The position numbers and the translations under genes are program-made. This document shows, piece by piece, positions 1 to 64,000 of a stretch of 64,000 nt of DNA (positions within the stretch are counted from its first letter, which is position 1; every line of letters begins with the position of its first letter). The stretch comes from Candidatus Norongarragalina meridionalis (GTDB lineage: Archaea > Micrarchaeota > Micrarchaeia > Norongarragalinales > Norongarragalinaceae), in the NCBI GenBank assembly GCA_902384935.1, contig CABMDO010000013.1, forward strand, positions 4,370 to 68,369, read 5' to 3'. The notes below the pieces were generated by a model. That model saw nothing but the letters and a program-made list of their open reading frames with translations, did no database searches and was not told where the DNA came from.

Positions 1-262
1 ACCGGGCGTCGCTTCCGACGTATACCCCGCCGGACATGAACTTTTCGATGCCGCCGCAGGAGGAAGAGTATGCGCCTACGAGCGGCGACGTCCTCCTCAC
101 CATTCTTGTGCTTCTGCTCGCGGTAATCCTGCCGATCGCGGTCCTTGCGCTGCTGGTTTACGCGGGATACCGAATCGTGAAGAAGTTGCGCGGGAGATAG
201 GAAACGCGCGTATGCGTTTGCATATGATTTAATAGCGATAATAGCGTACGATATTCGTTGCC

Positions 263-1804
263 ATGAGACTTGCGAAAAACGGTATCGGACTTTTTCTTTT
301 TTCCTTCCTCTTGTTTTCCGTCCTTGTTCACGACGGCGCGAGTGCGCCCGACAACGTTTGCACTCCCAAATTTACGGACACATCGCCAGGCAATTTGAAG
401 ATTTTCGACGCGCATGTTCACGTAACTTCGGACTACACTTCGGATTTTGTGATTTCGGAGATGGATCAGGCGGGGGTGAGCATGGCCCTCCTGTATCCGG
501 ATAACGACGCAAGATCATTGAACTATATCGCGCAGTATCCTGGCAGATTCTCCACCTTCGTTGCCTTTCCGGACAATCCGCCGTGGCTCGATGGCGGTCA
601 ACAATTCATCGACCATGTCAAAACGCAACTGGACACGGGAAGATTCACCGGAATAGGCGAGATTAACCTGAGATACTACAACGGCGCTTCCTATACCCCG
701 CCTCCGGACATCTACGTTCAACCCGACACGCCGTTAATGCTTCAGGTCGTGAATTTGTCGGCAATCTATCGCGTTCCCATCTCCTTCCACTTCGTACCCG
801 ACGATCCCGTTGCGAACGCCGCTCTGGAACGGATGTTCAGCTACAACGAAAATGCGACGTTCATCTGGTCCCATCTGGGATTCAACAATATGCCGCTCAA
901 CGCAGACACGCTCGATTACTATCTTATGCGCTACCCCAATTTGTATCTGGACACCGCCGGAATTCAGAACATGATGAACGACCCCGGCGCGCTTAATTCC
1001 AACTGGCGGGGAGTCTTCGTTAACCAAACCGACGGACGCCTCAATGCGCGATGGAAAGAGTTCTTCGAAACCTGGAACTCCCGAATCCTCTGGGCTACCG
1101 ATGCCGGCGGGGGCAACGATCCGAAGAGATGGTTCAACTACGCAAATAACACGGTTCAAGACGCTCCGCCAAATGCGGTGGGCCGTTGGAGGAGCGCCCT
1201 CGCCACTTTGGACTCCAATGCGGTTCGCAACGTCTTCAGCGCCAATGCCCGGGCGGTCATTCTAAAGGAAGCAAGGCCCGCTTACGATTACTCCGTTGCA
1301 TCGAACGGCAAGTGCTTTCCCGTAACCGTCAACTCTAATTCGTCCGTCTCCGCTCTAGATTTTGATCAGGCAACGAACACCATCACCTTCAAGACCGCCG
1401 ATTCCAGCGGAACTACGGGCTCTGCCGCGGTATCCATACCGACAGGGCTCCTAAACGGGACTTTCACGGTCCAGGTGAACGGCCATAACGTGCAATTCGG
1501 AGAGACGATCAGCCCCGCTTACGCCAACCTACGCATAACATACGGCGGGGGAGTAAACCTGATTGCCGTAACAGCAACGCCGTCGGTTAATCCGACCAGT
1601 CAAAACCCATCCCCGACCCCGCAACCAACTGCTACTGCCGCTCCGACCGTTGCTGCCACAAACCAAGCAACCGCTATTGCTTCGGTAAATCCGAACACGC
1701 AAGCGAACGGATTCGGCTGGGTTCCGATAGTCGGCGTCGTTGCGGTTATAGCTGTGATTGCAGCGGTTTATTTCGTTACGAGGAAGCCGCCGAACCGCAG
1801 ATAG
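263..1804 (+). CDS. Secreted, membrane-anchored amidohydrolase-2 (TIM-barrel metal-dependent hydrolase) family protein
   Basis: N-terminal signal peptide (MRLAKNGIGLFLFSFLLFSVLV). FDAHVHV metal-binding motif typical of Amidohydro_2. C-terminal Thr/Pro-rich linker (PTSQNPSPTPQPTATAAPT), TM helix and basic tail (RKPPNRR). GC3-rich codons. Confidence 0.6.
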   Translation: MRLAKNGIGLFLFSFLLFSVLVHDGASAPDNVCTPKFTDTSPGNLKIFDAHVHVTSDYTSDFVISEMDQAGVSMALLYPDNDARSLNYIAQYPGRFSTFVAFPDNPPWLDGGQQFIDHVKTQLDTGRFTGIGEINLRYYNGASYTPPPDIYVQPDTPLMLQVVNLSAIYRVPISFHFVPDDPVANAALERMFSYNENATFIWSHLGFNNMPLNADTLDYYLMRYPNLYLDTAGIQNMMNDPGALNSNWRGVFVNQTDGRLNARWKEFFETWNSRILWATDAGGGNDPKRWFNYANNTVQDAPPNAVGRWRSALATLDSNAVRNVFSANARAVILKEARPAYDYSVASNGKCFPVTVNSNSSVSALDFDQATNTITFKTADSSGTTGSAAVSIPTGLLNGTFTVQVNGHNVQFGETISPAYANLRITYGGGVNLIAVTATPSVNPTSQNPSPTPQPTATAAPTVAATNQATAIASVNPNTQANGFGWVPIVGVVAVIAVIAAVYFVTRKPPNRR

Positions 1805-1825
1805 CTGCGTTTACTTTTTTTGGGC
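1805..1825 (+). terminator. Oligo-T tract downstream of CDS (archaeal-type terminator)
   Basis: tttacttttttt immediately after the stop codon. Confidence 0.35.
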
Positions 1826-1893
1826 GGTGCCGGTTAACGCAAATGCTGTATCGTGAAGAAGCTGCGGGGCAAATAACCGCCCCCAGCCTCGCT

Positions 1894-1904
1894 GATTATA
1901 AACG
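1894..1904 (+). promoter_or_regulatory. TATA-like box (gattataaacg) about 25-30 nt upstream of tRNA-Leu
   Basis: AT-rich TTATAAA element in an otherwise GC-rich spacer at the expected distance from the tRNA 5' end. Confidence 0.35.
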
Positions 1905-1927
1905 CTGGCAGTCATTTCCTATTCGAA

Positions 1928-2011
1928 GCAGGGGTGGCAGAGCTTGGAAAATGCGGCAGGTTTAGAGCCTGCTCCCTTAGGGGTTCAAGAGTTCAAATCT
2001 CTTCCCCTGCA
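1928..2011 (+). tRNA. tRNA-Leu (anticodon UAG), type II with long variable arm, no encoded CCA
   Basis: Hand-folded: acceptor GCAGGGG/CCCCTGC, 3-bp D stem, anticodon stem GCAGG/CCTGC with loop TTTAGAG (anticodon TAG), variable arm CCC-TTA-GGG, T arm AAGAG-TTCAAAT-CTCTT, discriminator A, followed by a T-tract. Confidence 0.8.
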
Positions 2012-2019
2012 CTTTTTAT

Positions 2020-2496
2020 TTACGCCAGCTGCTCTTCCGTGAACACGCGCTCGCAATACTCGCAGCGCACCTTCAACGGCGACTGCTGCTCGACGCGCAG
2101 CCTGGGAGTTCCCTCGCGGTTCGAGATGCAGATGGCGTTCGGGCAGCGGATTATCCCTTCGAGTTTCTCGGGCAGCTTGACGGCGTGCTTCTTCACGACG
2201 TGGTAGTCCTTGACGATGTTGACTGTTGCGTGCGGGGAGACGAGCGCTATCTTGTTAATCTCCGCCTCGGCCATCACCTTTCCCTCTATTTTGATGATGT
2301 CCTTGAGCCCGAACTTCGCGCTCGGGATGTTCATGATGATGCTTACCGTGCCCGGAAAAGTGGAATCGATTCCCAGAAGTTTCAGGATTGCGGGCGCCTT
2401 GCCGGCGTTGACGTGGTCTATGACTACGCCGTTCTCGATTTTCTTGACACGCATCTCGCCTTCCCTTTCCTTTTTGTCGGTAGTCATTGGCATCAT
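2020..2496 (-). CDS. pyrI: Aspartate carbamoyltransferase regulatory subunit PyrI
   Basis: IENGVVIDHV N-terminal core and a C-terminal zinc domain with CxxC...CxxC (CPNAIC...CEYC). Start ATG overlaps the pyrB stop (ATGA); an alternative internal start at 2454 (MRVKK) is possible. Confidence 0.85.
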   Translation of the reverse strand: MMPMTTDKKEREGEMRVKKIENGVVIDHVNAGKAPAILKLLGIDSTFPGTVSIIMNIPSAKFGLKDIIKIEGKVMAEAEINKIALVSPHATVNIVKDYHVVKKHAVKLPEKLEGIIRCPNAICISNREGTPRLRVEQQSPLKVRCEYCERVFTEEQLA

Positions 2497-3404
2497 CTCC
2501 CCGTCATGACGAGCGAGAGCAGCGCCATTCGCACCGCAATCCCGTTCGCCTCCTGCCTGAAGTACTTTGCACGCTTGTCCGCGTCAACCTCGGTCGCGAT
2601 TTCGTCGACGCGGGGAAGCGGATGCATGATAATCGCGTCCTCCTTCATCGTGCCGATTTTTTCGGCGTCGAGGACGTAGGCGCTCTGCGCGTATTCCGTC
2701 GGGTCGGCGAATCTTTCCTTCTGTATCCGCGTCGCGTACACCACGTCCGCCTGGCTCAAGTCCATCGAGGGAATCTCGCGTATCTTCACGGATTCCTTGA
2801 GCTCCGCGTACATCCACGCGGGGAAGCGGAGCTGCGCGGGCGAGTGGAGCGTTATGGTGACGTCCTCGAACTGCGACAGCGCGTAGGCGAGCGAGTGCAC
2901 CGTGCGCCCGTATTTCAAATCGCCGAGCAGGAGCACGTTCAGTCCGTCGATTTTCTTCTTCTGCTGCTTGATGGTGTACAAATCGAGAAGTGCCTGCGTC
3001 GGGTGCTGGTTGCTCCCGTCGCCTGCGTTGATGAACGGGACGTCGCTTGATTCTGCTGCGCGCCGTGCGGAGCCCTCGTTCGGATGGCGCATAACAATCG
3101 CATCGGAACATTCGTGCACGAGCTTTATCATGTCCCAGAGCGTCTCTCCCTTCGCCGCGCTCGTGCTTTTAGGTTCGGCGGTGCCGATTACCGTGCCTCC
3201 GAGCCGGAGCATCGCGGTTTGGAACGAAAACATAGTTCTCGTGGAAGGCTCGAAGAAAAGAGTTGCGAGAATCTTGCCCTTGAGAATCGGATCATACCCT
3301 CTTCCGCGGGATATCTTCTCCATCTTCTCGGAAAGCGCGAGAACCTCCTCCATGTCCTTTCGCGTGAACTCCCGCATCGTTATGACGTCGCGTCCCTTCC
3401 ACAT
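2493..3404 (-). CDS. pyrB: Aspartate carbamoyltransferase catalytic subunit PyrB
   Basis: STRTR-like motif (EPSTRTMFSFQ), HPxQ (HPTQALLD) and HPLP motifs. Start chosen at MWKGRD (3402-3404), preceded by a strong GGAGGTGGTG SD. The ORF-track extension to 3563 is rejected. Confidence 0.85.
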   Translation of the reverse strand: MWKGRDVITMREFTRKDMEEVLALSEKMEKISRGRGYDPILKGKILATLFFEPSTRTMFSFQTAMLRLGGTVIGTAEPKSTSAAKGETLWDMIKLVHECSDAIVMRHPNEGSARRAAESSDVPFINAGDGSNQHPTQALLDLYTIKQQKKKIDGLNVLLLGDLKYGRTVHSLAYALSQFEDVTITLHSPAQLRFPAWMYAELKESVKIREIPSMDLSQADVVYATRIQKERFADPTEYAQSAYVLDAEKIGTMKEDAIIMHPLPRVDEIATEVDADKRAKYFRQEANGIAVRMALLSLVMTGR

Positions 3405-3541
3405 GCGCCCACCACCTCCTTCCAAAAGCGTTTCCTGATTTAAAATCCTTTCCGCCAGCCCCAGCGACAACGTTATTAATACCGCCAACCGAATACCTTT
3501 CTCAGTACCATTTTTAGCCCGCAGGACTGAAATTCGAACAA

Positions 3542-3614
3542 AGCCCCGTCGTCTAGCGGTCAAGGACGAAGGCCTTTGAAGCCTTTTACGGCAGTTCGAA
3601 TCTGCCCGGGGCTA
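3542..3614 (+). tRNA. tRNA-Gln (anticodon UUG), no encoded CCA
   Basis: Hand-folded: acceptor AGCCCCG/CGGGGCT, D arm GTCT-AGCGGTCAA-GGAC, anticodon arm AAGGC-CTTTGAA-GCCTT (anticodon TTG), 4-nt variable, T arm GGCAG-TTCGAAT-CTGCC, discriminator A. Confidence 0.75.
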
Positions 3615-3639
3615 TAGTATTTGAACAGGTGAAATCGAT

Positions 3640-3843
3640 TTGGGAAGAATGAAAGGAAAGCACACGCGGTCCGTAGCCAAGGACTTGATCGAGAAGTACC
3701 CCGGCAAGTTCTCCGACAATTTCGAGGAGAACAAGAAGCATCTCGCGGAGCTCAACATGCTCGGCGACATGAAGGACGAACGCAACAAGCTCGGCGGCGA
3801 GCTGACTACCCGCATCAAGCGCAGCAAAAGAAAGGAAGACTAA
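3640..3843 (+). CDS. rps17e: 30S ribosomal protein S17e
   Basis: 67 aa. MGRMKGKHTRSVAKDLIEKYPGKFSDNFEENKK matches the S17e N-terminal consensus (MG..R.K.vK..a..iiEkY...f..dF..NK). Confidence 0.8.
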   Translation: MGRMKGKHTRSVAKDLIEKYPGKFSDNFEENKKHLAELNMLGDMKDERNKLGGELTTRIKRSKRKED

Positions 3844-3844
3844 A

Positions 3845-4369
3845 CTACTTTTCCGCAGTCTTGCGCCGTTCGCGGTTTCCGCACACAGGGCAGACGCATT
3901 CGTCGCCCTTTATTTCCATCCAGCTCCTGCAGCGGGTGCACGCCGGCTTTATGATGCCCAGCTCGCGGTCCGCTATGGTGACGTGAATGCCGAGCGGCGA
4001 CACTTCCTTGACGCGCGCCCTCACCATGTCCCCGATGCGTATGTATTCGCGGAACGTTTCGGCGTAGCCCCGCCTGACCTCGGAGATGCGCAGATAGCAG
4101 TAAGTCGAATGCGCGCCGAGGTGCGGGTTCACCGCCTCGAACTGTATGAGCGCAACCGCGTCGTAGACGTCCATCACCTTTCCGTAGACGATGTCGCCCC
4201 TCGCGAGCCCGCGCACGCCCCTGCCGTTGACGCCGACGATGCGCTTCTGGGCGTTTTCGCTTTTCGTGCCGACTATGCTGGCGTAGACGAAGTCGCCCTC
4301 CTCGTACGTGCCTTCGGCCGGAGCGAATTCCTCTATGCCGCAGACTTCATCTCCGGGTACAAGCGTCAT
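3845..4369 (-). CDS. csl4: Exosome complex RNA-binding protein Csl4 (N-domain + S1 + Zn-ribbon)
   Basis: S1-like core (GDIVYGKVMDV...) and a C-terminal 4-Cys zinc ribbon (CTRCRSW...CVCPVCG). Size 174 aa, typical of archaeal Csl4. Confidence 0.6.
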   Translation of the reverse strand: MTLVPGDEVCGIEEFAPAEGTYEEGDFVYASIVGTKSENAQKRIVGVNGRGVRGLARGDIVYGKVMDVYDAVALIQFEAVNPHLGAHSTYCYLRISEVRRGYAETFREYIRIGDMVRARVKEVSPLGIHVTIADRELGIIKPACTRCRSWMEIKGDECVCPVCGNRERRKTAEK

Positions 4370-4740
4370 TTGCTTTCCTCGCGCATCGCCATCAGGCTCT
4401 TCATCAAGTCGTCGGCGCTTTCAACGTTCTTCTTCATGACGGGCACGGTCTCCTCGTCTTCCGGCTCCATAGCCTTCGCTTCCTTCTCCATCCTGTCGCT
4501 CTCCCTCTCCGCCTTCTTCAGAACTGGGTGCGACGCGCCGTGGTCCTCCTTCATCTGGGAGACTATCTCGTCCATCTCGTTCGAGATGTGAAGCACTATC
4601 GTCTTGACGACGGTGTTCGGTTCAACGGGCTTGTCCGTGTTCACCGCGTCCTTGAGAATGCCTATGAGTTCGTTCAGTCCTTCGAGCCTTCCGCGGATGT
4701 ATGCTTCTCGCGGCGTAGAGTCGTCGTCCATAAATTCCAC
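4366..4740 (-). CDS. Hypothetical acidic protein, translationally coupled (ATGA overlap) to csl4
   Basis: 124-aa ORF, GC3-rich, with no motif I recognise. Its stop overlaps the csl4 start. Confidence 0.4.
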   Translation of the reverse strand: MEFMDDDSTPREAYIRGRLEGLNELIGILKDAVNTDKPVEPNTVVKTIVLHISNEMDEIVSQMKEDHGASHPVLKKAERESDRMEKEAKAMEPEDEETVPVMKKNVESADDLMKSLMAMREESK

Positions 4741-4811
4741 CTCTTATCTATCAGCGCTTATTCGTTTTAAAGGTTGCCTTAATCGTTTTTAGTGCAGGTT
4801 TTGCGAGCGCA

Positions 4812-6119
4812 TCAGCGCGAGCAAAAAGTGCTTTTGATGCGTGCTGCAGCTTCGGCTACCGACAGCAGTTCCTCCTTTCCCGACGCCATGTCGCGCAGTT
4901 TCACGCTTTTCTGCTTGAGTTCCGCCTCGCCCACCAGCACGGCGTACGGTATTCCCTCCTTCGCCGCGTATTCGAGGCAGCGCGAAACCCCGCGGTCGTT
5001 CAAGTCGATAGCCGTAGGGACGCCCATGCGGCGGAGTTCCTGCGCGGCTTTTGCGGCAGCCGCCCCTGTTTTAATGGGAATCACGAAGGCGCGCACTACC
5101 GTCTTCTTTTCCTTCGTTCCGTCGGCGAGCGCCTCTCCGATTACATCCAAGCCGAAGGATATTCCGACGGCGGGCATATCCTCGCCGCGTCCCGCGAAAG
5201 CGCCCACGAGCTTGTCGTATCTTCCGCCCGCGGCGATGCTCGACGTGATTGCGCCCTCGGTAAGGAAAGCCTCGAACACCGTTCCCGTGTAATAGGAAAG
5301 CCCGCGCGCCAGCGACGGGTCTGCTGCTACGAAGTCCTCGCGAACCCCGAACGCGGCGCAGTACTGCATCACGTCGCGCAGTTCCTTCAAACCCGCGTCC
5401 TCGGCGCCCACAATCGAAGCGAGCTTGTCGATGATTTCGTCGTTGCCCTTTTTGGCGAAGGAGTCGAACATGGCGAGGATTTCCTCGGCGCTTTTAGCCT
5501 CCACGCCGCGCTCGAAAAGTTCGGCGCGCACGCCTTCCTTGCCTATCTTCGCCAGCTTGTCGAGCGAAAGTATCGCGTCGGGTTGCTTGGCGGAAGGAAC
5601 TCCCGCTTTCAGGAGAAGCGCGTCCAGCAATTTGCGGTTGTTTATTTTTATGAACGTCTTCATTCCCAACGAATCAAAAGCGTCCTGAGTCAGCGCGATA
5701 AGTTCCGCGTCCGCTATCATTCCCTTTGCCCCGATGGTGTCGACGTCGCACTGGACGAATTCCCTGTAGCGGCCCGCCTTGATGGGCCCGTCGCGCCATA
5801 CGCTCGCAATCTGGTAGCGCTTGAAAGGAAGGGTCATGCGGGGGTTGGAAGCGACGACGCGGCAGAGCGGCACAGTCAAATCGTAGCGCAGCCCCAAGTC
5901 GCGCTTCCCCTGGTCCGTGAGCTTGTAGGTTTCCTTCAGTATCTCGTCGCCTCCCGCGTACTTCGACGAAAGCACCTCGAAGTTCTCGAGCGCAGGGGTT
6001 TCGAGCGGGTTGAACCCGTACGCCTCGAAGACGCGCCGCAGCTTCTCTATAACCGCGTCGCGCGCTATCTTTTTTTCGGGCAGGAAGTCCCTGCATCCCC
6101 GAACCGGCGTAAGGTCCAT
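4812..6119 (-). CDS. hisS: Histidyl-tRNA synthetase
   Basis: Class II aaRS motifs. Canonical HisRS N-terminus MDLTPVRGCRDFLPE, motif 2 region and GGRYD motif 3 (AAGGRYDKL). Start set at MDL (6117-6119). The ORF-track extension to 6194 overlaps tRNA-His and is rejected. Confidence 0.85.
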   Translation of the reverse strand: MDLTPVRGCRDFLPEKKIARDAVIEKLRRVFEAYGFNPLETPALENFEVLSSKYAGGDEILKETYKLTDQGKRDLGLRYDLTVPLCRVVASNPRMTLPFKRYQIASVWRDGPIKAGRYREFVQCDVDTIGAKGMIADAELIALTQDAFDSLGMKTFIKINNRKLLDALLLKAGVPSAKQPDAILSLDKLAKIGKEGVRAELFERGVEAKSAEEILAMFDSFAKKGNDEIIDKLASIVGAEDAGLKELRDVMQYCAAFGVREDFVAADPSLARGLSYYTGTVFEAFLTEGAITSSIAAGGRYDKLVGAFAGRGEDMPAVGISFGLDVIGEALADGTKEKKTVVRAFVIPIKTGAAAAKAAQELRRMGVPTAIDLNDRGVSRCLEYAAKEGIPYAVLVGEAELKQKSVKLRDMASGKEELLSVAEAAARIKSTFCSR

Positions 6120-6156
6120 TTCAACGTTCAACTCCAACTGCGGGGTAATTCGGAGG

Positions 6157-6232
6157 GCGCAGAGCGAGATTTGAACTCGCGTCGCAAGCTCCACAGGCTC
6201 GAATCCTAGACCAGGCTAGACGATCTGCGCCA
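6157..6232 (-). tRNA. tRNA-His (anticodon GUG) with genomically encoded G-1, no encoded CCA
   Basis: Hand-folded on the minus strand: G-1 + acceptor GCGCAGA/TCTGCGC + discriminator C73 pairing with G-1. Anticodon arm CGAGC-CTGTGGA-GCTTG (anticodon GTG), T arm GCGAG-TTCAAAT-CTCGC. The D arm is weak (two G-U pairs). Confidence 0.7.
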
Positions 6233-6308
6233 CAGAAGTCGGAACGGTTATACGCGAGGCTAGTTACGGGAAGGCACACGTCAATGAAGTAAACCGCCTT
6301 TCACATTC

Positions 6309-6320
6309 CTCACGCAAGGT
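6309..6320 (+). promoter_or_regulatory. TATA box (ggtattatattt) for pheT, leaderless configuration
   Basis: AT-rich element about 30 nt upstream of the pheT ATG. Confidence 0.4.
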
Positions 6321-6350
6321 ATTATATTTCGGAATTTGGTATTTAAACGC

Positions 6351-7973
6351 ATGGTTTCGGTTTCCGTCTCAAAATCGTGGCTTCTGTCGCGATTGAAGGG
6401 AATCACAGAATCGCAGCTTCTCGACAAGCTGCCCGACGTGAAGGCGACGGTCGAGGCTGGCAACGGCGATGAAATGACGCTCGAGGTTACGCCCGACCGC
6501 CCCGACCTGCTCTGCCGCGAGGGAATATTGCGTTCGCTGAAGGGTTTGTTCGAGAAGGAGACGGGTTTGCCTCTGCTTAAAATCGAAAAAGGCAAGGCGG
6601 TCATGAAAGTGGACGCCTCGGTGAAGGCGGTACGCCCTTTCATATGCTGCGCTTTTGCGCGCGGACTGAAAATAACCGCCGGCGACGTCGGGGAAATCAT
6701 GCAGGTGCAGGAGAAGCTTACGTTGACGCACGGACGCAGGCGCAAGAAAGTCGCGATAGGCGTCCACGATGCGGCGAAGACGAAGCCGCCCTTTGAATAC
6801 CGCGCTGTCGCCCCCGACTCTGTCAAGTTCGTTCCACTCAGCTGGGCTCGAGAGGCGACTCCGGGGCAGATTCTATCGCAGCACGACAAGGGCAAGGAAT
6901 ATGCGTTCGCTCTTGCGGACAAAAAACGCTGCCCCGTAATCACGGACGCGCACGGCGTGGTTTCGTTCCCGCCCATCATCAACGCCGCCCGCACTACGGT
7001 GACGGAAAAGACGACGGATTTGTTCCTCGACGTGACGGGCACGGATTACGACGCCTGCAATGCGGCGCTGAACATCCTGTGCCAGAATTTCTCGGACGAC
7101 GGGGCGCGTATAGAGAGCGTCTCAATTGCCGGCAAGGAAACGCCGGAAACCGCGCCAGAAACAATGCTTCTTTCAGTTGACGGCACTAACAAGACTCTGG
7201 GCACTTCGTTCACCGCTTCGGAGATGGCACGCTACCTGGCGAGGCAACGCATCGCGGCGGTTGAAGCGAAGAAAGGCGTCCTGAAATGCTCGATTCCGCG
7301 ATATCGCGCCGACTTCCTGCACGAGGCGGACTTAATCGAGGAAGTGGCGCTCGGCTACGGTTACAATTCATTCGCTCCGAAGAAACCGTCAGTTTTCACG
7401 TTAGGTTCGCTCAGCAAGAAAACGCTGTTCGAGGAAAAGGCGCGCGACCTGCTAGTGGGCGCGGGCTACGCCGAGCTGATGACGTACGTGCTCTCGAACG
7501 AGGAGAAGGCGTTCAAATCCCTCGCGGAAAAAAATCTCGTTCGCATCAAGAACCCCGTAAGCAAGGAATATTCCGCATTGCGTTCCACAATCATGCCCTC
7601 GCTTCTCGAAGTGCTGTCGGAAAATACGCATTCATCGTATCCTCAGCGCGTCTTCGAAGCGGGCGAGGTTGTTGAAAAGGATTCTTCGCGCGACACGAAA
7701 TCCGCGGAGCACACGCATCTTTGCGCTTTGAACGCGCACGCCGACGCGTCGCTAAGCGAGTCCGCTTCGGTTCTGCGCAAGGCGTGCGTCAGCCTTTTCG
7801 GAAAGGCGCCCTCTTTCGAGCAAGCCTCCGCGCCGCAGTTCCTGGCAGGAAGGCAGGCGCGCGTGATGCTTGACGGAAAAATGATAGGCGTAGTCGGCGA
7901 GCTGCACCCGCAGGTTCTGCTCAACTGGGGAATCACGGTCCCGTGCTCGGGATTCGAAGTGAGGCTTTTCTAG
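6351..7973 (+). CDS. pheT: Phenylalanyl-tRNA synthetase beta subunit (archaeal type)
   Basis: About 540 aa with B3/4-like and B5 domain signatures. C-terminal class II-like catalytic fold typical of the archaeal PheT architecture. ATG at 6351 lies about 30 nt downstream of ttatattt (leaderless). The track start 6336 is a TTG. Confidence 0.8.
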   Translation: MVSVSVSKSWLLSRLKGITESQLLDKLPDVKATVEAGNGDEMTLEVTPDRPDLLCREGILRSLKGLFEKETGLPLLKIEKGKAVMKVDASVKAVRPFICCAFARGLKITAGDVGEIMQVQEKLTLTHGRRRKKVAIGVHDAAKTKPPFEYRAVAPDSVKFVPLSWAREATPGQILSQHDKGKEYAFALADKKRCPVITDAHGVVSFPPIINAARTTVTEKTTDLFLDVTGTDYDACNAALNILCQNFSDDGARIESVSIAGKETPETAPETMLLSVDGTNKTLGTSFTASEMARYLARQRIAAVEAKKGVLKCSIPRYRADFLHEADLIEEVALGYGYNSFAPKKPSVFTLGSLSKKTLFEEKARDLLVGAGYAELMTYVLSNEEKAFKSLAEKNLVRIKNPVSKEYSALRSTIMPSLLEVLSENTHSSYPQRVFEAGEVVEKDSSRDTKSAEHTHLCALNAHADASLSESASVLRKACVSLFGKAPSFEQASAPQFLAGRQARVMLDGKMIGVVGELHPQVLLNWGITVPCSGFEVRLF

Positions 7974-7976
7974 AAC

Positions 7977-8567
7977 ATGTTTGAACAGCTGATTCCCGCA
8001 TTCATAATGCTCTTCGTGGTAATGGACCCCTTCTCCAGCATCGGGCCGTTCCTCGCGCTCACAAAGGGATTCAAGGATGAGCAGCGCGTGAAGTCCGCGA
8101 ACGAGGCCGCCGTAGTCGCGGCGTTGCTCATGGTTCCGTTCATATTCTTCGGCATGAACGTGCTCTCGATGCTCGGCATCTCGCTCGCTTCCTTCAAGAT
8201 AGGCGGCGGCATCGTGCTCGCTCTCCTGGGTTTGCAAATCGTGCTCGGTTTCTCGCTTTCGAAGGACGAGAAAAAGCCCACGGGAACCGCGGTGGCAATC
8301 ATCATCGCCACGCCCATGCTCACCGGCCCCGGAGTGCTCGTTACCGTGATTTTCCTGAAGGCGCAATACGGGCTTCCGGTTGCGATTCTTGCGTCGTTAA
8401 TCTCGCTCTCGCTGAGCTGGCTGCTCATCCGCAACGCCCACCGCATCCAGCAGAAAGTCGGAAGCAACGTCATCGAGATTTTCTCGAAAATCATGGGGCT
8501 GCTGCTCGTGGCGCTGGCGATCGAATTCATAAGCAGCGGGATAATGATATTCGCGAAGGGCGGCTAG
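7977..8567 (+). CDS. MarC-family (UPF0056) integral membrane protein
   Basis: 196 aa with about 6 TM segments. Conserved MarC-like N-terminus (FIMLFVVMDPFSSIGPFLALT). Confidence 0.65.
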   Translation: MFEQLIPAFIMLFVVMDPFSSIGPFLALTKGFKDEQRVKSANEAAVVAALLMVPFIFFGMNVLSMLGISLASFKIGGGIVLALLGLQIVLGFSLSKDEKKPTGTAVAIIIATPMLTGPGVLVTVIFLKAQYGLPVAILASLISLSLSWLLIRNAHRIQQKVGSNVIEIFSKIMGLLLVALAIEFISSGIMIFAKGG

Positions 8568-8573
8568 CGTTTT

Positions 8574-9245
8574 TCAGCGCAGGATTTTCTTAAGATCGCT
8601 TACGTCCTTCAGCACGTAGTCGGGCTTCGGGCCTTTTTGCTTGCGAACTTCCCCGTATTTCGCGTGCGCGGTTTTCATGCCCGCCCGCGCCGCGCCTTTC
8701 ACGTCGCGTTCAAGTGAATCGCCTACGAAAAGTATTTCCGACGGCGAAACGCCCTTCATTTTTTTCAGGGCGGCGGCGAACGGAAGGGCGCTGGGCTTGC
8801 GCTTGCGCGTGTCCTCGAACGAGACGACGAAGTCGAACGCACGCTCGAGATTCATCGCGGCGAGCCGCATCCACGCCTGCATGCGCGGCGCGTCCGTTAC
8901 GATTCCGAGTTTGTAGCCGCGGGCGCGCAGGGCAGCCAGCGTGTCCGCCACGTTCGGATACGGGTACAGGAACCCCTCTTTTACTTTCTTGTACGCCACC
9001 ACTCCCTTGGCAAGAATCGCGTAGTCGACGCGCCCGGTTTCCTGCTTCAGGAATTTCTGGAATATCCGCTGGTCCTCGAGCCCGTGCCTGTAATAGAGCG
9101 CGAACATCCTGCGCACCGCTTTTTCGCGCGGCGTCCGCAATCCCGCGGAGCGCATGCCGTTGACGGCGGCGTCCACGCACGCGCGCTTCATCGCCATGAA
9201 GTCGATGAGCGTGTTGTCCAAGTCGAAGAGCACGGCGCGAATCAT
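8574..9245 (-). CDS. HAD-superfamily hydrolase (phosphatase)
   Basis: Motif [10 protein letters not shown] (DxDxT). Motif [12 protein letters not shown]. Size 223 aa. Confidence 0.8.
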
Positions 9246-9329
9246 GAGCGCAGAACTGCGGCGATTTTATTAACCGTTTGCTTCCTTCGCTCCGTTTGCT
9301 TTAAAAACCGCGTTGCATTAATCGCTGCG

Positions 9330-10196
9330 GTGGGTATCTTGAGGCGTCTGCTGTTGCTGATATTGGTAGCTGGCTTCGTCTCCAGCCTCACGGAGAACGA
9401 GCAGCAGGTTCTTTTCGTCAACGCTACGCAGAGGGCACTCTCGCAGCATTTCGGCGCGCCGATAGATTTCCGCTCGGTATCGTACAACGCGTATTCTAAC
9501 CAGTACGATGCCGACTACGCGGACCTCATGTACACGTTCCACATCCTTCCGGCGCGGCAGTCCATCGGCGCTTACTCCGTAAGCAAGAAAATCAACGGCA
9601 TAGAGCTTTGGATGCGCATGCGCGGCTTGTGGAATCCGCAGCCGTCAAAAACCGCGTACGATGCGGGATTCTATTGCCCGGTTTCCAACTACACTGAATT
9701 CGGACTAGAATACCATCTGGAGCAGGGAAACCTTACGGACGTCGAGGAGTTCGGCAATATTCTGACGAACGCGTGCCTCGAATTCATTTTGTCGCTGACG
9801 CAGTCGCCCTCGCCCACGCCATCCCCGACTCCTACGCCTACCCCTACGGCGGTGCCATCTCCTTCGCCTTCCCCGTCGCCAATAGCGTCGCCGACAATAA
9901 TTCCGACGCCGACTTCAACAGTTGTTCCTTCGCCGTCCCCGTCGCCTTCAGCGGCGCCGGTTGTCAGCCAGGAGCAGCCGCAGACGCGCTGGAAGCTCAT
10001 AGTGCCCTTTGATTTGCAGACAGCCGCGCTCGTCGCCGTAGTGCTTCTGCTTCCGCTCGCGTACGTCTTCATGAAGCGCAACTTCCACCACGACGCGCAG
10101 AGGAAATCCACCGCTCTCGGTTATTACCGCAACATGGCGGGCTTCCTCTCGCAGGACGGGACGAAGCGCAAGAAATTCGTGCAGAAAAAGCTTTGA
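9330..10196 (+). CDS. Secreted protein with Pro/Ser/Thr repeat linker and C-terminal TM anchor (first gene of the HydA-like operon)
   Basis: GTG start at 9330 gives a signal peptide [23 protein letters not shown] repeat [27 protein letters not shown]-terminal TM helix. The track start 9084 overlaps the HAD gene on the other strand and is rejected. Confidence 0.55.
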
Positions 10197-10197
10197 G

Positions 10198-10725
10198 GTG
10201 AGGGATTCGATGGGAAAATTCGCCGCACTTGTAATGTTGATTGCGTTCGCTCTGTCCGTTTCGGCGTGGTGCAATACCACCGGCGACCAAGCCGGGTTAG
10301 TCGCGGGATGCTGCACCGACCAGTGGGGCACCAAGTGCGATTCCTGCTCGACGGATTTGAACGGGCATGCCGTTGTCCTGAAATACAACTGCCCGAACGG
10401 CGCGTCGAGCGAGTGCTTCGCGTACAAGGTGGCGTGCAGCGTGGACAAGACGTGCACGGACGGAGCATGCGCGCCGATTTACGGGGCGACTCCGACAGCC
10501 GCGCCGACGTATTCGGTGCCGACCGCGGCACCGACGTACTCCTCCGCGACGACACAGCCGACGCAGTACCCGACATACCCGACAGCCAGCTCTACGCCGA
10601 TGCCCGCGCAGCCGATTTCAACGGACATGTTCATGCTCGGCGGCGTGCTCGTGATCGCGCTTCTCGCGGTGATATGGTTCGTCGCGCGCAAACCTGCGCA
10701 GGCGAAGAAGAACAGGAAGGGGTGA
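10198..10725 (+). CDS. Small Cys-rich secreted protein with PT-rich linker and C-terminal TM anchor
   Basis: Signal peptide (MGKFAALVMLIAFALSVSA). About 10 Cys in a roughly 70-aa domain (CNTTGDQAGLVAGCCTDQWGTKCDSCS...CPNGASSEC...CSVDKTCTDGAC). APTYS repeats. TM helix and KKNRKG tail. Confidence 0.55.
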   Translation: MRDSMGKFAALVMLIAFALSVSAWCNTTGDQAGLVAGCCTDQWGTKCDSCSTDLNGHAVVLKYNCPNGASSECFAYKVACSVDKTCTDGACAPIYGATPTAAPTYSVPTAAPTYSSATTQPTQYPTYPTASSTPMPAQPISTDMFMLGGVLVIALLAVIWFVARKPAQAKKNRKG

Positions 10726-10729
10726 GGCT

Positions 10730-11191
10730 ATGCAACTGGTCGGAATGAGCATGTGGGTATACCTGATGCTGCTGTCAATCGGCATCATGGGCATACTTCC
10801 CTTCCTCATCAAGAAGAAGCACTGCTCGGAAATGCTGAAGATGGCGTTTTTCCTCGCGCTGTTCGATTTCGCTTTTGAAAACATAGGCGCGATACAGGGC
10901 TACTGGTATTCCACCGGAAGCGCGTTCCCGCTTCTCGCGGTGCCCATAGAAGTGTTCATAATCGCCCTTGCGGCGGGCTCGGCGTACGCGCTGATATTCC
11001 CGTCCAAGTTCGAGTGGCACTTCGCAATCGCCTCGAGCCTCGTCATCGCCGCCGTGGGCACGTTCATAGAGGCGATGCTCATCGGCGCGGGCAATCTGCA
11101 CTACGCGAACGGCTGGACTTCCTATCAGGCGTTCGCGTCGTACTTCGTCGTGTTCCTGATGATGGCGCGCGTGAACGAGCTGCTTGCGTGA
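10730..11191 (+). CDS. Hypothetical 4-TM membrane protein
   Basis: Hydrophobic helices throughout and GC3-rich codons. Its stop is 5 nt before the ATG of the next gene (11196). Confidence 0.5.
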   Translation: MQLVGMSMWVYLMLLSIGIMGILPFLIKKKHCSEMLKMAFFLALFDFAFENIGAIQGYWYSTGSAFPLLAVPIEVFIIALAAGSAYALIFPSKFEWHFAIASSLVIAAVGTFIEAMLIGAGNLHYANGWTSYQAFASYFVVFLMMARVNELLA

Positions 11192-11195
11192 TGCG

Positions 11196-12308
11196 ATGGA
11201 AGAACTCGAGCGCCTGCTTTCATCGAAGAAAATCGTAGCGGTCCAGACTGCGCCGTCGGTGCGCGTGACTCTCGGCGAGGAGTTCGGTTTGAAGCCCGGC
11301 ACCGATGTCACGGGGCGCGTCGTAGCCGCGTTGCGCATGCTCGGGTTCAAGTACGTTTTCGACACGGATTTCGGAGCCGAGGTTACTGTGCTCGAGGAGG
11401 CGCAGGAGCTTCTCGAACGCCTTGAACAGCAGGAGCGCCTGCCTCTTTTTACCTCGTGCTGCCCGGGCTGGACGCGCTTCTGCCTGAAACAGTTCCCGAC
11501 GCTGGAGCAGAACCTTTCCGAGTGCAAGGCGCCGCAGCAGATTCTCGGCTCGCTCGCGAAGACGTATTTCGCGAAGAAAATCCGCAAGCAGGCGAAGGAC
11601 GTCGCCGTCGTATCGATAATGCCCTGCTTCTCCAAGAAACTCGAAGCCAAGGAGCGCGAGCATGCCATCGCAGGGGCGTCGCAGGACGTCGATCTGGTCA
11701 TAACGACGCACGAGCTCGCGCAGATGCTCAAGGCCAAGGGCATAGACCTGCGCAGGCTTTCCGACGAGGAGTTCGACAATCCTCTCGGAGTAACGGGCGG
11801 GGCGGGTGCGCTGTTCGGCGCAACCGGCGGAATCGCCGAGGCGGTTATGCGCACTGCGTATCATGCAACAACTGGCGGCGCCCTTCCGCGCTTCGAATCG
11901 AACATGCGGCCAGCGCTCGGGCAAATCAAGGAGTATTCCATCATGATGGGAGACCGGGACGTGCATCTCGCGATAGTGCAGGGCTACCCCAACGCTTCCG
12001 TAGTGTGCAAGCGCGTGCTCGAGGAAAAGCGCAACGGAATGCGTTCGCTCGATTTCGTCGAGGTGCTCGGTTGCATCGGGGGCTGCGTCGGCGGTCCGGG
12101 GCAGCCCGATACGGGCGAGGATGCGGTGCTGATGCGCGCGGCGGCACTGCACGAGCGCGATCGCCGCCTACCGCTCAGGAGCGCGCACGACAACCCCGCG
12201 GTGAAGAAGGTTTACGCGTCGATGCTCGGGAAGCCCGGAAGCGCAAAGGCTAAGAAGTTCCTGCACCGGGGGCAGCGCGGTTATGCTGAGATGCTGAAGA
12301 CGCTGTGA
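11196..12308 (+). CDS. [FeFe]-hydrogenase-like protein, H-cluster domain only (HydA-like, M1-type)
   Basis: All three H-cluster signatures are present: L1 FTSCCPGW, L2 MPCFSKKLEAKE, L3 EVLGCIGGCVGGPGQP. The N-terminal APSVRVTLGEEFG resembles the start of the H-domain. No ferredoxin-like F-cluster domain. ATG at 11196 (the track start 11184 is a TTG). Confidence 0.75.
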   Translation: MEELERLLSSKKIVAVQTAPSVRVTLGEEFGLKPGTDVTGRVVAALRMLGFKYVFDTDFGAEVTVLEEAQELLERLEQQERLPLFTSCCPGWTRFCLKQFPTLEQNLSECKAPQQILGSLAKTYFAKKIRKQAKDVAVVSIMPCFSKKLEAKEREHAIAGASQDVDLVITTHELAQMLKAKGIDLRRLSDEEFDNPLGVTGGAGALFGATGGIAEAVMRTAYHATTGGALPRFESNMRPALGQIKEYSIMMGDRDVHLAIVQGYPNASVVCKRVLEEKRNGMRSLDFVEVLGCIGGCVGGPGQPDTGEDAVLMRAAALHERDRRLPLRSAHDNPAVKKVYASMLGKPGSAKAKKFLHRGQRGYAEMLKTL

Positions 12309-12318
12309 GGCGAGAATA

Positions 12319-12858
12319 ATGGGTTTTGCATTCGAATTTCCGTTTTCAGGAGCCGACGAGAACGTCCGCGTCCTTTTTTATTCGGCGGTAGCGTTCTTCG
12401 TCCCGTTTTTCCTTGACGGCCCGCAACTTCTCGTAGGCACGATAGTGAACGCGATGCTCGTCACGTGCGCGTTGGACGTGCGCGGCAACCGCGTGCTTCC
12501 CGTGATTTTCCTTCCGTCGATAGCGGCTGTTTCGCGCGGACTGATTTTCGGCCCGTTCACGCCTTTCCTGGCGGTGATGATGCCGGTGATATGGATTGGC
12601 AACGCCACGCTCGTTTTCGGAATACGGAGACTCGTGAGCCGCAACGTAAACGCAGTCTCCTCCGTCGCGGTCGCCGCATGCGCCAAATCCATCGTGCTCT
12701 TCGCGGCAGCCTATGCATTGGTTGCGACCGCTGCGCTTCCCGCACTGTTCCTGACGGCGATGGGTGCGGTGCAGCTCGCAACTGCCGTGATGGGCGGCGG
12801 GGTTGCGTTGTTTCTCCGCAACGCTTTAATGCGTCCGCGCCGTAACGCTTCTGGATGA
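12319..12858 (+). CDS. Hypothetical polytopic membrane protein (about 5-6 TM; ECF-S-component-like size)
   Basis: 179 aa, very hydrophobic. Its stop overlaps the start of the downstream radical SAM gene (ATGA). Confidence 0.5.
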   Translation: MGFAFEFPFSGADENVRVLFYSAVAFFVPFFLDGPQLLVGTIVNAMLVTCALDVRGNRVLPVIFLPSIAAVSRGLIFGPFTPFLAVMMPVIWIGNATLVFGIRRLVSRNVNAVSSVAVAACAKSIVLFAAAYALVATAALPALFLTAMGAVQLATAVMGGGVALFLRNALMRPRRNASG

Positions 12859-13550
12859 ACCTGCACTTCGCAAGCATGGTTGACGATGATCCGTCTGCTT
12901 ATCCTCGGAAGCGCTCTTCCGTGATATTCCTGTGCGGATGCCCGCTGAAATGCGGCTTCTGCTGCCGCCCCGAGCTTCTCGACACCTCGTCGTGCGGCGA
13001 GGAGCCTACGTCGTTTTTCAGCCGCCATTTCGCCGAAACGAAGCCCGAGGCAGTCGTCTTCGCCGGAGGCGAGCCGCTGATGCAGGGGAACGCGCTCCAC
13101 GAGCTATGCATGATTCTGGCGAAGCAGCAGCGCGTTTCCGTAAAGATAGACACGTGCGGCTACTATCCCGATGCGCTCGCGGATTTGCTTCCGTTCCTCT
13201 CGTACGTCTCGCTCGACATAAAGACGCGACTGAAGCAGAATGACTACGCCGAGATGACGGGTTTCGAAGGCAACCCCGAGCTCCTGCTCAGCAATGTCCT
13301 GCGCTCGCTCGCTTTTCTCGAGAAGCTCGGCAGCCACGTGTTCAAGGAGTTCCGCTTCACGATAGTCGAAGGAAAGAACGACGACGCGGAAATCGCCGAG
13401 AGCGTGGCGAAATACGTCGCTCCTTACTGCGACCGCTTCCTCGTCGTGGCGGATGACCGGAACAATGCGCTTCCCATAGCGCAAGCGTGCCGCAAGCACG
13501 TGCAGAACGTTGCGTTGCGCACCCCGCAGGCAGAGGAAAAGGTCTTCTGA
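12855..13550 (+). CDS. Small radical SAM protein, glycyl-radical-enzyme activase-like (PflA/NrdG/QueE-like)
   Basis: CxxxCxxC cluster (CGCPLKCGFCC) about 25 aa from the N-terminus. GGEPL motif. 231 aa, typical of NrdG/QueE-size activases. Confidence 0.6.
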   Translation: MNLHFASMVDDDPSAYPRKRSSVIFLCGCPLKCGFCCRPELLDTSSCGEEPTSFFSRHFAETKPEAVVFAGGEPLMQGNALHELCMILAKQQRVSVKIDTCGYYPDALADLLPFLSYVSLDIKTRLKQNDYAEMTGFEGNPELLLSNVLRSLAFLEKLGSHVFKEFRFTIVEGKNDDAEIAESVAKYVAPYCDRFLVVADDRNNALPIAQACRKHVQNVALRTPQAEEKVF

Positions 13551-13584
13551 AGCGTTTTTAACATTTTCCGTGCAGTATTAGTTA

Positions 13585-13713
13585 ATGGGTTCCGAAACGC
13601 TCCCGTACCTCCTGTTCGCCATCGCCGTAGCCTATTGGCTGAACGACCAGGGGCACATCGGCGACACGGACTGGCTCCTCCTGCTTTTCATCCTAATCGC
13701 CGTCCTTTGCTAG
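13585..13713 (+). CDS. Possible 42-aa single-TM membrane peptide
   Basis: ATG..TAG small ORF (MGSETLPYLLFAIAVAYWLNDQGHIGDTDWLLLLFILIAVLC) with GC3-rich codons. It is below the ORF-track size cutoff. Confidence 0.25.
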   Translation: MGSETLPYLLFAIAVAYWLNDQGHIGDTDWLLLLFILIAVLC

Positions 13714-13902
13714 CCGCGCAATCGCTTTTTATAATCCGCCGCGCAAATAATAGCAGTGATGAAACTGTCCCAGACGGAGTTTCGAAAGAAACTGTGACGA
13801 ACGGAGTAGCTTCTGATGAAAAATTACTTTGCGGCGAGCCAGCATAGGCCAGCATGGCTCCGTGCCGCAAAGGGATTTTAATCCTGACTTCCTCGCATTC
13901 CC

Positions 13903-15450
13903 ATGCGCAATTTCTTCAACCGCGTCCTGCTTACCGCGGCTACCGGCGTCCCCGAAAAGGCGGAGAAAAAGCTGGCTGCCGCAGGCGGACGTTTCGGGGA
14001 AAGCATCTCGGCGAACTGTTCGGCGGCGAGGAACGCGCTGCCCCTGTGCCAGGACACGGGCTATCACGTCGTCTTTTTGGACGTGGGACCGCGATGCGGG
14101 ATTAATGTGGCGGAGACGGTTCGCGACATCCGCGCCTCCTTGCGTTCCGTTTCCTCATCGCTTCCGTTGCGTCCCCGCATTCCGAATCCCTTTTCCAAGA
14201 AATTCGCCGAGGGCAACGTCGGATTCGGCATGCCCGACGTGAGAATTTCCGTCGACGGAACGCTAGGTTCGGCATGGCGCGTCTCCGTGCTGCAAATCGG
14301 CGGCGGGGCGGAGGATCAGAGCGCGTACGCGGTAGGCACGTATGACGACAACGACGCAGAAAAATGCATAATGCGCATTGCTCTCGACGCCGTCCGTTCC
14401 GCCGGGGGGAAAGGTTGCCCTCCGTATTGGGTTGCAATTGGTTTGGGAGCAACCAGCGCAATCGCCTGCGGAAACGCGGAGCGCGCCTTCGTTGACAAAT
14501 TCATAGGCAGGACGCAGGAGCCCGCGTTTGAACGCCGCCTGCTGCGCGACATCAACGCTCTTGGCGTGGGAGTCATGGGACTGGGCAGCGGAAAAACCGC
14601 GCTCGACGTGGCGCTGCGTTGGACGGGCGGACCGCACCAGAACGTTTGCGTGAAAACGCTGTGCTGGGCGCTGCGGCTGTGCGTTGTCGAAGTGAAAGGA
14701 AAGAACGTTCGGTGCATAACGCATCCGTCGAAAACGACGGAGTTCCAAGCTGCATTCGACGGCAAGAAATCATTGACGGAGAAACCGGCATTAATTCCCG
14801 CAGTTTCCGGAAAGCCGTTCTCCGTTATTACGAGCCTGCGCGCCGGGGATTTCGTTTCCCTGCGCGGCGACTTCCTGACGATGCGCGACAGGGCGTACGT
14901 TCTTGTTCGACGCATTCCGCAGAATGCGTCCAGCAGGGCGAAGAAAACCAGAATCGCAACGCCTGCGGCAATCTATCATTGCGGCCCGGTTGTGAAGAAC
15001 GGCCGCGTGGTTGCCGCGGGACCCACGACGAGCGCCCGCTTCGCCGAGGGAATCGCGCTCATGGCGGGGCGCGGGACGAAGATATTCATAGGAAAGGGAG
15101 AGCTGCCGAAGAAGGCGGTCGACGCTCTGCGCAGAAAGCATGCCGTCTATCTTCTTGCGTGCGGTGGATGCGGCGCGCTTTACGGCTCGCAGTTTTCGAT
15201 TTCCAAAAGATACTGGAGCGAGCTGGGAATGGCGGAATCGCCGTGGCTGTTATCTTCTGAAGGTTTTGGCCCTCTCCTGGTGGCGATAGACGCGAAAGGA
15301 AGGAGCGTATTCGACGGCATCGAGCGTAAGACTGCGGGCAATTATTCGCGTTTGCTGAAGAAGCTGCGTTTGGAAGGAAATTGGGCGTATGGGGGCGTGA
15401 AGGACGTCCTCGGAAGCGCGGAAACCGCCAAGCGGCTCGCAAAGTATTAA
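13903..15450 (+). CDS. Class I (Fe-S) fumarate hydratase / tartrate dehydratase, fused alpha+beta domains
   Basis: CQDTGY motif of the FumA/TtdA catalytic domain in the N-terminal half. The C-terminal half resembles the beta subunit (FumB/TtdB). Single 515-aa polypeptide. Confidence 0.7.
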   Translation: MRNFFNRVLLTAATGVPEKAEKKLAAAGGRFGESISANCSAARNALPLCQDTGYHVVFLDVGPRCGINVAETVRDIRASLRSVSSSLPLRPRIPNPFSKKFAEGNVGFGMPDVRISVDGTLGSAWRVSVLQIGGGAEDQSAYAVGTYDDNDAEKCIMRIALDAVRSAGGKGCPPYWVAIGLGATSAIACGNAERAFVDKFIGRTQEPAFERRLLRDINALGVGVMGLGSGKTALDVALRWTGGPHQNVCVKTLCWALRLCVVEVKGKNVRCITHPSKTTEFQAAFDGKKSLTEKPALIPAVSGKPFSVITSLRAGDFVSLRGDFLTMRDRAYVLVRRIPQNASSRAKKTRIATPAAIYHCGPVVKNGRVVAAGPTTSARFAEGIALMAGRGTKIFIGKGELPKKAVDALRRKHAVYLLACGGCGALYGSQFSISKRYWSELGMAESPWLLSSEGFGPLLVAIDAKGRSVFDGIERKTAGNYSRLLKKLRLEGNWAYGGVKDVLGSAETAKRLAKY

Positions 15451-15488
15451 ATGCGTTCGTTCAGTTAGTTGATTGGGTGGGGTTGAAG

Positions 15489-16517
15489 ATGCGTTACGCT
15501 GATTCTGGGGTTGACCGAAAGACGAGGGAACGCGCCAAACGCGGCGTGAGCGTATTCGGAAGCGCGGGACTCAAAACGCCGTTCAATTCCCTGATTCCGC
15601 TGGATTCCAAATCATATTATTCTTTCTGCACCGACGGCATCGGCACGAAGTGCCTCGTCGCACAGCTCGCGGACAAGCACGACGGCATCGGCATAGACGC
15701 CGTGGCGATGGTTGCGAACGATACTATCAGGAGCGGCGCCGCACCTGCCGCGCTCGTCGACGTAATCGACATCCGCAAAACCGAGGAACACCTGCTGAGG
15801 ACGCTTCTTCGCTCGATTGCGGAAGGCGCGAGGCAGTCCGACTGCCCAGTAGTGGGCGGGGAAACCGCGGATTTGGGCGAAATGGTGGGCGGAATCGGCG
15901 CGAATCCATATAACGTTAATTGCTCGTGCGTGGGGTTCGTAAAAAAGAAGGACGTTGTTGCGGGAACGGGTTTGAAGTCCGGCGACGTCATAATCGGATT
16001 GCGCTCTTCCGGAATACACAGCAACGGCTTTTCCCTCGTGAGAAAGGCGCTGTTCGCGCAGTGGGGCGGACGCTTCAACGCGCATGACAAACCCGAGGCA
16101 TTGCGCGGAAAAACAGTCGGCGACGCATGCCTCGAACCGACGCGCATCTACGTTAAAAGCGTGCTCAAGGCGATGAAGAACGCGGACGTGAAGGCGGCGG
16201 TTCACATCACCGGCGACGCTTACGTCAAGTTCGACAAGCTTTTCGCTTTTTCCAAAGGCGTCGGAATGCGCTTCGACAATTTCAAGCCCCAGCCTGTTTT
16301 CGGGCTCGTCCAGCAGTGCGGCAGCGTGCCCGACGACGAGATGCTGAAGACGTTCAACATGGGCTGGGGATTCGCGTTAATCGCGCCGAAGGAAGAGGAG
16401 GATGCGCTGCTGTTGCTGCTGAAGAATGAGGGGGCAGAGAAAATCGGCGAAGTCACTTCGCATGCAGGCGCAATCGAGGCAGTTTTCAAAGGCAAGCACA
16501 TCGTTCTCAAAAGATAA
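15489..16517 (+). CDS. purM: Phosphoribosylformylglycinamidine cyclo-ligase (AIR synthetase)
   Basis: N-terminus MRYADSGVD (PurM consensus M.YkdAGVD). AIRS N and C domains. The ORF-track start 15381 is rejected as an upstream extension. Confidence 0.85.
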   Translation: MRYADSGVDRKTRERAKRGVSVFGSAGLKTPFNSLIPLDSKSYYSFCTDGIGTKCLVAQLADKHDGIGIDAVAMVANDTIRSGAAPAALVDVIDIRKTEEHLLRTLLRSIAEGARQSDCPVVGGETADLGEMVGGIGANPYNVNCSCVGFVKKKDVVAGTGLKSGDVIIGLRSSGIHSNGFSLVRKALFAQWGGRFNAHDKPEALRGKTVGDACLEPTRIYVKSVLKAMKNADVKAAVHITGDAYVKFDKLFAFSKGVGMRFDNFKPQPVFGLVQQCGSVPDDEMLKTFNMGWGFALIAPKEEEDALLLLLKNEGAEKIGEVTSHAGAIEAVFKGKHIVLKR

Positions 16518-16528
16518 AGGGTGGTTTC

Positions 16529-16750
16529 ATGTTGTATCGCGTCGAAGTCCGCTACAAGAAGGGCGTTCTGGATCCCGAGGGCAACGCCGCGCTCGACGCG
16601 CTGCGCTCTCTCGGTTTCAAGGCCGATGCGGTTGCAACCGCGAAGGTTTACCTGATCGAGACGCCGTCTTCGCAGAAGGACGTCGAGGAGATGTGCCGCA
16701 AACTTCTGACGAATCCGATAATACACGACTATTCGGTGAGCAAGGCTTGA
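16529..16750 (+). CDS. purS: FGAM synthase PurS subunit
   Basis: 73 aa, MLYRVEVRYKKGVLDPEG, classic PurS. Confidence 0.85.
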   Translation: MLYRVEVRYKKGVLDPEGNAALDALRSLGFKADAVATAKVYLIETPSSQKDVEEMCRKLLTNPIIHDYSVSKA

Positions 16751-16767
16751 TTGTGAAAATAAGCGGG

Positions 16768-19041
16768 ATGTCCGACCCCGAACTCGTCAAGCTGAGCAGG
16801 GACGGACAGCTTTCGCTTTCGTTGGAGGAGATGCGCGAAATCAAGAAGTACTTCGCGGCGCAGAAGCGCGAGCCTACGGACGTGGAACTGGAGGCGGTAG
16901 CCCAGACGTGGAGCGAGCACTGCGGGCACAAGACATTCAAGGGAGTTTTCCTCACCAACGATGGCGAGGTATGCAATATTTTCAAGAAGTACATCGCCGC
17001 GGCGACGAAAAAGATAAACGCGCCCTGGTGCTTCTCGGTTTTCGAGGACAACGCGGGAATCGTCGAGTTCGAAGGCGACTGGCTGCTTTCGTTCAAGGCG
17101 GAAACTCACAACCATCCCTCGGCGCTCGAACCGTTCGGAGGAGCGGTAACCGGTGTGGGTGGCGTCATCCGCGACATACTCGGCGCGTGGGGCGACCCCA
17201 TCGCGAATACTGATATTTTGTGCTTCGGACCTCTTGATTTCCCGGACTCAAAGCTGCCCGCGGGAACGAAGCGCCCCCAGTACATCCATGACGGCGTGAT
17301 TTCGGGAATCCAGGCCTACGGCAACAACATGGGAATCCCGACGATAAACGGCGCGATCTATTTCGACGAATCATACGTCGGCAATCCGCTCGTGTTCTGC
17401 GGATGCCTCGGAATGCTGAGGAAGAAGCACTACGTGCGGAGAACAAAAGCGGGGGACGTTGCGCTTCTGGTCGGCGGGAAAACCGGACGCGACGGAATGC
17501 ACGGCGTTACCTTTGCGTCCGTGGAATTGCACGAGAAATCCGAGGAAACGTCGCGCTCGGCGGTGCAGATAGGCGACCCGATCGAGGAGGAAAAGATAAA
17601 GCGCGCCATGGTGCGCGTGCGCGAGGAAGGGCTCGCGTCGGGAACAACCGACTTGGGCGGAGGCGGGCTTTCTTCGGCAGTCACGGAAACCGCGCAACGC
17701 ACGGGCGGAATCGAGGTGCATCTCGACAACGTGCGGCTGAAATACCCGATGAGCGAGGCGTGGGAAATCTGGATTTCCGAGTCGCAGGAGCGCATGCTTC
17801 TCACGGTTCCGCCGCAGAACCTCGAGCGCGTTACGAAAATATTCGAGTCCGAGGAAGTCGAAGCCGTGCCTATCGGCATCTTCAATTCATCCGGAAAGCT
17901 GCGCATCAAATACAAGGGCGCGATGGTCGCGGACCTCGACCTTTCCTTCATGTTCGGCTCGTCTTTTGTGCAGAAAACCGACGCGCGCTTCACGCCGAAA
18001 ACGCATGTAGAGCCGGCTTTCAGCCAGCCGAAGGACTTGACGCACGCGCTTCTGAAGATTCTGGGAATGCCCAACGTGATGTCGAAGCGCCGCGTAATCC
18101 AGAAGTACGACCACGAAGTGAAGGGCAACACCGCGATAAAGCCGCTGCATCGCGCGGGTCCTGGCGACGCCGCGGTGCTGAAGCCGCTCGACGATTCCTG
18201 GAAAGGAGCGGTTCTTTCGAACGGTTTCAACCCCGAATACGGGAAAATCAGCGCCTACTGGATGGCGGCGTCGGCGATAGACGAGGCGATACGCAACAAC
18301 GCAGCAGTCGGAGGAAGACGCTTCGCAATACTCGACAATTTCTCGTGGGGCACGCCGAATAAGCCCGAAAACGCGCTTGCGCTGCTCGATGCGTGCCGCG
18401 CCTGCTACGATTTCGGCGTTGCGTTCAATGCGCCGTTCATCTCGGGCAAGGACAGCCTCTACAATGAATCTCCGATGGGCTCCATAGCGCACACGCTCGT
18501 CATCAGCGCGCTCGGAATCTCGCCCGACGTTCGCAAGTGCGTGACGATGGACGTGAAGAGGGAAGGAAACGCCCTCTATCTTGTCGGCGAAACGAAGCAG
18601 GAGCTAGGGGGTTCCCATTATTACAAGTCCATGGGCTATCTTGGCGCGTCAGTGCCGCAGGTGGACAAGGAAAAGGCGCCCGCCATTGTTTCCGCTTTGA
18701 CTTCCGCCATCGATTCGGGCGCAGTTCGCAGCTGCCACGACCTCAGCGAGGGAGGGCTCGGCGTCGCGCTGGCGGAATCGTGCTTCGCAGGCGGTTTGGG
18801 AGCCGACGTGGTTCTGCCGAAGGGAATGCGTTCCGACTTCTTCCTGTTCAGCGAGTCCAACACGCGCTTCGTCGTCGAGACGGAAAACGAAGAGAAGCTT
18901 AAGGCGGCGTTCAAGGGGCTGCCTCTGCTGCGTTTGGGCACGGTGGGCGGCAAAAGGGTAAGGGTGGCTGCCGAGGGCAAAACCATTGTTGACGCCGGCA
19001 TCGACGAGCTGCGCGACGCGTGGGAGGGCGTGAGCAAATGA
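16768..19041 (+). CDS. purL: FGAM synthase II (PurL, small form)
   Basis: WSEHCGHK motif, two AIRS-like repeats, about 760 aa. Start ATG at 16768 (an alternative GTG at 16753). The track extension to 16426 overlaps purS and is rejected. Confidence 0.85.
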   Translation: MSDPELVKLSRDGQLSLSLEEMREIKKYFAAQKREPTDVELEAVAQTWSEHCGHKTFKGVFLTNDGEVCNIFKKYIAAATKKINAPWCFSVFEDNAGIVEFEGDWLLSFKAETHNHPSALEPFGGAVTGVGGVIRDILGAWGDPIANTDILCFGPLDFPDSKLPAGTKRPQYIHDGVISGIQAYGNNMGIPTINGAIYFDESYVGNPLVFCGCLGMLRKKHYVRRTKAGDVALLVGGKTGRDGMHGVTFASVELHEKSEETSRSAVQIGDPIEEEKIKRAMVRVREEGLASGTTDLGGGGLSSAVTETAQRTGGIEVHLDNVRLKYPMSEAWEIWISESQERMLLTVPPQNLERVTKIFESEEVEAVPIGIFNSSGKLRIKYKGAMVADLDLSFMFGSSFVQKTDARFTPKTHVEPAFSQPKDLTHALLKILGMPNVMSKRRVIQKYDHEVKGNTAIKPLHRAGPGDAAVLKPLDDSWKGAVLSNGFNPEYGKISAYWMAASAIDEAIRNNAAVGGRRFAILDNFSWGTPNKPENALALLDACRACYDFGVAFNAPFISGKDSLYNESPMGSIAHTLVISALGISPDVRKCVTMDVKREGNALYLVGETKQELGGSHYYKSMGYLGASVPQVDKEKAPAIVSALTSAIDSGAVRSCHDLSEGGLGVALAESCFAGGLGADVVLPKGMRSDFFLFSESNTRFVVETENEEKLKAAFKGLPLLRLGTVGGKRVRVAAEGKTIVDAGIDELRDAWEGVSK

Positions 19042-19829
19042 AAGCCCTTGTCATGCGCGCGCCGGGCACGAACTGCGACTCCGAGATGGTGCGGGCGCTG
19101 AAAACAGTAGGGTTCGACGCGCCACTCGTGCACATCAACGACGTCCTGCGCGAGAAGAACCTTTCGCGGTACGATGTTCTGGTGTTTCCCGGCGGATTTT
19201 CATACGGCGACTACATCCGTTCGGGCGCGATATGGGGCAAGAAATTCGTGGCGGTGCTGAAGGACGAGCTGCGCGATTTCGTGGCGGCGAAGAAGCCGAT
19301 TGTCGGCGTATGCAACGGCATGCAGGTTCTGGTGGAAGCAGGATTGATACCCCGCACTGCAGATTATCCCGAGGCGGCTATGGCTTCCAATTCCCTCGGT
19401 TATAGATGCATGTGGACGTGGCTCCGCGTCGAGAAAAACGTCTGCGGGATTGCGGGGCTCTACAAGAAGGGCGAAGTGCTTCGCGTGCCGATTGCGCACG
19501 GCGAAGGCAGGTACACCGTTGCGCCCGGAACCGAAAAGAAGGCGCTCGCCGAACTCGAAGGAAACGAACAGATTGTCTTCAGGTACTGCAAGCCCGACGG
19601 TTCCCCTGCTGGCGGCGAATACCCGTGGAACCCTAACGGCTCCCTGTCGGACATTGCGGGAATCTGCAACCCCGAAGGAAACGTCCTCGCCATGATGCCG
19701 CACCCCGAGCGCGCCTCGTTCTTCTGGCAGTTCCCAGACTGGACTCTCGGCGAGAAACGGGAGGACGGACTGCGCCTGTTCAAGGGGCTGGCGGGGTCCG
19801 CCGGCGGCAAGTCAGGGCGAAGTATTTAA
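19038..19829 (+). CDS. purQ: FGAM synthase I, glutamine amidotransferase (PurQ)
   Basis: MKALVMRAPGTNCD N-terminus, catalytic Cys in GVCNGMQ, His/Glu in MPHPER. Start overlaps the purL stop (ATGA). Confidence 0.85.
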   Translation: MKALVMRAPGTNCDSEMVRALKTVGFDAPLVHINDVLREKNLSRYDVLVFPGGFSYGDYIRSGAIWGKKFVAVLKDELRDFVAAKKPIVGVCNGMQVLVEAGLIPRTADYPEAAMASNSLGYRCMWTWLRVEKNVCGIAGLYKKGEVLRVPIAHGEGRYTVAPGTEKKALAELEGNEQIVFRYCKPDGSPAGGEYPWNPNGSLSDIAGICNPEGNVLAMMPHPERASFFWQFPDWTLGEKREDGLRLFKGLAGSAGGKSGRSI

Positions 19830-19851
19830 AGTCAGTTGCGCTCCGATTATT

Positions 19852-21270
19852 ATGGGCGGGGAAGAGTTCGGCAATTATCAGTCTCCTTTTTCCTGGCGGT
19901 ACGGCTCCCCGGAAATGCGTTCTGTTTTCTCCGAAAAGCGGAAGCGCCTCGCATGGCGCCGCGTGTGGGTTTCACTTGCGAAAGCGGAAGCCAAGGCGGG
20001 CGTAGTTTCTTCCGCCGAACTGAAGGATATCGAGGCGCATGCAACCGCAGTAGACGTCGCCAAGGCGCTGGCGCTTGAAAAGGAGCTTCGCCACGACTTG
20101 ATGGCGGAGTTGAAGGTATATACGTCCCAGTGCAAAAAAGGAGGCGGGAAGCTTCATCTCGGAGCAACTAGCATGGACGTCGAGGACAACGCCGACGTAA
20201 TGCTCATGAAGGAGGCGCTTTCTCTTGTAAAGGCCAGAGCCGCGGCGCTCCTGAAGGTTGTTGCGTCCCAGGCGAAGAACCACGCAAAAACGCCCTGCCT
20301 CGGCCTCACGCATCTTCAGCCCGCGGAGCCGACTACCCTGGGATACCGTTTCGCCCAATACGCCCAGGATATCACGGCGGATCTGGATGCCCTCGACGCG
20401 TTACATTTGAAAGGAAAAGGATTGAAAGGCGCGGTCGGAACATCCGCGTCCTACGTCGCTTTGCTTCACGGCAGGAAAATGAACGCCGAACAGCTCGAGG
20501 CGGCATTCCTCTCCGAACTAAAGCTTGACGCTTTCGAAGTTGCCACTCAAACGTACCCGCGCAAGCAGGATTTGCTCGTGATGCAGGCGCTTTCCTCGCT
20601 CAGCCAGACGCTCCACAAGATGTGCCTTGACGTGCGCATCATGCAGTCGCGCTTCGAGGTTCTTGAGCCCTTCGGTTCGAAACAGGTGGGTTCCAGCGCG
20701 ATGCCGTTCAAGCGCAATCCCATTTCGTGCGAGCGCGTGTGCTCCCTTTCGCGTTTGCTGCCCGCGTACGAGGCTATAGCGTGGCATAACGCGGCGAACA
20801 GCGCCCTAGAACGAACGCTCGACGATTCCGCGAACCGCCGCATTTTCGTTCCCGAGGCATTTCTGACGACCGATGAAATGCTCTCGGTCGCGACGCGCGT
20901 GTTCGACGGGCTTTTCGTCAACGAGGCGCAGTTGCGCCGCAACCTCGATGCGTTCAACGCATTCGCCGCGTCGGAGCCTCTGCTTATGAAGCTCGCGGAA
21001 AAAGGCGCGTCGCGCCAGGAGATGCACGAGCTTATCCGCAGGTGCTCGCTGCGCGCGTGGGAAGACGTGCAACAGGGCAAACGCAATCCCCTTCCGGAAA
21101 TGCTCGGCCAGGCAACAGAAATCCGCAGGCGGCTTTCGGACGCGGAAATCGCAACCGCTTTCGAGCAGCCCCACTTCGGCGAAGCCGAACGCAAGGCGAA
21201 GGACGTCGCGGAAAAGGCGCTGAAGCGGGCGTCGCAGTACGCGGGCGTAAAGACGGGCGAGGTATTCTGA
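19852..21270 (+). CDS. purB: Adenylosuccinate lyase
   Basis: Fumarate lyase family with a PurB-specific N-terminus (YGSPEMRSVFSE), the signature region SSAMPFKRNP and a C-terminal ADSL domain. Confidence 0.85.
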   Translation: MGGEEFGNYQSPFSWRYGSPEMRSVFSEKRKRLAWRRVWVSLAKAEAKAGVVSSAELKDIEAHATAVDVAKALALEKELRHDLMAELKVYTSQCKKGGGKLHLGATSMDVEDNADVMLMKEALSLVKARAAALLKVVASQAKNHAKTPCLGLTHLQPAEPTTLGYRFAQYAQDITADLDALDALHLKGKGLKGAVGTSASYVALLHGRKMNAEQLEAAFLSELKLDAFEVATQTYPRKQDLLVMQALSSLSQTLHKMCLDVRIMQSRFEVLEPFGSKQVGSSAMPFKRNPISCERVCSLSRLLPAYEAIAWHNAANSALERTLDDSANRRIFVPEAFLTTDEMLSVATRVFDGLFVNEAQLRRNLDAFNAFAASEPLLMKLAEKGASRQEMHELIRRCSLRAWEDVQQGKRNPLPEMLGQATEIRRRLSDAEIATAFEQPHFGEAERKAKDVAEKALKRASQYAGVKTGEVF

Positions 21271-21722
21271 TGAATTCCGTTGCGATTGTCATGGGTTCGA
21301 AGTCGGACTTGGAGCACGCGAAAAAGATAGCCGCGGCGTTGAAGGAACTCGGTGTTGCTTCGGAAATGCGAGTCGCGTCCGCGCACAAGACTCCCGCCAA
21401 GGTTTTGAAACTTGCGAAGGAACTGGAAAAGAAGAATTCCGTCGTGATTGCAGTAGCGGGATTGTCCAACGCCCTGAGCGGAATGCTAGCGGGCGTCTCC
21501 ACCGTTCCCGTCATCACGTGCCCTCCGAACGCCGACGATCTGCTTTCTTCCCTGCGGATGCCGTCGGGCATAGCGCATGCCACGGTTTTGGGGGCGGGGA
21601 ACGCCGCGCTGTTCGCCGCGAAGATAATAGGCAGGACGGACGCGAACGTGCGCAAGAAAGTGGCGAAAGCGCTCGCGGAAAACTCGCGCCGCGTCGAGAG
21701 AGCGGATAGGGAGCTAAGGTAG
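21270..21722 (+). CDS. purE: N5-carboxyaminoimidazole ribonucleotide mutase / AIR carboxylase catalytic subunit
   Basis: VAIVMGSKSD...SAHKTP...IAVAGLSNAL PurE motifs. TGATG overlap with purB. The track ORF start 21042 is rejected. Confidence 0.85.
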   Translation: MNSVAIVMGSKSDLEHAKKIAAALKELGVASEMRVASAHKTPAKVLKLAKELEKKNSVVIAVAGLSNALSGMLAGVSTVPVITCPPNADDLLSSLRMPSGIAHATVLGAGNAALFAAKIIGRTDANVRKKVAKALAENSRRVERADRELR

Positions 21723-21744
21723 CTTTCCCCTCCGCTTCGCCATC

Positions 21745-21780
21745 TTTTTATATACCGCCGCCTCTCGTTACTATAGGTGG
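21745..21780 (+). promoter_or_regulatory. Promoter + RBS of secreted paralog A (TATA tttttatata, SD aggtgg)
   Basis: TATA 21745-21754, SD 21775-21780, ATG 21787. The arrangement is nearly identical upstream of paralog B. Confidence 0.45.
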
Positions 21781-21786
21781 TTTGAA

Positions 21787-23490
21787 ATGAGGAATTCCGT
21801 TCTGATGATAGTCGCGCTTTTGTGCGCCCTCCCCGCTTTTTCGTTCGCGGCGAATTCGGTTACGACAATTTCTAATGTTATCGACATCTCGTACACCGGC
21901 ACCAAGCCGCTGACCGCGAATTATCCGGGGCTCGAGACCCTGACTGCGGGAATCACCGATTCCGAAAACTCCCTGATTCTTTTCCAGAAGTTTACGCTGA
22001 GCAGCAGCGGCAGTCCTACGGACGCTTCGGGCACCGTAACCCTGACTGGCCACTATCTCGACATCGACGTCAAAACCATCGATATGCGCCAGCTGCAGAA
22101 CAAGCTCGGGAACAGCGATCCAAAGGAAAAAATCACGCCGAAATCCTTCTCGATAAGCGGCGTAAAGGCGGTCGCTTTCATAAACAACGGCTTCAGCGGC
22201 TATGCCACGCGCGACGAACGCGATTCGCCTAGGGAAGCGGTCTTTGCAGTAGTAGCGAAAGCGGGAACCGATTTCGGAACGCGCAAACGCGAAGTCAAGT
22301 TCGCTTCCGGCACCGATTATTACGATTATGTTTCGAGGGGGCTTCCGACGATCGAGGTTATCTCGAATACGTGCCCCCCGTCTTCGGGAAAAAGCACCAA
22401 CGACCCCGTAAAGAGCTGCAAATCAGGCAGCGCATCAACCGCCTTCGCCCTTAGCACGGACACGATAAGCTCAGAAAACACGAATCTCAAGGTCACGGTT
22501 ACGGGACTTCGCTCCGCGGAATACGTATCGTATCCCAAAGGCTCAACCGTGGTGATTCGCCTGAAGTACGAAGGCGGCGGCTTCGGAAACTGCGATTCCA
22601 ACCTCTTCATGTCGGCGTTGGCAAGCGGTGGGGCTGCGTCGGCGTGCGCGCTGCAGATTGCCGGCGGTTCCGGTAGCAACATAGCGATTCCTGACGGATT
22701 TTCGGGAAAAATCATGGCGGGCGGCAAGTGCACCGCTACCGCGGTAACGAGCCTGACGAACCTCAAGACCGCGATAAACAATTACGCGGAATCGAACGCA
22801 ATAGACGAAAGCGCGGTAGTCGCTTCGAAATTCGCCACTGACCTAAATTCCGAGTTCAAGCTGCACTCGCACGACTACGAGGACACGAAACCCGTTTCTA
22901 CGAACACCGAAGCATCCCCTATAGTCGGCCCCTGCAGTTCCAAGCGCGTCTCGCTGACGCCGCAAACCTACGTGGTAATCACCAAGAACATGCCCGCGCC
23001 GGTGAAGGGAGCGGGCGTTCCTTCGTATAGCGTCGAGTTTACGGCAGCGAACCTGAAGAGCTGGCTCAAGAAGCCCGGCACATACTCCATAGAAGTCGAC
23101 GTTGACGGAAAGTATCTGGGCTACAAGCCCTTTTACGTTTCCATAGCGGATCCTGCCGGCGCGGTTTCCGCCGCGCTTTCCAGCGCGAAGGTATCCGGAC
23201 AGCTTGCGGTTTACTACCTTTCGCCAATAGGCAAGACGTACGCCACCGCCGCTTACGGGAACGTAAAGCTGGACAAGGCGGCTTCGTCGAACGACGGCAA
23301 GTACGACCTTTTCGTCGGAGGCAAGCAGATGCCGCCGTACCCGAGCCCCTTGCTCGCCGGGCTGGTTTCCGTAGGGTCCGTCGTTCAGGCCGCGGTGCAG
23401 AGCGACAACTGCAATTCGCCGCTGCTCGCCTGCAAATGCAACGGAAAGCCCGGCTGCGCCGACGTGCTGATCGCGCCCAAGACGGCATGA
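21787..23490 (+). CDS. Large secreted protein, paralog A (candidate S-layer/surface structural protein)
   Basis: Signal peptide MRNSVLMIVALLCALPAFSFA. 567 aa, Ser/Thr/Gly-rich. C-terminal Cys motif CNSPLLACKCNGKPGCADVLIAPKTA shared with paralog B. Confidence 0.55.
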   Translation: MRNSVLMIVALLCALPAFSFAANSVTTISNVIDISYTGTKPLTANYPGLETLTAGITDSENSLILFQKFTLSSSGSPTDASGTVTLTGHYLDIDVKTIDMRQLQNKLGNSDPKEKITPKSFSISGVKAVAFINNGFSGYATRDERDSPREAVFAVVAKAGTDFGTRKREVKFASGTDYYDYVSRGLPTIEVISNTCPPSSGKSTNDPVKSCKSGSASTAFALSTDTISSENTNLKVTVTGLRSAEYVSYPKGSTVVIRLKYEGGGFGNCDSNLFMSALASGGAASACALQIAGGSGSNIAIPDGFSGKIMAGGKCTATAVTSLTNLKTAINNYAESNAIDESAVVASKFATDLNSEFKLHSHDYEDTKPVSTNTEASPIVGPCSSKRVSLTPQTYVVITKNMPAPVKGAGVPSYSVEFTAANLKSWLKKPGTYSIEVDVDGKYLGYKPFYVSIADPAGAVSAALSSAKVSGQLAVYYLSPIGKTYATAAYGNVKLDKAASSNDGKYDLFVGGKQMPPYPSPLLAGLVSVGSVVQAAVQSDNCNSPLLACKCNGKPGCADVLIAPKTA

Positions 23491-23504
23491 AAGGTTTCCG
23501 CCCC

Positions 23505-23540
23505 TTTTTATATTTCCGCGCCCTAGTGCCTAATAGGTGG
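23505..23540 (+). promoter_or_regulatory. Promoter + RBS of secreted paralog B (TATA tttttatattt, SD aggtgg)
   Basis: TATA 23505-23515, SD 23535-23540, ATG 23545. ATGAGG start context identical to paralog A. Confidence 0.45.
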
Positions 23541-23544
23541 TAAA

Positions 23545-25650
23545 ATGAGGAGGATTCTCGCTTTCGTTCTCGTCGCGGTTATGCTCGTTCCGATAGTCGC
23601 CGCGGTGCAGGCTCCTTTCAAGAACATATTCGTGTTCGACGGCAGCAGCCAGCGGGTGCAGAAGCTGTCGGACGTAACCGGCGCACCGTCGTCGGGGCCG
23701 ACCGAATCCTCCCATTCCGTGAAGTTCGCGACTCCCGTTGACATGACGGTCGCGTACATGGAAAAGGGCAAGTGCTATTACGCGAAATTCACGTCGGTCT
23801 ATTCAATCGATTTCACCCGCGAGGTGGAGTTTTACCTGCAGGAAAATCCCGTCTACGATCCGTACGGCGTCGCCCAGTCGCTTTTCGACGACCTGAGTTC
23901 AGCGTCGGGCGCGCTGCTCGACTATTCCGGAGCGAAAATGACCGTATTGACGCGTAACAAGCAGCAGTTCATACCCTACGAGAACCCGTTCTGCGAGAGG
24001 CCCGCGTTCTATTATTCCTATACGATAGATTCCCTGAAGTACCTTAAGGTCCTCACCCCGAACGTCCTGCTGAGCATGTGCCCGGGAAACTCGTGCTACT
24101 TCAATTCCAGCGTTCCCGCGACACTGAAGCTGCAGCGCGATTCCAGCGGCGACGCAACGCCGACCCCGTCGCCAAGTTCCGGCGGGCAGGCGCTCCAGCC
24201 GATTGACATGACTGGCGTCTGGCAGATAACCATCGACGGCGCGGGCGGCGCGGCGCTCATCCAGCAGCTTTACACCGCGTCCGAGGACGCGTCCCACCGC
24301 CGCACGTTCACTTACGCCATAGATTCCGCCAAGTTCACCGCGACGATAAACACGCTTACCAAGCAGACCGCGCTCGAGAACTATCTCAAATACAGTACGG
24401 CGCCACCCGAGACGCCCTCGGGCACGCAGAACCCCGTAAAGCAAACGCTCGTGCAGACGATTACGGCAACGGGCTTCTCGTATTCCGGCGGAATGCCGAG
24501 CGTGATGTGGGACGTCCAGTCGTCTTTAATGTTTAGCCACGTCGTGGACATCTCGTTCACCGTAGGCGGGAAGCAGAAGCTCGTGCGCGGCGTAACGATG
24601 ATGGAGTTTCCCGAGGGTTCGGTTGCAGCCGCCGCGGTGCAGAAGGCAATAGACGGACTCAAGTCGGGAACAGATGACAAGCGCTCCGCATCATTCCCAT
24701 CCACGGCTCTGACGGTGTATTCCGAGCCGGCTTCGTCGTCCTGCGTCACGCCTTCGGATTCGCCGCACGTGGAAATCGCCATGACGGTCACGACTTCGGG
24801 CGAATCGGTCTCGGTAACCGCGAGCGACCTGCCGAACAAGGACGCCTCTGGAAAAACAATCAGCGTGCCGGTCGAGGTTTCGTTCGAACGCTCGCCTGGC
24901 GCCCTCACGAACGACGACATGGTAGGCATTCTCGCAGTCATAGGCACCGCTGACATCAATATAGACATCGGCAAGCCGCAGACGAAATCCGTGTATTCCC
25001 GCGCAGAAGCCGAGCTTTACGATGGCGTCGGGCTCAGGGCGACGAACATAAAGCGCTCGCCGAAGATATCCGCGTTCATGCCGTCGGTTCGCGAATCCCG
25101 CGGCACCTCCTACGTGGACGGCGGCGTGCTCGGGCAGTGCAAACTCCCCGTCAAGCGCGAGTCGCTCGTAATGTCCGCCGTCACGAAATCCTCGTCGGTG
25201 TCGCTCCGCTTCGCTTCGGGCATCGTCAAGGACTTCTTCGCGCTTCCGGGACCGTACAAGGTGCGCGTCATCGCGGCGGGGCAGCAGATAGGCGAGCAGA
25301 CGATTTACCTTAATTCGCCGGACCCGACCGAGGCGGTTGCCGACGCGGTCAGGGCTGTCGGGCTGCCTGTGGGCACGAAACTGCCCGTGCAGTACCTGGC
25401 GAAGGGCGCAAGCACCGCGATATCGTACGGCTCGCTTAAATCTCTCCCACTGACGCGTTCCGGCGACAACTACGCCATAGGCGCGGCGGGATTGACGCAG
25501 AAGGTTCCCCTAGGCGAGGTGTTCGCGCAGGCGGCGAACATGGTGGCGCTCGCGGAGCCAGTGTGCTATACGGGATTCGTCGCGCCTTCCTGCACGTGCA
25601 AGGGCAACGACGCGTGCACGCCCGTATGGGTGCAGCCGAAGACGTCCTGA
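23545..25650 (+). CDS. Large secreted protein, paralog B (candidate S-layer/surface structural protein)
   Basis: Signal peptide [23 protein letters not shown]. 701 aa. C-terminal [28 protein letters not shown]. Confidence 0.55.
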
Positions 25651-25663
25651 GGTTTTTGAAAAC

Positions 25664-26185
25664 ATGGACCTTTCATCGCACATACGCAACGTGCCCGACT
25701 TCCCGAAAAAGGGAATCGGATTCAAGGACATCACCACGTTGCTGAAGGACAGGGCGGCGTTCCGCGACGCGATAAAGCAGCTTTCCGCGCCCTACCGCGA
25801 CAAGAACGTTTCCGTAGTGGTGGGCATCGAAAGCCGCGGATTCATTCTCGGCGCCGCCGTGGCGCACGAGCTCGGCGTCGGGTTCGTCCCGCTCCGCAAG
25901 CCCGGCAAGCTGCCGTACAAGAAAATCAAGCAGGAATACGCGCTGGAATACGGAACCGATGCGATTGAAATTCATGAGGACGCGATTGCGCCGGGAGAAC
26001 GCGTTCTGCTCGTGGATGATTTGCTCGCAACCGGCGGAACCGCGAAGGCGGCGTGCGATCTGATCGAGAAGCTCGGCGGGAAAATAGTCGCGCTCGCGTT
26101 CCTCATCGAGCTAACGTTCCTGAAGGGACGCGAAAAACTCAAGGGGCGTGACGTCATGGCGCTGATAAAGTACGATTCGGAGTGA
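25664..26185 (+). CDS. apt: Adenine phosphoribosyltransferase
   Basis: PRTase motif [13 protein letters not shown]. 173 aa with an APRT-like N-terminus. Confidence 0.85.
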
Positions 26186-26188
26186 CGC

Positions 26189-26938
26189 CTACCTTTTCTT
26201 TCCGATGAACAGCGCCCTTATTGTTCTTACCAGTGCTGGCTTCATGAACCACCGGGCAGCGTCTTCCGTTAGTCCGTAGCGGTCCAGTGTCGGGAACCCC
26301 TTGTGCAACTCTCCGGTTCCGACGTCGTACACCGCATTCGCTATCGTGAGTTTCCCCTTTTTCATCGCTTCCTTTACGTATGCCACCTTCATCAGATTCG
26401 CGGTTTGAAGCAGCATATTCGCCTCGACTATCATCCTGTGGCGATCTTCTTCACTCACTTCAAGATTGTTTTCGCGTATCGCCCTGTCGACGAATTTTTT
26501 CGCGGGCAGCGCCTTCTTGAGATGTTTTTTGATTTCCTTTTCAACCGTGGCGAGATGGTCGAGCGCCTTTATTCCGCCGCAGTTGTAATGCCCGACGACC
26601 CACACGAGCCCTTCCCTATCCTCCTCGCCTGGCTTCGTCTTAAGCAGATGCCTTATGAAATACGCCGCATTCGCCGAAGTGCCGTGGTCGTGACGGTCTA
26701 TGATGTTTCCCGCGTTCTGAGTTATCGTGAATATCTCCCCCAGATGCATTCCCCCGGATTTTACGATGTGCATCCTGGAGTCCGCGCATTCGATTATCGC
26801 ACTGTGCGGTTCTTGTCCGTTAGCCATCCTTGCGAGTTCGCCGGGTGCCCTGAGATGCACCTTTTCGACCCATTTCTTGTTTCCTTCAAAAACCCGTTCG
26901 GCCATTTGCCAGGGAGCTTTCCTCATAATCATCACCAA
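26189..26938 (-). CDS. Beta-class carbonic anhydrase
   Basis: CADSR (CxDxR) and HYNCGG (HxxCG) zinc-ligand motifs. The start codon is uncertain among the N-terminal Met residues. Confidence 0.7.
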   Translation of the reverse strand: MVMIMRKAPWQMAERVFEGNKKWVEKVHLRAPGELARMANGQEPHSAIIECADSRMHIVKSGGMHLGEIFTITQNAGNIIDRHDHGTSANAAYFIRHLLKTKPGEEDREGLVWVVGHYNCGGIKALDHLATVEKEIKKHLKKALPAKKFVDRAIRENNLEVSEEDRHRMIVEANMLLQTANLMKVAYVKEAMKKGKLTIANAVYDVGTGELHKGFPTLDRYGLTEDAARWFMKPALVRTIRALFIGKKR

Positions 26939-27026
26939 CTACTTTAGGTTGCCCGGTTTTTTAAATCGAAACTCCTACCATCAAAAGCCATTTATTCCGC
27001 GCCTTCGTAGGCAGCTGGGGATTGGC

Positions 27027-27701
27027 ATGGCTTCGGTTCGTTATCTGGGGCATTCGGGATTCGAGGTTTCCTGGGGTTCCCACGTGGTATATTTCGACCC
27101 GTGGCTGGAGCTCCGCCCGAAGGAGGAACAACGGCTTATACCGCCCGCGATTACGTCCGACCGCATCCGCAAAGCCGACCTGATATTCGTCTCGCACGAG
27201 CACCACGACCACTGCGATCCGGCCGCGATAAGCGACATCGTGAGCAGGACGTTCGCCCAGGTCGTAGCTCCTGAGGAGACGCTGGCGCGCATCGATATTC
27301 CGCCGCGCTACCGCGTAGCCGCGATGGCAGGCGACAACTTCACGGTGATGGGCATAAACGTGAGCGTCGTGCCCGCCAAGCACCCGCAGTCGGTGCACCC
27401 GGTAGGCTTCATTATAGACGCCGGAGGAAAGAAAATATACTTCGCCGGCGACACCTACGACTTCTACGAGATGAGCACGTTCGACGTTGACTTGGCGATG
27501 CTGCCTATCGGCGGAATGTACACGATGGATTCCATCGCCGCCGTAAAAGCCGTAAAAATGATGCGGACGGATTTCGCCATCCCGATGCACTATGGCACCT
27601 TTGCCAGGATACAGGCCGACGCCGACGACTTCGCGAAGCGTCTGAAGGGCACTAAAACCCAGCCGGTCGTGCTCGGAGTCGGCGAAACGTTCCAGCTGTG
27701 A
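27027..27701 (+). CDS. Metallo-beta-lactamase-fold metal-dependent hydrolase (UPF0173-like)
   Basis: HxHxDH motif (VSHEHHDHCD) and a beta-lactamase fold. Start at MASVRY (27027). The track extension to 26727 is rejected. Confidence 0.7.
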   Translation: MASVRYLGHSGFEVSWGSHVVYFDPWLELRPKEEQRLIPPAITSDRIRKADLIFVSHEHHDHCDPAAISDIVSRTFAQVVAPEETLARIDIPPRYRVAAMAGDNFTVMGINVSVVPAKHPQSVHPVGFIIDAGGKKIYFAGDTYDFYEMSTFDVDLAMLPIGGMYTMDSIAAVKAVKMMRTDFAIPMHYGTFARIQADADDFAKRLKGTKTQPVVLGVGETFQL

Positions 27702-27721
27702 AAATCAGCAGCGTTGACGCA

Positions 27722-28912
27722 TCAGCACTTTTCTTCAGTTTCTTTTCTCTGATTTAGGTTCCCTACCGCGACATTATGCCCGCCGTCGGTCTTGCATACC
27801 GCGACATACGCACCGATATCCCGTTTAGCGGTTATGCCGGTTTCCCCGCAGCTGAGAATTTCTCCGCATAAGCCGTCCTCTACCGCGACAACTTTGAAAC
27901 CCAGATCCCCTAATTCCGTCGTAGTGTTTTCCAGAAACAGAACGCGGGTTTCCGCGGTTCCGTTCGTCCTGTCCGCCTGGCGCGCCGCATTCGCGATAAT
28001 CCATTTCGGATTTCCCGTTTTGTCCGCGCAGTCCATCAGCAGCCTCAGCAGCACCGCCTTGTCCTCGTCGCGGCTGCGCTGCCGGGCGTATTCCAGATCG
28101 TAGTTCAGGAAGCCCTTGCATGCCGTCAGGTCCGCGCCGGCCAGTGCGCCTTCCATGAACCCGACGTGTTCCTTAAGTTCCGTCGTGCCGTCGAAGAAGT
28201 AATCTCCGTAGCGGGAGTTCATAATAGTGTCCGCGTATTCGTAATTTCCAGCTTCGAGCACGGAGTACGCCATTGATACGTTGTAGTAAAGAATCGTCAT
28301 CTTTTCGTTGTCATTTTTCCCCCAAACCCACAACGCCTTGGTAATCGGGTCTGAAGTTTTCAAGTGGTCTATGTAAGCGTCTGCTTCCGCGCTTTTCTCG
28401 GCGACGTTGTTCGCGAGAAGCCTCAGCGATTCCGCGTCGGTCAGAGGGGTAACCGTCAAGTTGTTGAACCTGTTCGCTGGAGCGCGCGCGAACGAAACGC
28501 CGCAACGCCCGCCCGCGCAGGAAACCGAAAAGTCCCAGTGCGCCTTCTCGTTGAAACGGACGCGGCTTCCTCCCCAGTCTTCGGAGCACTCGATGGCAGC
28601 ATCCGTCGGGCACGAAAACGAAACGGTTACGTTGCGTGCAAGAACGGGAAAAACTTCCAGTTCCCTGTAATCGGCATTTTGGAAATTCATCGTCAGTTCT
28701 GTGCCGCGCCATGTGCCTTCCCTGAACTCCGCGCCGGAAAGCGTCTGAGTCTCGCCCGTTATCGCGGCTCTCTCAAGCGCCTTCGTAAGCAAGGTGCCGC
28801 CGTCCTGCGATGGATAGTTAATGTCGGACGTCTCCCTTTCGACGTAAATCCACGCGCCGAGCAGCGCGACGATTAATGCGACTAAAATCAGTTCCTTCCA
28901 GTGCTTAGCCAC
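27722..28912 (-). CDS. Hypothetical secreted/membrane-anchored protein (N-terminal signal anchor, multiple Cys)
   Basis: MAKHWKELILVALIVALLGAWIYV N-terminal helix. 396 aa with no recognisable catalytic motif. Confidence 0.45.
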   Translation of the reverse strand: MAKHWKELILVALIVALLGAWIYVERETSDINYPSQDGGTLLTKALERAAITGETQTLSGAEFREGTWRGTELTMNFQNADYRELEVFPVLARNVTVSFSCPTDAAIECSEDWGGSRVRFNEKAHWDFSVSCAGGRCGVSFARAPANRFNNLTVTPLTDAESLRLLANNVAEKSAEADAYIDHLKTSDPITKALWVWGKNDNEKMTILYYNVSMAYSVLEAGNYEYADTIMNSRYGDYFFDGTTELKEHVGFMEGALAGADLTACKGFLNYDLEYARQRSRDEDKAVLLRLLMDCADKTGNPKWIIANAARQADRTNGTAETRVLFLENTTTELGDLGFKVVAVEDGLCGEILSCGETGITAKRDIGAYVAVCKTDGGHNVAVGNLNQRKETEEKC

Positions 28913-28936
28913 GAAAGGCGGACGCCGCTGCGCTTA

Positions 28937-29350
28937 TTATTTCTTGGCTTCCGCAGCCGCGGGCTTCGCTTCCTTGGGCTTCGGAACGAATCCGAGGTCC
29001 GCGAGCGCCTTGGAACCCGCTTCGGCAATCTTCGCGTTGAGCTGCATCGTGTGCTCCCCGACGGTGTTGCCCACGACGGTTTTCTTGATTTTCTGGCCGC
29101 GCTTCAAGCCGCGCACTCCCGAACCGCCGCCGATAATAGCCTTCGTCTTGCGCATTCCCTTTACGTCCTTGCGCATGGGCGTTCCCTCGCGGTTGCTTCC
29201 GCCGGTTATTTCGAGCGTGTAGCCCTCGAGCCCGACGATTCCGCCGTCGAACTTGTCGCCGATGGCTTTGCCGTAGAGTTGGGACTCCTTCGCCTTCTCG
29301 ATTTCCTTCTGGAAGGAATGTCCGCCTTTTTCGCCGAATACAATCTTCAT
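28937..29350 (-). CDS. rps6e: 30S ribosomal protein S6e
   Basis: MKIVFGEKGG...GIVGLEGYTLEITGGSNREGTPMRKDV...TVVGNT matches archaeal S6e. Start chosen at MKIV (29348-29350). Confidence 0.8.
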   Translation of the reverse strand: MKIVFGEKGGHSFQKEIEKAKESQLYGKAIGDKFDGGIVGLEGYTLEITGGSNREGTPMRKDVKGMRKTKAIIGGGSGVRGLKRGQKIKKTVVGNTVGEHTMQLNAKIAEAGSKALADLGFVPKPKEAKPAAAEAKK

Positions 29351-29394
29351 GAAATCACCTTTCACCCGATGCATTCCTTACGGAATGCATCCAT

Positions 29395-29997
29395 TTAAGC
29401 TTCAAAATCCTCCGGCTTGTAAGCGTAGTCCTCGTCGGAAGCGAGCGCGCCCTTTGCGCGCAGAACTTCGCGCGCCATTATCCAGAACAACAGCGCTATT
29501 GCCTTGCGTCCCTTGTTGTTCGTGGGAACTACGAGGTCGATGTACTTCGTGCCGTTGTTGGTGTCGCAGAGCGCGATCACCGGCATGTTCGCCGTGAACG
29601 CCTCGCGCACCGCCTGCTTGTCTATGCCGGGGTCCACTACGAGAACGAGAGACGGCTCCGCGAAGTCCTTGCGCGACGGGTTCGTCAATCTTCCGGGCGC
29701 GAATCTGCCCGCCATGGGCACGCAACCCGTAATCTCGCAGAACAGTTCGATGGCGTGCTTCGCGTTGTCCTTGCTTCCTATGATCGCGATCTCTTTGGGG
29801 TCGTATCTCGAGAGCAGGTTCACCGCCATGTGCAGCCTTTCGTCGAGTTTCTTCAAATCGATGACGTGCAGTCCGTCCTCGCGCGCGCGATAGATGTACT
29901 GCCTCATCGAGCCGTTTTTCAAGCGGGTGCCTATGTGCACTCCCGCGCTCAGGTACGTCTCCTGCGGAACGTAAAGCTCCATCTCCTTATTCACCAC
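29395..29997 (-). CDS. rps2: 30S ribosomal protein S2 (uS2)
   Basis: YLSAGVHIGT...IIGSKDNAK...VVDPGIDKQAVREA...PVIALCDTN, typical archaeal uS2. Confidence 0.85.
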   Translation of the reverse strand: MVNKEMELYVPQETYLSAGVHIGTRLKNGSMRQYIYRAREDGLHVIDLKKLDERLHMAVNLLSRYDPKEIAIIGSKDNAKHAIELFCEITGCVPMAGRFAPGRLTNPSRKDFAEPSLVLVVDPGIDKQAVREAFTANMPVIALCDTNNGTKYIDLVVPTNNKGRKAIALLFWIMAREVLRAKGALASDEDYAYKPEDFEA

Positions 29998-30084
29998 ACA
30001 AAACCGCGCAAAGAAGAAAAGCGGTGTCGTTAGTCTTCGCGCACCAGGCGCACGAAGCCGTAGTTATTCCGCCTTTCCGCCTTA

Positions 30085-30654
30085 TTAAACGTGACGCTTA
30101 GACGCGGCGGAGAGCACGTCGGACTTCGTGATTATCCCCGCGATTTTCCCGCGTTTCGTGACGAGCACGGCCTTTTCATGCATGAGAAGCGCGACAACTG
30201 CCTGCAGCGGCACCGCCTCGTCCACCTGCGGGAACGGCGGCGCCATTATCGCTGCCACTGTTTCGGAAGAGAGGTCCGCGCCCTTTTCCACCCGCGCAAG
30301 AACGTCCTCCTCGCTCAGGCTTCCTACGGCGCGCTCTCCCTCGAGCACCGGAAGCTGTGAAACGCCCTTTTTTCCCATGAGCGAAACCGCCTTTGATGCC
30401 TTCTCGTGCGGCGCGACGACGCACAGCCGCCTGCTCATCGCGTCCGACGCCTTCAAACCCGTGGCATGCTCCTTCTCGTCGAGCACGTCCAGCAGCCGCT
30501 TCACGCGCGAATACGACGCGTCGCTTGTTCCCGCCTCGAGCTTCGCGACCAGGGACTGACTCACTCCCGCCTCCTTCGCAAGCTCAGACTGCGTCATGCC
30601 CAGCACCGCGCGCCGCCTTCGTATCGCCGCAGTTTCCGCGTCCATATATTCCAA
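30085..30654 (-). CDS. HTH (XRE-type) + CBS-pair transcriptional regulator
   Basis: N-terminal HTH LGMTQSELAKEAGVSQSLVAKLE, followed by two CBS-like segments. Confidence 0.65.
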   Translation of the reverse strand: MEYMDAETAAIRRRRAVLGMTQSELAKEAGVSQSLVAKLEAGTSDASYSRVKRLLDVLDEKEHATGLKASDAMSRRLCVVAPHEKASKAVSLMGKKGVSQLPVLEGERAVGSLSEEDVLARVEKGADLSSETVAAIMAPPFPQVDEAVPLQAVVALLMHEKAVLVTKRGKIAGIITKSDVLSAASKRHV

Positions 30655-31625
30655 TCATAATAATTACGACAGAAAAATATTTATACCTTTGTAACGTGTT
30701 TAATCTATGTTTGCTCCTAATATCGGCAAAGAGTACATCGAGCCTGCTGAGCATAGCGTTTGTAAGAGCGACTGCCAAGATTTCATTCGTGACAAGTTCG
30801 GCTTGATTTCGCAGCGCGAGATGGCGCGCAGGCTAGGACTTGGAAAAACTACGGTAAACCGTTGGGCTGAAGAAATAGGTTGCAAGTTCGTTAAAAACTC
30901 TGTCGACGATGCATTCTTCGATTCCTGGTCGGAAGAATCCGCCTACGTTTTCGGTTTCATTATTTCTGATGGAAATGTTTGTTGGAATCCCCGCAAGTCG
31001 TACTGGACGCTCACGATAACCGCTTCGGAAAAGGATGTTTCCCACCTAGAAAAACTGCGTTCGTTGCTGGACTCCACAAAGCCGCTTCTTTACTCCCTGG
31101 AAACCAAGTCCTATCGTTTGATGGCGACTAACAAACGTCTATGCAAAAAACTTATGCATTTGGGCGTCTTGCCCAGAAAGTCGTTGACGGTAAGATTCCC
31201 GAAAATTCCAAAAGCATTCCTTAAGGATTTTCTGCGGGGCGTGATAGACGGAGACGGGAATGTCCGTTACGTGAAAAGAAAACGGAGCCCTTATTTCGAG
31301 ATAACGATAGCTTCGGGTTCCAAAGAATTCTGCGAGGGACTTATTGCCGCCATAAAAAGAAATTATGGAATACCTGCAAATGTTCGTAGGGCGCACGGAC
31401 ACACCTACGTAGTTCAGTATTGCTGTTCCCGCGGCGAAAAACTTGCGGAAATAATTTATTCTAACGCGACTGTATTTCTCGAAAGAAAGTACGTCGCTTT
31501 TGATGAAGCAAAGAAAAAGAGGTGTAAGCATGGCTGAAAAAAAGTTTTTCACGTCTGAGTCAGTCACCGAAGGTCACCCGGACAAAATTCCCGAATGATT
31601 TATTCGTTCGAGGATGTCTAAAATT
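30655..31625 (+). mobile_element. AT-rich island carrying a free-standing LAGLIDADG homing endonuclease gene and the disrupted 5' end of metK
   Basis: Marked drop in GC relative to the flanks. Contains the HE ORF and a 36-nt insertion in metK flanked by AAAATT direct repeats. Confidence 0.5.
30707..31537 (+). CDS. Double-motif LAGLIDADG homing endonuclease with N-terminal HTH
   Basis: Motif 1 YVFGFIISDGNV, motif 2 FLRGVIDGDGNV. N-terminal HTH (REMARRLGLGKTTVNRWAEE). AT-rich codon usage unlike its neighbours. The stop overlaps the metK ATG. Confidence 0.75.
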   Translation: MFAPNIGKEYIEPAEHSVCKSDCQDFIRDKFGLISQREMARRLGLGKTTVNRWAEEIGCKFVKNSVDDAFFDSWSEESAYVFGFIISDGNVCWNPRKSYWTLTITASEKDVSHLEKLRSLLDSTKPLLYSLETKSYRLMATNKRLCKKLMHLGVLPRKSLTVRFPKIPKAFLKDFLRGVIDGDGNVRYVKRKRSPYFEITIASGSKEFCEGLIAAIKRNYGIPANVRRAHGHTYVVQYCCSRGEKLAEIIYSNATVFLERKYVAFDEAKKKRCKHG

Positions 31626-32723
31626 TGTGACCAGGTGAGCGACGCGATACTTGATGCGATGCTGGCGAAGGACCCTGACGCGCGCGTCGCGGTGGAATGC
31701 ATGACCACCACGGGCTCGCTGATGATGGCGGGCGAAGTCACCACCAACTGTTACGTGGATATCCCGCACATCGCGCGCGAAACCTTGCGCGACATAGGCT
31801 ACACCGATCCGGAGTTCGGGCTCGACTGCAACGACTGCGGCGTCTGGACGAGCATCCACGAGCAGTCCCGCAACATCGCCGTAGGCGTCGACTCTTCGGC
31901 GAAGAAGGAACAGGGTGCGGGGGACCAGGGCATGATGTTCGGGTTCGCGTGCAACGAAACCAAGGAGCTGATGCCGCTTCCCATATCGCTCGCGCACAAG
32001 CTGACGCACCGCCTGGCGGAGGTGCGCAAGAAGAAAATCCTGGATTGGGTGCGGCCCGACGGAAAGTCGCAGGTTACCGTTGAATACGAAAATGGAAAGC
32101 CGACGCGCGTCGACGCGATAGTAATCGCGGTTCATCATAATCCTTCCGTGTCGCGCGAGAAAATAGTCGCCGACGTGATGGAGCACGTCATAAAGCCGGT
32201 TTGCGGCAATCTCGTCGACGGAAACACGAAATACTTCATCAATGCAACCGGGGTATTCGCAGTTGGCGGGCCCGAGGCGGACACGGGAGTGACGGGGCGC
32301 AAGATAATCGTGGATACTTATGGGGGAATGGGCAGGCACGGCGGAGGATGCTTCAGCGGCAAGGATCCGAGCAAAGTCGATCGCTCGGCTGCGTACGCGG
32401 CGCGCTACATCGCGAAGAACATAGTCGCGGCGGGATTGGCTGAAAAGTGCGAGGTGCAGCTTTCGTACAGCATAGGCGTCGCGGAGCCCGTGAGCGTGCG
32501 CGTGGAATGCTTCGGCACCAACAAGGTTTCCGAAGACAAGCTCTCGGAACTCATACGCAGGCACTTCCCGCTCAAGCCGGCGGACATAATCAGCCAACTG
32601 AAGCTCAAGCGGCCGATTTACCGGAAAACCGCGGCGTACGGGCACTTCGGACGCGAGGATCCCGACTTCACGTGGGAGAAAACCGACAAGGCGGAAGCGC
32701 TCAGGAAGGAAGCCGGGGTTTAG
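31530..32723 (+). CDS. metK: S-adenosylmethionine synthetase, bacterial MetK type, interrupted by an in-frame TGA at 31596-31598 (36-nt insertion); the main ORF restarts at 31614
   Basis: N-terminal exon-like piece [20 protein letters not shown] (31530-31589) matches the MetK N-terminus. After the insertion, [13 protein letters not shown]...[12 protein letters not shown]...[34 protein letters not shown] continues in the same frame. Removing 31590-31625 restores a contiguous MetK. Confidence 0.7.
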
Positions 32724-32758
32724 CGATAGTTTTTAAGCAAGCCGCGTTTTTTTTGTTT

Positions 32759-34381
32759 ATGCGGCTTCAGGTTTTTCTAGCGTTCGCACTTCTGGCGCCA
32801 TTACTGTACGGCGCGGATCTCGAGCCGAAGATGACGGGTTCCGCGCATTTCGGCGTCTCGCTTTCCTGGGTCATGCACGCTTCGGAAGGTTTCCGCGGAA
32901 CCGCGCGCTTCTCGACGTTCGCGTTTTCCGAGACGCCCTACCAGAACGCGCAGTTCCGCATCCCGCAGCAATATTCCGAGGAGACCGACTCCTTCGGGAA
33001 CAAGCGCATCGCCTTTTCGTGGAATCCGGAACCCGGCAATCCGCAGAAATTCGAGATGTTCGCGGATGTTTCCGTCGACTATTCGCAGGAACTGGAGCGC
33101 ATCGCGGAGCAGAATCCCGCGTACCTGCAGCAGAGCGAGTTCGTGATTCTGGACGGCGAGGCGGCGTCCCAGGCGCTGGAAATCGTAGGCGACGCGCCGA
33201 CGCGCTTCGAGAAGGCGGTGCGGCTCGCCGACTGGGTTTACAACAACGTCGAGTACGACGTGGCGTACTGGGACCGGCAGGAGAATTCCAGCACGGTGCT
33301 GAAGATACGGCGCGGCGTGTGCGACGAGAAGAGCCACCTGCTCATGGCGTTCCTGCGCAGCGTGGGCATACCCTCGCGCATGGCAGCGGGTTTCGTCTAT
33401 TCCGGCAAGTCGTGGGGTCCGCACGCGTGGGTGGAGGCGGACTTGGGCGACGGATTCTGGACGCCGATAGACGCAACGTTCAACGAGTTCCGCGTCATAG
33501 ACGCAACGCACCTGCGCTTCGCCGTAGGACGCGACCAGGGCGATATAGCGGAGGAGCTTACCGAGGGGCTGCTGCTCCAGAAACCCGCGCCTTCGTTCGA
33601 CGTGGAATCGCAATCCAATTTCAACAGCCTCGCCTATTCGCTGAAGTTCTCGACGGTTCCGAAGCGCGTAGGCCCCGGTTCTTCCGAGAAAGTGGCGGTT
33701 GAAATCCAGAGCACGTCCGCATTCCCGCAGGCGGTGCCCGTTTCGCTGGCGGCGCCGCAATCTCCTGCGGAACTGGCGGTGCGCGTCACCGACGCGGCAT
33801 CCCGGCTCGTATACCTTCCGCCGAACGGCGACGCGAAGGAGGAGTGGAATCTGGTTTTCCCGACCGCGCTGCAGCCCAGTTACGTCTACAATTTCACGCT
33901 CGAGGCGTCAACGATGGGTTCGCGCTTATACGCAGTTGTGGAAGGAAGGCGCGACGCCCCGGTTTCCTACTCGCAGGAGGTTTCCATCGAAAAGCTCGAA
34001 TCCGAACTCAAGGACGGAATGTTCGTGCTCAGCGCGGTGATTCGCAACCGCGGAAACGTGCAGGCGAACCCCAACGTAATATGCGTGCTCGGCGACGTGT
34101 CGCAGAGCAGCGTGGTTCCGCTCACGCCGGGAGAGGAGCGCGCCGTGCAATTCGCATTTCCCGCGCCGAACGCCACCAGCGTTTCGGGCAAGGTTCGGGT
34201 TGTTTCGGGAACGCAGGTGACGGAACAGCCGTTCGTTTCCTCCATCACGCAGGAATCGGTTATCTACGAGCGCCCGACGAACGACGAGCGCCCCGTCGTA
34301 GTCGCGGTGCTCGCCATAATAGTCGTATTGCTCACGCTATTTTTCCTGAAGAAGCTGCGGCTGCCTTATCGGCCTTTATAA
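32759..34381 (+). CDS. Membrane-anchored transglutaminase-like cysteine protease domain protein
   Basis: Signal peptide MRLQVFLAFALLAPLLYGA. Transglutaminase-like core GVCDEKSHLLMAFLRSVGIPSR...HAWVEADL...WTPIDAT (Cys/His/Asp triad). C-terminal TM helix and basic tail. The track extension to 32447 is rejected. Confidence 0.65.
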   Translation: MRLQVFLAFALLAPLLYGADLEPKMTGSAHFGVSLSWVMHASEGFRGTARFSTFAFSETPYQNAQFRIPQQYSEETDSFGNKRIAFSWNPEPGNPQKFEMFADVSVDYSQELERIAEQNPAYLQQSEFVILDGEAASQALEIVGDAPTRFEKAVRLADWVYNNVEYDVAYWDRQENSSTVLKIRRGVCDEKSHLLMAFLRSVGIPSRMAAGFVYSGKSWGPHAWVEADLGDGFWTPIDATFNEFRVIDATHLRFAVGRDQGDIAEELTEGLLLQKPAPSFDVESQSNFNSLAYSLKFSTVPKRVGPGSSEKVAVEIQSTSAFPQAVPVSLAAPQSPAELAVRVTDAASRLVYLPPNGDAKEEWNLVFPTALQPSYVYNFTLEASTMGSRLYAVVEGRRDAPVSYSQEVSIEKLESELKDGMFVLSAVIRNRGNVQANPNVICVLGDVSQSSVVPLTPGEERAVQFAFPAPNATSVSGKVRVVSGTQVTEQPFVSSITQESVIYERPTNDERPVVVAVLAIIVVLLTLFFLKKLRLPYRPL

Positions 34382-34388
34382 AAAAGAG

Positions 34389-34481
34389 TGCGACGGCCGG
34401 GATTTGAACCCGGGTTGCGAGATATTTGCGAGATTTCGCCTCTTGGCAATCTCGCGTCCTACCAGGCTAGACTACCGTCGC
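34389..34481 (-). tRNA. tRNA-Gly (anticodon GCC) with an approximately 20-nt intron at the canonical 37/38 position
   Basis: Minus strand: acceptor GCGACGG/CCGTCGC, D arm GTCT-AGCCTGGTA-GGAC, anticodon stem CGAGA...TCTCG with loop TTGCCA | intron (about AGAGGCGAAATCTCGCAAAT) | A. 4-nt variable CAAC, T arm CCGGG-TTCAAAT-CCCGG, discriminator A, downstream T-tract. Confidence 0.7.
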
Positions 34482-34521
34482 GCGGAAGGGAATTTGGATG
34501 CGCGCTTATAAAACGCTTTTC

Positions 34522-35526
34522 TTAGAGCGAAATTTTCTCGCGCTTCCCGCTCTGCGCCGCCTTCACCGCGGCTTCCGACGCCGCTATTGCGTAGAGCCCG
34601 TCCAGCGCCGTAACCATGGGTTCGGTTTTCTTCTCAACTGAACGCAGGAACGACTGCAGTTCCAGCCGCAGTGGCTCGTCTTTTTGTATGAAGAGCTTCA
34701 ATTCGTTGCCTCGCCCCGCTCTCGCGGTGAGCTCGTTGAACGTCTTGAATTCCGTGTACTGCTTCGGGATGGAGTCGAGCTTGTTTATGGTGAGTTCCTG
34801 CGCAGTGAAATCGAGATGCGCCGTCCCCTCCAATCCTATCACGAAAAGCTCGCGCGTTTTTATCGGCGCGACCCGGTTCGCCTCCACCGTCGCATCGAAA
34901 CCCTCGTACTCGAAAATAGCCGAGCACAAGTCGTTGCTCTCCTTGTCCAGGATTTTGCGTTCGTGCGCGAGCACCGTCTTGGGGCGCTTGCCGGTCAGGA
35001 ATGTAAGGACGTCGATGTCGTGAACCGCCTGGTCGAAGAACGCGTCGCCGAGTTTCGCGGGCGTCGGGATTCCGAACCTGTGGGCAGTCGCGTAAACGAC
35101 GCGTCCGAGCATGCCGATATGCTCACGGAGCGCGAGCACCGCGGGGTTGAAGCGTTCGACGTGCCCCACTTGGAGCGTTATCTTCTTCTCGGAAGCGCGC
35201 GCCATGAGCTTCGCGCCCGACTTCAAGTCGTCGGTTATCGGTTTTTCCACCAGCAGTGAAACGCCCTTTTCCATCAGTTCGTTCGCAACGGCGAAATGCA
35301 AATGCGTGGGCACCGCGACCGTAGCCGCCTGCGGTTCGTGGACAAGCGCTTCGCGTATCGATGAAAAGCACTCCGCCTTCTCGAAGTTCCTTTCGGCTAC
35401 TTTCTGGCGCGACTCTTCCGACGGGTCGACGACGAGCACCCTCTCCACGTTCGGAAGCTCGTTGTAGACGCGGACGTGGTGCCTTCCCATGTTTCCCGCG
35501 CCGACGACCATTACGGTGAATTCCAT
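34522..35526 (-). CDS. Gfo/Idh/MocA-family NAD(P)-dependent oxidoreductase
   Basis: Rossmann N-terminus MVVGAGNMGRHH and an EKP motif (LLVEKPI). 334 aa. Confidence 0.7.
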   Translation of the reverse strand: MEFTVMVVGAGNMGRHHVRVYNELPNVERVLVVDPSEESRQKVAERNFEKAECFSSIREALVHEPQAATVAVPTHLHFAVANELMEKGVSLLVEKPITDDLKSGAKLMARASEKKITLQVGHVERFNPAVLALREHIGMLGRVVYATAHRFGIPTPAKLGDAFFDQAVHDIDVLTFLTGKRPKTVLAHERKILDKESNDLCSAIFEYEGFDATVEANRVAPIKTRELFVIGLEGTAHLDFTAQELTINKLDSIPKQYTEFKTFNELTARAGRGNELKLFIQKDEPLRLELQSFLRSVEKKTEPMVTALDGLYAIAASEAAVKAAQSGKREKISL

Positions 35527-35530
35527 ATAA

Positions 35531-36937
35531 TCAACCCTTTATCACGCCCATCGGGACGAAACGGGCAACTATCTTACACAATCCCGCCTTTTCAACGCTG
35601 CGGACGACCGCGTCAACGTCCTTGTACGCCCCGCCCGCTTCTTCGGCGAGTATTTGCGGCTCCATCGACTTCACCGCCACGCCTTCGGCTTCCATTTTTT
35701 TCTGCACGTCGGTTCCGCGGAACGCGCGCAGCGCCTCGTGCCTGCTCATCGTCCGTCCCGCTCCGTGGCACGTTGAACCGAAAGTTTCCGCCGCTCCTTC
35801 GAGCCCGCACAGCAGGTAGGACGCCGTATTCATGCTGCCGGGAATAATGACCGGTTGCCCGACGTTACGGTATGCCGTCGGAATCTCCTTCCTGCCCTTC
35901 CAGAAGGCGCGCGTCGCTCCCTTGCGATGCACGCAAACCTTTTTCCCGCCGTGCTCCTCGATTTTCGCGATGTTGTGGCACACGTCGTAAACAAGCTGGA
36001 ATCCCATCGCGTCCCAAGATTTTTTCATCACCGAGGCGAAGGATTCGCGCACCCAGTGCGTCATCACCTGGCGGTTGCAGAAAGCGTAATTCACCGCGCT
36101 GTTCATCGCGCCCATGTAATTGCGGGCTTCCTCGCTGTTGAGCGGCGCGCAGCATAACTCGCGGTCTGGAAGCGAAATCTTGTACTTCTCGGCTACGCCG
36201 AGCATCGTGCGTATGTAATCGTCGCACACCTGGTGCCCGTAGCCGCGCGAACCCGAGTGGATCATCACCGTTACTTGCCCCTCGCCGGTTATCCCGAACG
36301 CTTTCGCGATGTCGGCGTCGAACACTTTATCCACGCGCTGAATCTCGACGAAGTGGTTGCCGCTTCCGAGCGTTCCGAACTGCGGTGCGCCTCTTTTTTT
36401 AGCCATGTCGCTAGCCTTCGAGAAGTCGGCGCCTTTCATGCACCCGTTTTCCTCGCAGTGCTCTATGTCCGCCGCCACGCCGTATCCTTTCTCAACCGCC
36501 CACGCCGCGCCCTGCGTCACCGCCTCGCCGAGCTGCTTCGTATCGAGCCGAATCTTGCTCTTGCTCCCCACGCCCGACGGTATGTTGCCGAAAAGCGTCT
36601 GGACGAGTTCGTGCGCGTGGGGTTTGACGTCTTCGGCTTTCAATTCCGTTCGTAACAGTCGCACGCCGCAGTTGATGTCGTATCCCACGCCGCCGGGAGA
36701 TATCACGCCGGCTTCCATGCCGAACGCCGCGACGCCTCCTATCGGAAAGCCGTATCCCTCATGCCCGTCTGGCATCACCAGCGCGGCTCCGACTATGCCC
36801 GGAAGCTTCGAAACGTTTTCCGCCTGCCCTATGGTGCGGTCGCCCTTCATTTTTTCGAAAAGCGCCTCCTCGGCGTAGACGCGTACGCTCCCGTCGGTAG
36901 TTTCGAATACGGCGTCGCGCTTTTTCACGAATTCCAA
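35531..36937 (-). CDS. rtcB: RNA-splicing ligase RtcB (tRNA ligase)
   Basis: 468 aa. Conserved GYDINCG, metal-binding His residues and HGAGR motif (CHGAGRTMSRHEA). Confidence 0.85.
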   Translation of the reverse strand: MEFVKKRDAVFETTDGSVRVYAEEALFEKMKGDRTIGQAENVSKLPGIVGAALVMPDGHEGYGFPIGGVAAFGMEAGVISPGGVGYDINCGVRLLRTELKAEDVKPHAHELVQTLFGNIPSGVGSKSKIRLDTKQLGEAVTQGAAWAVEKGYGVAADIEHCEENGCMKGADFSKASDMAKKRGAPQFGTLGSGNHFVEIQRVDKVFDADIAKAFGITGEGQVTVMIHSGSRGYGHQVCDDYIRTMLGVAEKYKISLPDRELCCAPLNSEEARNYMGAMNSAVNYAFCNRQVMTHWVRESFASVMKKSWDAMGFQLVYDVCHNIAKIEEHGGKKVCVHRKGATRAFWKGRKEIPTAYRNVGQPVIIPGSMNTASYLLCGLEGAAETFGSTCHGAGRTMSRHEALRAFRGTDVQKKMEAEGVAVKSMEPQILAEEAGGAYKDVDAVVRSVEKAGLCKIVARFVPMGVIKG

Positions 36938-37008
36938 ATAAATCCCCTTCCATTATTCAACGCGCGGCTTTTTTAATGCGTTTCCCTTAAAACGTTAAAG
37001 GTGGGTTT

Positions 37009-37965
37009 ATGCCGTTCAACGCCTCTCGTTTTGTAGCCCAGAAAGCCGAAGACATGCAAAAATACGCGGATGGCGAGGCGGTCATCGCCACGTCGGGCGG
37101 AGTTGATTCCACAGTCGCCGCGGTGCTCGTGAAAAAGGCGTTCGGCAGGAAACTGCACTGCGTTTTCGTGGACACCGGCTTGCTAAGGAAGGGCGAGGCG
37201 GAAACCGCGAAGCTGAACTTCAGGAAATGCGGGCTCGACGTGAAAATCGTCGACGCATCGGCGCGTTTCCTCGGCGGACTGAAGGGCGTCGGGGACCCGG
37301 AACGCAAGCGCAAAATAATCGGCGAACTTTTCATACGCGTCTTCGAGGAAGAGGCGAAGGCGTGCAAGGCTAAGTACCTCGTTCAAGGGACGATCGCGCC
37401 GGACTGGATAGAAAGCGGTTCGGGAATGCGCGACAACATCAAATCCCATCACAACGTCGGCGGCTTGCCGAAGGAGATGGGCTTGCTTTTAATCGAGCCT
37501 TTGCGCGATTTGTACAAGGACGAGGTGCGTCTCGTAGCCAAGGAGCTCGGCGTTCCTTCGGAAGTATTCTCGCGCCAGCCGTTCCCCGGTCCCGGGCTTG
37601 CGATCCGGGTAATGGGCGAGGTTACGAAAGAACGCGTCGACATAGTTCGGGAAGCGTGCGCCATCGTCGAGGAAGAGCTTGAGGCTGCCGCGAAGGCGCG
37701 GAAAATGGAAATACCGTGGCAGTACTTCGCGGTTCTTCTGCCTGTGAAAAGCGTGGGAGTGCAGGGCGACGTGCGCGCCTACGGTTACACGATTGCAGTC
37801 AGAGCCGTCGACGCGGCGGACGGCATGACCGCCAACTATTCGGCGGTTCCTCACGAAATACTGCACAAGATTTCGCTTCGCATTACCAACGCTATGAAGG
37901 ACAAGGTCAACCGCGTCGTGTTCGACGTGACGAACAAGCCGCCTGCGACGATAGAGTGGGAATGA
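37009..37965 (+). CDS. guaA: GMP synthase subunit B (ATP pyrophosphatase)
   Basis: PP-loop SGGVDSTV and a C-terminal GMP synthase dimerisation domain. Archaeal two-subunit organisation. Confidence 0.85.
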   Translation: MPFNASRFVAQKAEDMQKYADGEAVIATSGGVDSTVAAVLVKKAFGRKLHCVFVDTGLLRKGEAETAKLNFRKCGLDVKIVDASARFLGGLKGVGDPERKRKIIGELFIRVFEEEAKACKAKYLVQGTIAPDWIESGSGMRDNIKSHHNVGGLPKEMGLLLIEPLRDLYKDEVRLVAKELGVPSEVFSRQPFPGPGLAIRVMGEVTKERVDIVREACAIVEEELEAAAKARKMEIPWQYFAVLLPVKSVGVQGDVRAYGYTIAVRAVDAADGMTANYSAVPHEILHKISLRITNAMKDKVNRVVFDVTNKPPATIEWE

Positions 37966-37966
37966 C

Positions 37967-38533
37967 ATGCGCGTAGCCGTAATCGACTTGGGAAGCCAGT
38001 GGACGCACAGGATATGGCGAACCCTGCGCGATTTGGACTGCGAATCCGAAATCCTTCCGCCCGACGTGTCCTTTTCGAAGGTGGCGGATGCCGATGGACT
38101 GGTGCTGAGCGGCGGTGCGGTGCGCATGGGCAAAGGAGAGGATTCGAAGGTTTCCAAGTGCCACGCGCTTCTCGACGAATTCAAGAAACCAGTGTTCGGA
38201 GTGTGCGCGGGGCAGCAGTTCATCGCGCTGCATTACGGCGGGAGCGTCGCGCCGGCGAAGATGCCCGAATACGGCAACACCGAACTCACGATAATCGAGC
38301 CCGACGACCTGTTCGCGGGTTTGCCGAGGAAATTCACGGTCTGGGCGTCGCACAACGACGAGGTGACGAAAGCGCCGGGGTTCGAGCTTCTGGCGTCCTC
38401 GCCGGATTGCAAATGGCACGCCTTCAAGCACGCGAAAAAGCCGTTATACGGCACGCTTTTCCACCCCGAGGTGGCGCACTCGCAGCACGGCGAGGAAATA
38501 TACGCGAACTTCGTAAAAGTTTGCAGGCGCTAG
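37967..38533 (+). CDS. guaA: GMP synthase subunit A (class I glutamine amidotransferase)
   Basis: GATase catalytic Cys in GVCAGQQ and the HPE motif (LFHPEVAHS). Confidence 0.8.
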   Translation: MRVAVIDLGSQWTHRIWRTLRDLDCESEILPPDVSFSKVADADGLVLSGGAVRMGKGEDSKVSKCHALLDEFKKPVFGVCAGQQFIALHYGGSVAPAKMPEYGNTELTIIEPDDLFAGLPRKFTVWASHNDEVTKAPGFELLASSPDCKWHAFKHAKKPLYGTLFHPEVAHSQHGEEIYANFVKVCRR

Positions 38534-39345
38534 TAACTGCTTTCTATCGCGGCGCCTATTGCCAGCAGAATAAGCGATATCGCCGTCAGCGCGATGACGT
38601 CCCTGAGCACGAACTTGAAGCAGCCGCTTTTGTAGTGCTTCCTCATCACCGCCACCGAAAGAATTCCTCCCGCAATGCTCGCCACGAAGTAGGCGGCGAT
38701 TTCGAAAATGCCGTGAGGCAGCAGGGAGACGAAGCCCATCACGACTCCGAGCACGCCCTCGTTGATTTTGCTGCCGATGACGAGCCCGATGATGGACGCG
38801 TTCCATAGCAGCAGATAAACCGAACCCATGCCGTATACCAAACAGAACGCGAACATCAGGCCGAGCACCTGCAGGTTGTGCGTGAACAGATATTCGAAGC
38901 GGGCGGAATCGAAGAACCTGCCGGTTGTTATGCCCTTTATGGCGTTCAGTTCGTTCATCTGGTCTGCGTAGAGCGCCTGCGTCTGCTGCGCGGGAAGCGC
39001 GGCGTACCAGACGGAGTAGGCGAACACCGCGCCCAAGAAGAAGAAGGAGAACACCTCGACGAGCGCGGCGTGCCTCGCGAGTATGCTCGTTACCGATGCG
39101 CCTTCCCAATAATGCGTGCGGTAGCACGCCTGGATTTCCGCCTCCTCGTCGTGTTCCTCGCGGACGAGAAGGGACCACATGAGCGGAATCGCCGGCACCA
39201 TGGCGAATATGATTATGGAACCCTTTACCGAGGGAATGAACATCTGGACGAGCACGGCGAAGGACACGAACAGCGCCGCGACGATGAACACTTCGTGCGG
39301 CTTGCGCTTCGCCTCGCGCGGCGAAATCAGGTAGTCCAGCACCAT
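38530..39345 (-). CDS. SpoIIM-family (stage II sporulation protein M-like) membrane protein
   Basis: 271 aa polytopic protein of the archaeal SpoIIM/DUF95-like architecture. Confidence 0.5.
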   Translation of the reverse strand: MVLDYLISPREAKRKPHEVFIVAALFVSFAVLVQMFIPSVKGSIIIFAMVPAIPLMWSLLVREEHDEEAEIQACYRTHYWEGASVTSILARHAALVEVFSFFFLGAVFAYSVWYAALPAQQTQALYADQMNELNAIKGITTGRFFDSARFEYLFTHNLQVLGLMFAFCLVYGMGSVYLLLWNASIIGLVIGSKINEGVLGVVMGFVSLLPHGIFEIAAYFVASIAGGILSVAVMRKHYKSGCFKFVLRDVIALTAISLILLAIGAAIESSY

Positions 39346-39396
39346 AACCCTAGAAACGCGCCAACCCTTAAAAGCGCTACCGTTGATGTTTTCTCA

Positions 39397-39984
39397 ATGC
39401 TCGAATCATTGCTCGCTCTCGAACAGCAGCTCACGGACAGCGTCGTCGCTCTTGTCGGCTCCTACGGCGGACTCGGCATACTGGTGGGTATGTTCCTGGA
39501 GTCTTCGATAGTGCCGATTCCCTCGGAAGTCATACTGGTGACTGCGGGATTGCTCGGATTCGATCCCCTTACGGTCGCCATCTACGGCACAATAGGCTCC
39601 ACGCTCGGCGCAATAGTCGGCTATTTCATCGGCAAGCTGGGCGGACGCCCCGTAATCGACAAAATCGGGCCCTATCTGTTCATAACGCAGGAAAAGGTGC
39701 TCGCGGCGGAGCAGAAATTCAAGGAATGGGGCGGATGGACCGTTTTCGTATCGCGTCTCATCCCCTTCATCCCGTACAAGGTGTTCTCGATAACGAGCGG
39801 CATCCTGAAGTACGATTTCAAGCAGTTCGTGTTCTTCACGTTCATCGGCTCCTTCCCGCGCTGCTTCCTGCTCGCGTGGATAGGCGTGCAGATAATGCAG
39901 TACCGCGAAGTCGCGCTTTACGTTCTCGGGGCGGTCGCGCTGCTCGCGATTGGATACTGGCTCTGGACGAAGCGGAAGCGCTGA
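39397..39984 (+). CDS. DedA / SNARE-associated (TVP38/TMEM64) family membrane protein
   Basis: DedA signature region ...FLESSIVPIPSEVILVTAGLL...GRPVIDK...WGGWTVFVSRLIPFIPYKVFSITSG. Start at MLESLL (39397). The track extension is rejected. Confidence 0.65.
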   Translation: MLESLLALEQQLTDSVVALVGSYGGLGILVGMFLESSIVPIPSEVILVTAGLLGFDPLTVAIYGTIGSTLGAIVGYFIGKLGGRPVIDKIGPYLFITQEKVLAAEQKFKEWGGWTVFVSRLIPFIPYKVFSITSGILKYDFKQFVFFTFIGSFPRCFLLAWIGVQIMQYREVALYVLGAVALLAIGYWLWTKRKR

Positions 39985-40251
39985 CTACCTGCTCTTGTAA
40001 ATCCTATCGTGATGGTCGTAGTCCTCGAGCGTCACCGTCTTCGTTTTTTCATCAACGGAGAACGTGAGCACGAAATTGCCTATGTGGACGCGCTTCCATG
40101 CCTCCAGTGGCGGACGCAGGTTTTTGTAATGCTGCGGGTTTTCAAGGATTTCAGCAGTCTTCTTGAACACCGCCTCGTACTGCTTCCTGTCGCGCTTCGC
40201 CAATTTCTTGAGTTTGCGGTCTATCGATGGCGTCGTGTCCACTGAATACAA
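39985..40251 (-). CDS. Type II toxin, RelE/ParE family
   Basis: 88 aa, downstream of a small partner ORF. RelE/ParE-like sequence (IDRKLKKLAKRDRKQYEAVFKK...PPLEAWKRVHIGNFVLTFSVDEKTKTVTLEDY). Lower GC than its surroundings. Confidence 0.6.
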   Translation of the reverse strand: MYSVDTTPSIDRKLKKLAKRDRKQYEAVFKKTAEILENPQHYKNLRPPLEAWKRVHIGNFVLTFSVDEKTKTVTLEDYDHHDRIYKSR

Positions 40252-40536
40252 TCAGCCGTACCTCTTCTTGAAGTCGCCCATGCTTCCGACGTGAATGGAT
40301 TTTTCCCGCATTATCCGTTTTGCTTTTTTGACGTATTCCGGCCTGAGCTCCGGTTCCAGGAGCTTGTCGTCATACTCCTGCGCCATCTGGCATATCGCCT
40401 GAGACTTGTCCCGAAGCCCGTATTTCGCCTTCACGATGTTCAGGACGCGGTTCGCCTCTTCCGTTATGTTCACGACGGCATATACCATATCATCACGATA
40501 ATATGGTATTAATTCGGTATTAATATGCCTTTTCAT
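40252..40536 (-). CDS. Putative antitoxin partner of the RelE/ParE toxin
   Basis: 94-aa ORF immediately upstream of the toxin and abutting it. Confidence 0.45.
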   Translation of the reverse strand: MKRHINTELIPYYRDDMVYAVVNITEEANRVLNIVKAKYGLRDKSQAICQMAQEYDDKLLEPELRPEYVKKAKRIMREKSIHVGSMGDFKKRYG

Positions 40537-40601
40537 GGAACGTCTATGGCATTAAAATCTCGCGGTTTTTAAGAGTCGGGAGGCGTCGCTTCCACTGCGC
40601 G

Positions 40602-41411
40602 CTATTTCTTCGGCATGCGTCCGCGCGGCTTCGGAATCTTCAGCTTGGGATAGAGCCCGTTTATCGTTTCCGTCGAAACGTAGGGCGTGAAGCCGCATCT
40701 CGCGAACGCGCGCTCGAAAAGAAGTTCGCGAAGCAGTTTCTCGTCGCGGGCGAACGGAGTAATGTCCGCTTCTGCCGCTGCCCTGAGCGCATCCGGCAAT
40801 CTCGAGAAGGACTTTCTTTCCGGAATCGCGGAGAAAACCTTGTTCATAAAAGCGGAATAGGAAACGTAATCCTTCGCCGCCAGCTCTTCGGTTTTCCGTG
40901 AAATCGACGCGTACATGCCGACGAGCGCGGCGAGCACCTCGTCGTCCGTCGCCTTTCCGGGCAACGCCTTCTTAACCACCTGCCAGCCGCCGCAGTTCGC
41001 CGCGAGCAGTATCGGCGACGTCGGCTTCTTCTTTGCTGCGCGGGGGAACGCCCTGTCGCACAGCACCCGCAGGAAATACGCCCATCCCAGGTCGAGAGGC
41101 TCGCCTTTTGTCTTGTCAACCCCGAATTCGTCGATTTCGCGCTTGTACTTCACGTGCTTCCCGAGTTCGGCGGCAACCGCTCCCTGCTTCAGGGAAGCGA
41201 TAACCTTTGGAAGGTCTGCGGGGGATTTTATCTGGGCGAAATACGGCCGCGCCATCGCCTCTATCCCGGCGGCGTCTATGGGCGCGTAATAAAACATGGT
41301 TCCGAGCACGCTTTCGCGCGCCGAAGAAACCTCGCGGAGCAGCTGCTCGGGTTTCGGCCACTCGAGCTCGCGCTTCTCGCCCGAGAAATCAAACAGGAAG
41401 AATTCCCTCAT
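40602..41411 (-). CDS. Hypothetical protein translationally coupled to rpl37ae (last gene of the exosome superoperon)
   Basis: Start MREFFLFDF overlaps the L37ae stop (ATGA). About 270 aa, predicted all-alpha. No motif recognised. Confidence 0.4.
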   Translation of the reverse strand: MREFFLFDFSGEKRELEWPKPEQLLREVSSARESVLGTMFYYAPIDAAGIEAMARPYFAQIKSPADLPKVIASLKQGAVAAELGKHVKYKREIDEFGVDKTKGEPLDLGWAYFLRVLCDRAFPRAAKKKPTSPILLAANCGGWQVVKKALPGKATDDEVLAALVGMYASISRKTEELAAKDYVSYSAFMNKVFSAIPERKSFSRLPDALRAAAEADITPFARDEKLLRELLFERAFARCGFTPYVSTETINGLYPKLKIPKPRGRMPKK

Positions 41412-41638
41412 TCCTTCTTTCCCGCCAGCGCCTTTTTCGAGGCGATTCCCGCTTCGGTTTGCGGCGAGTACGCCCCGCCCGCGAACGTGCAGTTGCAGGA
41501 GTGGCATCTCCAGCGTGCGTGCCCTTCGCGCCTGACGCTGTCCTTTCCGCAGCGCGGGCACGGGTGGTGCTTGTTCTTCTCCTTAAGCACCGCGGCTTCC
41601 TGCTTGCGTATCTTTACTCCGTAACGCGACGTTCCCAT
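41408..41638 (-). CDS. rpl37ae: 50S ribosomal protein L37Ae (L43e)
   Basis: YGVKIRKQ...CPRCG...WRCHSCNCTFAGGAY zinc ribbon. 76 aa. Confidence 0.8.
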   Translation of the reverse strand: MGTSRYGVKIRKQEAAVLKEKNKHHPCPRCGKDSVRREGHARWRCHSCNCTFAGGAYSPQTEAGIASKKALAGKKE

Positions 41639-41687
41639 ATCATCACCCTTTGTTCGATGCGCCGTAATTCTACCAGGCGCATCAACC

Positions 41688-42464
41688 TCATATTAGTTTT
41701 CTGAGTTCCCCGCCCTTCTCAAGGGCGATGCCCATCATCGTCACTATCTCGGCGCGCGAGAATCCTGCCGCCCCGCTCTTCTGAGTTGCGCAGATGGTTT
41801 TGGAATCCGCGGTTGCAATCGTATAGCGTCCGTCGCTCGCGATTTCCTCCTCGTCCGTTCCATCCGCCAGGAGTTTCCCGCCGATTTTCTCGAAGGAGCA
41901 CGTTACCACCTTGTGCGCTATCGGGAGACTTCCCGTAGGCTGGTCGCGCAGAAGCTTCTTCGTTTCGGTATCGTATTTCGGCACCTTGGCGTCCGCGAGC
42001 GCGGCCATCGCCGCCAGCGCGGCGCAGTCTATGAGGTTGCCCGAGTGGTCCAATACGTACAAATCGACGAACACGCCGAGCACCTTACCCTCCTCGAGGA
42101 ACAGCGACTTCAAATCTATTACCTCGGCGCTGCGTATTCCCCTGTCCACGACGCGGGCGAGCTCGACGTTGTTCTCGTTGGGCGGGCCCGGCTCGAAAGC
42201 GGGGTGCGCCAAAATCGGGAACTCCGAATTCACCATGAACACCCCTTCGTTGGGGCGGTCGGCGAACGGAATAGCTGCGTCGAATTTAACGCCTGCAGCG
42301 ACTTTCGTGTCGCCTATTTCCGCAAGGGCGCTTCCTTCGGCGTTCGGATACGCGCCTTTCGTCACCTTTACGTCGCGGTACTGCAGCAACTGCCTTCCGT
42401 CGGCGCGGCTGCCTTTTGCGAGCAGGTCGCGCACGTACGCTTCCTTCACTTCGTCGAGTATCAT
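41688..42464 (-). CDS. rrp42: Exosome complex component Rrp42
   Basis: RNase PH-like inactive subunit (ADGRQ...DVKVTKG...AEGSALAEIGDTKVAAGV). Start at MILDEV (42462-42464) overlapping the rrp41 stop. The long Arg-rich N-terminal extension in the track is rejected. Confidence 0.75.
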   Translation of the reverse strand: MILDEVKEAYVRDLLAKGSRADGRQLLQYRDVKVTKGAYPNAEGSALAEIGDTKVAAGVKFDAAIPFADRPNEGVFMVNSEFPILAHPAFEPGPPNENNVELARVVDRGIRSAEVIDLKSLFLEEGKVLGVFVDLYVLDHSGNLIDCAALAAMAALADAKVPKYDTETKKLLRDQPTGSLPIAHKVVTCSFEKIGGKLLADGTDEEEIASDGRYTIATADSKTICATQKSGAAGFSRAEIVTMMGIALEKGGELRKLI

Positions 42465-43225
42465 CAGTTTCCGCCTCCGTTGTTGCCGTTCTCGGTTTCC
42501 GCGAGGATGCTTTCGTAGCGCTCCTTCAGCGCCGCAACCTGCAGCTCGCGTATTTTCTTGGAAGCCTCGAAGGACATGTCCATCGCTTCCGCGATTTCCT
42601 CCTTCGTGAGCTTTCCGTCTATCTGGTGCAGCAATACTTCGCCAGTTCTGGGCGAAAGTATTAGCGGCATGTCGCTTTCGCCGTAATTGTCCTCGGTTTT
42701 GTCCAAGTCGACAACGAGTTGGCCGTTGATTCTGCCGACGCTGACTCCGCAAACGAGGTCCTTCATCGGAATTCCCGCGTCCGCGAGCGCCACGCTTGCG
42801 GCGGTGATTGCGGCGACGCGCGTTCCGCCGTCGCTCTGCAGCACTTCCATGTCAACGTTGATCATCGTCTTGGGGAACATGCCCGTGAGCACGACGTTTT
42901 CGAATACGTGCTTCGCCACCTTGCTGATCTCCATGCTTCTCCTGTTCGGGCCGCTGCGTCCGTGCTCCTCCTGTCCTGAAAACGGCGCCATGATGTAGCG
43001 CGCCTGTATGATCGCGCGCTTCGGGTCCGTCATGTGCCTGGGCACGACCTCGCGAGGTCCGAAAACGCCCGCAAGAACCTTGTTGCGCCCCCATTCGATG
43101 AGCGCGGAACCGTTCGCCCTCTTGAGCACGCCCGCCTTTATGGAAATCGGGCGCAAATCGTTGAAGCCCCTGCCGTCGAGGCGCTTCCCGTTCACTATCA
43201 TCTGTTTTTCTTCGCTTACCGCCAT
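42464..43225 (-). CDS. rrp41: Exosome complex exonuclease Rrp41
   Basis: RNase PH domain (RLDGRGFNDLRPISIKAGVLKRANGSALIEWGRNKVLAGV) and phosphate-binding GTRV-like region (QSDGGTRVAAI). Confidence 0.8.
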   Translation of the reverse strand: MAVSEEKQMIVNGKRLDGRGFNDLRPISIKAGVLKRANGSALIEWGRNKVLAGVFGPREVVPRHMTDPKRAIIQARYIMAPFSGQEEHGRSGPNRRSMEISKVAKHVFENVVLTGMFPKTMINVDMEVLQSDGGTRVAAITAASVALADAGIPMKDLVCGVSVGRINGQLVVDLDKTEDNYGESDMPLILSPRTGEVLLHQIDGKLTKEEIAEAMDMSFEASKKIRELQVAALKERYESILAETENGNNGGGN

Positions 43226-43229
43226 GAAA

Positions 43230-43832
43230 TCACTCCCTTCCTTCCAGGAGCGCGACTACGCGGTCGGTCAATCCGCCCGTGTGCGCCTCCTTGCAAATCT
43301 TCAGAATCGCCCTTATCGCCAGCGCGGTGTTTCCGCCCTTCACGTAGATGCGTCCGTTCTTGCCGACGAGCAGTTCGCTCTTGGTGTGCTGCTTTATCGT
43401 CTCCACCATGCTCGCGTTCCTGCCTATGATGCGCGGAACCTTCACCGATTCGACGTCGATGATTTCGCCGCCCCAAAGCTTGCGGGGCTCCGCGATTATC
43501 GCCTCGTGAATCTCGTTCACGTCCACCACCTTGGCGGAAATCACTTCGCCTACCGCGAAGCGCTCGCGCGTTTCGCGCGTGCTCAGCCTCCCCTCGTAGG
43601 GGGAGTTTATCTCTATCTCGTAGCCGCTGAACATCTCCTCCTTCACGATGCCGACTACCGCATCGCCTGGCTTCGGCAGGTAATATCCTTTCAGGGGCAC
43701 GAGCTTTCCGTCGTGCACCATCGCCATGGTCGTGGCGAACGTGCCCGTCGCGTCGGCGTATCCTCCCTCGACACGCCTCTGGTCGTCGAAGACCTTTTCT
43801 CCGGGGACCACGATTGTCCTTTCATTTTCCAT
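43230..43832 (-). CDS. rrp4: Exosome complex component Rrp4 (S1 + KH)
   Basis: S1 domain (PGDAVVGIVKEE...) followed by a KH-like GxxG (VGKNGRI). 200 aa. Confidence 0.7.
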   Translation of the reverse strand: MENERTIVVPGEKVFDDQRRVEGGYADATGTFATTMAMVHDGKLVPLKGYYLPKPGDAVVGIVKEEMFSGYEIEINSPYEGRLSTRETRERFAVGEVISAKVVDVNEIHEAIIAEPRKLWGGEIIDVESVKVPRIIGRNASMVETIKQHTKSELLVGKNGRIYVKGGNTALAIRAILKICKEAHTGGLTDRVVALLEGRE

Positions 43833-43847
43833 TTTTTATCTCCTCAA

Positions 43848-44540
43848 TCAGTTCAATGACTTCGTCTGCGCCTGCCCAGCCGTCGCCCTGTTCAGGCGGT
43901 CGAAGAACTCGCCGCTCATTCCCGCGGGGAATTCGCAGACGCAGAGCAGCGAGCCGTCGTTTGCCCATTCGTCCTTCGTCATTCCGTATTCCTTCAGCAA
44001 TCCGTAAGCCCGGCCCGCGTGATCCGCCGGGACTTTGACCGCAACTTTCGCCTTCTCCGTGCTTATCGGTATGATTTCGCGTATCTCTTCTATTACCTCT
44101 TCGACCTGCGCTTCCGCGCTCTTGAAGGCGTCGATGTGAACGCGCGCCTCCTCCATCGCCTTCTCGATGCGCTGCGGGGGGTGGGGCGCCTTCGTGCGCG
44201 GATCCACCACGTTCGCGGCTATCAGCGAGACTATCTTCGTGCGCTTTTCCTCGAGCAGCTTCCTTCGCTGGTCCGTCGTGAGCTGGAGTTCGCCTTCAGC
44301 GAATATGCGCTTGGCGATTTCGTTGATGTCGTCGGTTCCGAAGAACTTCTTCACCGCGCCGCCCGTCTGGCGCTCGCCGCGCTGTGCATCCTTGAACACC
44401 TCTTCGACGACGAGGACGTTCGTGATGTCCTTCCGCGCCCCTGTCTTGTATTCGTAGCCGAGCTTGGGATCCACGAGAATTTCGAAACGTTCGCCTCCCT
44501 TTTCCAGGCGAGCGACGATTGTGTTTTCTATTCCGGACAC
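43848..44540 (-). CDS. Ribosome maturation protein SBDS/SDO1 homolog
   Basis: FEILVDPKLGYEYKTG N-terminal FYSH domain. 230 aa. Position between psmA and rrp4 as in the archaeal superoperon. Confidence 0.75.
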   Translation of the reverse strand: MSGIENTIVARLEKGGERFEILVDPKLGYEYKTGARKDITNVLVVEEVFKDAQRGERQTGGAVKKFFGTDDINEIAKRIFAEGELQLTTDQRRKLLEEKRTKIVSLIAANVVDPRTKAPHPPQRIEKAMEEARVHIDAFKSAEAQVEEVIEEIREIIPISTEKAKVAVKVPADHAGRAYGLLKEYGMTKDEWANDGSLLCVCEFPAGMSGEFFDRLNRATAGQAQTKSLN

Positions 44541-44547
44541 GAACCTT

Positions 44548-45264
44548 TCAACCCTTTTCGAGGTAACCGGCGATTTCCTCGCGGCTCAGTGCGCGGGACT
44601 TCTTCGCCTTGTCGACTATCGCGACGTCGACGAGTTCGTGCGTGAGCTTGTCGTTCGTCGCCTTCCTCAGCGCGCGTATCGCGAGCTTGATTCCTTCCTG
44701 CATCGGGATGCTCTCCTTGTACTCCTTCTCGAAGAACTCCTCGACCGCCTTTTTGCCGGAACCTATGGCGGTTGCCTTGTATTCGAATAGCGCGCCGCTC
44801 GGGTCAGTTTCGAAAAGATGCAGGGAGCCGTCCCTGTCCGCCCCGCCGATGAGCAGCGAAACCCCGTAGGGCCGCGCGCCGCCGTATTGCGTGAAGAACT
44901 GGACGTGGTCGCCGACGTGCTTCGCTATCACTTCGATGGGCATTTCCTCGTTGAACGTCATGCGGTGCTTCTGCGCCTCGAGCCGCGCGAAATCCACGAG
45001 CTTCCTCGCGTCCGCAACTAGCCCAGACGAAGCCGCCGCGATGTGTTCGTCTATCAGGTATATCTTTTCGTGCGATATGCTGACCGCCAGCGGCGACGTG
45101 ATGCGCTTGTGCGCGAGCAGGACGAGCCCGTCCCTGCAAACCACGCCTATGCTGGTGCTCCCGGTTTTCACCGCCTCGCGCGCGTATTCCACCTGGAACA
45201 GCCTGCCGTCTGGCGAGAACACCGTAATGGCCCTATCGTAAGCCGCCTGCGAAGGAGGATACAC
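44548..45264 (-). CDS. psmA: Proteasome subunit alpha
   Basis: YDRAITVFSPDGRLFQVEYAREAV alpha-subunit signature. 238 aa. Confidence 0.85.
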   Translation of the reverse strand: MYPPSQAAYDRAITVFSPDGRLFQVEYAREAVKTGSTSIGVVCRDGLVLLAHKRITSPLAVSISHEKIYLIDEHIAAASSGLVADARKLVDFARLEAQKHRMTFNEEMPIEVIAKHVGDHVQFFTQYGGARPYGVSLLIGGADRDGSLHLFETDPSGALFEYKATAIGSGKKAVEEFFEKEYKESIPMQEGIKLAIRALRKATNDKLTHELVDVAIVDKAKKSRALSREEIAGYLEKG

Positions 45265-45402
45265 TAAAACCCACCTCTCTGTTTTTTATGCTAACACAAA
45301 TCAGCCCGCCTCGAAGGACGGTCCAATTTCGTTTTGTTTCTCTCTACGGAAGAATTACGGAAAACCGCTTTTTAAGCGTGCGCCTTGGCTTCCTCCGCCG
45401 CC

Positions 45403-46710
45403 TCAGTCCGTGCCGAGCACGAAGTGGCGGTACCTGAATCCCGCCGCGTCGCCGAAATTCCACTCGCAGCCGTCCACTTCGTAATTCCCGACGAGCGCGC
45501 CGGTTTTCCCGTCGAGCTTCGTGACGAACGTGCTTTCGAAGTTTGACACCCAGACGTTCCCGTCGAAATCAACCGATATTCCGAGCGCGTATTCGCCGAC
45601 GGAGTATTCGCCGAGCAGTGTTCCGCCCGAATCGTACTTCTTCACGGTGTTGCCCGCGTCGGTAGCCCACAGGTTCCCGTCGGCGTCAACCGCCATTCCG
45701 ACCGCGGAGAACGAGTAATTGCCTAGTATCCCGCCGGTTCTGCCGACGCGCGTCACAATTCCCCTGGTTCCTCCGCTGACAAGCAGGTTCCCGTCGGAGT
45801 CGAGCGTCATGAAACCCGCGCTGCCTTGCAGGTTGTATGCCGCCGTTACGCTGCCGTCCGAGTCGAGCCTGACGAGGTTGCCGTTCGCACTCTGCGTCGC
45901 GGTGCCGGTCACCCATACGTTGCCGTCCTTGTCCGCTATTATGTCGACGGGGTCCATCACCGTCGTGAATTTCCCCAGGACTTTGCCGTCAGGGTCGAGC
46001 TTTTCGATTTTGTCGCCTATGTCCGTCACCCAAACGTTGCCCGACGGGTCCAGCGCAACCCTCGAATGCGCCGTGCCTGTTACGTAGGTGCCGATGAGCG
46101 CGCCGTTCGGGTCTAGCTTGGTGACTTCGCCGTTTCCCTCGCTTCCGTCCGCAACCCACACGTTGCCGTCGGCGTCAACCGCGATGCTCACGGGAACCGC
46201 GCCTGCCGCGTAGAATCCCGCGAACGTGCCGTTTTTCTCGTAGAGTTTCGCAACCTTTCCGCTGTTCTTCGAAGCAATCCAGACGAAGCGGTCGGAGGAC
46301 GCGGAAGACGCAGCCGGGGTTTCGCTTCCCTCGCCCTCCCTGAGCGTCACGCAGGCGGTGCCGTTGAAGCACTTGTCCCCGCATCCGCATATCCTTATGG
46401 GATGGCTGTATTCGGGGGCGCATCCGCATGCCCCTATCGCACAGGAATTCGGGAAGTCCTCGGTTATGCTGGTGCAGCAGTTCGCCGTCGTTACGGTGCC
46501 GCCCGACGCGATGCAGCCGAGCTCGGCAGCGGAAGCAGTGGGCGAAGGCGACGTAATAACGGGCGTGGCTGTTGGCGATAGGGTTGCCGTCGGCGCAACT
46601 GCCGGCGTGGGTGTCGGCGCGGGCTGCGGCGTGAGGCAGCCGAAAAGCAGCAACGAAGCGGCGAGCGCGAACAGGATTCCCTTCAAATCATCACCGATAA
46701 AGCAACGCAT
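45403..46710 (-). CDS. NHL/beta-propeller repeat protein, probable lipoprotein
   Basis: Signal peptide with a possible lipobox (LLLFGC). Pro/Thr-rich linker near the N-terminus. At least 6 repeats of the D-GNVWV-D type. Confidence 0.5.
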   Translation of the reverse strand: MRCFIGDDLKGILFALAASLLLFGCLTPQPAPTPTPAVAPTATLSPTATPVITSPSPTASAAELGCIASGGTVTTANCCTSITEDFPNSCAIGACGCAPEYSHPIRICGCGDKCFNGTACVTLREGEGSETPAASSASSDRFVWIASKNSGKVAKLYEKNGTFAGFYAAGAVPVSIAVDADGNVWVADGSEGNGEVTKLDPNGALIGTYVTGTAHSRVALDPSGNVWVTDIGDKIEKLDPDGKVLGKFTTVMDPVDIIADKDGNVWVTGTATQSANGNLVRLDSDGSVTAAYNLQGSAGFMTLDSDGNLLVSGGTRGIVTRVGRTGGILGNYSFSAVGMAVDADGNLWATDAGNTVKKYDSGGTLLGEYSVGEYALGISVDFDGNVWVSNFESTFVTKLDGKTGALVGNYEVDGCEWNFGDAAGFRYRHFVLGTD

Positions 46711-46729
46711 AGGGGCTTAAAAAAGAAAA

Positions 46730-46885
46730 TGCTCCGGCCGGGATTTGGACCCGGGTTGCAGGATTTCCCTCACTTTTCCCTTTCAGCGCAATCGCTTCTT
46801 TCTTTTTAGTGCAGGTTTTCTTTCTTCCAAAGAAAGAAAAAGTGCTGAGAGTCCTGCGTCCTTGACCGAGCTAGACGATCGGAGC
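46730..46885 (-). tRNA. tRNA-Glu (anticodon CUC) with an approximately 81-nt intron at position 37/38
   Basis: Minus strand: exon 1 46846-46885 (acceptor GCTCCGA, D arm GTCT-AGCTCGGTCAA-GGAC, anticodon stem CAGGA + loop CTCTCA). Intron 46765-46845 is AT-rich and contains the hairpin TTTCTTTCTT-TGG-AAGAAAGAAA. Exon 2 46731-46764 (A + TCCTG, variable CAAC, T arm CCGGG-TCCAAAT-CCCGG, acceptor CCGGAGC), discriminator A at 46730. A7:C66 mismatch in the acceptor. T-tract downstream. Confidence 0.65.
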
Positions 46886-46917
46886 GCGTCAGATATTACG
46901 GAAGCCGAGTTTTATAT

Positions 46918-47673
46918 TTGTTGTTTTCATATATACTCGTGGCAAGAAGGCAAAAGGCAATCGACAGGTACGTACGCGACGTCACCATCCAGAACGTCCT
47001 GGGCTGCCCCGTGCAATGCGCGTTCTGCAACGTGGAATCGCCGAGGGCGCAGAAATTCATGGCTACGAAAAAGTTCGGGGCGGCGCTTGAGGAACTCGGC
47101 AAAAAATACGATTTGTCCGACGCGCTGAACGTGCTCTATTCGGGGCGCGGCAACCCTATAGACGACCCGGAACTCCGCATGAAGACGGAACTCCTGCGCA
47201 GCAGGCTCGGGCAGGGCGGCAGGAAACTGAATATAACGCTCGCGTGGCCGCTTCACGGAGGGCTGAACAATCTCGCGGAGCGCACCCGCGGAATAGACGT
47301 CCTGCGCATTTCGCTCAGCAGCGAGGTGCTTCGGGCGATACGCCGGGAGTTGAAGAAAACCGCGGTTCCTTCGGCGGACATCGAGGATGCGGTGCTCGCC
47401 GAGGCGAAATGGCGACTGCGCAAGGCCGCGGATGCGGCGGCTGCCAACGGATTCAAGCCAGTCCTTCTTTTGGAGGGCACGCCCGGCGAAAGGGGGCAGC
47501 TTTATCGCATCGCCGAGGAGGCGTTTAAGGGAAGCAGGATTCCGTTCGGCAGGGTGGAAACGCTTTTTTCGGGTTTGGAGCCGCGCGGAAGCGCGCTCGG
47601 CAAATCCCTCGGAAGGGGCGGCATCCTGATACTGCACACGGGCAAAATCTCTAAGGTTCATCCCCCGCGCTGA
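46918..47673 (+). CDS. Hypothetical protein with radical-SAM-like CxxxCxxC cluster near the N-terminus
   Basis: LGCPVQCAFCNVES. GC3-rich codons on the + strand. A same-length antisense ORF (46927-47691) is judged spurious. Confidence 0.4.
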   Translation: MLFSYILVARRQKAIDRYVRDVTIQNVLGCPVQCAFCNVESPRAQKFMATKKFGAALEELGKKYDLSDALNVLYSGRGNPIDDPELRMKTELLRSRLGQGGRKLNITLAWPLHGGLNNLAERTRGIDVLRISLSSEVLRAIRRELKKTAVPSADIEDAVLAEAKWRLRKAADAAAANGFKPVLLLEGTPGERGQLYRIAEEAFKGSRIPFGRVETLFSGLEPRGSALGKSLGRGGILILHTGKISKVHPPR

Positions 47674-48251
47674 ACAAGCGCAGCCGCCCACGCGCCCCTT
47701 TCCGCGTCGAGCAGAGACGCACCGAAGCCGAGAATAATCGCATCGCCTTCATCGGCGTCCAGTGCCGCCATGATTTTTTCCGCGTCAGAGGCGCGCATGC
47801 GGAAGCCGGGCACGCCTGCGTCGAGTTTTCCGTTCTTCACTCTCAGCGTTGTTGCGCCCTCCGCGCCCGCCTTGACGGCGGCGTCGCGCCACGCCAACCC
47901 AGCAGGCTCGCGTTTTTTCATCACGATTCCGAACGCCTTCCTGTTGTCCGACAGCCCAGTTGCAGATACGCGATGCGCGTCCTTTATTCCGAGCGACGCG
48001 ATTTCCGCGCTTCCCTTCCTCGTAAGGGCGCAGCCCCGTCTTCTTATCTCCAGCATTCCCACGCGCCTCAGGAAGGCTATGATGGTGCGCACGCTGCCCT
48101 CGCCGATGCCCAGTTCTTTCGAGAGTGAGCCCCTGCTTTTCCTCCCTTCTCGCAATGCCCAGAGGAAACGCGCGACGTCGCCTTCCGCGAACGCGGGCTT
48201 CGGTCCGTAGCGCTTGCGTATTGGATGAATCATCCAAATCATTAAAAACAT
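47658..48251 (-). CDS. Winged-helix transcriptional regulator with C-terminal domain of unknown function
   Basis: wHTH FLWALREGRKSRGSLSKELGIGEGSVRTIIAFLRRVGMLEIRRRG. Start chosen at MFLMIWMIHP. The upstream track extension is rejected. Confidence 0.45.
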   Translation of the reverse strand: MFLMIWMIHPIRKRYGPKPAFAEGDVARFLWALREGRKSRGSLSKELGIGEGSVRTIIAFLRRVGMLEIRRRGCALTRKGSAEIASLGIKDAHRVSATGLSDNRKAFGIVMKKREPAGLAWRDAAVKAGAEGATTLRVKNGKLDAGVPGFRMRASDAEKIMAALDADEGDAIILGFGASLLDAERGAWAAALVQRGG

Positions 48252-48276
48252 CCCGCGCTGGCTTATTTGTCTTTCG

Positions 48277-50028
48277 GTGGTGATGGGCATGCGTTTTGGA
48301 ATGTCGTTCTGGGTTCTGACGTTGCTGGTATTCGCGCCGCTCGCCGCTGCGGACGCGCAGTCCGCGGTTTCGTGGCTCGAATCGCACCAGCAGTCGGACG
48401 GCTCCTTCGGGGCTTGGCAGGAGCACCTCACCGCGGCTGCGGCGCTCGGGCTTCACGCCTGGGGTTCGCCCAAGGCGCCGCTCTCGCTGGCGTATCTGGC
48501 GTCCTCGGCTGAAAATCCGTCGAGCTGGTTCTACGGCGCGTGGGGCGAGGCGGACGTGCCGGGAGTAATGGCGTATTCGTTGGCGGAGGCGTCGTACGCG
48601 ACAAACGGCGCGTCAATCGCGGCTAACCTCATCCCGTTGCAAAACTCCTCGTCGGGCGGATTCCGCGGCTACTACGACATGGGAGTCGGCGGGGCGGTTG
48701 ATTCGGGCGTGGACACGTCGTGCGCCTTGCTCGGATTGTCGTCGCTTGGAGCGATGCCAGCAGCCAACTCGGACGCGGCGGTTTCCTTCCTTTTCTCGCT
48801 GCAGAACGCCGACGGCTCCTTCAACCTGACGCATTCGCGCGAATACGACGCGATATATTCGCTCGGTCCGAACAAGCCGAGCGAAACCGCGCTTGCGCTG
48901 CTCGCGTTGAAATCCGCGGGTGTTTCTCCGTCGGATTCGCGCGTCCAATCCGCGCTGGCATACCTGCGCAGTTCCGCATCATCGAATTACGGGGGAAGCG
49001 CGTACGCGGCATCAGTTTCTTCCGTAGTTTTCGCCGATTACGGCGACTCACCCCATCTGTCATCCTCGCTTGCGTATCTCCTCACTTTGCAGAACCCGGA
49101 CGGCGGATTCGCCGACGCGGCGCGTTCGTCAAGCGTCTCCAACGCGCTTGACACTGGCTTCGCCAGCTACGCGCTCAGTTTCGCGCCGTCGCCGACGCCC
49201 AGCCCCTCGCCGTCTCCGAGTCCTTCGCCTTATCCGTCCCCCTCGCCGAGCCCCTCTCCTTCCCCATCTGCGTCCCCGCAGCCCCACGACGCGTACGTGC
49301 GCATATACTTCCCGCCCGCGTCGGGGCAACCGCACATCCTGACGCAGGGAACATGCAGCCACGCGTACGAATGCTTCGCCGCGGTGGCATCGGTTTCCTG
49401 CACGTGGTATCCCGCCATGGGAGCCCTCGCCTGCCCCGACCCTGCGGTAACGCAGACGTGCTTCATCACCGCAGTGAACAACGTCACTTCCGAATCCAGC
49501 GAGTACTGGGTGTTCGATGTGAACGGCGCGCCGTCGCCGCGGGGCGTAAGCTGCTACGAGCCTTCGGACGGCGACGTCCTCGTCCTGCGCATCAACACCT
49601 TCGCGGTGCCGAGCCCGTCTCCCAGCCCGTCGCCTTCACCTGAACCGAGTGCCACGCCCACTCCGACGCCTGCCGCAGCAAGCGGAGGAGGCGGCGGAGC
49701 GAACTGCGTAGCCGCGGGAACGTGCGGTTCCGCATCTACGGGAACTCCAGCTGCAACCGCAGCCGCAACCGCGGCTCCAGCGCTCGCGCCGACTTCGACG
49801 CCTGCGCCAACCGCCGCCGCGCTCGAGCCAACCGCCGCGCCCAAAAAACGCGCCAACTACCACACGCCTTGGACGCCGCCTGCTGTTACGGCGACGCCCG
49901 CGCCTTCATCGATCGAGCCGCCGTCTTCGCTTACCGGGCTTTTTGCGGCGGGAAATGCGCCTTTGATAGGCGGCGTCGCAATCCTGCTCGTTGCCGCGGG
50001 TTGGTATTTCCTCGGAAGGCGGCGTTAG
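48277..50028 (+). CDS. Cell-surface protein with prenyltransferase/squalene-oxidase-like alpha-alpha toroid repeats, PS-repeat linkers, DUF4430-like domain and C-terminal TM anchor
   Basis: Signal peptide. QxxDGSF/QNADGSF/QNPDGGF repeats. (PS)n linkers. Segment YWVFDVNGAPSPRGVSCYEPSDGDVLVL resembles DUF4430. TM helix and RRR tail. Confidence 0.5.
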   Translation: MVMGMRFGMSFWVLTLLVFAPLAAADAQSAVSWLESHQQSDGSFGAWQEHLTAAAALGLHAWGSPKAPLSLAYLASSAENPSSWFYGAWGEADVPGVMAYSLAEASYATNGASIAANLIPLQNSSSGGFRGYYDMGVGGAVDSGVDTSCALLGLSSLGAMPAANSDAAVSFLFSLQNADGSFNLTHSREYDAIYSLGPNKPSETALALLALKSAGVSPSDSRVQSALAYLRSSASSNYGGSAYAASVSSVVFADYGDSPHLSSSLAYLLTLQNPDGGFADAARSSSVSNALDTGFASYALSFAPSPTPSPSPSPSPSPYPSPSPSPSPSPSASPQPHDAYVRIYFPPASGQPHILTQGTCSHAYECFAAVASVSCTWYPAMGALACPDPAVTQTCFITAVNNVTSESSEYWVFDVNGAPSPRGVSCYEPSDGDVLVLRINTFAVPSPSPSPSPSPEPSATPTPTPAAASGGGGGANCVAAGTCGSASTGTPAATAAATAAPALAPTSTPAPTAAALEPTAAPKKRANYHTPWTPPAVTATPAPSSIEPPSSLTGLFAAGNAPLIGGVAILLVAAGWYFLGRRR

Positions 50029-50064
50029 CGAAGCGATTTAATAATCGCCGATTCTAATCGAACC

Positions 50065-51141
50065 ATGGAGATAAACCCGTGGGGCAGCGAGCTCATCAAG
50101 GATTACGAGGGGCTTTTCACCGAGTTCGGGCTCCAGCATGTCCCGGAAGAACTGCGCAAGCGTCTTTCGGAGAGCAGATATTTCCGGCGCGGAATAGTCT
50201 TCGCCCACCGCGATTTCGACGCTTTCGTCAAAAGCGCCGACAAGAAGGAGAAAATCGCGGTTATGTCGGGCATAAAGCCGTCGAGCGAATTCCACCTCGG
50301 CAGCAAGATGACCGCCGAGGAAATCATATTCCTGCAGAAAACCTTCAAGGCGAAGGCGTTTTACTGCGTAGCCGACAACGAGGCGTACGCGGACAACGGA
50401 ATGACGTACGGGGAAACCGCGCCGCTTGCTGTTGATAACGTCGCGGACTTATTGGCGTTGGGGCTCGATGAAAAGAACGCCGTGATTTACAAGCAGTCGG
50501 AATGCCTTAATGTTTTGAATCTCGCACAACTTTTCGCCCGCAGGACGACGCTTAACACGCTCGAAGCGCTTTACGGGCACCAGAATCTCGGATTGTATCT
50601 CGCGGTTCTGACGCAGGCGGGAGACATCGTCCAGCCGCAGCTCGCGGAGTTCGGCGGGAAGAAGCACGTCGTAGTTCCCGTGGGCATAGACCAGGACCCG
50701 CATCTGCGCTTTACCCGCGACGTGGCGGCGAAGTGCGGTTTTGTGCTTCCCTCCTCGACGTACCACAGGTTCTTCCGCGCCCTCAACGGCGAGACGAAGA
50801 TGAGCAAGCGCGATCCGATGAGCGTGCTCACGCTGAACGATTCCCCCGAACTGGTTAGAAAGAAGCTGGCGAAGGCATTCACCGGAGGGCGCGCGACGGT
50901 TGAAGAACAGAAGAAACTCGGCGGCGAATGGCGCAAGTGCGTCGTCTATGAGTTGATGCTGTTCCATTTCGAGGACGACGACGCCGAGCTCGCCAAGATA
51001 AAGCGCGACTGCGAAAACGGGAAAATAATGTGCGGCGAATGCAAAGCGCGCCGCGTTGAGAGCATAAACGCCTGGCTCGCCAAGCATCAGGAGCGCAAGA
51101 AGAAGGCGCTTCCCAAAGCCGAAAAACTGCTCTCTCGCTAA
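50065..51141 (+). CDS. trpS: Tryptophanyl-tRNA synthetase (archaeal/eukaryotic type)
   Basis: Class I aaRS: HIGH-like FHLGS and KMSKS-like KMSKR motifs. 358 aa. Confidence 0.8.
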   Translation: MEINPWGSELIKDYEGLFTEFGLQHVPEELRKRLSESRYFRRGIVFAHRDFDAFVKSADKKEKIAVMSGIKPSSEFHLGSKMTAEEIIFLQKTFKAKAFYCVADNEAYADNGMTYGETAPLAVDNVADLLALGLDEKNAVIYKQSECLNVLNLAQLFARRTTLNTLEALYGHQNLGLYLAVLTQAGDIVQPQLAEFGGKKHVVVPVGIDQDPHLRFTRDVAAKCGFVLPSSTYHRFFRALNGETKMSKRDPMSVLTLNDSPELVRKKLAKAFTGGRATVEEQKKLGGEWRKCVVYELMLFHFEDDDAELAKIKRDCENGKIMCGECKARRVESINAWLAKHQERKKKALPKAEKLLSR

Positions 51142-51206
51142 CTTTTTATAGCCGTAATGCGTGCTTTTTTCACCCACTAGCTGGACGCGCCGAAAGACGG
51201 CGCGTC

Positions 51207-51953
51207 ATGCAAGGAAAAGGCAGAGAGCAAATGGACCTCCTAGAAATCGTAATCCAGCCGACGTGGCGCGAATTTCTCGTAGACCTTGTCGCCAGCGAGC
51301 GCATGGACCCGTGGGATTTGGACATCGTGCAGCTGGCGGACGTCTATCTTTCCCGCGTTCGGCAAATCGAAGCGCTCGACTTGCGCCTTCCAGCTAACGT
51401 TATACTCGCGTCGGCGATCATGCTCAGGTACAAGGCGGATGCGCTCAGGCTCGAGGAAGTCGCGCCCGAACCCGAGGAGTACGCGGAGCCGAAAATAGAC
51501 GAGGCTCTTCCCGAGCTGATGCTCAAGGCGAACCGCCCCCGCTCGAGGCGCGTGACTCTTGACGAGCTCGTCCGCGCCGTAGGCGACGTGATGCGCAGCG
51601 GGCGCAAAGGGGCGATGCGCGTTCCCCTCACCCAGATATTCAACCTCGACGTGCCGCAGAAGGGCATGAACATCCGCATGCAGGAGCTTTACGAAAAAGC
51701 GGCGCAGATGAAGGATTCCGAGGATATCGTGCTATTCTCCTCACTCATAGGCGAATGGACTCCCGAGTTCGTCATCTCCTGCCTTCTGCCCGTGATGCAC
51801 CTTGTCCAAGAAGAGCGCATGATGGCGTGGCAGGACGAGTATTTCGGGGAAATATTCCTGAAGGTTTTGGAGGAGAGGGCGGCCGAGGGGAACGTAGCGA
51901 TCGAAGGAGCGGAGGTTGTCGCGGTTGAAGCGACCGCCAAAAGCGCGGCGTAG
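51207..51953 (+). CDS. scpA: Segregation and condensation protein A (kleisin ScpA)
   Basis: ScpA N-terminal region DLVASERMDPWDLDIVQLADVYL and C-terminal winged helix. 248 aa. No scpB follows. Confidence 0.65.
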   Translation: MQGKGREQMDLLEIVIQPTWREFLVDLVASERMDPWDLDIVQLADVYLSRVRQIEALDLRLPANVILASAIMLRYKADALRLEEVAPEPEEYAEPKIDEALPELMLKANRPRSRRVTLDELVRAVGDVMRSGRKGAMRVPLTQIFNLDVPQKGMNIRMQELYEKAAQMKDSEDIVLFSSLIGEWTPEFVISCLLPVMHLVQEERMMAWQDEYFGEIFLKVLEERAAEGNVAIEGAEVVAVEATAKSAA

Positions 51954-51958
51954 CATGC

Positions 51959-51994
51959 TTTTAAATAAACGAAATGTAATGGTTGCGAGGGTGG
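51959..51994 (+). promoter_or_regulatory. Promoter + RBS for the first pilin-like gene (TATA ttttaaataaa, SD gagggtgg)
   Basis: TATA 51959-51969, SD 51987-51994, ATG 52001. Confidence 0.4.
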
Positions 51995-52000
51995 TTATAG

Positions 52001-52486
52001 ATGAAAAAGCGCGGACAAGCGTTTGAGACGATGATGCTCGTCATTTCCGTTATTGTGGCGGTTGCCATACTCGGCGTCCTGCTCGGCTTCATCAGCCGCA
52101 TCGGGCCCGGCATCGGCGGCGACGCGCTCACCACGATGCAGACGCAGCTCAAGAGCGTCCAGTCGCGCGGTTTCGGCTCCTCCAACGTAGAGAAAGCCAC
52201 CTTCAAGGAGGGCTCGATACGCGTCGGCGAACTCGTGGTTGATTTGCCGGTATCCGCGAACGACGTGAAGTTCTCCGCGGTTGACGGCGGAATCTGCGGC
52301 TCCTCCGACACCGACCCGCTGAAGTGCGAGGAGAAGAAAATCACCATAAACAAGCAAATCGTCGGCTACATAACGACGTGCAAGGGCGAATCAGGACCGT
52401 ACGTCATCGTCATAGGTTCCGAGAACCAGAAGACCGAAGTGACGACGAAGTGCGACGAGTGCGTCGACAGCAACGGCAGCTGCTAG
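52001..52486 (+). CDS. Pilin-like protein 1 (class III / type IV prepilin-like signal peptide)
   Basis: MKKRG|QAFETMMLVISVIVAVAILGVLLGF: short basic N-region, G-Q junction, then a hydrophobic helix (Methanococcus EppA-type pilin signature). Cys-rich C-terminus. Confidence 0.55.
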   Translation: MKKRGQAFETMMLVISVIVAVAILGVLLGFISRIGPGIGGDALTTMQTQLKSVQSRGFGSSNVEKATFKEGSIRVGELVVDLPVSANDVKFSAVDGGICGSSDTDPLKCEEKKITINKQIVGYITTCKGESGPYVIVIGSENQKTEVTTKCDECVDSNGSC

Positions 52487-52520
52487 CAACCTTTTTATGC
52501 GCAGCCTTCCTCGCTTGTTT

Positions 52521-52691
52521 ATGAAAAGAAGGGCTTCCGAATGGTCGCCCATTTACCTGGTGTTAGTCGTCGCCATAGCGCTCGTGCTTCTCATAACCCT
52601 GGTGAAGCCGATGTTCAGGGGCGCGCAGGCGTCGGCGGCTTCGAACCTCGACACGGCGCAGTCACTCGCCAAGAGCGCGCTGTTTCCGTGA
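52521..52691 (+). CDS. Pilin-like protein 2 (short)
   Basis: MKRRASEWSPIYLVLVVAIALVLLITLV. Alternative start at 52497. Confidence 0.4.
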   Translation: MKRRASEWSPIYLVLVVAIALVLLITLVKPMFRGAQASAASNLDTAQSLAKSALFP

Positions 52692-52695
52692 TGCG

Positions 52696-53376
52696 ATGAA
52701 AAAGCGCGGACAGATGGAGGCGCCGATTGAGCTTTTCGTCGCGGTGATAGTTCTCGCAATGAGCCTCGCGCTCGCTTTCACCGTGATGAGCCGCACCGAC
52801 GAGGGCAAGTGCATCGCCACACTGCGCACTGAAACAGACAAGCTGCAGGCGGCGATGCTCGACGTGGCTTTCGCCTCGCCGCCCACCACGCGCACGGTGC
52901 TGTTCAGCATGACGCGTTGCGGCAACGTGGCGGTCGACGGATTGCGCTTCGTCTATTATTCCAAGCCCGAATGGTGCGAACTCTGCCAGGCGCATTACGG
53001 CGGATGCTGGCAGATAGTTCCCGTTTCTAAGGACAAGGACGGCTCCTACAAAGTCGTATCCGATGCCGTTTCCTGCGTCAACATTGCGGGCGACATCTTC
53101 CTTCGCCAGGACCCCGCGTGCGACGAGCTCAGCAACAACCCGTGCCCGCCCAATGATCAGGATTGCAAATCGGGAGTGCCGCGCGGAATCTGGACAGGGG
53201 ATCCGGACTCGCCGTCGCGCTGGCTCACCATGGGCAAAACCGCCACGGGCACCAGTTACCGCATCACGCTCACGAAATCCGTCACCGCAGGCTCGAGCGA
53301 AAGCGGGCAGGGCACGGAATCCGGCGAGATAATAGTATGCGCGCGCTCCGCAACCGCGCAAAGCAGCACGCCTTAG
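52696..53376 (+). CDS. Pilin-like protein 3
   Basis: MKKRG|QMEAPIELFVAVIVLAMSLALAF. The first 17 nt of this gene are identical to those of pilin 1 (atgaaaaagcgcggaca). Confidence 0.55.
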   Translation: MKKRGQMEAPIELFVAVIVLAMSLALAFTVMSRTDEGKCIATLRTETDKLQAAMLDVAFASPPTTRTVLFSMTRCGNVAVDGLRFVYYSKPEWCELCQAHYGGCWQIVPVSKDKDGSYKVVSDAVSCVNIAGDIFLRQDPACDELSNNPCPPNDQDCKSGVPRGIWTGDPDSPSRWLTMGKTATGTSYRITLTKSVTAGSSESGQGTESGEIIVCARSATAQSSTP

Positions 53377-53397
53377 GCGCAGCTATTTTAACCCGCG

Positions 53398-54072
53398 ATG
53401 ATTTCCTCGGTTATGGTGGAGAAGACGCGCGGCATGCGTCCGACAGGGCGCGGCCAGATAGCGCTCTGGATGCTCACGAAGTTCGCCATGATATTCTTCA
53501 TCGGCGCGCTCGCGCTCATCCTTCTCGGAATGAGCAGCCGCGAGCAGACGGGTTTGTGCGACGAGCAATCGGGACGCGTGGAATCGTCAATATCCGGCGC
53601 GGTTGTGCAGGTGCTCAGTTCGCCAATCGAAGACGAGAGAAAGGTATACCCCTTCGAGCCTTCGCTTTCCTTCGGGCGTTCCGACTTCGAGCTTTACAGC
53701 GTCAACATAACGAAGCACGTCACGGACGAGACGAAATCGTTCATAGTCGACGTGCTTCCGCGGAGCCCGACGTGCAAGGCGTCGGGAAGCGTGGGCATCG
53801 ACGCCGACGTCAAGGTGCACCTGTCCGGTTCCAGGCTTTCCCAATCGTCGGAAGGCCCGCGGCTGACGCTCGAGCCGTCGAACGCGAAGGCGCGCAGCTA
53901 CTATCTCGTGATAATCAAGTGCGCCACCAAGAAGTGGCCCACCGAGCGGCATCTTTTCCTGCAGGATTGCACATCCAACAATCCCGCGGAGTGCATCACG
54001 CTTGAAACCGATACGATAGCGGCGTGCTGCGGATGGACGCAGCCCGAACCGCAGTGCGAGGATGAAATCTGA
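53398..54072 (+). CDS. Pilin-like protein 4
   Basis: ...RPTGRG|QIALWMLTKFAMIFFIGALALILLG. Alternative start at 53434. Confidence 0.45.
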   Translation: MISSVMVEKTRGMRPTGRGQIALWMLTKFAMIFFIGALALILLGMSSREQTGLCDEQSGRVESSISGAVVQVLSSPIEDERKVYPFEPSLSFGRSDFELYSVNITKHVTDETKSFIVDVLPRSPTCKASGSVGIDADVKVHLSGSRLSQSSEGPRLTLEPSNAKARSYYLVIIKCATKKWPTERHLFLQDCTSNNPAECITLETDTIAACCGWTQPEPQCEDEI

Positions 54073-54575
54073 TGGTAGCGCGCCGTGCGTTCGTCGGTCC
54101 ATTAGGCGACGACATCCCCAGCATTTTTCCGATAGTCGCGGGAGTGCTTCTGTTCATCGGCACCATGGCGTATGCGGCTTCGCTGGTGGCGGAGAAGAAC
54201 AGCTATCTCGAGGTGCGCAAGACGTCGCTCGGGCTTTCCTACATCGTGACCGAGCGCGGGCAGATGAAGAAGGCGGATCTCGAGACGCTGTGCGCCGACA
54301 AGCTCAGAAAATTCGGCACGAACGCACGCGTCAAGTTCCTGATAACCCTCGAACGCGAATGCCCGGGGTACGTGTTCGAAACCGACCCCAAAACCACCTA
54401 CGACCCCAACACGGCGTATGCCGCGTGCTCGAATCTCGATTTCGATGCGATAAAACCCGACGAGGTGGCGGCGCGCAGTCCCGTTGTGCTGAACTATCCC
54501 GTTGCGGTTCCCTGCCCCGACGAGGGCTCGTTTACCGACGGTTTCGGAATGATAAACGTGATTGTCTGGCGATGA
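54072..54575 (+). CDS. Pilin-like or pilus-associated protein 5
   Basis: MVARRAFVGPLGDDIPSIFPIVAGVLLFIGTMAYAA. TGATG overlap with the previous gene. Confidence 0.35.
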   Translation: MVARRAFVGPLGDDIPSIFPIVAGVLLFIGTMAYAASLVAEKNSYLEVRKTSLGLSYIVTERGQMKKADLETLCADKLRKFGTNARVKFLITLERECPGYVFETDPKTTYDPNTAYAACSNLDFDAIKPDEVAARSPVVLNYPVAVPCPDEGSFTDGFGMINVIVWR

Positions 54576-54576
54576 T

Positions 54577-55341
54577 ATGAGCGAACGCAACCCACCGGCG
54601 AAGCGCGCGCAAGCCGCGGTATTCGACGGAATCATGTTCCTCCTGCTCGTTTCGCTCAGTTGCACCTTCGTGTTCGTAACAGTCGCGTCCTACGGACAGC
54701 AGGAGGACCAGGTGATGCGCTCCGCGTACATGCTGAACTACATGCAGAGCGTGATGAAATCCGTTTATTTCATAGACGCGTCGACGATTTCCAACATCAA
54801 GCCCGACGCGACGCTTTACCCCAATCTCGACTGCCTTAAGACGAAGGATTATCCCGGCACCGTCAGCGTTTCGGATCTCGTCAAGCGCGACGTCGGCGAC
54901 CCGGCGCAGACGCATCCCCTCGGACCCGCGCTCGACGACAAGTTCGGCACCGCGGATTCGCCCGGAAAAACCGCGCTCCGCTGCTCGCTCGAGGAACTGA
55001 TGAAGCCGCTCTCGCTTTCCGGATACAAGTACTTCTCGGAATTCCTGGACCAGCGGCGTCCAACCGCGGAGTCGCCCTCGGGCAAGGCCGTTACCCAGCC
55101 GGAGACGCGCATCACGAACTCGATTCTTTTCGCGAAGCTCGCGGAGCCAGCCAAGCAGGAAGGGCAGATAGTCCAGCCCAGCGGCTGCGAACTCGCGAAG
55201 AACGCCGGGGCGAACGTGCTTTCCGTCGCCTCTCCGTTCAGGGTAATCAACTACATAGGCGGCGGCGAAACGTCCAACCGCTACATCTTCAGGATATGCG
55301 TGTGGCAGTCCAACGAAACGGCAGTCGGGCTTGGACGCTGA
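54577..55341 (+). CDS. Pilin-like protein 6
   Basis: MSERNPPAKRA|QAAVFDGIMFLLLVSLSCTFVFV. ATG lies 1 nt after the stop of the previous gene. Confidence 0.45.
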   Translation: MSERNPPAKRAQAAVFDGIMFLLLVSLSCTFVFVTVASYGQQEDQVMRSAYMLNYMQSVMKSVYFIDASTISNIKPDATLYPNLDCLKTKDYPGTVSVSDLVKRDVGDPAQTHPLGPALDDKFGTADSPGKTALRCSLEELMKPLSLSGYKYFSEFLDQRRPTAESPSGKAVTQPETRITNSILFAKLAEPAKQEGQIVQPSGCELAKNAGANVLSVASPFRVINYIGGGETSNRYIFRICVWQSNETAVGLGR

Positions 55342-55344
55342 GAA

Positions 55345-56802
55345 CTAAGCCGCGGATTCCGCCTTCTTCTTGACGCTTACGTCTTCGCCGCACTTGGGGC
55401 ACGTGTAGACGAAAGAGTCGGGCAGCGGGACAATCATCGGCGAGCAGTTGGTGCACATGCCCGAACCGCAGTACGGGCAGAACACGATGCGGGAGCTCTT
55501 CGAGCCGCACGTCGGGCATCCCGCGCTTTTCGATGCCTCCACCTTGACGAGATGGACGTCCTCTTTCGGCGCCTCGGCTTTTGATTCCGCGCCGCCTGCC
55601 ATGGCGCTGAGCTGCCCGAACAAATCGCTCTCCTTCGGCTCTATTTCCGGCGCTTTCTTTGGAGGCTGCCCGAACAAGTCCGACATCGTGAGTTCCTTCT
55701 TTTCCGCGGCAACCGGCGCAGCCTGCTTCCCCTTTGTTTCCTTCGCAGCCGGCGCCTCCTCCTTCGAAGTTTTAGTGTAAATCTCCTGCACGAGCAAGCC
55801 GTAATCGTCCCCTGCTTTCGCTTTCCCCGCCTCCGCCTTCTCCTGCTGCTTCCTGTAAAGCCCCTGCACGAACGCCTGCAAGTCCGTGTCGCTTGTCACG
55901 GCAGTAGGCTGCCCCTTCTCCGCGAACCACCGCGTTCTGGGTTCGGGTTTCGCCTGTCCGGGCGTTGTTTTGTAGCCCATCTCGGCGAGCATTTCCTCTT
56001 CTTCGGTAGTCGGCTTCTGCGTTTGTCCTGCCTTTGCTCCGCCGAGGTACATGCGCCGCCTTCCCGCGGCTGTTTCAGTTGGAACGAAAACCTGCCCGCC
56101 TGGCTTCTCCCTCACTATGTCGGTAATCATCTGCTGGAACTCGGTTTCGCGCTGCGCCTGGGCGGCTTTGGAAGCGTCGCGCTTCGGCGCGCCAGGAACG
56201 CTCGGAGCGCCGGATTTCTTCGCAAGTATTCCCCTGAACGGCGCGGCGATTCCGGCGATGATTTTGCCGGCGTCAAAGCCTCCTCCTTGCGAAGGGGTTT
56301 GCGCGTAGCGTCGGCGTTCGTTCGCAGCAGCGGGAGTCGCGTAAGTAATGGCGGCTGGCGCGGTTACGGGCATTGCCGCAGTTGCGGCGCCTTGCGCCTT
56401 CGCCGGCGCGGCAGGCGCCTTCTCGTCGCCTACGGCGCGCCTTATGGTAAGCAGCTTCTGTACCACCGGGCTTTTCCTGCGCGGTATTCCAACGACGACG
56501 TAGTCGGGTTTCGCAGCCATCGCCGCGACTTTAACCGCGAGGAACGCAGCCAGAACGAAAATGAAAACGAACGTAACCGCGAATCCTGCCGCCGCGGCGA
56601 CAGCTCCCCCTCCCGCTAGCACGAAATCCGCCGCTAACGAAAGCACGACGATTCCTGCGCCCACGCCGAGCGAATACGTCAGCTTCTTCCTCTGCGAAAA
56701 AAGCCGCACGTCGGGATAGTTCAGGCGAAGAAGGAGATAGCCGAGCGACACGGAACCGGCGATCAGGTAAAGATAGTAGACCGCGGCGAGCCACGCTTCC
56801 AT
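55345..56802 (-). CDS. Membrane protein with N-terminal TM helices, long low-complexity Ala/Lys/Pro-rich region and C-terminal double zinc ribbon
   Basis: C-terminal CPTCGS...CPYCGSGMCTNC...CPKCG. 485 aa. Confidence 0.45.
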   Translation of the reverse strand: MEAWLAAVYYLYLIAGSVSLGYLLLRLNYPDVRLFSQRKKLTYSLGVGAGIVVLSLAADFVLAGGGAVAAAAGFAVTFVFIFVLAAFLAVKVAAMAAKPDYVVVGIPRRKSPVVQKLLTIRRAVGDEKAPAAPAKAQGAATAAMPVTAPAAITYATPAAANERRRYAQTPSQGGGFDAGKIIAGIAAPFRGILAKKSGAPSVPGAPKRDASKAAQAQRETEFQQMITDIVREKPGGQVFVPTETAAGRRRMYLGGAKAGQTQKPTTEEEEMLAEMGYKTTPGQAKPEPRTRWFAEKGQPTAVTSDTDLQAFVQGLYRKQQEKAEAGKAKAGDDYGLLVQEIYTKTSKEEAPAAKETKGKQAAPVAAEKKELTMSDLFGQPPKKAPEIEPKESDLFGQLSAMAGGAESKAEAPKEDVHLVKVEASKSAGCPTCGSKSSRIVFCPYCGSGMCTNCSPMIVPLPDSFVYTCPKCGEDVSVKKKAESAA

Positions 56803-56848
56803 GAAACGATTACAAACCTCTTATTTAAATCCCCGCCGTAAATATTGC

Positions 56849-57091
56849 ATGGCAGCGACTCTCGACATGTTCGTGCAGGACGCGCCCCTGCTTTTGTTCT
56901 ACGCGGTGATAGCGGCGCTCGTGCTGTTCCCGCTCGTATTCCTGATGTCGTTTGTTTACGAGGCGCTTTGCAAGAAGTGGGAGAAGTCGCCGAAAATCCT
57001 CCTGATGCTTTTGTGCACGTTCATCGGCGTGCTCGCCGCTGCGCTGATGCTTTATTTCTATCTCGGGGCGTCGCTTACGCCGGCTACGTAA
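56849..57091 (+). CDS. Small 2-TM membrane protein
   Basis: MAATLDMFVQDAPLLLFYAVIAALVLFPLVF... with GC3-rich codons. Confidence 0.35.
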   Translation: MAATLDMFVQDAPLLLFYAVIAALVLFPLVFLMSFVYEALCKKWEKSPKILLMLLCTFIGVLAAALMLYFYLGASLTPAT

Positions 57092-57788
57092 AGGAAACGA
57101 GTTTCTTCTTGACGTCCTCAAGGCTCAGCATAGTCACGAGCAGCGGGATTCCCTCGTTCTCCGCGATTTTGACGGCGAGCTTGTCCACCTTGTCCGCGGA
57201 AAGCCCGTGCAAAACTACGACTGCGGGTTTTATCGGCGCGATGCGCACCGCCACCATCGGGCTTCTTCCGGTTGTCGTCCCCGTGAACAGCAGAGCCCTC
57301 TGGGAAGTCGTGCTGTATATCTTGACAAAGGATTCGTACGGCATCTCCAGGATGACTTTCACGGAATCCAGGATGGTGCATCCGAAAATGGAAATCTTCG
57401 AAAGCTTATCCTCGTTGCACAGCGCCTTCGCCTCGATGGCTTTGGCGAAATCAGCCAGAAGAACGGTTTTCTTGAAGTTCACGATGTCGAAGAACGTCTG
57501 TTCGGGTTCCGATTCGCGGAGGCGCTTCACGAGCTCCCCGCCCTTCTTTATGTCTATCTCGAACAGGGCGTCGACGAAGCGCTTTATGATTGCGATTCCT
57601 GGGCTCTTGCGGCGGTTTCCCTCGTAATCGCTTATGGTCGAAGGCGTGATTTTCAGGAACTCGCTGAGCTCGCTCTGGCTGATGCCGAACACCTCGCGCC
57701 ACTTCTTCATCGTCGCGCCGACGTCTTCCGATAGCGCGATTTCCCCAGCGATTTTCACTTTAAGCTGTTCGAGTGCCACGAAATCCAA
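57084..57788 (-). CDS. HTH (XRE-like) transcriptional regulator with C-terminal domain of unknown function
   Basis: HTH MKKWREVFGISQSELSEFLKITPSTISDYEGNRRKS. 234 aa. Confidence 0.55.
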   Translation of the reverse strand: MDFVALEQLKVKIAGEIALSEDVGATMKKWREVFGISQSELSEFLKITPSTISDYEGNRRKSPGIAIIKRFVDALFEIDIKKGGELVKRLRESEPEQTFFDIVNFKKTVLLADFAKAIEAKALCNEDKLSKISIFGCTILDSVKVILEMPYESFVKIYSTTSQRALLFTGTTTGRSPMVAVRIAPIKPAVVVLHGLSADKVDKLAVKIAENEGIPLLVTMLSLEDVKKKLVSFT

Positions 57789-57843
57789 TCCCCGATAAAC
57801 CGCACGCCGAGTGCGTTAAAAAGCGTTTCGTCAAACGGCGAAC

Positions 57844-58401
57844 TCAGCGTCTCTTTCTGCCGATGAGGAGGAATGCCGCCAGCAAAACCAGCCCTACGGC
57901 TGCGAGGATTAATGCCGTGCCGTCGTTTGTTTCCGCGGGTCGGGCGGTGGGCAGCGATGTCGGCGTCGCAGTTGCCGCAGGCGTTGCCGTGGAGGTTGCA
58001 GTCGGAGTGGCGGAGGCGAAGCTGATGTCGCAGGCAACCTTGCTCCCATCCTTTACTACGAGCCTTGCCGCATTCCCGAAATGCTTCGCGCTTATGTCGA
58101 ACGTTCCGTCCACCGTTTCCTCGCCGCCGATCATCGTCCCGTTTTCGTCTAATGCGTCCCAGTGCACCGTCGGCGCATCGAAGTAGAACGAGTCCAGCAT
58201 GCTTCCGTTTGCCGCGTAAAGCCTGTAAGAGAACCTGCCTTCGTTCGGAAACATGCGGTAGTCGTCGGGAAAACCCGCCTGCGGCTCCGCCGAAAGGCAT
58301 GACAGCGTTCCGTTGGAATAATTCATCTCGACTACAAGCGTCGTCGCGCCTACTCCTGCAAAGAGCGCGAACGCAAAGGTCAGCAGCAGCATTTTTCTCA
58401 T
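57844..58401 (-). CDS. Small secreted protein with Thr/Pro/Ala linker and C-terminal TM anchor
   Basis: Signal peptide MRKMLLLTFAFALFAGVGA. ATPTATSTATPAATATPTS linker. TM helix and RKRR tail. Directly downstream of the M64-like protease. Confidence 0.5.
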   Translation of the reverse strand: MRKMLLLTFAFALFAGVGATTLVVEMNYSNGTLSCLSAEPQAGFPDDYRMFPNEGRFSYRLYAANGSMLDSFYFDAPTVHWDALDENGTMIGGEETVDGTFDISAKHFGNAARLVVKDGSKVACDISFASATPTATSTATPAATATPTSLPTARPAETNDGTALILAAVGLVLLAAFLLIGRKRR

Positions 58402-58402
58402 T

Positions 58403-59650
58403 TCAACCGAACCTCTTCAGCATTTTTTCAAGCGCCACCGTGCATATCGGACAGAACGACTGCCCGCCGCTCATCACGCACGCATCCTTTTTCACAGGCG
58501 TGAACCTATCCAAATAGTCGTAGAGCGCGCCTGGGAAGCAGCCAGTTCCGCTCACGCAGCCGGTTCCGAAGTCGCAGCCGAGAACGAAGTCCATCGCAAG
58601 CCCTTTTCTGCCAGTCCCTTCGAATTCCTTCTGCACGGCGTCAAAGCATTCGGCATTTGCGTTCCTTCCGCATTCGAGGAGTTTCCGCCAGTATTCCGCG
58701 CACGCCGGCGACGCGGCAGACCCTCTGGAGCACCAATTCGGGCATCCGATTTCGTCGATGTTGGGATAGCCGATGAACGGAGGGGTGTCGGCTTCTTTGT
58801 ACAGGTTTCCGACGTTTAACAATGATTCGTCGCCCAGGTACGCGAACACGTGCCCGAACTCGTGCGCCAGTATGGCTTCGCCATCCCGCTTTGTCGCGAC
58901 GTCCCTTCCGGGCGCGTACAAGGAAGCGGGCACCAGCGCGATTCCGGACAACATGAACCCATATCCGATGTCCTCGATGCCCTTCGAGAGGACCGCCGTC
59001 ACCGTGCGCCTGCATCCCCGCACGAGCGCGGCAACCTCGGCTTGCGTCTTCTCATCCTGCCAGTCGAACGAACTGCCGAGCAGGAACTCCGCCCTGTAGA
59101 AGTTGAACTTGCCGATGTTGGACGCGAACGGTTCGGTGACGCGGAATGCGGCTGCGGCGTTTTCAGCGCTTTCCTCAAACAACCGGCGCTCGTCTGTCCC
59201 GAATCCGTCGGGCACGAACACGACGTTCAGGGCTTTTTCCTCGTCTACTTCCCCGCCGAATTTCTCGCACGTTCCAGATTCCAGTCCGGGAAGCGCCATG
59301 AGCATCGAGGCGAACGATTTCTTTACGCCTAGGAAAATCACGACGACGCCAGTCATCTCGGTTATTTTCGGGTTTTCGTCGAAGCCGACGATGCAGTTTG
59401 GGTCGTGTCCGCCGCATATGATTTTCCCGTTTTCCGTTATCTCAAGCGCCACCGAATCGTCGGAGATGTCGGCCGCGCTTATCAGCAGTTCCCTGCCGCC
59501 TGCGTTGAGCGCTATGCCCACGTCCTGCGTAATCCGCGCAATCCTTGCGGGCGTCGCCTTGTCGAGCGAAAGCTTGACGAAGTCGTCGTTCGTATTCTGT
59601 GCCGCGAAAACAAACGCGGCGAAAAGGAGCAGTAGCAGCAGCCGCTTCAT
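58403..59650 (-). CDS. Secreted zinc metallopeptidase, M64 (IgA-peptidase)-like
   Basis: Signal peptide MKRLLLLLLFAAFVFAA. HExxH zinc motif in HEFGHVFAYLGDE (resembling the M64 consensus HE[LF]GH.F..L.DEY). Start at MKRLL (59648-59650). The track extension to 59935 is rejected. Confidence 0.55.
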   Translation of the reverse strand: MKRLLLLLLFAAFVFAAQNTNDDFVKLSLDKATPARIARITQDVGIALNAGGRELLISAADISDDSVALEITENGKIICGGHDPNCIVGFDENPKITEMTGVVVIFLGVKKSFASMLMALPGLESGTCEKFGGEVDEEKALNVVFVPDGFGTDERRLFEESAENAAAAFRVTEPFASNIGKFNFYRAEFLLGSSFDWQDEKTQAEVAALVRGCRRTVTAVLSKGIEDIGYGFMLSGIALVPASLYAPGRDVATKRDGEAILAHEFGHVFAYLGDESLLNVGNLYKEADTPPFIGYPNIDEIGCPNWCSRGSAASPACAEYWRKLLECGRNANAECFDAVQKEFEGTGRKGLAMDFVLGCDFGTGCVSGTGCFPGALYDYLDRFTPVKKDACVMSGGQSFCPICTVALEKMLKRFG

Positions 59651-59676
59651 GACAGAATAAGCGTTGTGCGTGCTTT

Positions 59677-60012
59677 TTATCTTATCTTCCAGTAAATCAG
59701 GCCGAGCAGGACCACGCCGACTCCGAGAATCGTCAAATCCAGGTTGTACAGGAACGTGATGAGCAGGAGCAGCGAAAGCCCCAGCATGAAGAACGTGAGC
59801 GGATCCATCCCGAATATGCCCGGCTGCTTGTACGCCGGCGGAGGCGCGAGATTGCCGCTTCCGGGCTGAGGCCCTCCCTGGGAAATCGGGGTTACGTTCC
59901 CCGTAGCGGGGTCGACCTTTACGGCAAAGCCGCATTTCTTGCAGTAAACGACGCTGTTCGCTTCATCAACGTCGAGATTCGGGTTGCCGCACTGCGGGCA
60001 CGCTATGTCCAC
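59677..60012 (-). CDS. Zn-ribbon + C-terminal TM small protein
   Basis: CPQCG...CKKCG zinc ribbon, then a Pro-rich linker and a TM helix. Confidence 0.4.
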   Translation of the reverse strand: MDIACPQCGNPNLDVDEANSVVYCKKCGFAVKVDPATGNVTPISQGGPQPGSGNLAPPPAYKQPGIFGMDPLTFFMLGLSLLLLITFLYNLDLTILGVGVVLLGLIYWKIR

Positions 60013-60063
60013 GGAGGCATTAAGAAGCGCGCTTTTAAAACCGTTCCTTCAGTTCCCTTTAAC

Positions 60064-61080
60064 GTGAAGGACGCGCTGCTCTGGGAGAAGAAAGGCGAAA
60101 AAGTCCACTGCCTTCTGTGCGCACATTCCTGCGTCATTCCCGAAGGCGGCGTAGGTTTCTGCGCGTGCCGCCTGAACGAAAACGGAAAGCTGAAAACGCT
60201 CACTTACGGGAAAAGCACGGGCTTCGCTTTGGATCCGATAGAAAAGAAGCCGTTCTACCATTTCCATCCCGGCTCCGCCGTCCTGTCGTTCGGAACGCCT
60301 GGTTGCAATTTCCGCTGCCTCGGGTGCCAGAACTGGCATCTTTCGCAGTCGCCCCGCGAAAGCAAGCGCGCATTCGACATCCCCGACACGATGCCCGTGG
60401 AAATCGCGAAAATGGCTGTTCGTGAAAAAGCGGACGGCATCGCCTACACTTATTCCGAACCCACCATATTCTTCGAATACGCCCGCGACACGATTCTTGA
60501 AACCAAAAAGCTGGACAAGAAGAAATTCCACGTCTTCGTTTCAAACGGCTTTTTCTCCGAGGGCATGTGGAAGCTCTCGATGAAGGAAAAACTGATTGAC
60601 GCAATACGGATAGACCTGAAATCCTTTTCCGATAAGTTCTATCGCGAGTATTGCGGCGCCCGACTCGAGCCCGTGCTCGACTCGATCAAGCGCGTGAAAA
60701 AAAGCAAAATTCCGCTGGAACTGATCACATTGCTTGTTCCAGGCAAGAATGATTCCGCCGAGGAGATTCGTGCCATTTCCGATTTTGTCGCCTCACTCGA
60801 CAAGAACATTCCCCTGCATTTCATCCGCTTCTTCCCGCAGTACAAGGCGGGAGATTTAGGTGCGACGCCGACGGAATCGCTTTTCAAAGCCAAGGAAATC
60901 GCGCGCGGCGAGGGGTTGCGCTACGTCTACGTTGGAAATCTTGGAGGAGAGGACGACACCTTCTGCCCGAAATGCGGAACTAAAGTAATAGAACGCGCCG
61001 GTTTCTCAGTTGCACAGAATGCGCTCCGCAACGGCGCATGCCCGTCCTGCGGCGCGAAAATCGCGGGCGTCTGGGCGTAG
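60064..61080 (+). CDS. AmmeMemoRadiSam-system-type radical SAM enzyme (PFL-activase-like)
   Basis: N-terminal Cys cluster (CLLCAHSCVIPEGGVGFCACR), radical SAM CxxxCxxC (GCNFRCLGCQN), C-terminal CPKCG...CPSCG. 338 aa. Confidence 0.65.
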   Translation: MKDALLWEKKGEKVHCLLCAHSCVIPEGGVGFCACRLNENGKLKTLTYGKSTGFALDPIEKKPFYHFHPGSAVLSFGTPGCNFRCLGCQNWHLSQSPRESKRAFDIPDTMPVEIAKMAVREKADGIAYTYSEPTIFFEYARDTILETKKLDKKKFHVFVSNGFFSEGMWKLSMKEKLIDAIRIDLKSFSDKFYREYCGARLEPVLDSIKRVKKSKIPLELITLLVPGKNDSAEEIRAISDFVASLDKNIPLHFIRFFPQYKAGDLGATPTESLFKAKEIARGEGLRYVYVGNLGGEDDTFCPKCGTKVIERAGFSVAQNALRNGACPSCGAKIAGVWA

Positions 61081-61111
61081 CGTTTATTAATGCCCGCGCG
61101 TTCTTTTTCTC

Positions 61112-61735
61112 ATGCCATTCCAGGGACTTTTCAAGTGGCTGATGGGTTTCTTCCGCGGAAGGAAGGCGTTCAGCCTCGGAATTTACGGGAACGTCAATAC
61201 GGGAAAGAGCACTCTTGCGAACAGAGTCTCGATGGACTGGACCGGCGAGGCGATGAGCAAGGTTTCGGAAATCCCCCACGAGACGCGCGAAGTAATCAAG
61301 AAGGAGCGCGTTTCCATCAAGGTCGATGGCAAGGAACTTACGATTAATCTGCTCGACATGCCCGGCATTGCGACTAAAGTCGATTACCACGAGTTCGTGG
61401 ACTACGGCATGTCGAAAGGGGACGCGCAGCAGCGCGCGAAAGAAGCGACGAAGGGAATCATCGAAGCTATAAAATGGCTGGAGCACGTGGACATAGCGCT
61501 CGTCGTGATGGACGCGTGCCTGGACCCGTACACCCAGGTGAACATAACGATTCTCGGAAACCTCGAGGCGAGGAACATCCCCGTCATAATCGTCGCGAAC
61601 AAAATCGACAAGAAATCCGCGAAGCCCGAGCGCATCCGCGCGGCTTTCCCGCAGCATTCCGTGGTCGAGATATCCGCGCTCAAGGGCGACAACGTGAACA
61701 AGCTCTACGAGGAAATCGTGAAGAGGGCGCGCTAA
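61112..61735 (+). CDS. Small GTP-binding protein (MMR_HSR1/Era-like family)
   Basis: P-loop GNVNTGKST. G4 NKID. 207 aa. Confidence 0.65.
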   Translation: MPFQGLFKWLMGFFRGRKAFSLGIYGNVNTGKSTLANRVSMDWTGEAMSKVSEIPHETREVIKKERVSIKVDGKELTINLLDMPGIATKVDYHEFVDYGMSKGDAQQRAKEATKGIIEAIKWLEHVDIALVVMDACLDPYTQVNITILGNLEARNIPVIIVANKIDKKSAKPERIRAAFPQHSVVEISALKGDNVNKLYEEIVKRAR

Positions 61736-62086
61736 ATGGCAATCCAGTTCGAGTTCATATCCTCCGACACGGTTATGGGCAAGTCCAGCGAGGAGAAAAT
61801 CAACATCATAATGAAATCGGTTCGCAAGGACAAGATTCTCGTGCTTGAGGAGCCGCTCACGCCCGCGGAGGAAAAACTGCTCATCATGAAAACCATGACC
61901 GCTATAACACGCGACTTCCCCGGAATCGAGGTGTGCTCGCTCGGAAACACCGTCGACGACCTCAAGAGCCGCGTCATCAAGTTTCTCGGCGGAAAGACGT
62001 CGGGCTTAACCGTCGTAGGGCCGTCCAACCTGGTGCATCAGGTAAAAAGGGACCCGAACAAACTGCGCTTCGTGGCGGGGAAATAA
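61736..62086 (+). CDS. DUF2073-like archaeal protein (GTPase-associated)
   Basis: 116 aa, immediately downstream of (abutting) the GTPase gene. Conserved archaeal neighbourhood. Confidence 0.4.
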   Translation: MAIQFEFISSDTVMGKSSEEKINIIMKSVRKDKILVLEEPLTPAEEKLLIMKTMTAITRDFPGIEVCSLGNTVDDLKSRVIKFLGGKTSGLTVVGPSNLVHQVKRDPNKLRFVAGK

Positions 62087-62087
62087 C

Positions 62088-62498
62088 ATGCCGCATAAGT
62101 GCGTGCGTTGCGGAAAGGTTTTCGCCAACAACTCTCCCGAGCTCGTGAAAGGATGCCCGTGCGGCTCGCGCGTTTTTCTCTTCCTCAGGGAGGACCAGGT
62201 GACGCTCAAGGAACTAGTTGAAAGCGGGATGTCCGAGAAGGAGGCGGAGAAAAAGGTGCCCGACGCGCCGAAGGCTCCGGTTGACGTTTCGCATCTGCAT
62301 TGGCTTGAGGAGGAACTGGCTTTCCTGTCAAAAGACAAGCCCGTGTCGGTTGACTTGGACGCGGTTGAGAACCTGAAGATACTTGAGCCTGGTTCCTACG
62401 AGTTGGACATATCGTCGCTGATGAAGGGCAACCCTCTCGTCATAAAATCCGAGCACGACATCTACTACATCAAGCTGCCCTCGCTGAAACGCAAGTAG
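62088..62498 (+). CDS. Zn-ribbon protein (DUF2072-like)
   Basis: CVRCG...CPCGS zinc ribbon at the N-terminus. 136 aa. Confidence 0.45.
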   Translation: MPHKCVRCGKVFANNSPELVKGCPCGSRVFLFLREDQVTLKELVESGMSEKEAEKKVPDAPKAPVDVSHLHWLEEELAFLSKDKPVSVDLDAVENLKILEPGSYELDISSLMKGNPLVIKSEHDIYYIKLPSLKRK

Positions 62499-62509
62499 CG
62501 CGGAAACAA

Positions 62510-62932
62510 TCAGCACTTTCCCTTCTTTTTCATGCGTTCCGCCGCTATTGCCGCGACTCCCGCGACAACTGCGCCCAGAATCGCGTTAAGCACGACAATC
62601 AGCGCGAAAACAACAATCAGCCAGAGCGTCGACGGCACCGATATGCCGAGCACGGGCCTTCCGCCCAGCATTTTCGAGAGCATTCCTACCACGCACAGGG
62701 AAAGCGCCGCCCCTCCCATCAGTGTCGCTCCTTTAACCGCCGCTTCCTTCGGCTTCGCCATCATCCAGCCGACGTAAATAAGAAGCGCGTCGAACGCCAC
62801 CGTAAAGAGAAGGTTGCCGGCGTCGTACGCAGTTATCACGGGAAGCAGCCCAGAGGCGATGAGCGCAGCTTCGAGTGCGCCGAGAATTACGAATGCCGCG
62901 AGCATTTTCAAGTCCGATTTCATTTTCGCCAC
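62510..62932 (-). CDS. Hypothetical 4-TM membrane protein
   Basis: 140 aa, hydrophobic throughout, KKKGKC tail. Confidence 0.4.
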   Translation of the reverse strand: MAKMKSDLKMLAAFVILGALEAALIASGLLPVITAYDAGNLLFTVAFDALLIYVGWMMAKPKEAAVKGATLMGGAALSLCVVGMLSKMLGGRPVLGISVPSTLWLIVVFALIVVLNAILGAVVAGVAAIAAERMKKKGKC

Positions 62933-62938
62933 CGTACC

Positions 62939-63418
62939 TTACTTCTTAGCATATCCTTTGATTCTGTCACGCTTTTCAGTGCCTGCGGGAACGCGCGAGC
63001 CCTTGACGTTGCGAACGGTTCGCTCCCCGAATCCCCTTGCTCTGAAAATCTCCTGTTCGCCGAGCTTCCCGCCCATTCCGAGCAACCCGCCGCTTTTCTC
63101 GAGGTTCATAGTGTTTACGACGCGCGCGCCCTTTTCAGCGAGGCGGGAAACAACACGCTCGGTTTCGTCGCGCTTCGCCTTGCCCGAATGCACGCAGAAC
63201 AGCGCCACCTTCCTGCCGTTCCAGTCCGCCCTTTCCACCAGCGCTTCCAGCCTCGCGTCCTTTTTCAGCGGCTTGGTTTCAAATCCCAGAAAAACGAGTT
63301 CGTAATCCCCGGGCTCCTCGGCGCGTTCCGCCTGTTCGCCCGCAGCGGAAACGCCCTCAACGAGCGCTTTCGCTGCCTCGTCAAGTGCTTCGCTGGTTAC
63401 GACGACGGCTACGCGCAT
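62939..63418 (-). CDS. Flavodoxin-like fold protein
   Basis: MRVAVVVTS... N-terminus and alternating beta/alpha pattern. Weak assignment. Confidence 0.3.
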   Translation of the reverse strand: MRVAVVVTSEALDEAAKALVEGVSAAGEQAERAEEPGDYELVFLGFETKPLKKDARLEALVERADWNGRKVALFCVHSGKAKRDETERVVSRLAEKGARVVNTMNLEKSGGLLGMGGKLGEQEIFRARGFGERTVRNVKGSRVPAGTEKRDRIKGYAKK

Positions 63419-63422
63419 CGCT

Positions 63423-63995
63423 TCACCGTTTCCTTCTGTTGCTGATTGCCCAGAATGCGAACAGCGCCGCTCCCAACGCCAGCAAGGGCGTCATCTCGGG
63501 AGTCGCCTTCGGCGGCTGGCCGAAGCGCGTAACTGTTTCGCTCCAAGAGTCGTACGTCTGGCCGTTGATTACGGAGTGCGCCACCAGGCGGTACGTGCCC
63601 GGCGTCTTCGTGTCAACGGTGAATATGTGCTGGCCCGCGTTGCAGCTCTTGTACGAGCCTGCGCCGCTTGCCTGTCCGTCCCTGGTTATGGAAAGCGTCA
63701 TCGCGGGGTCGCATATGCCCGTCCCGTTTACCAGGAGCGACACCGTCGCCTCATAGGTGTTTCCGAGCTGCAATCCCGTGTGCCTTGCCACCTTGAAGTA
63801 AGTTCCCTGGGGCAACGGCGTAGACGGCGCTCCCTCTCCACCGGGCGGCGCAGAAGGCGACGGGCTCGGAGTCGCGAACATGTTCTTGATTATCACGGGC
63901 AGCACCGTCTCCTTTACGAACGAGGCGTCGCCTGTTTCGCAGTTATCGCCGGAACACGCCTCCCATCCGTACGGGTTGTATTCGCCGGGATTCAA
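63423..63995 (-). CDS. Secreted protein with PSPSPS linker and C-terminal TM anchor (possibly truncated at the window edge)
   Basis: C-terminal TM helix and NRRKR tail. The N-terminus lies within 5 nt of the window end. Confidence 0.4.
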   Translation of the reverse strand: MNPGEYNPYGWEACSGDNCETGDASFVKETVLPVIIKNMFATPSPSPSAPPGGEGAPSTPLPQGTYFKVARHTGLQLGNTYEATVSLLVNGTGICDPAMTLSITRDGQASGAGSYKSCNAGQHIFTVDTKTPGTYRLVAHSVINGQTYDSWSETVTRFGQPPKATPEMTPLLALGAALFAFWAISNRRKR

Positions 63996-64000
63996 ACCCG

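Follow-up and report, generated by a model that had tools for sequence, protein, structure and literature searches.

The DNA analyzed here, a 64-kb stretch of the genome of Candidatus Norongarragalina meridionalis that we refer to as the window, contains a bacterial-type metK gene interrupted near its 5' end by 36 nt carrying a stop codon, and directly upstream of it an open reading frame (ORF) for a LAGLIDADG protein. This arrangement raises the question of why such an ORF lies against metK and of how the interrupted gene could still give rise to S-adenosylmethionine synthetase. We propose, with moderate confidence, that the ORF is a free-standing homing endonuclease gene whose product targets metK and that the 36-nt insert is an mRNA mini-intron acting as target-site immunity; both the cleavage and the splicing are predicted from sequence comparisons. 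The features of the ORF are as follows.

30707 to 31537, + strand: free-standing gene for a monomeric double-LAGLIDADG homing endonuclease of 276 aa (Pfam, PDB profile, and AF2 model)
30764 to 30874, + strand: N-terminal three-helix (HTH-like) domain, residues 20 to 56 (AF2 helices H20-30, H36-43, and H47-56)
30944 to 30979, + strand: LAGLIDADG motif 1, YVFGFIISDGNV, residues 80 to 91 (FGFIISD88G), with catalytic Asp88
31229 to 31264, + strand: LAGLIDADG motif 2, FLRGVIDGDGNV, residues 175 to 186 (GVIDGD183G), with catalytic Asp183

Pfam analysis of the 276-aa protein revealed a match to LAGLIDADG_3 (E 1e-10) that covers residues 173 to 234, and Hom_end was also matched. A PDB profile search identified I-Tsp061I (2dch; E 2e-9), with the match running across both domains. 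The best Foldseek matches of the AF2 model (pLDDT 87, pTM 0.80) were I-Tsp061I (E 5e-11, TMt 0.72) and I-DmoI (TMt 0.68 to 0.70), and the model, the Foldseek matches, and the profile match agree on two pseudo-symmetric alpha-beta-beta-alpha-beta-beta-alpha domains. Each motif ends in an acidic residue followed by Gly, and D88/G89 and D183/G184 are invariant in an alignment of 21 homologues with 62% mean column identity. These analyses confirmed that the ORF encodes a predicted monomeric double-LAGLIDADG protein with retained catalytic residues, which would be expected to cleave DNA. The earlier note on this DNA had arrived at the same identification from the letters alone, and had added an N-terminal HTH. 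A three-helix bundle is indeed predicted at residues 20 to 56, and its sequence SQRExA..LG.GKTTVNRW is conserved in the homologue alignment, but the Pfam HTH_3 match in this region is weak and below threshold (E 0.009). The gene is also free-standing, as had been stated: Pfam detected no intein domain in the ORF, which has its own start and stop codons and lies between genes, and neither an rRNA nor a tRNA intron encloses it. The final six codons and the stop codon overlap the ribosome-binding site and start codon of metK. The family comprises about 290 members at 55 to 67% identity. An exact-sequence look-up of the protein found no contig, and literature searches (LAGLIDADG and SAM synthetase in archaea, DPANN homing endonucleases, and Norongarragalina) found no earlier description.

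The ORF also differs from its surroundings in base composition. Its GC content is 0.458, compared with 0.626 for the upstream gene and 0.60 for the remainder of metK; the 52-nt spacer at 30655 to 30706 has a GC content of 0.23, and the 36-nt insert has one of 0.36. Windows of 831 nt across the 64 kb have a mean GC of 0.582 (sd 0.027), and the ORF is the lowest-GC 831-nt stretch of all, about 5 sd under the mean. The GC profile is not uniform, and the AT-rich island of about 1 kb to which attention had been drawn is borne out (0.46 versus 0.58). GC at third codon positions is 0.50 in the endonuclease ORF versus 0.78 in metK exon 2. Low GC was found in the endonuclease genes at 27/27 loci of the family, and endonuclease GC correlates with host GC (r = 0.85). 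Since low GC is thus a family-wide trait that tracks the host, it is by itself no proof of recent arrival. We also considered whether the low-GC first 57 nt of metK (exon 1) belong to an imported cassette and rejected this for the window, as they are 93% identical to the endonuclease-free locus L064; in Woesearchaeota-type loci such as L001, exon 1 may have been imported.

The boundaries of the endonuclease gene were defined by the comparison of empty sites in relatives that the earlier note had recommended.

30085 to 30654, - strand: divergently transcribed gene with HTH_3 and CBS domains (Pfam HTH_3, 5.5e-12; CBS, 1.3e-17)
30678 to 30689, + strand: TATA-like promoter element (AAATATTTATACCTT region), common to endonuclease-free L064, with homology breaking just after it
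30690 to 31519, + strand: approximately 830 nt inserted in comparison with the L064 empty site (alignments of both edges)
31520 to 31524, + strand: Shine-Dalgarno-like AGGTG of metK, common to L064 and forming the right edge of the insertion

The syntenic loci L064 and L065 (S6e-S2-HTH/CBS-metK-transglutaminase-GFO/IDH) have neither the endonuclease gene nor the insert, and their MetK is 91% identical to that of the window. Since neither the gene nor the metK interruption is present in L064, the endonuclease gene is seen as an insertion of approximately 830 nt between the metK promoter and the ribosome-binding site, replacing the 16 nt (GCGGTGCTCGTCTTTT) that join these two elements in L064. 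From this position it would be cotranscribed with metK, and since its ATG lies about 24 nt 3' of the TATA-like element, it is probably a leaderless first cistron. The HTH/CBS gene is the conserved left neighbor of metK in Micrarchaeota-like relatives and lies 5' of metK in the endonuclease-free loci L064, L068, L044, L052, L054, L045, and L039. Presence/absence polymorphism at a defined site was found not only between the window and L064/L065 but also between L036, which carries the gene, and L044, which does not (an analogous 891-nt insertion). The alignments show an insertion polymorphism with exact boundaries, whose direction (gain versus loss) is inferred.

The endonuclease gene seems to have had a largely separate history from metK. 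Pairwise identities of endonucleases and of MetK proteins are almost uncorrelated (Spearman 0.12); L014 and L023, for example, share 92% identity in MetK and 59% in the endonuclease. Nucleotide identity between these two loci steps from about 60% to about 80% at the metK start. Either gene replacement or a faster evolutionary rate would produce such a step. The dS between the window and its empty-site relative L064 is about 1. Given this value and a GC content that tracks the host, the gene may have resided here for a long time, which would be compatible also with domestication.

The association with metK is strict. In all 30 of the distinct archaeal loci recovered, the endonuclease gene lies directly upstream of a bacterial-type metK, and the pairing is conserved across DPANN archaea. 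Many loci retain, upstream of the endonuclease gene, a second, decayed metK 5' end, with significant remnants (z > 4) at 11. L001 carries a perfect orphan copy of exon 1 (an 18-residue peptide) that stops 1 nt short of the endonuclease ATG. Upstream of the gene in the window, no exon-1 remnant was detectable. Some of the remnants upstream of the endonuclease gene are in frame and read GHPxYLCDK.

The association extends to the state of the metK coding sequence. The canonical uninterrupted sequence for GHPDK(I/L/V)CDQ is present in 88 of the 120 closest MetK homologues and absent from 30/30 endonuclease-bearing loci, a contrast that is not phylogenetically controlled, because endonuclease-bearing loci and canonical alleles come from partly different clades. 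The canonical loci whose context was checked are without the endonuclease gene (4/4). The changes in the 30 endonuclease-bearing loci are of three kinds: a mini-insert (12 loci), substitutions (14), and a 1-nt insertion giving CCY-UGA-C (4), as in CAU CCU UGA CAA G of L024 and L028. The substitutions include some in the otherwise invariant GHPDK motif (GHADK, AHPDK). The empty site in relatives, together with the altered sequence in 30/30 loci, gives comparative backing to the GHPDKICDQ region, previously suggested as the target. The candidate target is well defined, spans 25 to 30 bp, and is uninterrupted in the endonuclease-free L064 allele (GAAGGTCACCCGGACAAAATCTGCGACCAGG; also given as GAAGGTCACCCGGACAAAATCTGCGACCAGGTT). 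Gene and insert are loosely coupled, in that 12/30 endonuclease-bearing loci have the insert, 18 have other changes, and 6 insert-bearing loci have no endonuclease gene. Since the two are not strictly coupled, immunity through the insert would be one option among several.

Strict linkage with an operon-like overlap in all loci, strong conservation (62% mean column identity), and a GC content that tracks the host (r = 0.85) would also suit a domesticated HTH-LAGLIDADG protein, no longer mobile, that is inherited vertically as a stable partner of metK, for example as a DNA-binding regulator of the operon, with the insert being unrelated. The HTH-like domain and the retention of the gene in loci without the insert are consistent with such a role. 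We nevertheless regard domestication as unlikely. The gene is distributed patchily among close relatives, with clean empty sites, it and MetK have almost uncoupled histories, neither catalytic Asp residue varies, and orphan or decayed metK 5' ends lie upstream of it. The altered target at every endonuclease-bearing locus, including GHADK, AHPDK, and the 1-nt insertion, would be hard to explain without nuclease pressure. A homing endonuclease directed at metK is the reading that we retain, and the insert has to be considered alongside it.

31530 to 31585, + strand: metK exon 1 (19 aa), native, 93% identical to L064; the last A of its Lys codon would come from exon 2 under the predicted cuts
31586 to 31621, + strand: 36-nt mini-insert, a putative bulge-helix-bulge (BHB)-type mRNA intron, a clean extra 36 nt relative to L064
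31622 to 32723, + strand: metK exon 2 (A plus ICDQVSD...AGV and stop), with three Pfam S-AdoMet_synt domains

metK begins with the ATG at 31530 and overlaps the endonuclease stop codon (31535 to 31537). After 19 aa, the reading frame enters the 36-nt interruption, with an in-frame TGA at 31596 to 31598, and resumes in the same frame with ICDQVSD. The insert lies exactly at the Lys19/Ile20 codon boundary, 56 nt into metK; the same product results from every 36-nt frame between 31584-31619 and 31590-31625, owing to the AAAATT repeat. Together, exons 1 and 2 encode a 385-aa bacterial-type S-adenosylmethionine synthetase, and the exon 2 product is 91% identical to P0122. The NCBI annotation gives a truncated MetK of 369 aa (P0121). 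The dN/dS of metK relative to L064 is 0.06, and a 12-residue exon-1 peptide is kept, with synonymous variation, in all insert-bearing loci. By these measures both exons are under purifying selection, and metK is not a pseudogene. The earlier note had described metK as abutting the endonuclease gene and disrupted. It does adjoin the gene and is interrupted, but the interruption is a conserved, structured insert that looks spliceable rather than a product of decay.

The fold of the mini-insert and its flanks (z = -4.0) includes a core exon-intron helix and an outer exon-exon helix.

31580 to 31619, + strand: motif core, a 4-bp helix of exon G31580-C31583 (GGAC) with intron G31616-U31619 (GUCU)
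31572 to 31632, + strand: outer exon-exon helix of GGUCAC (31572 to 31577) with GUGACC (31627 to 31632), from the fold

In the core, A31584, A31585, and A31586 form the 5' bulge, and A31587-U31615 closes the intron hairpin (31588 to 31614). The 5' cut is predicted within the bulge, at 31585/86, and the 3' cut after A31621, 2 nt beyond the 4-bp helix. Between the core and the outer helix, which begins 4 nt past the 3' cut, there is a 2 x 7 nt internal loop.

Homologous inserts of 29 to 40 nt occur at the same codon boundary in 19 distinct sequences, from loci with and without the endonuclease gene, and two further inserts (L070 and L071) raise the number of distinct sequences to 21. Their lengths often are not multiples of three (29, 31, or 35 nt), and all contain in-frame stops. 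In the alignment of the 19 sequences, 88.9% of the cells are paired, compared with 34 to 40% when the partner is slid. The 4-bp helix (helix H, or helix 2; NGAY/RUCU) is 100% paired in the 19 sequences and covaries at one pair (CG in 9, UA in 8, and UG in 2), the hairpin has changes on both sides at 8/9 pairs, and the observed score was reached in none of the shuffles (0/500). The outer helix is 96.5% paired in the same 19 sequences yet without covariation, because both of its strands are coding. At L036, L044, and L052, the insert is better conserved than nearby synonymous sites. Rfam gave no match at the insert. That the insert is a repeated element was considered and rejected, its 30-nt core being single copy within the 64-kb window.

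The conserved structure is that expected of a splicing-endonuclease substrate on the 5' side. The 4-bp helix, the 3-nt bulge (A A/A, the slash marking the cut), and the A-U pair closing the intron hairpin are present in 19/19 sequences. Canonical cuts, after the second unpaired nucleotide 3' of each helix strand, are predicted to give the in-frame product GAY AA + A NNN UGY in 19/19, and the base after the 3' cut (N3) is A in 19/19, as completion of the Lys codon needs. The predicted spliced junction in the window reads GGACAAA/AUUUGUGACC. Two other folds were discarded. In the minimum free energy (MFE) fold, with a 5-bp helix (GGACA/UGUCU), the canonical cuts are out of frame by one; moving one A-U pair into the intron hairpin gives the 4-bp helix and in-frame cuts in all 19. 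In the alternative MFE fold of GAU-type inserts, with a UAAA/UUUA helix, the bulges are on the wrong sides for such a substrate. On the 3' strand there is no second 3-nt bulge directly joined to the exon-exon helix, as the strict hBHBh' motif would have. With the 3' cut lying inside the 2 x 7 nt internal loop, the motif can be assigned only to the relaxed class, that with a disrupted 3' bulge (PMC5829648). An exact look-up of seven spliced MetK proteins in a collection of 15 billion proteins found none of them.

Further inspection of the window identified two features related to RNA splicing.

34389 to 34481, - strand: tRNA-Gly(GCC) with a 20-nt canonical hBHBh' intron at 37/38 (Rfam tRNA, 56 bits)
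35531 to 36937, - strand: RtcB RNA ligase (Pfam RtcB, E 9e-176)

The tRNA-Gly intron parses into an H helix of UUGC/GCAA with bulges CA/A and AU/A, and the cut rule applied to metK reproduces it. This predicted intron serves as an in-genome reference substrate and implies that a splicing endonuclease is in use. RtcB joins exons after the splicing endonuclease has cut. DPANN splicing endonucleases have been reported to cleave relaxed motifs (PMC5829648).

Translation might instead bypass or tolerate the insert, through hopping of the gene 60 type from AAA-AUU to the identical site 36 nt on or through synthesis of two polypeptides, a peptide of roughly 22 aa and a protein starting at AUG 31614. 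The window has AAAAUU at both edges of the insert, a stop 3 codons past the take-off site, and a stable hairpin, and the sister class CCY-UGA-C raises the prospect that metK uses recoding in some lineages. Two polypeptides would accord with the in-frame AUG or GUG before exon 2 in many loci and with the 369-aa NCBI product. Matching take-off and landing codons, however, are confined to AAA-type inserts, which make up 8/19 (window, L008, L040, L044, L046, L054, and similar), and are missing where the 3' triplet is UGA, UUA, ACA, or AUA; T4 gene 60-type hopping across the insert was rejected on this ground. What is conserved is the helix between exon GAY and intron RUC together with the bulge geometry, which are traits of a splicing-endonuclease substrate, and a MetK without covalent GHPDK would lose catalytic residues. 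We consider a translational solution improbable. That metK is a pseudogene or recently damaged, with the 36 nt as a scar of the endonuclease or of sloppy break repair and with SAM drawn from another source, is very improbable: the in-frame stop, the frequent host dependence of DPANN archaea, and a hairpin-plus-inverted-flank shape that might, speculatively, stem from fold-back repair would fit, but inserts of this kind occupy one site in 19 distinct sequences that have diverged deeply and keep intact ORFs downstream, the insert structure covaries, the protein sequence of exon 1 is conserved, metK has a dN/dS of 0.06, and the insert is better kept than neighboring synonymous sites (L036, L044, and L052).

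For the reading that we prefer, a metK-directed homing endonuclease with a spliced mini-intron, the following mechanism can be envisaged. The target would be the highly conserved 5' coding sequence of endonuclease-free metK, GGT CAC CCN GAY AAA/ATH TGY GAC CAG (GHPDK/ICDQ). A double-strand break at this site would be repaired from an endonuclease-bearing genome, with the HTH/CBS-promoter side and metK providing the homology arms, and repair would copy the endonuclease gene into the recipient ("intronless homing"). At the empty site the left arm would be the HTH/CBS gene; where lineages share no synteny upstream, the decayed metK 5' end carried upstream of the endonuclease gene could take this part. 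A genome that bears the endonuclease would have to hide the target, which here would be split by the 36-nt insert. In the transcript, the tRNA-splicing endonuclease would cut on either side of the 4-bp helix, each time following the second unpaired base; RtcB would then ligate the exons to give GAC AAA AUU UGU and restore full-length MetK. The mini-intron itself could have begun as a product of break repair at the cleavage site, one that by chance mimicked a splicing-endonuclease substrate. The DNA cleavage and its site, like the RNA splicing and its exact cut positions, are predictions from comparative analysis.

A broader scenario can be put forward tentatively. The essential metK gene in DPANN archaea may be in an arms race with a dedicated endonuclease, the target being patched in different lineages by a host-spliced BHB mRNA mini-intron, by a 1-nt insertion that would need programmed +1 frameshifting at CCY-UGA-C, or by substitutions in the catalytic motif, with the mini-intron possibly born as a break-repair product. 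If the proposal for metK is correct, it would be only the second known archaeal protein-coding gene with a BHB intron and would be the first such gene with a link to a homing endonuclease. A case so widespread in DPANN archaea would mean that mRNA splicing by the tRNA-splicing machinery is no one-off, and it would correct a systematic misannotation, of which the truncated 369-aa MetK at NCBI is an instance. The position of the intron on a probable endonuclease target suggests a function, target-site immunity, and a possible origin; an origin in break repair, if true, would show concretely how introns may arise in protein-coding genes. The known range of collaborative homing would widen from phages to cellular archaea. 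The endonuclease family could serve as a meganuclease scaffold, and the CCY-UGA-C sister alleles would rank among the rare archaeal candidates for programmed +1 frameshifting.

Among known systems, the archaeal, rRNA-intron-encoded enzymes I-Tsp061I and I-DmoI resemble the metK-associated endonuclease in their two-motif monomeric fold and in the catalytic D/E that ends each motif. The metK-associated protein is only about 20% identical to them and has an extra N-terminal HTH-like domain; unlike them, it is not intron encoded and is tied to protein-coding metK rather than to rRNA. Mitochondrial genomes harbor free-standing homing endonuclease genes that, on entering a protein gene, duplicate the end that they displace (for example, Allomyces atp6 and Ophiostoma rps3). 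L001 and the GHPxYLCDK loci are similar in that a degenerate part of the host gene is joined to the endonuclease ORF or lies next to it, with a complete copy alongside. The metK loci differ in that the 5' end rather than the 3' end is duplicated, the host is archaeal, and the window has no detectable remnant.

The cbf5 pre-mRNA intron of Crenarchaeota is a relaxed BHB intron of tens of nucleotides whose splicing was shown experimentally (PMC2738675), and in the literature searched it was the only confirmed case of intron splicing in an archaeal protein-coding gene. The metK insert shares with it a short length, a location in a protein-coding archaeal gene, a relaxed BHB motif, and lineage-specific gain and loss; the broad-specificity splicing endonucleases of the cbf5 hosts are a further likeness. 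It differs in the gene concerned, in belonging to the DPANN superphylum, in its position at codon 19/20, and in the nearby homing endonuclease, and its splicing is predicted.

Collaborative, or trans, homing has been described in phages for F-CphI, beside the intron-containing psbA of cyanophage S-PM2, and for T4 mobE with the I-TevIII intron (PMC6083498, PMC2790892). The metK locus differs from these systems in its cellular DPANN host and in its 29- to 40-nt BHB-type element, which would need a host enzyme, as opposed to a self-splicing group I intron; immunity would also be reached through substitutions or a 1-nt insertion, and cleavage of metK is predicted. In both settings, a free-standing endonuclease gene adjoins a target gene in which an intron without an ORF coincides with the presumed recognition site or is close to it. 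At metK, the stop codon of the endonuclease gene overlaps the start codon of metK, and 56 nt of metK precede the insert. As in the phages, the intron would shield the allele that carries it and could hitchhike with the endonuclease gene.

The features around the 5' end of metK are as follows.
30085-30654, minus strand: HTH_3 plus tandem-CBS gene, divergent from metK
30707-31537, plus strand: endonuclease ORF, 276 aa
31530, plus strand: metK start codon (ATG), overlapping the endonuclease stop codon

An earlier note on this DNA described an AT-rich island here. The GC content of the endonuclease ORF is 0.458 (GC3, 0.50), compared with a mean of 0.582 for the 64-kb window (standard deviation, 0.027 in 831-nt windows); the gene upstream has a GC content of 0.626 and the bulk of metK 0.60 (GC3, 0.78). 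No stretch of equal length in the 64-kb window has a lower GC content than the ORF; this bears out the island and rules out a uniform GC profile.

Pfam analysis of the endonuclease revealed matches to LAGLIDADG_3 (E = 1.1e-10) and Hom_end and no intein domain, consistent with the earlier claim that the gene does not lie in an intein. The protein contains two LAGLIDADG motifs, YVFGFIISD88GNV and FLRGVIDGD183GNV, and both catalytic Asp-Gly pairs are invariant in the homologue alignment. A profile built from 21 homologues matched I-Tsp061I, an archaeal intron-encoded endonuclease (2dch), over both domains (E = 2.4e-9). The AlphaFold2 model (pLDDT 87, pTM 0.80), in which residues 20-56 form a three-helix bundle, is nearest to I-Tsp061I (TM 0.72) and I-DmoI (0.68-0.70). 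These matches confirm the double-LAGLIDADG assignment. An identical protein is on record from Candidatus Norongarragalina meridionalis, a DPANN (Micrarchaeota) archaeon.

Approximately 290 homologues (55-67% identity) were found in DPANN metagenomes, and 30 distinct archaeal loci were recovered from Micrarchaeota, Woesearchaeota, Aenigmatarchaeota and "Nanoarchaeia." In 30/30 loci a bacterial-type metK lies immediately downstream, and the remaining neighbours vary. In locus L001, an intact orphan metK exon 1 plus stop (3937-4000) ends 1 nt before the endonuclease ATG, and downstream of the endonuclease there is another metK copy, this one complete. In 11 loci, the sequence preceding the endonuclease gene contains significant metK 5' remnants (z > 4 versus shuffles), several of them in frame with it and sharing the altered form EGHPxYLCD(K/N); such decayed copies, often in frame, were seen in L008, L019, L024, L025 and L028 and in the database proteins P0003 and P0116. 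Pairwise identities of the endonuclease and MetK are nearly uncorrelated (Spearman 0.12): the MetKs of L014 and L023 are 92% identical and their endonucleases only 59%, and in these comparisons the endonuclease of the window is nearest to that of L001 and its MetK to that of L008. Taken together, the metK linkage, exon-1 remnants, uncorrelated identities and invariant Asp-Gly pairs indicate that the endonuclease is probably an active or recently active mobile gene with the metK 5' end as its homing site. Because metK is GC-richer than its endonuclease gene in 27/27 loci, the low GC content of the endonuclease gene is a family trait and not proof of recent arrival.

In the Woesearchaeota-type loci L017, L020, L023, L026, L029, L012 and L006, AAYRTTTTGGAGG is conserved at the very end of the endonuclease gene (last ~25 nt) and also supplies metK with its ribosome-binding site, an overlap suggesting that the mobile cassette may bring the translation signals of metK along. 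In one protein without a locus, P0044 (330 aa; S-AdoMet_synt_N and LAGLIDADG_3), the endonuclease reads through into the first ~45 residues of MetK, forming a fusion.

The empty site that the earlier note proposed to seek among relatives was found on contigs L064 and L065, which carry P0122, the closest homologue of the window MetK (91% identity). The gene order S6e, S2, HTH-CBS, metK, transglutaminase-like, GFO/IDH is common to all three, and both the endonuclease gene and the 36-nt insert are absent from L064 and L065. Homology between the window and L064 extends through a TATA-like element (~30678-30689), stops, and restarts at the metK Shine-Dalgarno sequence AGGTG (31520-24), such that ~830 nt of the window (30690-31519) stand in place of 16 nt in L064. 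The two share 93% identity over exon 1, which is thus native to the window and not imported. The insert is a clean extra segment; in L064, GGAC and AAAATCTGCGACC stand on either side of the corresponding junction. In a second with/without pair, L044 has 54 nt where L036 has an 891-nt endonuclease-bearing segment, immediately before the ribosome-binding site of metK, and the flanks are 82-85% identical on both sides.

The HTH_3-CBS gene is divergent from metK in many Micrarchaeota-like genomes (L064, L068, L044, L052, L054, L045, L039, L004 and L071). CBS domains commonly bind adenosyl ligands, so its product could, speculatively, be a SAM-responsive regulator of metK. In L004 (3255-3828), a PIN-domain toxin with a small upstream ORF is inserted between this gene and the endonuclease gene; the region upstream of metK therefore gathers other mobile modules as well.

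The state of the presumed target was surveyed in the 120 closest MetK homologues. GHPDK(I/L/V)CD. was uninterrupted in 88, ADQ/ADK variants were present in 22, and 10 were N-terminally truncated gene calls (insert-bearing). The endonuclease gene was absent from 4/4 canonical loci with context examined (L064, L066, L067 and L068). Conversely, no canonical target was found in the 30 endonuclease-bearing loci: 12 have the mini-insert, 14 have substitutions (Ala, Ser or Met in place of Cys, as well as GHADK and AHPDK, which alter an otherwise invariant motif), and 4 have a single-base insertion, CCY-T-GAC, giving "GHP-stop" and then DK(I/L/M)CD in the +1 frame. In counts that ignore kinship, this is what target-site immunity would predict.

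The added T, which separates the Pro codon of GHPDK from the Asp codon (CAU CCY UGA CAA R), would be a second means of breaking the presumed endonuclease target. It occurs in L021 (~3960-3990), L024 (~1630-1660), L025 (~3800-3830) and L028 (~3790-3820), endonuclease-bearing loci deeply diverged from each other (Aenigmatarchaeota and others). The exon-1-like peptide stops at UGA and DK(I/L/M)CD... continues in the +1 frame, resembling a programmed +1 frameshift site of the prfB or antizyme kind. To our knowledge, such sites are rare in Archaea.

Alternatively, the endonuclease gene might be a domesticated regulator, retained as a metK-operon partner. The operon arrangement is compatible with this, as is the tracking of host GC by endonuclease GC (r = 0.85), but it leaves unexplained the empty sites, orphan exon copies, discordant trees and universally altered target.

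In the window, metK exon 1 is followed by 36 nt with an in-frame TGA, after which the same frame resumes; the NCBI gene call covers just the 369-aa downstream part (P0121). A stable hairpin is predicted for the insert region (-31.4 kcal/mol, z = -4.0). The disruption of metK in the earlier note is this insert. A pseudogene is contradicted: the exon 1 peptide is preserved with synonymous variation across insert-bearing loci, and dN/dS between the window and L064 is 0.06. Most inserts have a length not divisible by three, and every insert carries in-frame stops; since exon 1 is kept despite this, insert-bearing metK is evidently functional. Ribosome hopping over the insert would need identical take-off and landing codons, which are present in AAA-type inserts only, and a split MetK would part the catalytic GHPDK motif from the enzyme.

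Excision of the insert as a bulge-helix-bulge-type intron was considered alongside two further features of the window.
34389-34481, minus strand: tRNA-Gly(GCC) with a 20-nt canonical hBHBh' intron at position 37/38 (Rfam, 56 bits; missed by ARAGORN)
35531-36937, minus strand: RtcB, tRNA-splicing ligase, 468 aa, intein-free

A metagenome pattern scan and the endonuclease loci yielded 19 distinct inserts of 29-40 nt, all at exactly the same metK codon boundary, with the endonuclease gene upstream of some and absent from others; L070 and L071 are two more insert-bearing loci outside this set. In 19/19, exon N-G-A-Y (Pro codon end plus Asp codon) pairs with intron R-U-C-U in a 4-bp helix, NGAY is followed by three unpaired A's (the Lys codon) and directly by an A-U pair closing a variable intron hairpin, and RUCU is followed by N-N-A, an Ile/Val/Met codon and UGY GAC. 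Cuts after the second unpaired base 3' of each helix strand would, upon ligation, give GAY AA+A NNN UGY, in frame in 19/19, the base supplied by exon 2 always being A. The identical rule reproduces the intron of the window tRNA-Gly(GCC). In the gap-free trimmed alignment A6, 88.9% of cells were paired, compared with 34-40% when partners were slid 1-3 columns. The 4-bp helix was 100% paired, with C-G (9), U-A (8) or U-G (2) at the Asp wobble position; 8/9 hairpin pairs change on both sides, and 0/500 shuffles reached the observed covariation score. The exact spliced MetK proteins had no match in the public protein collection.

The 3' side is not strict: the predicted cut falls inside an internal loop of 2 x 7 nt, four bases ahead of the start of the exon-exon helix GGUCAC/GUGACC. 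The motif therefore corresponds to the "relaxed" class. Relaxed motifs are cut only by broad-specificity splicing endonucleases, which include the Micrarchaeum epsilon2 enzyme and the L3-loop enzymes common in DPANN (PMC5829648).

Other elements were seen in these genes. A metagenomic metK (L042, 340-2787) has both a 5' mini-insert and a ~430-aa intein (GGGAF/C...HN/SGKD) with its own LAGLIDADG motifs (YLLGLLVGDGD and FLKGLFDTDGC); metK in these archaea is thus hit by several kinds of mobile element. The L064 RtcB ortholog (7822-9459; 545 aa) has an Intein_splicing match, and the L064 contig ends with a further LAGLIDADG_3 gene. This match, set against the intein-free RtcB of the window, together with the further gene, indicates that inteins and endonuclease genes are probably turning over actively in the lineage.

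We propose that a free-standing LAGLIDADG homing endonuclease gene, driven by the metK promoter, would target the GHPDK/ICDQ coding sequence of endonuclease-free alleles and spread by break repair, and that carrier genomes would survive through a change in their own target site. In the window, this change would be the 36-nt mini-intron, putatively excised from the mRNA by the tRNA-splicing machinery. Because insert-only and endonuclease-only loci both exist, the two are not obligatorily linked. The searchable literature yielded no earlier description. The insert is similar to the mRNA intron of cbf5, which as of 2009 was the one archaeal case that had been confirmed (PMC2738675); splicing of metK is predicted from sequence. 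In phage collaborative, or trans, homing, a free-standing endonuclease lies beside an intron-bearing gene (PMC6083498, PMC2790892). The metK system would be the archaeal counterpart, differing in that its predicted intron would be spliced by the host.
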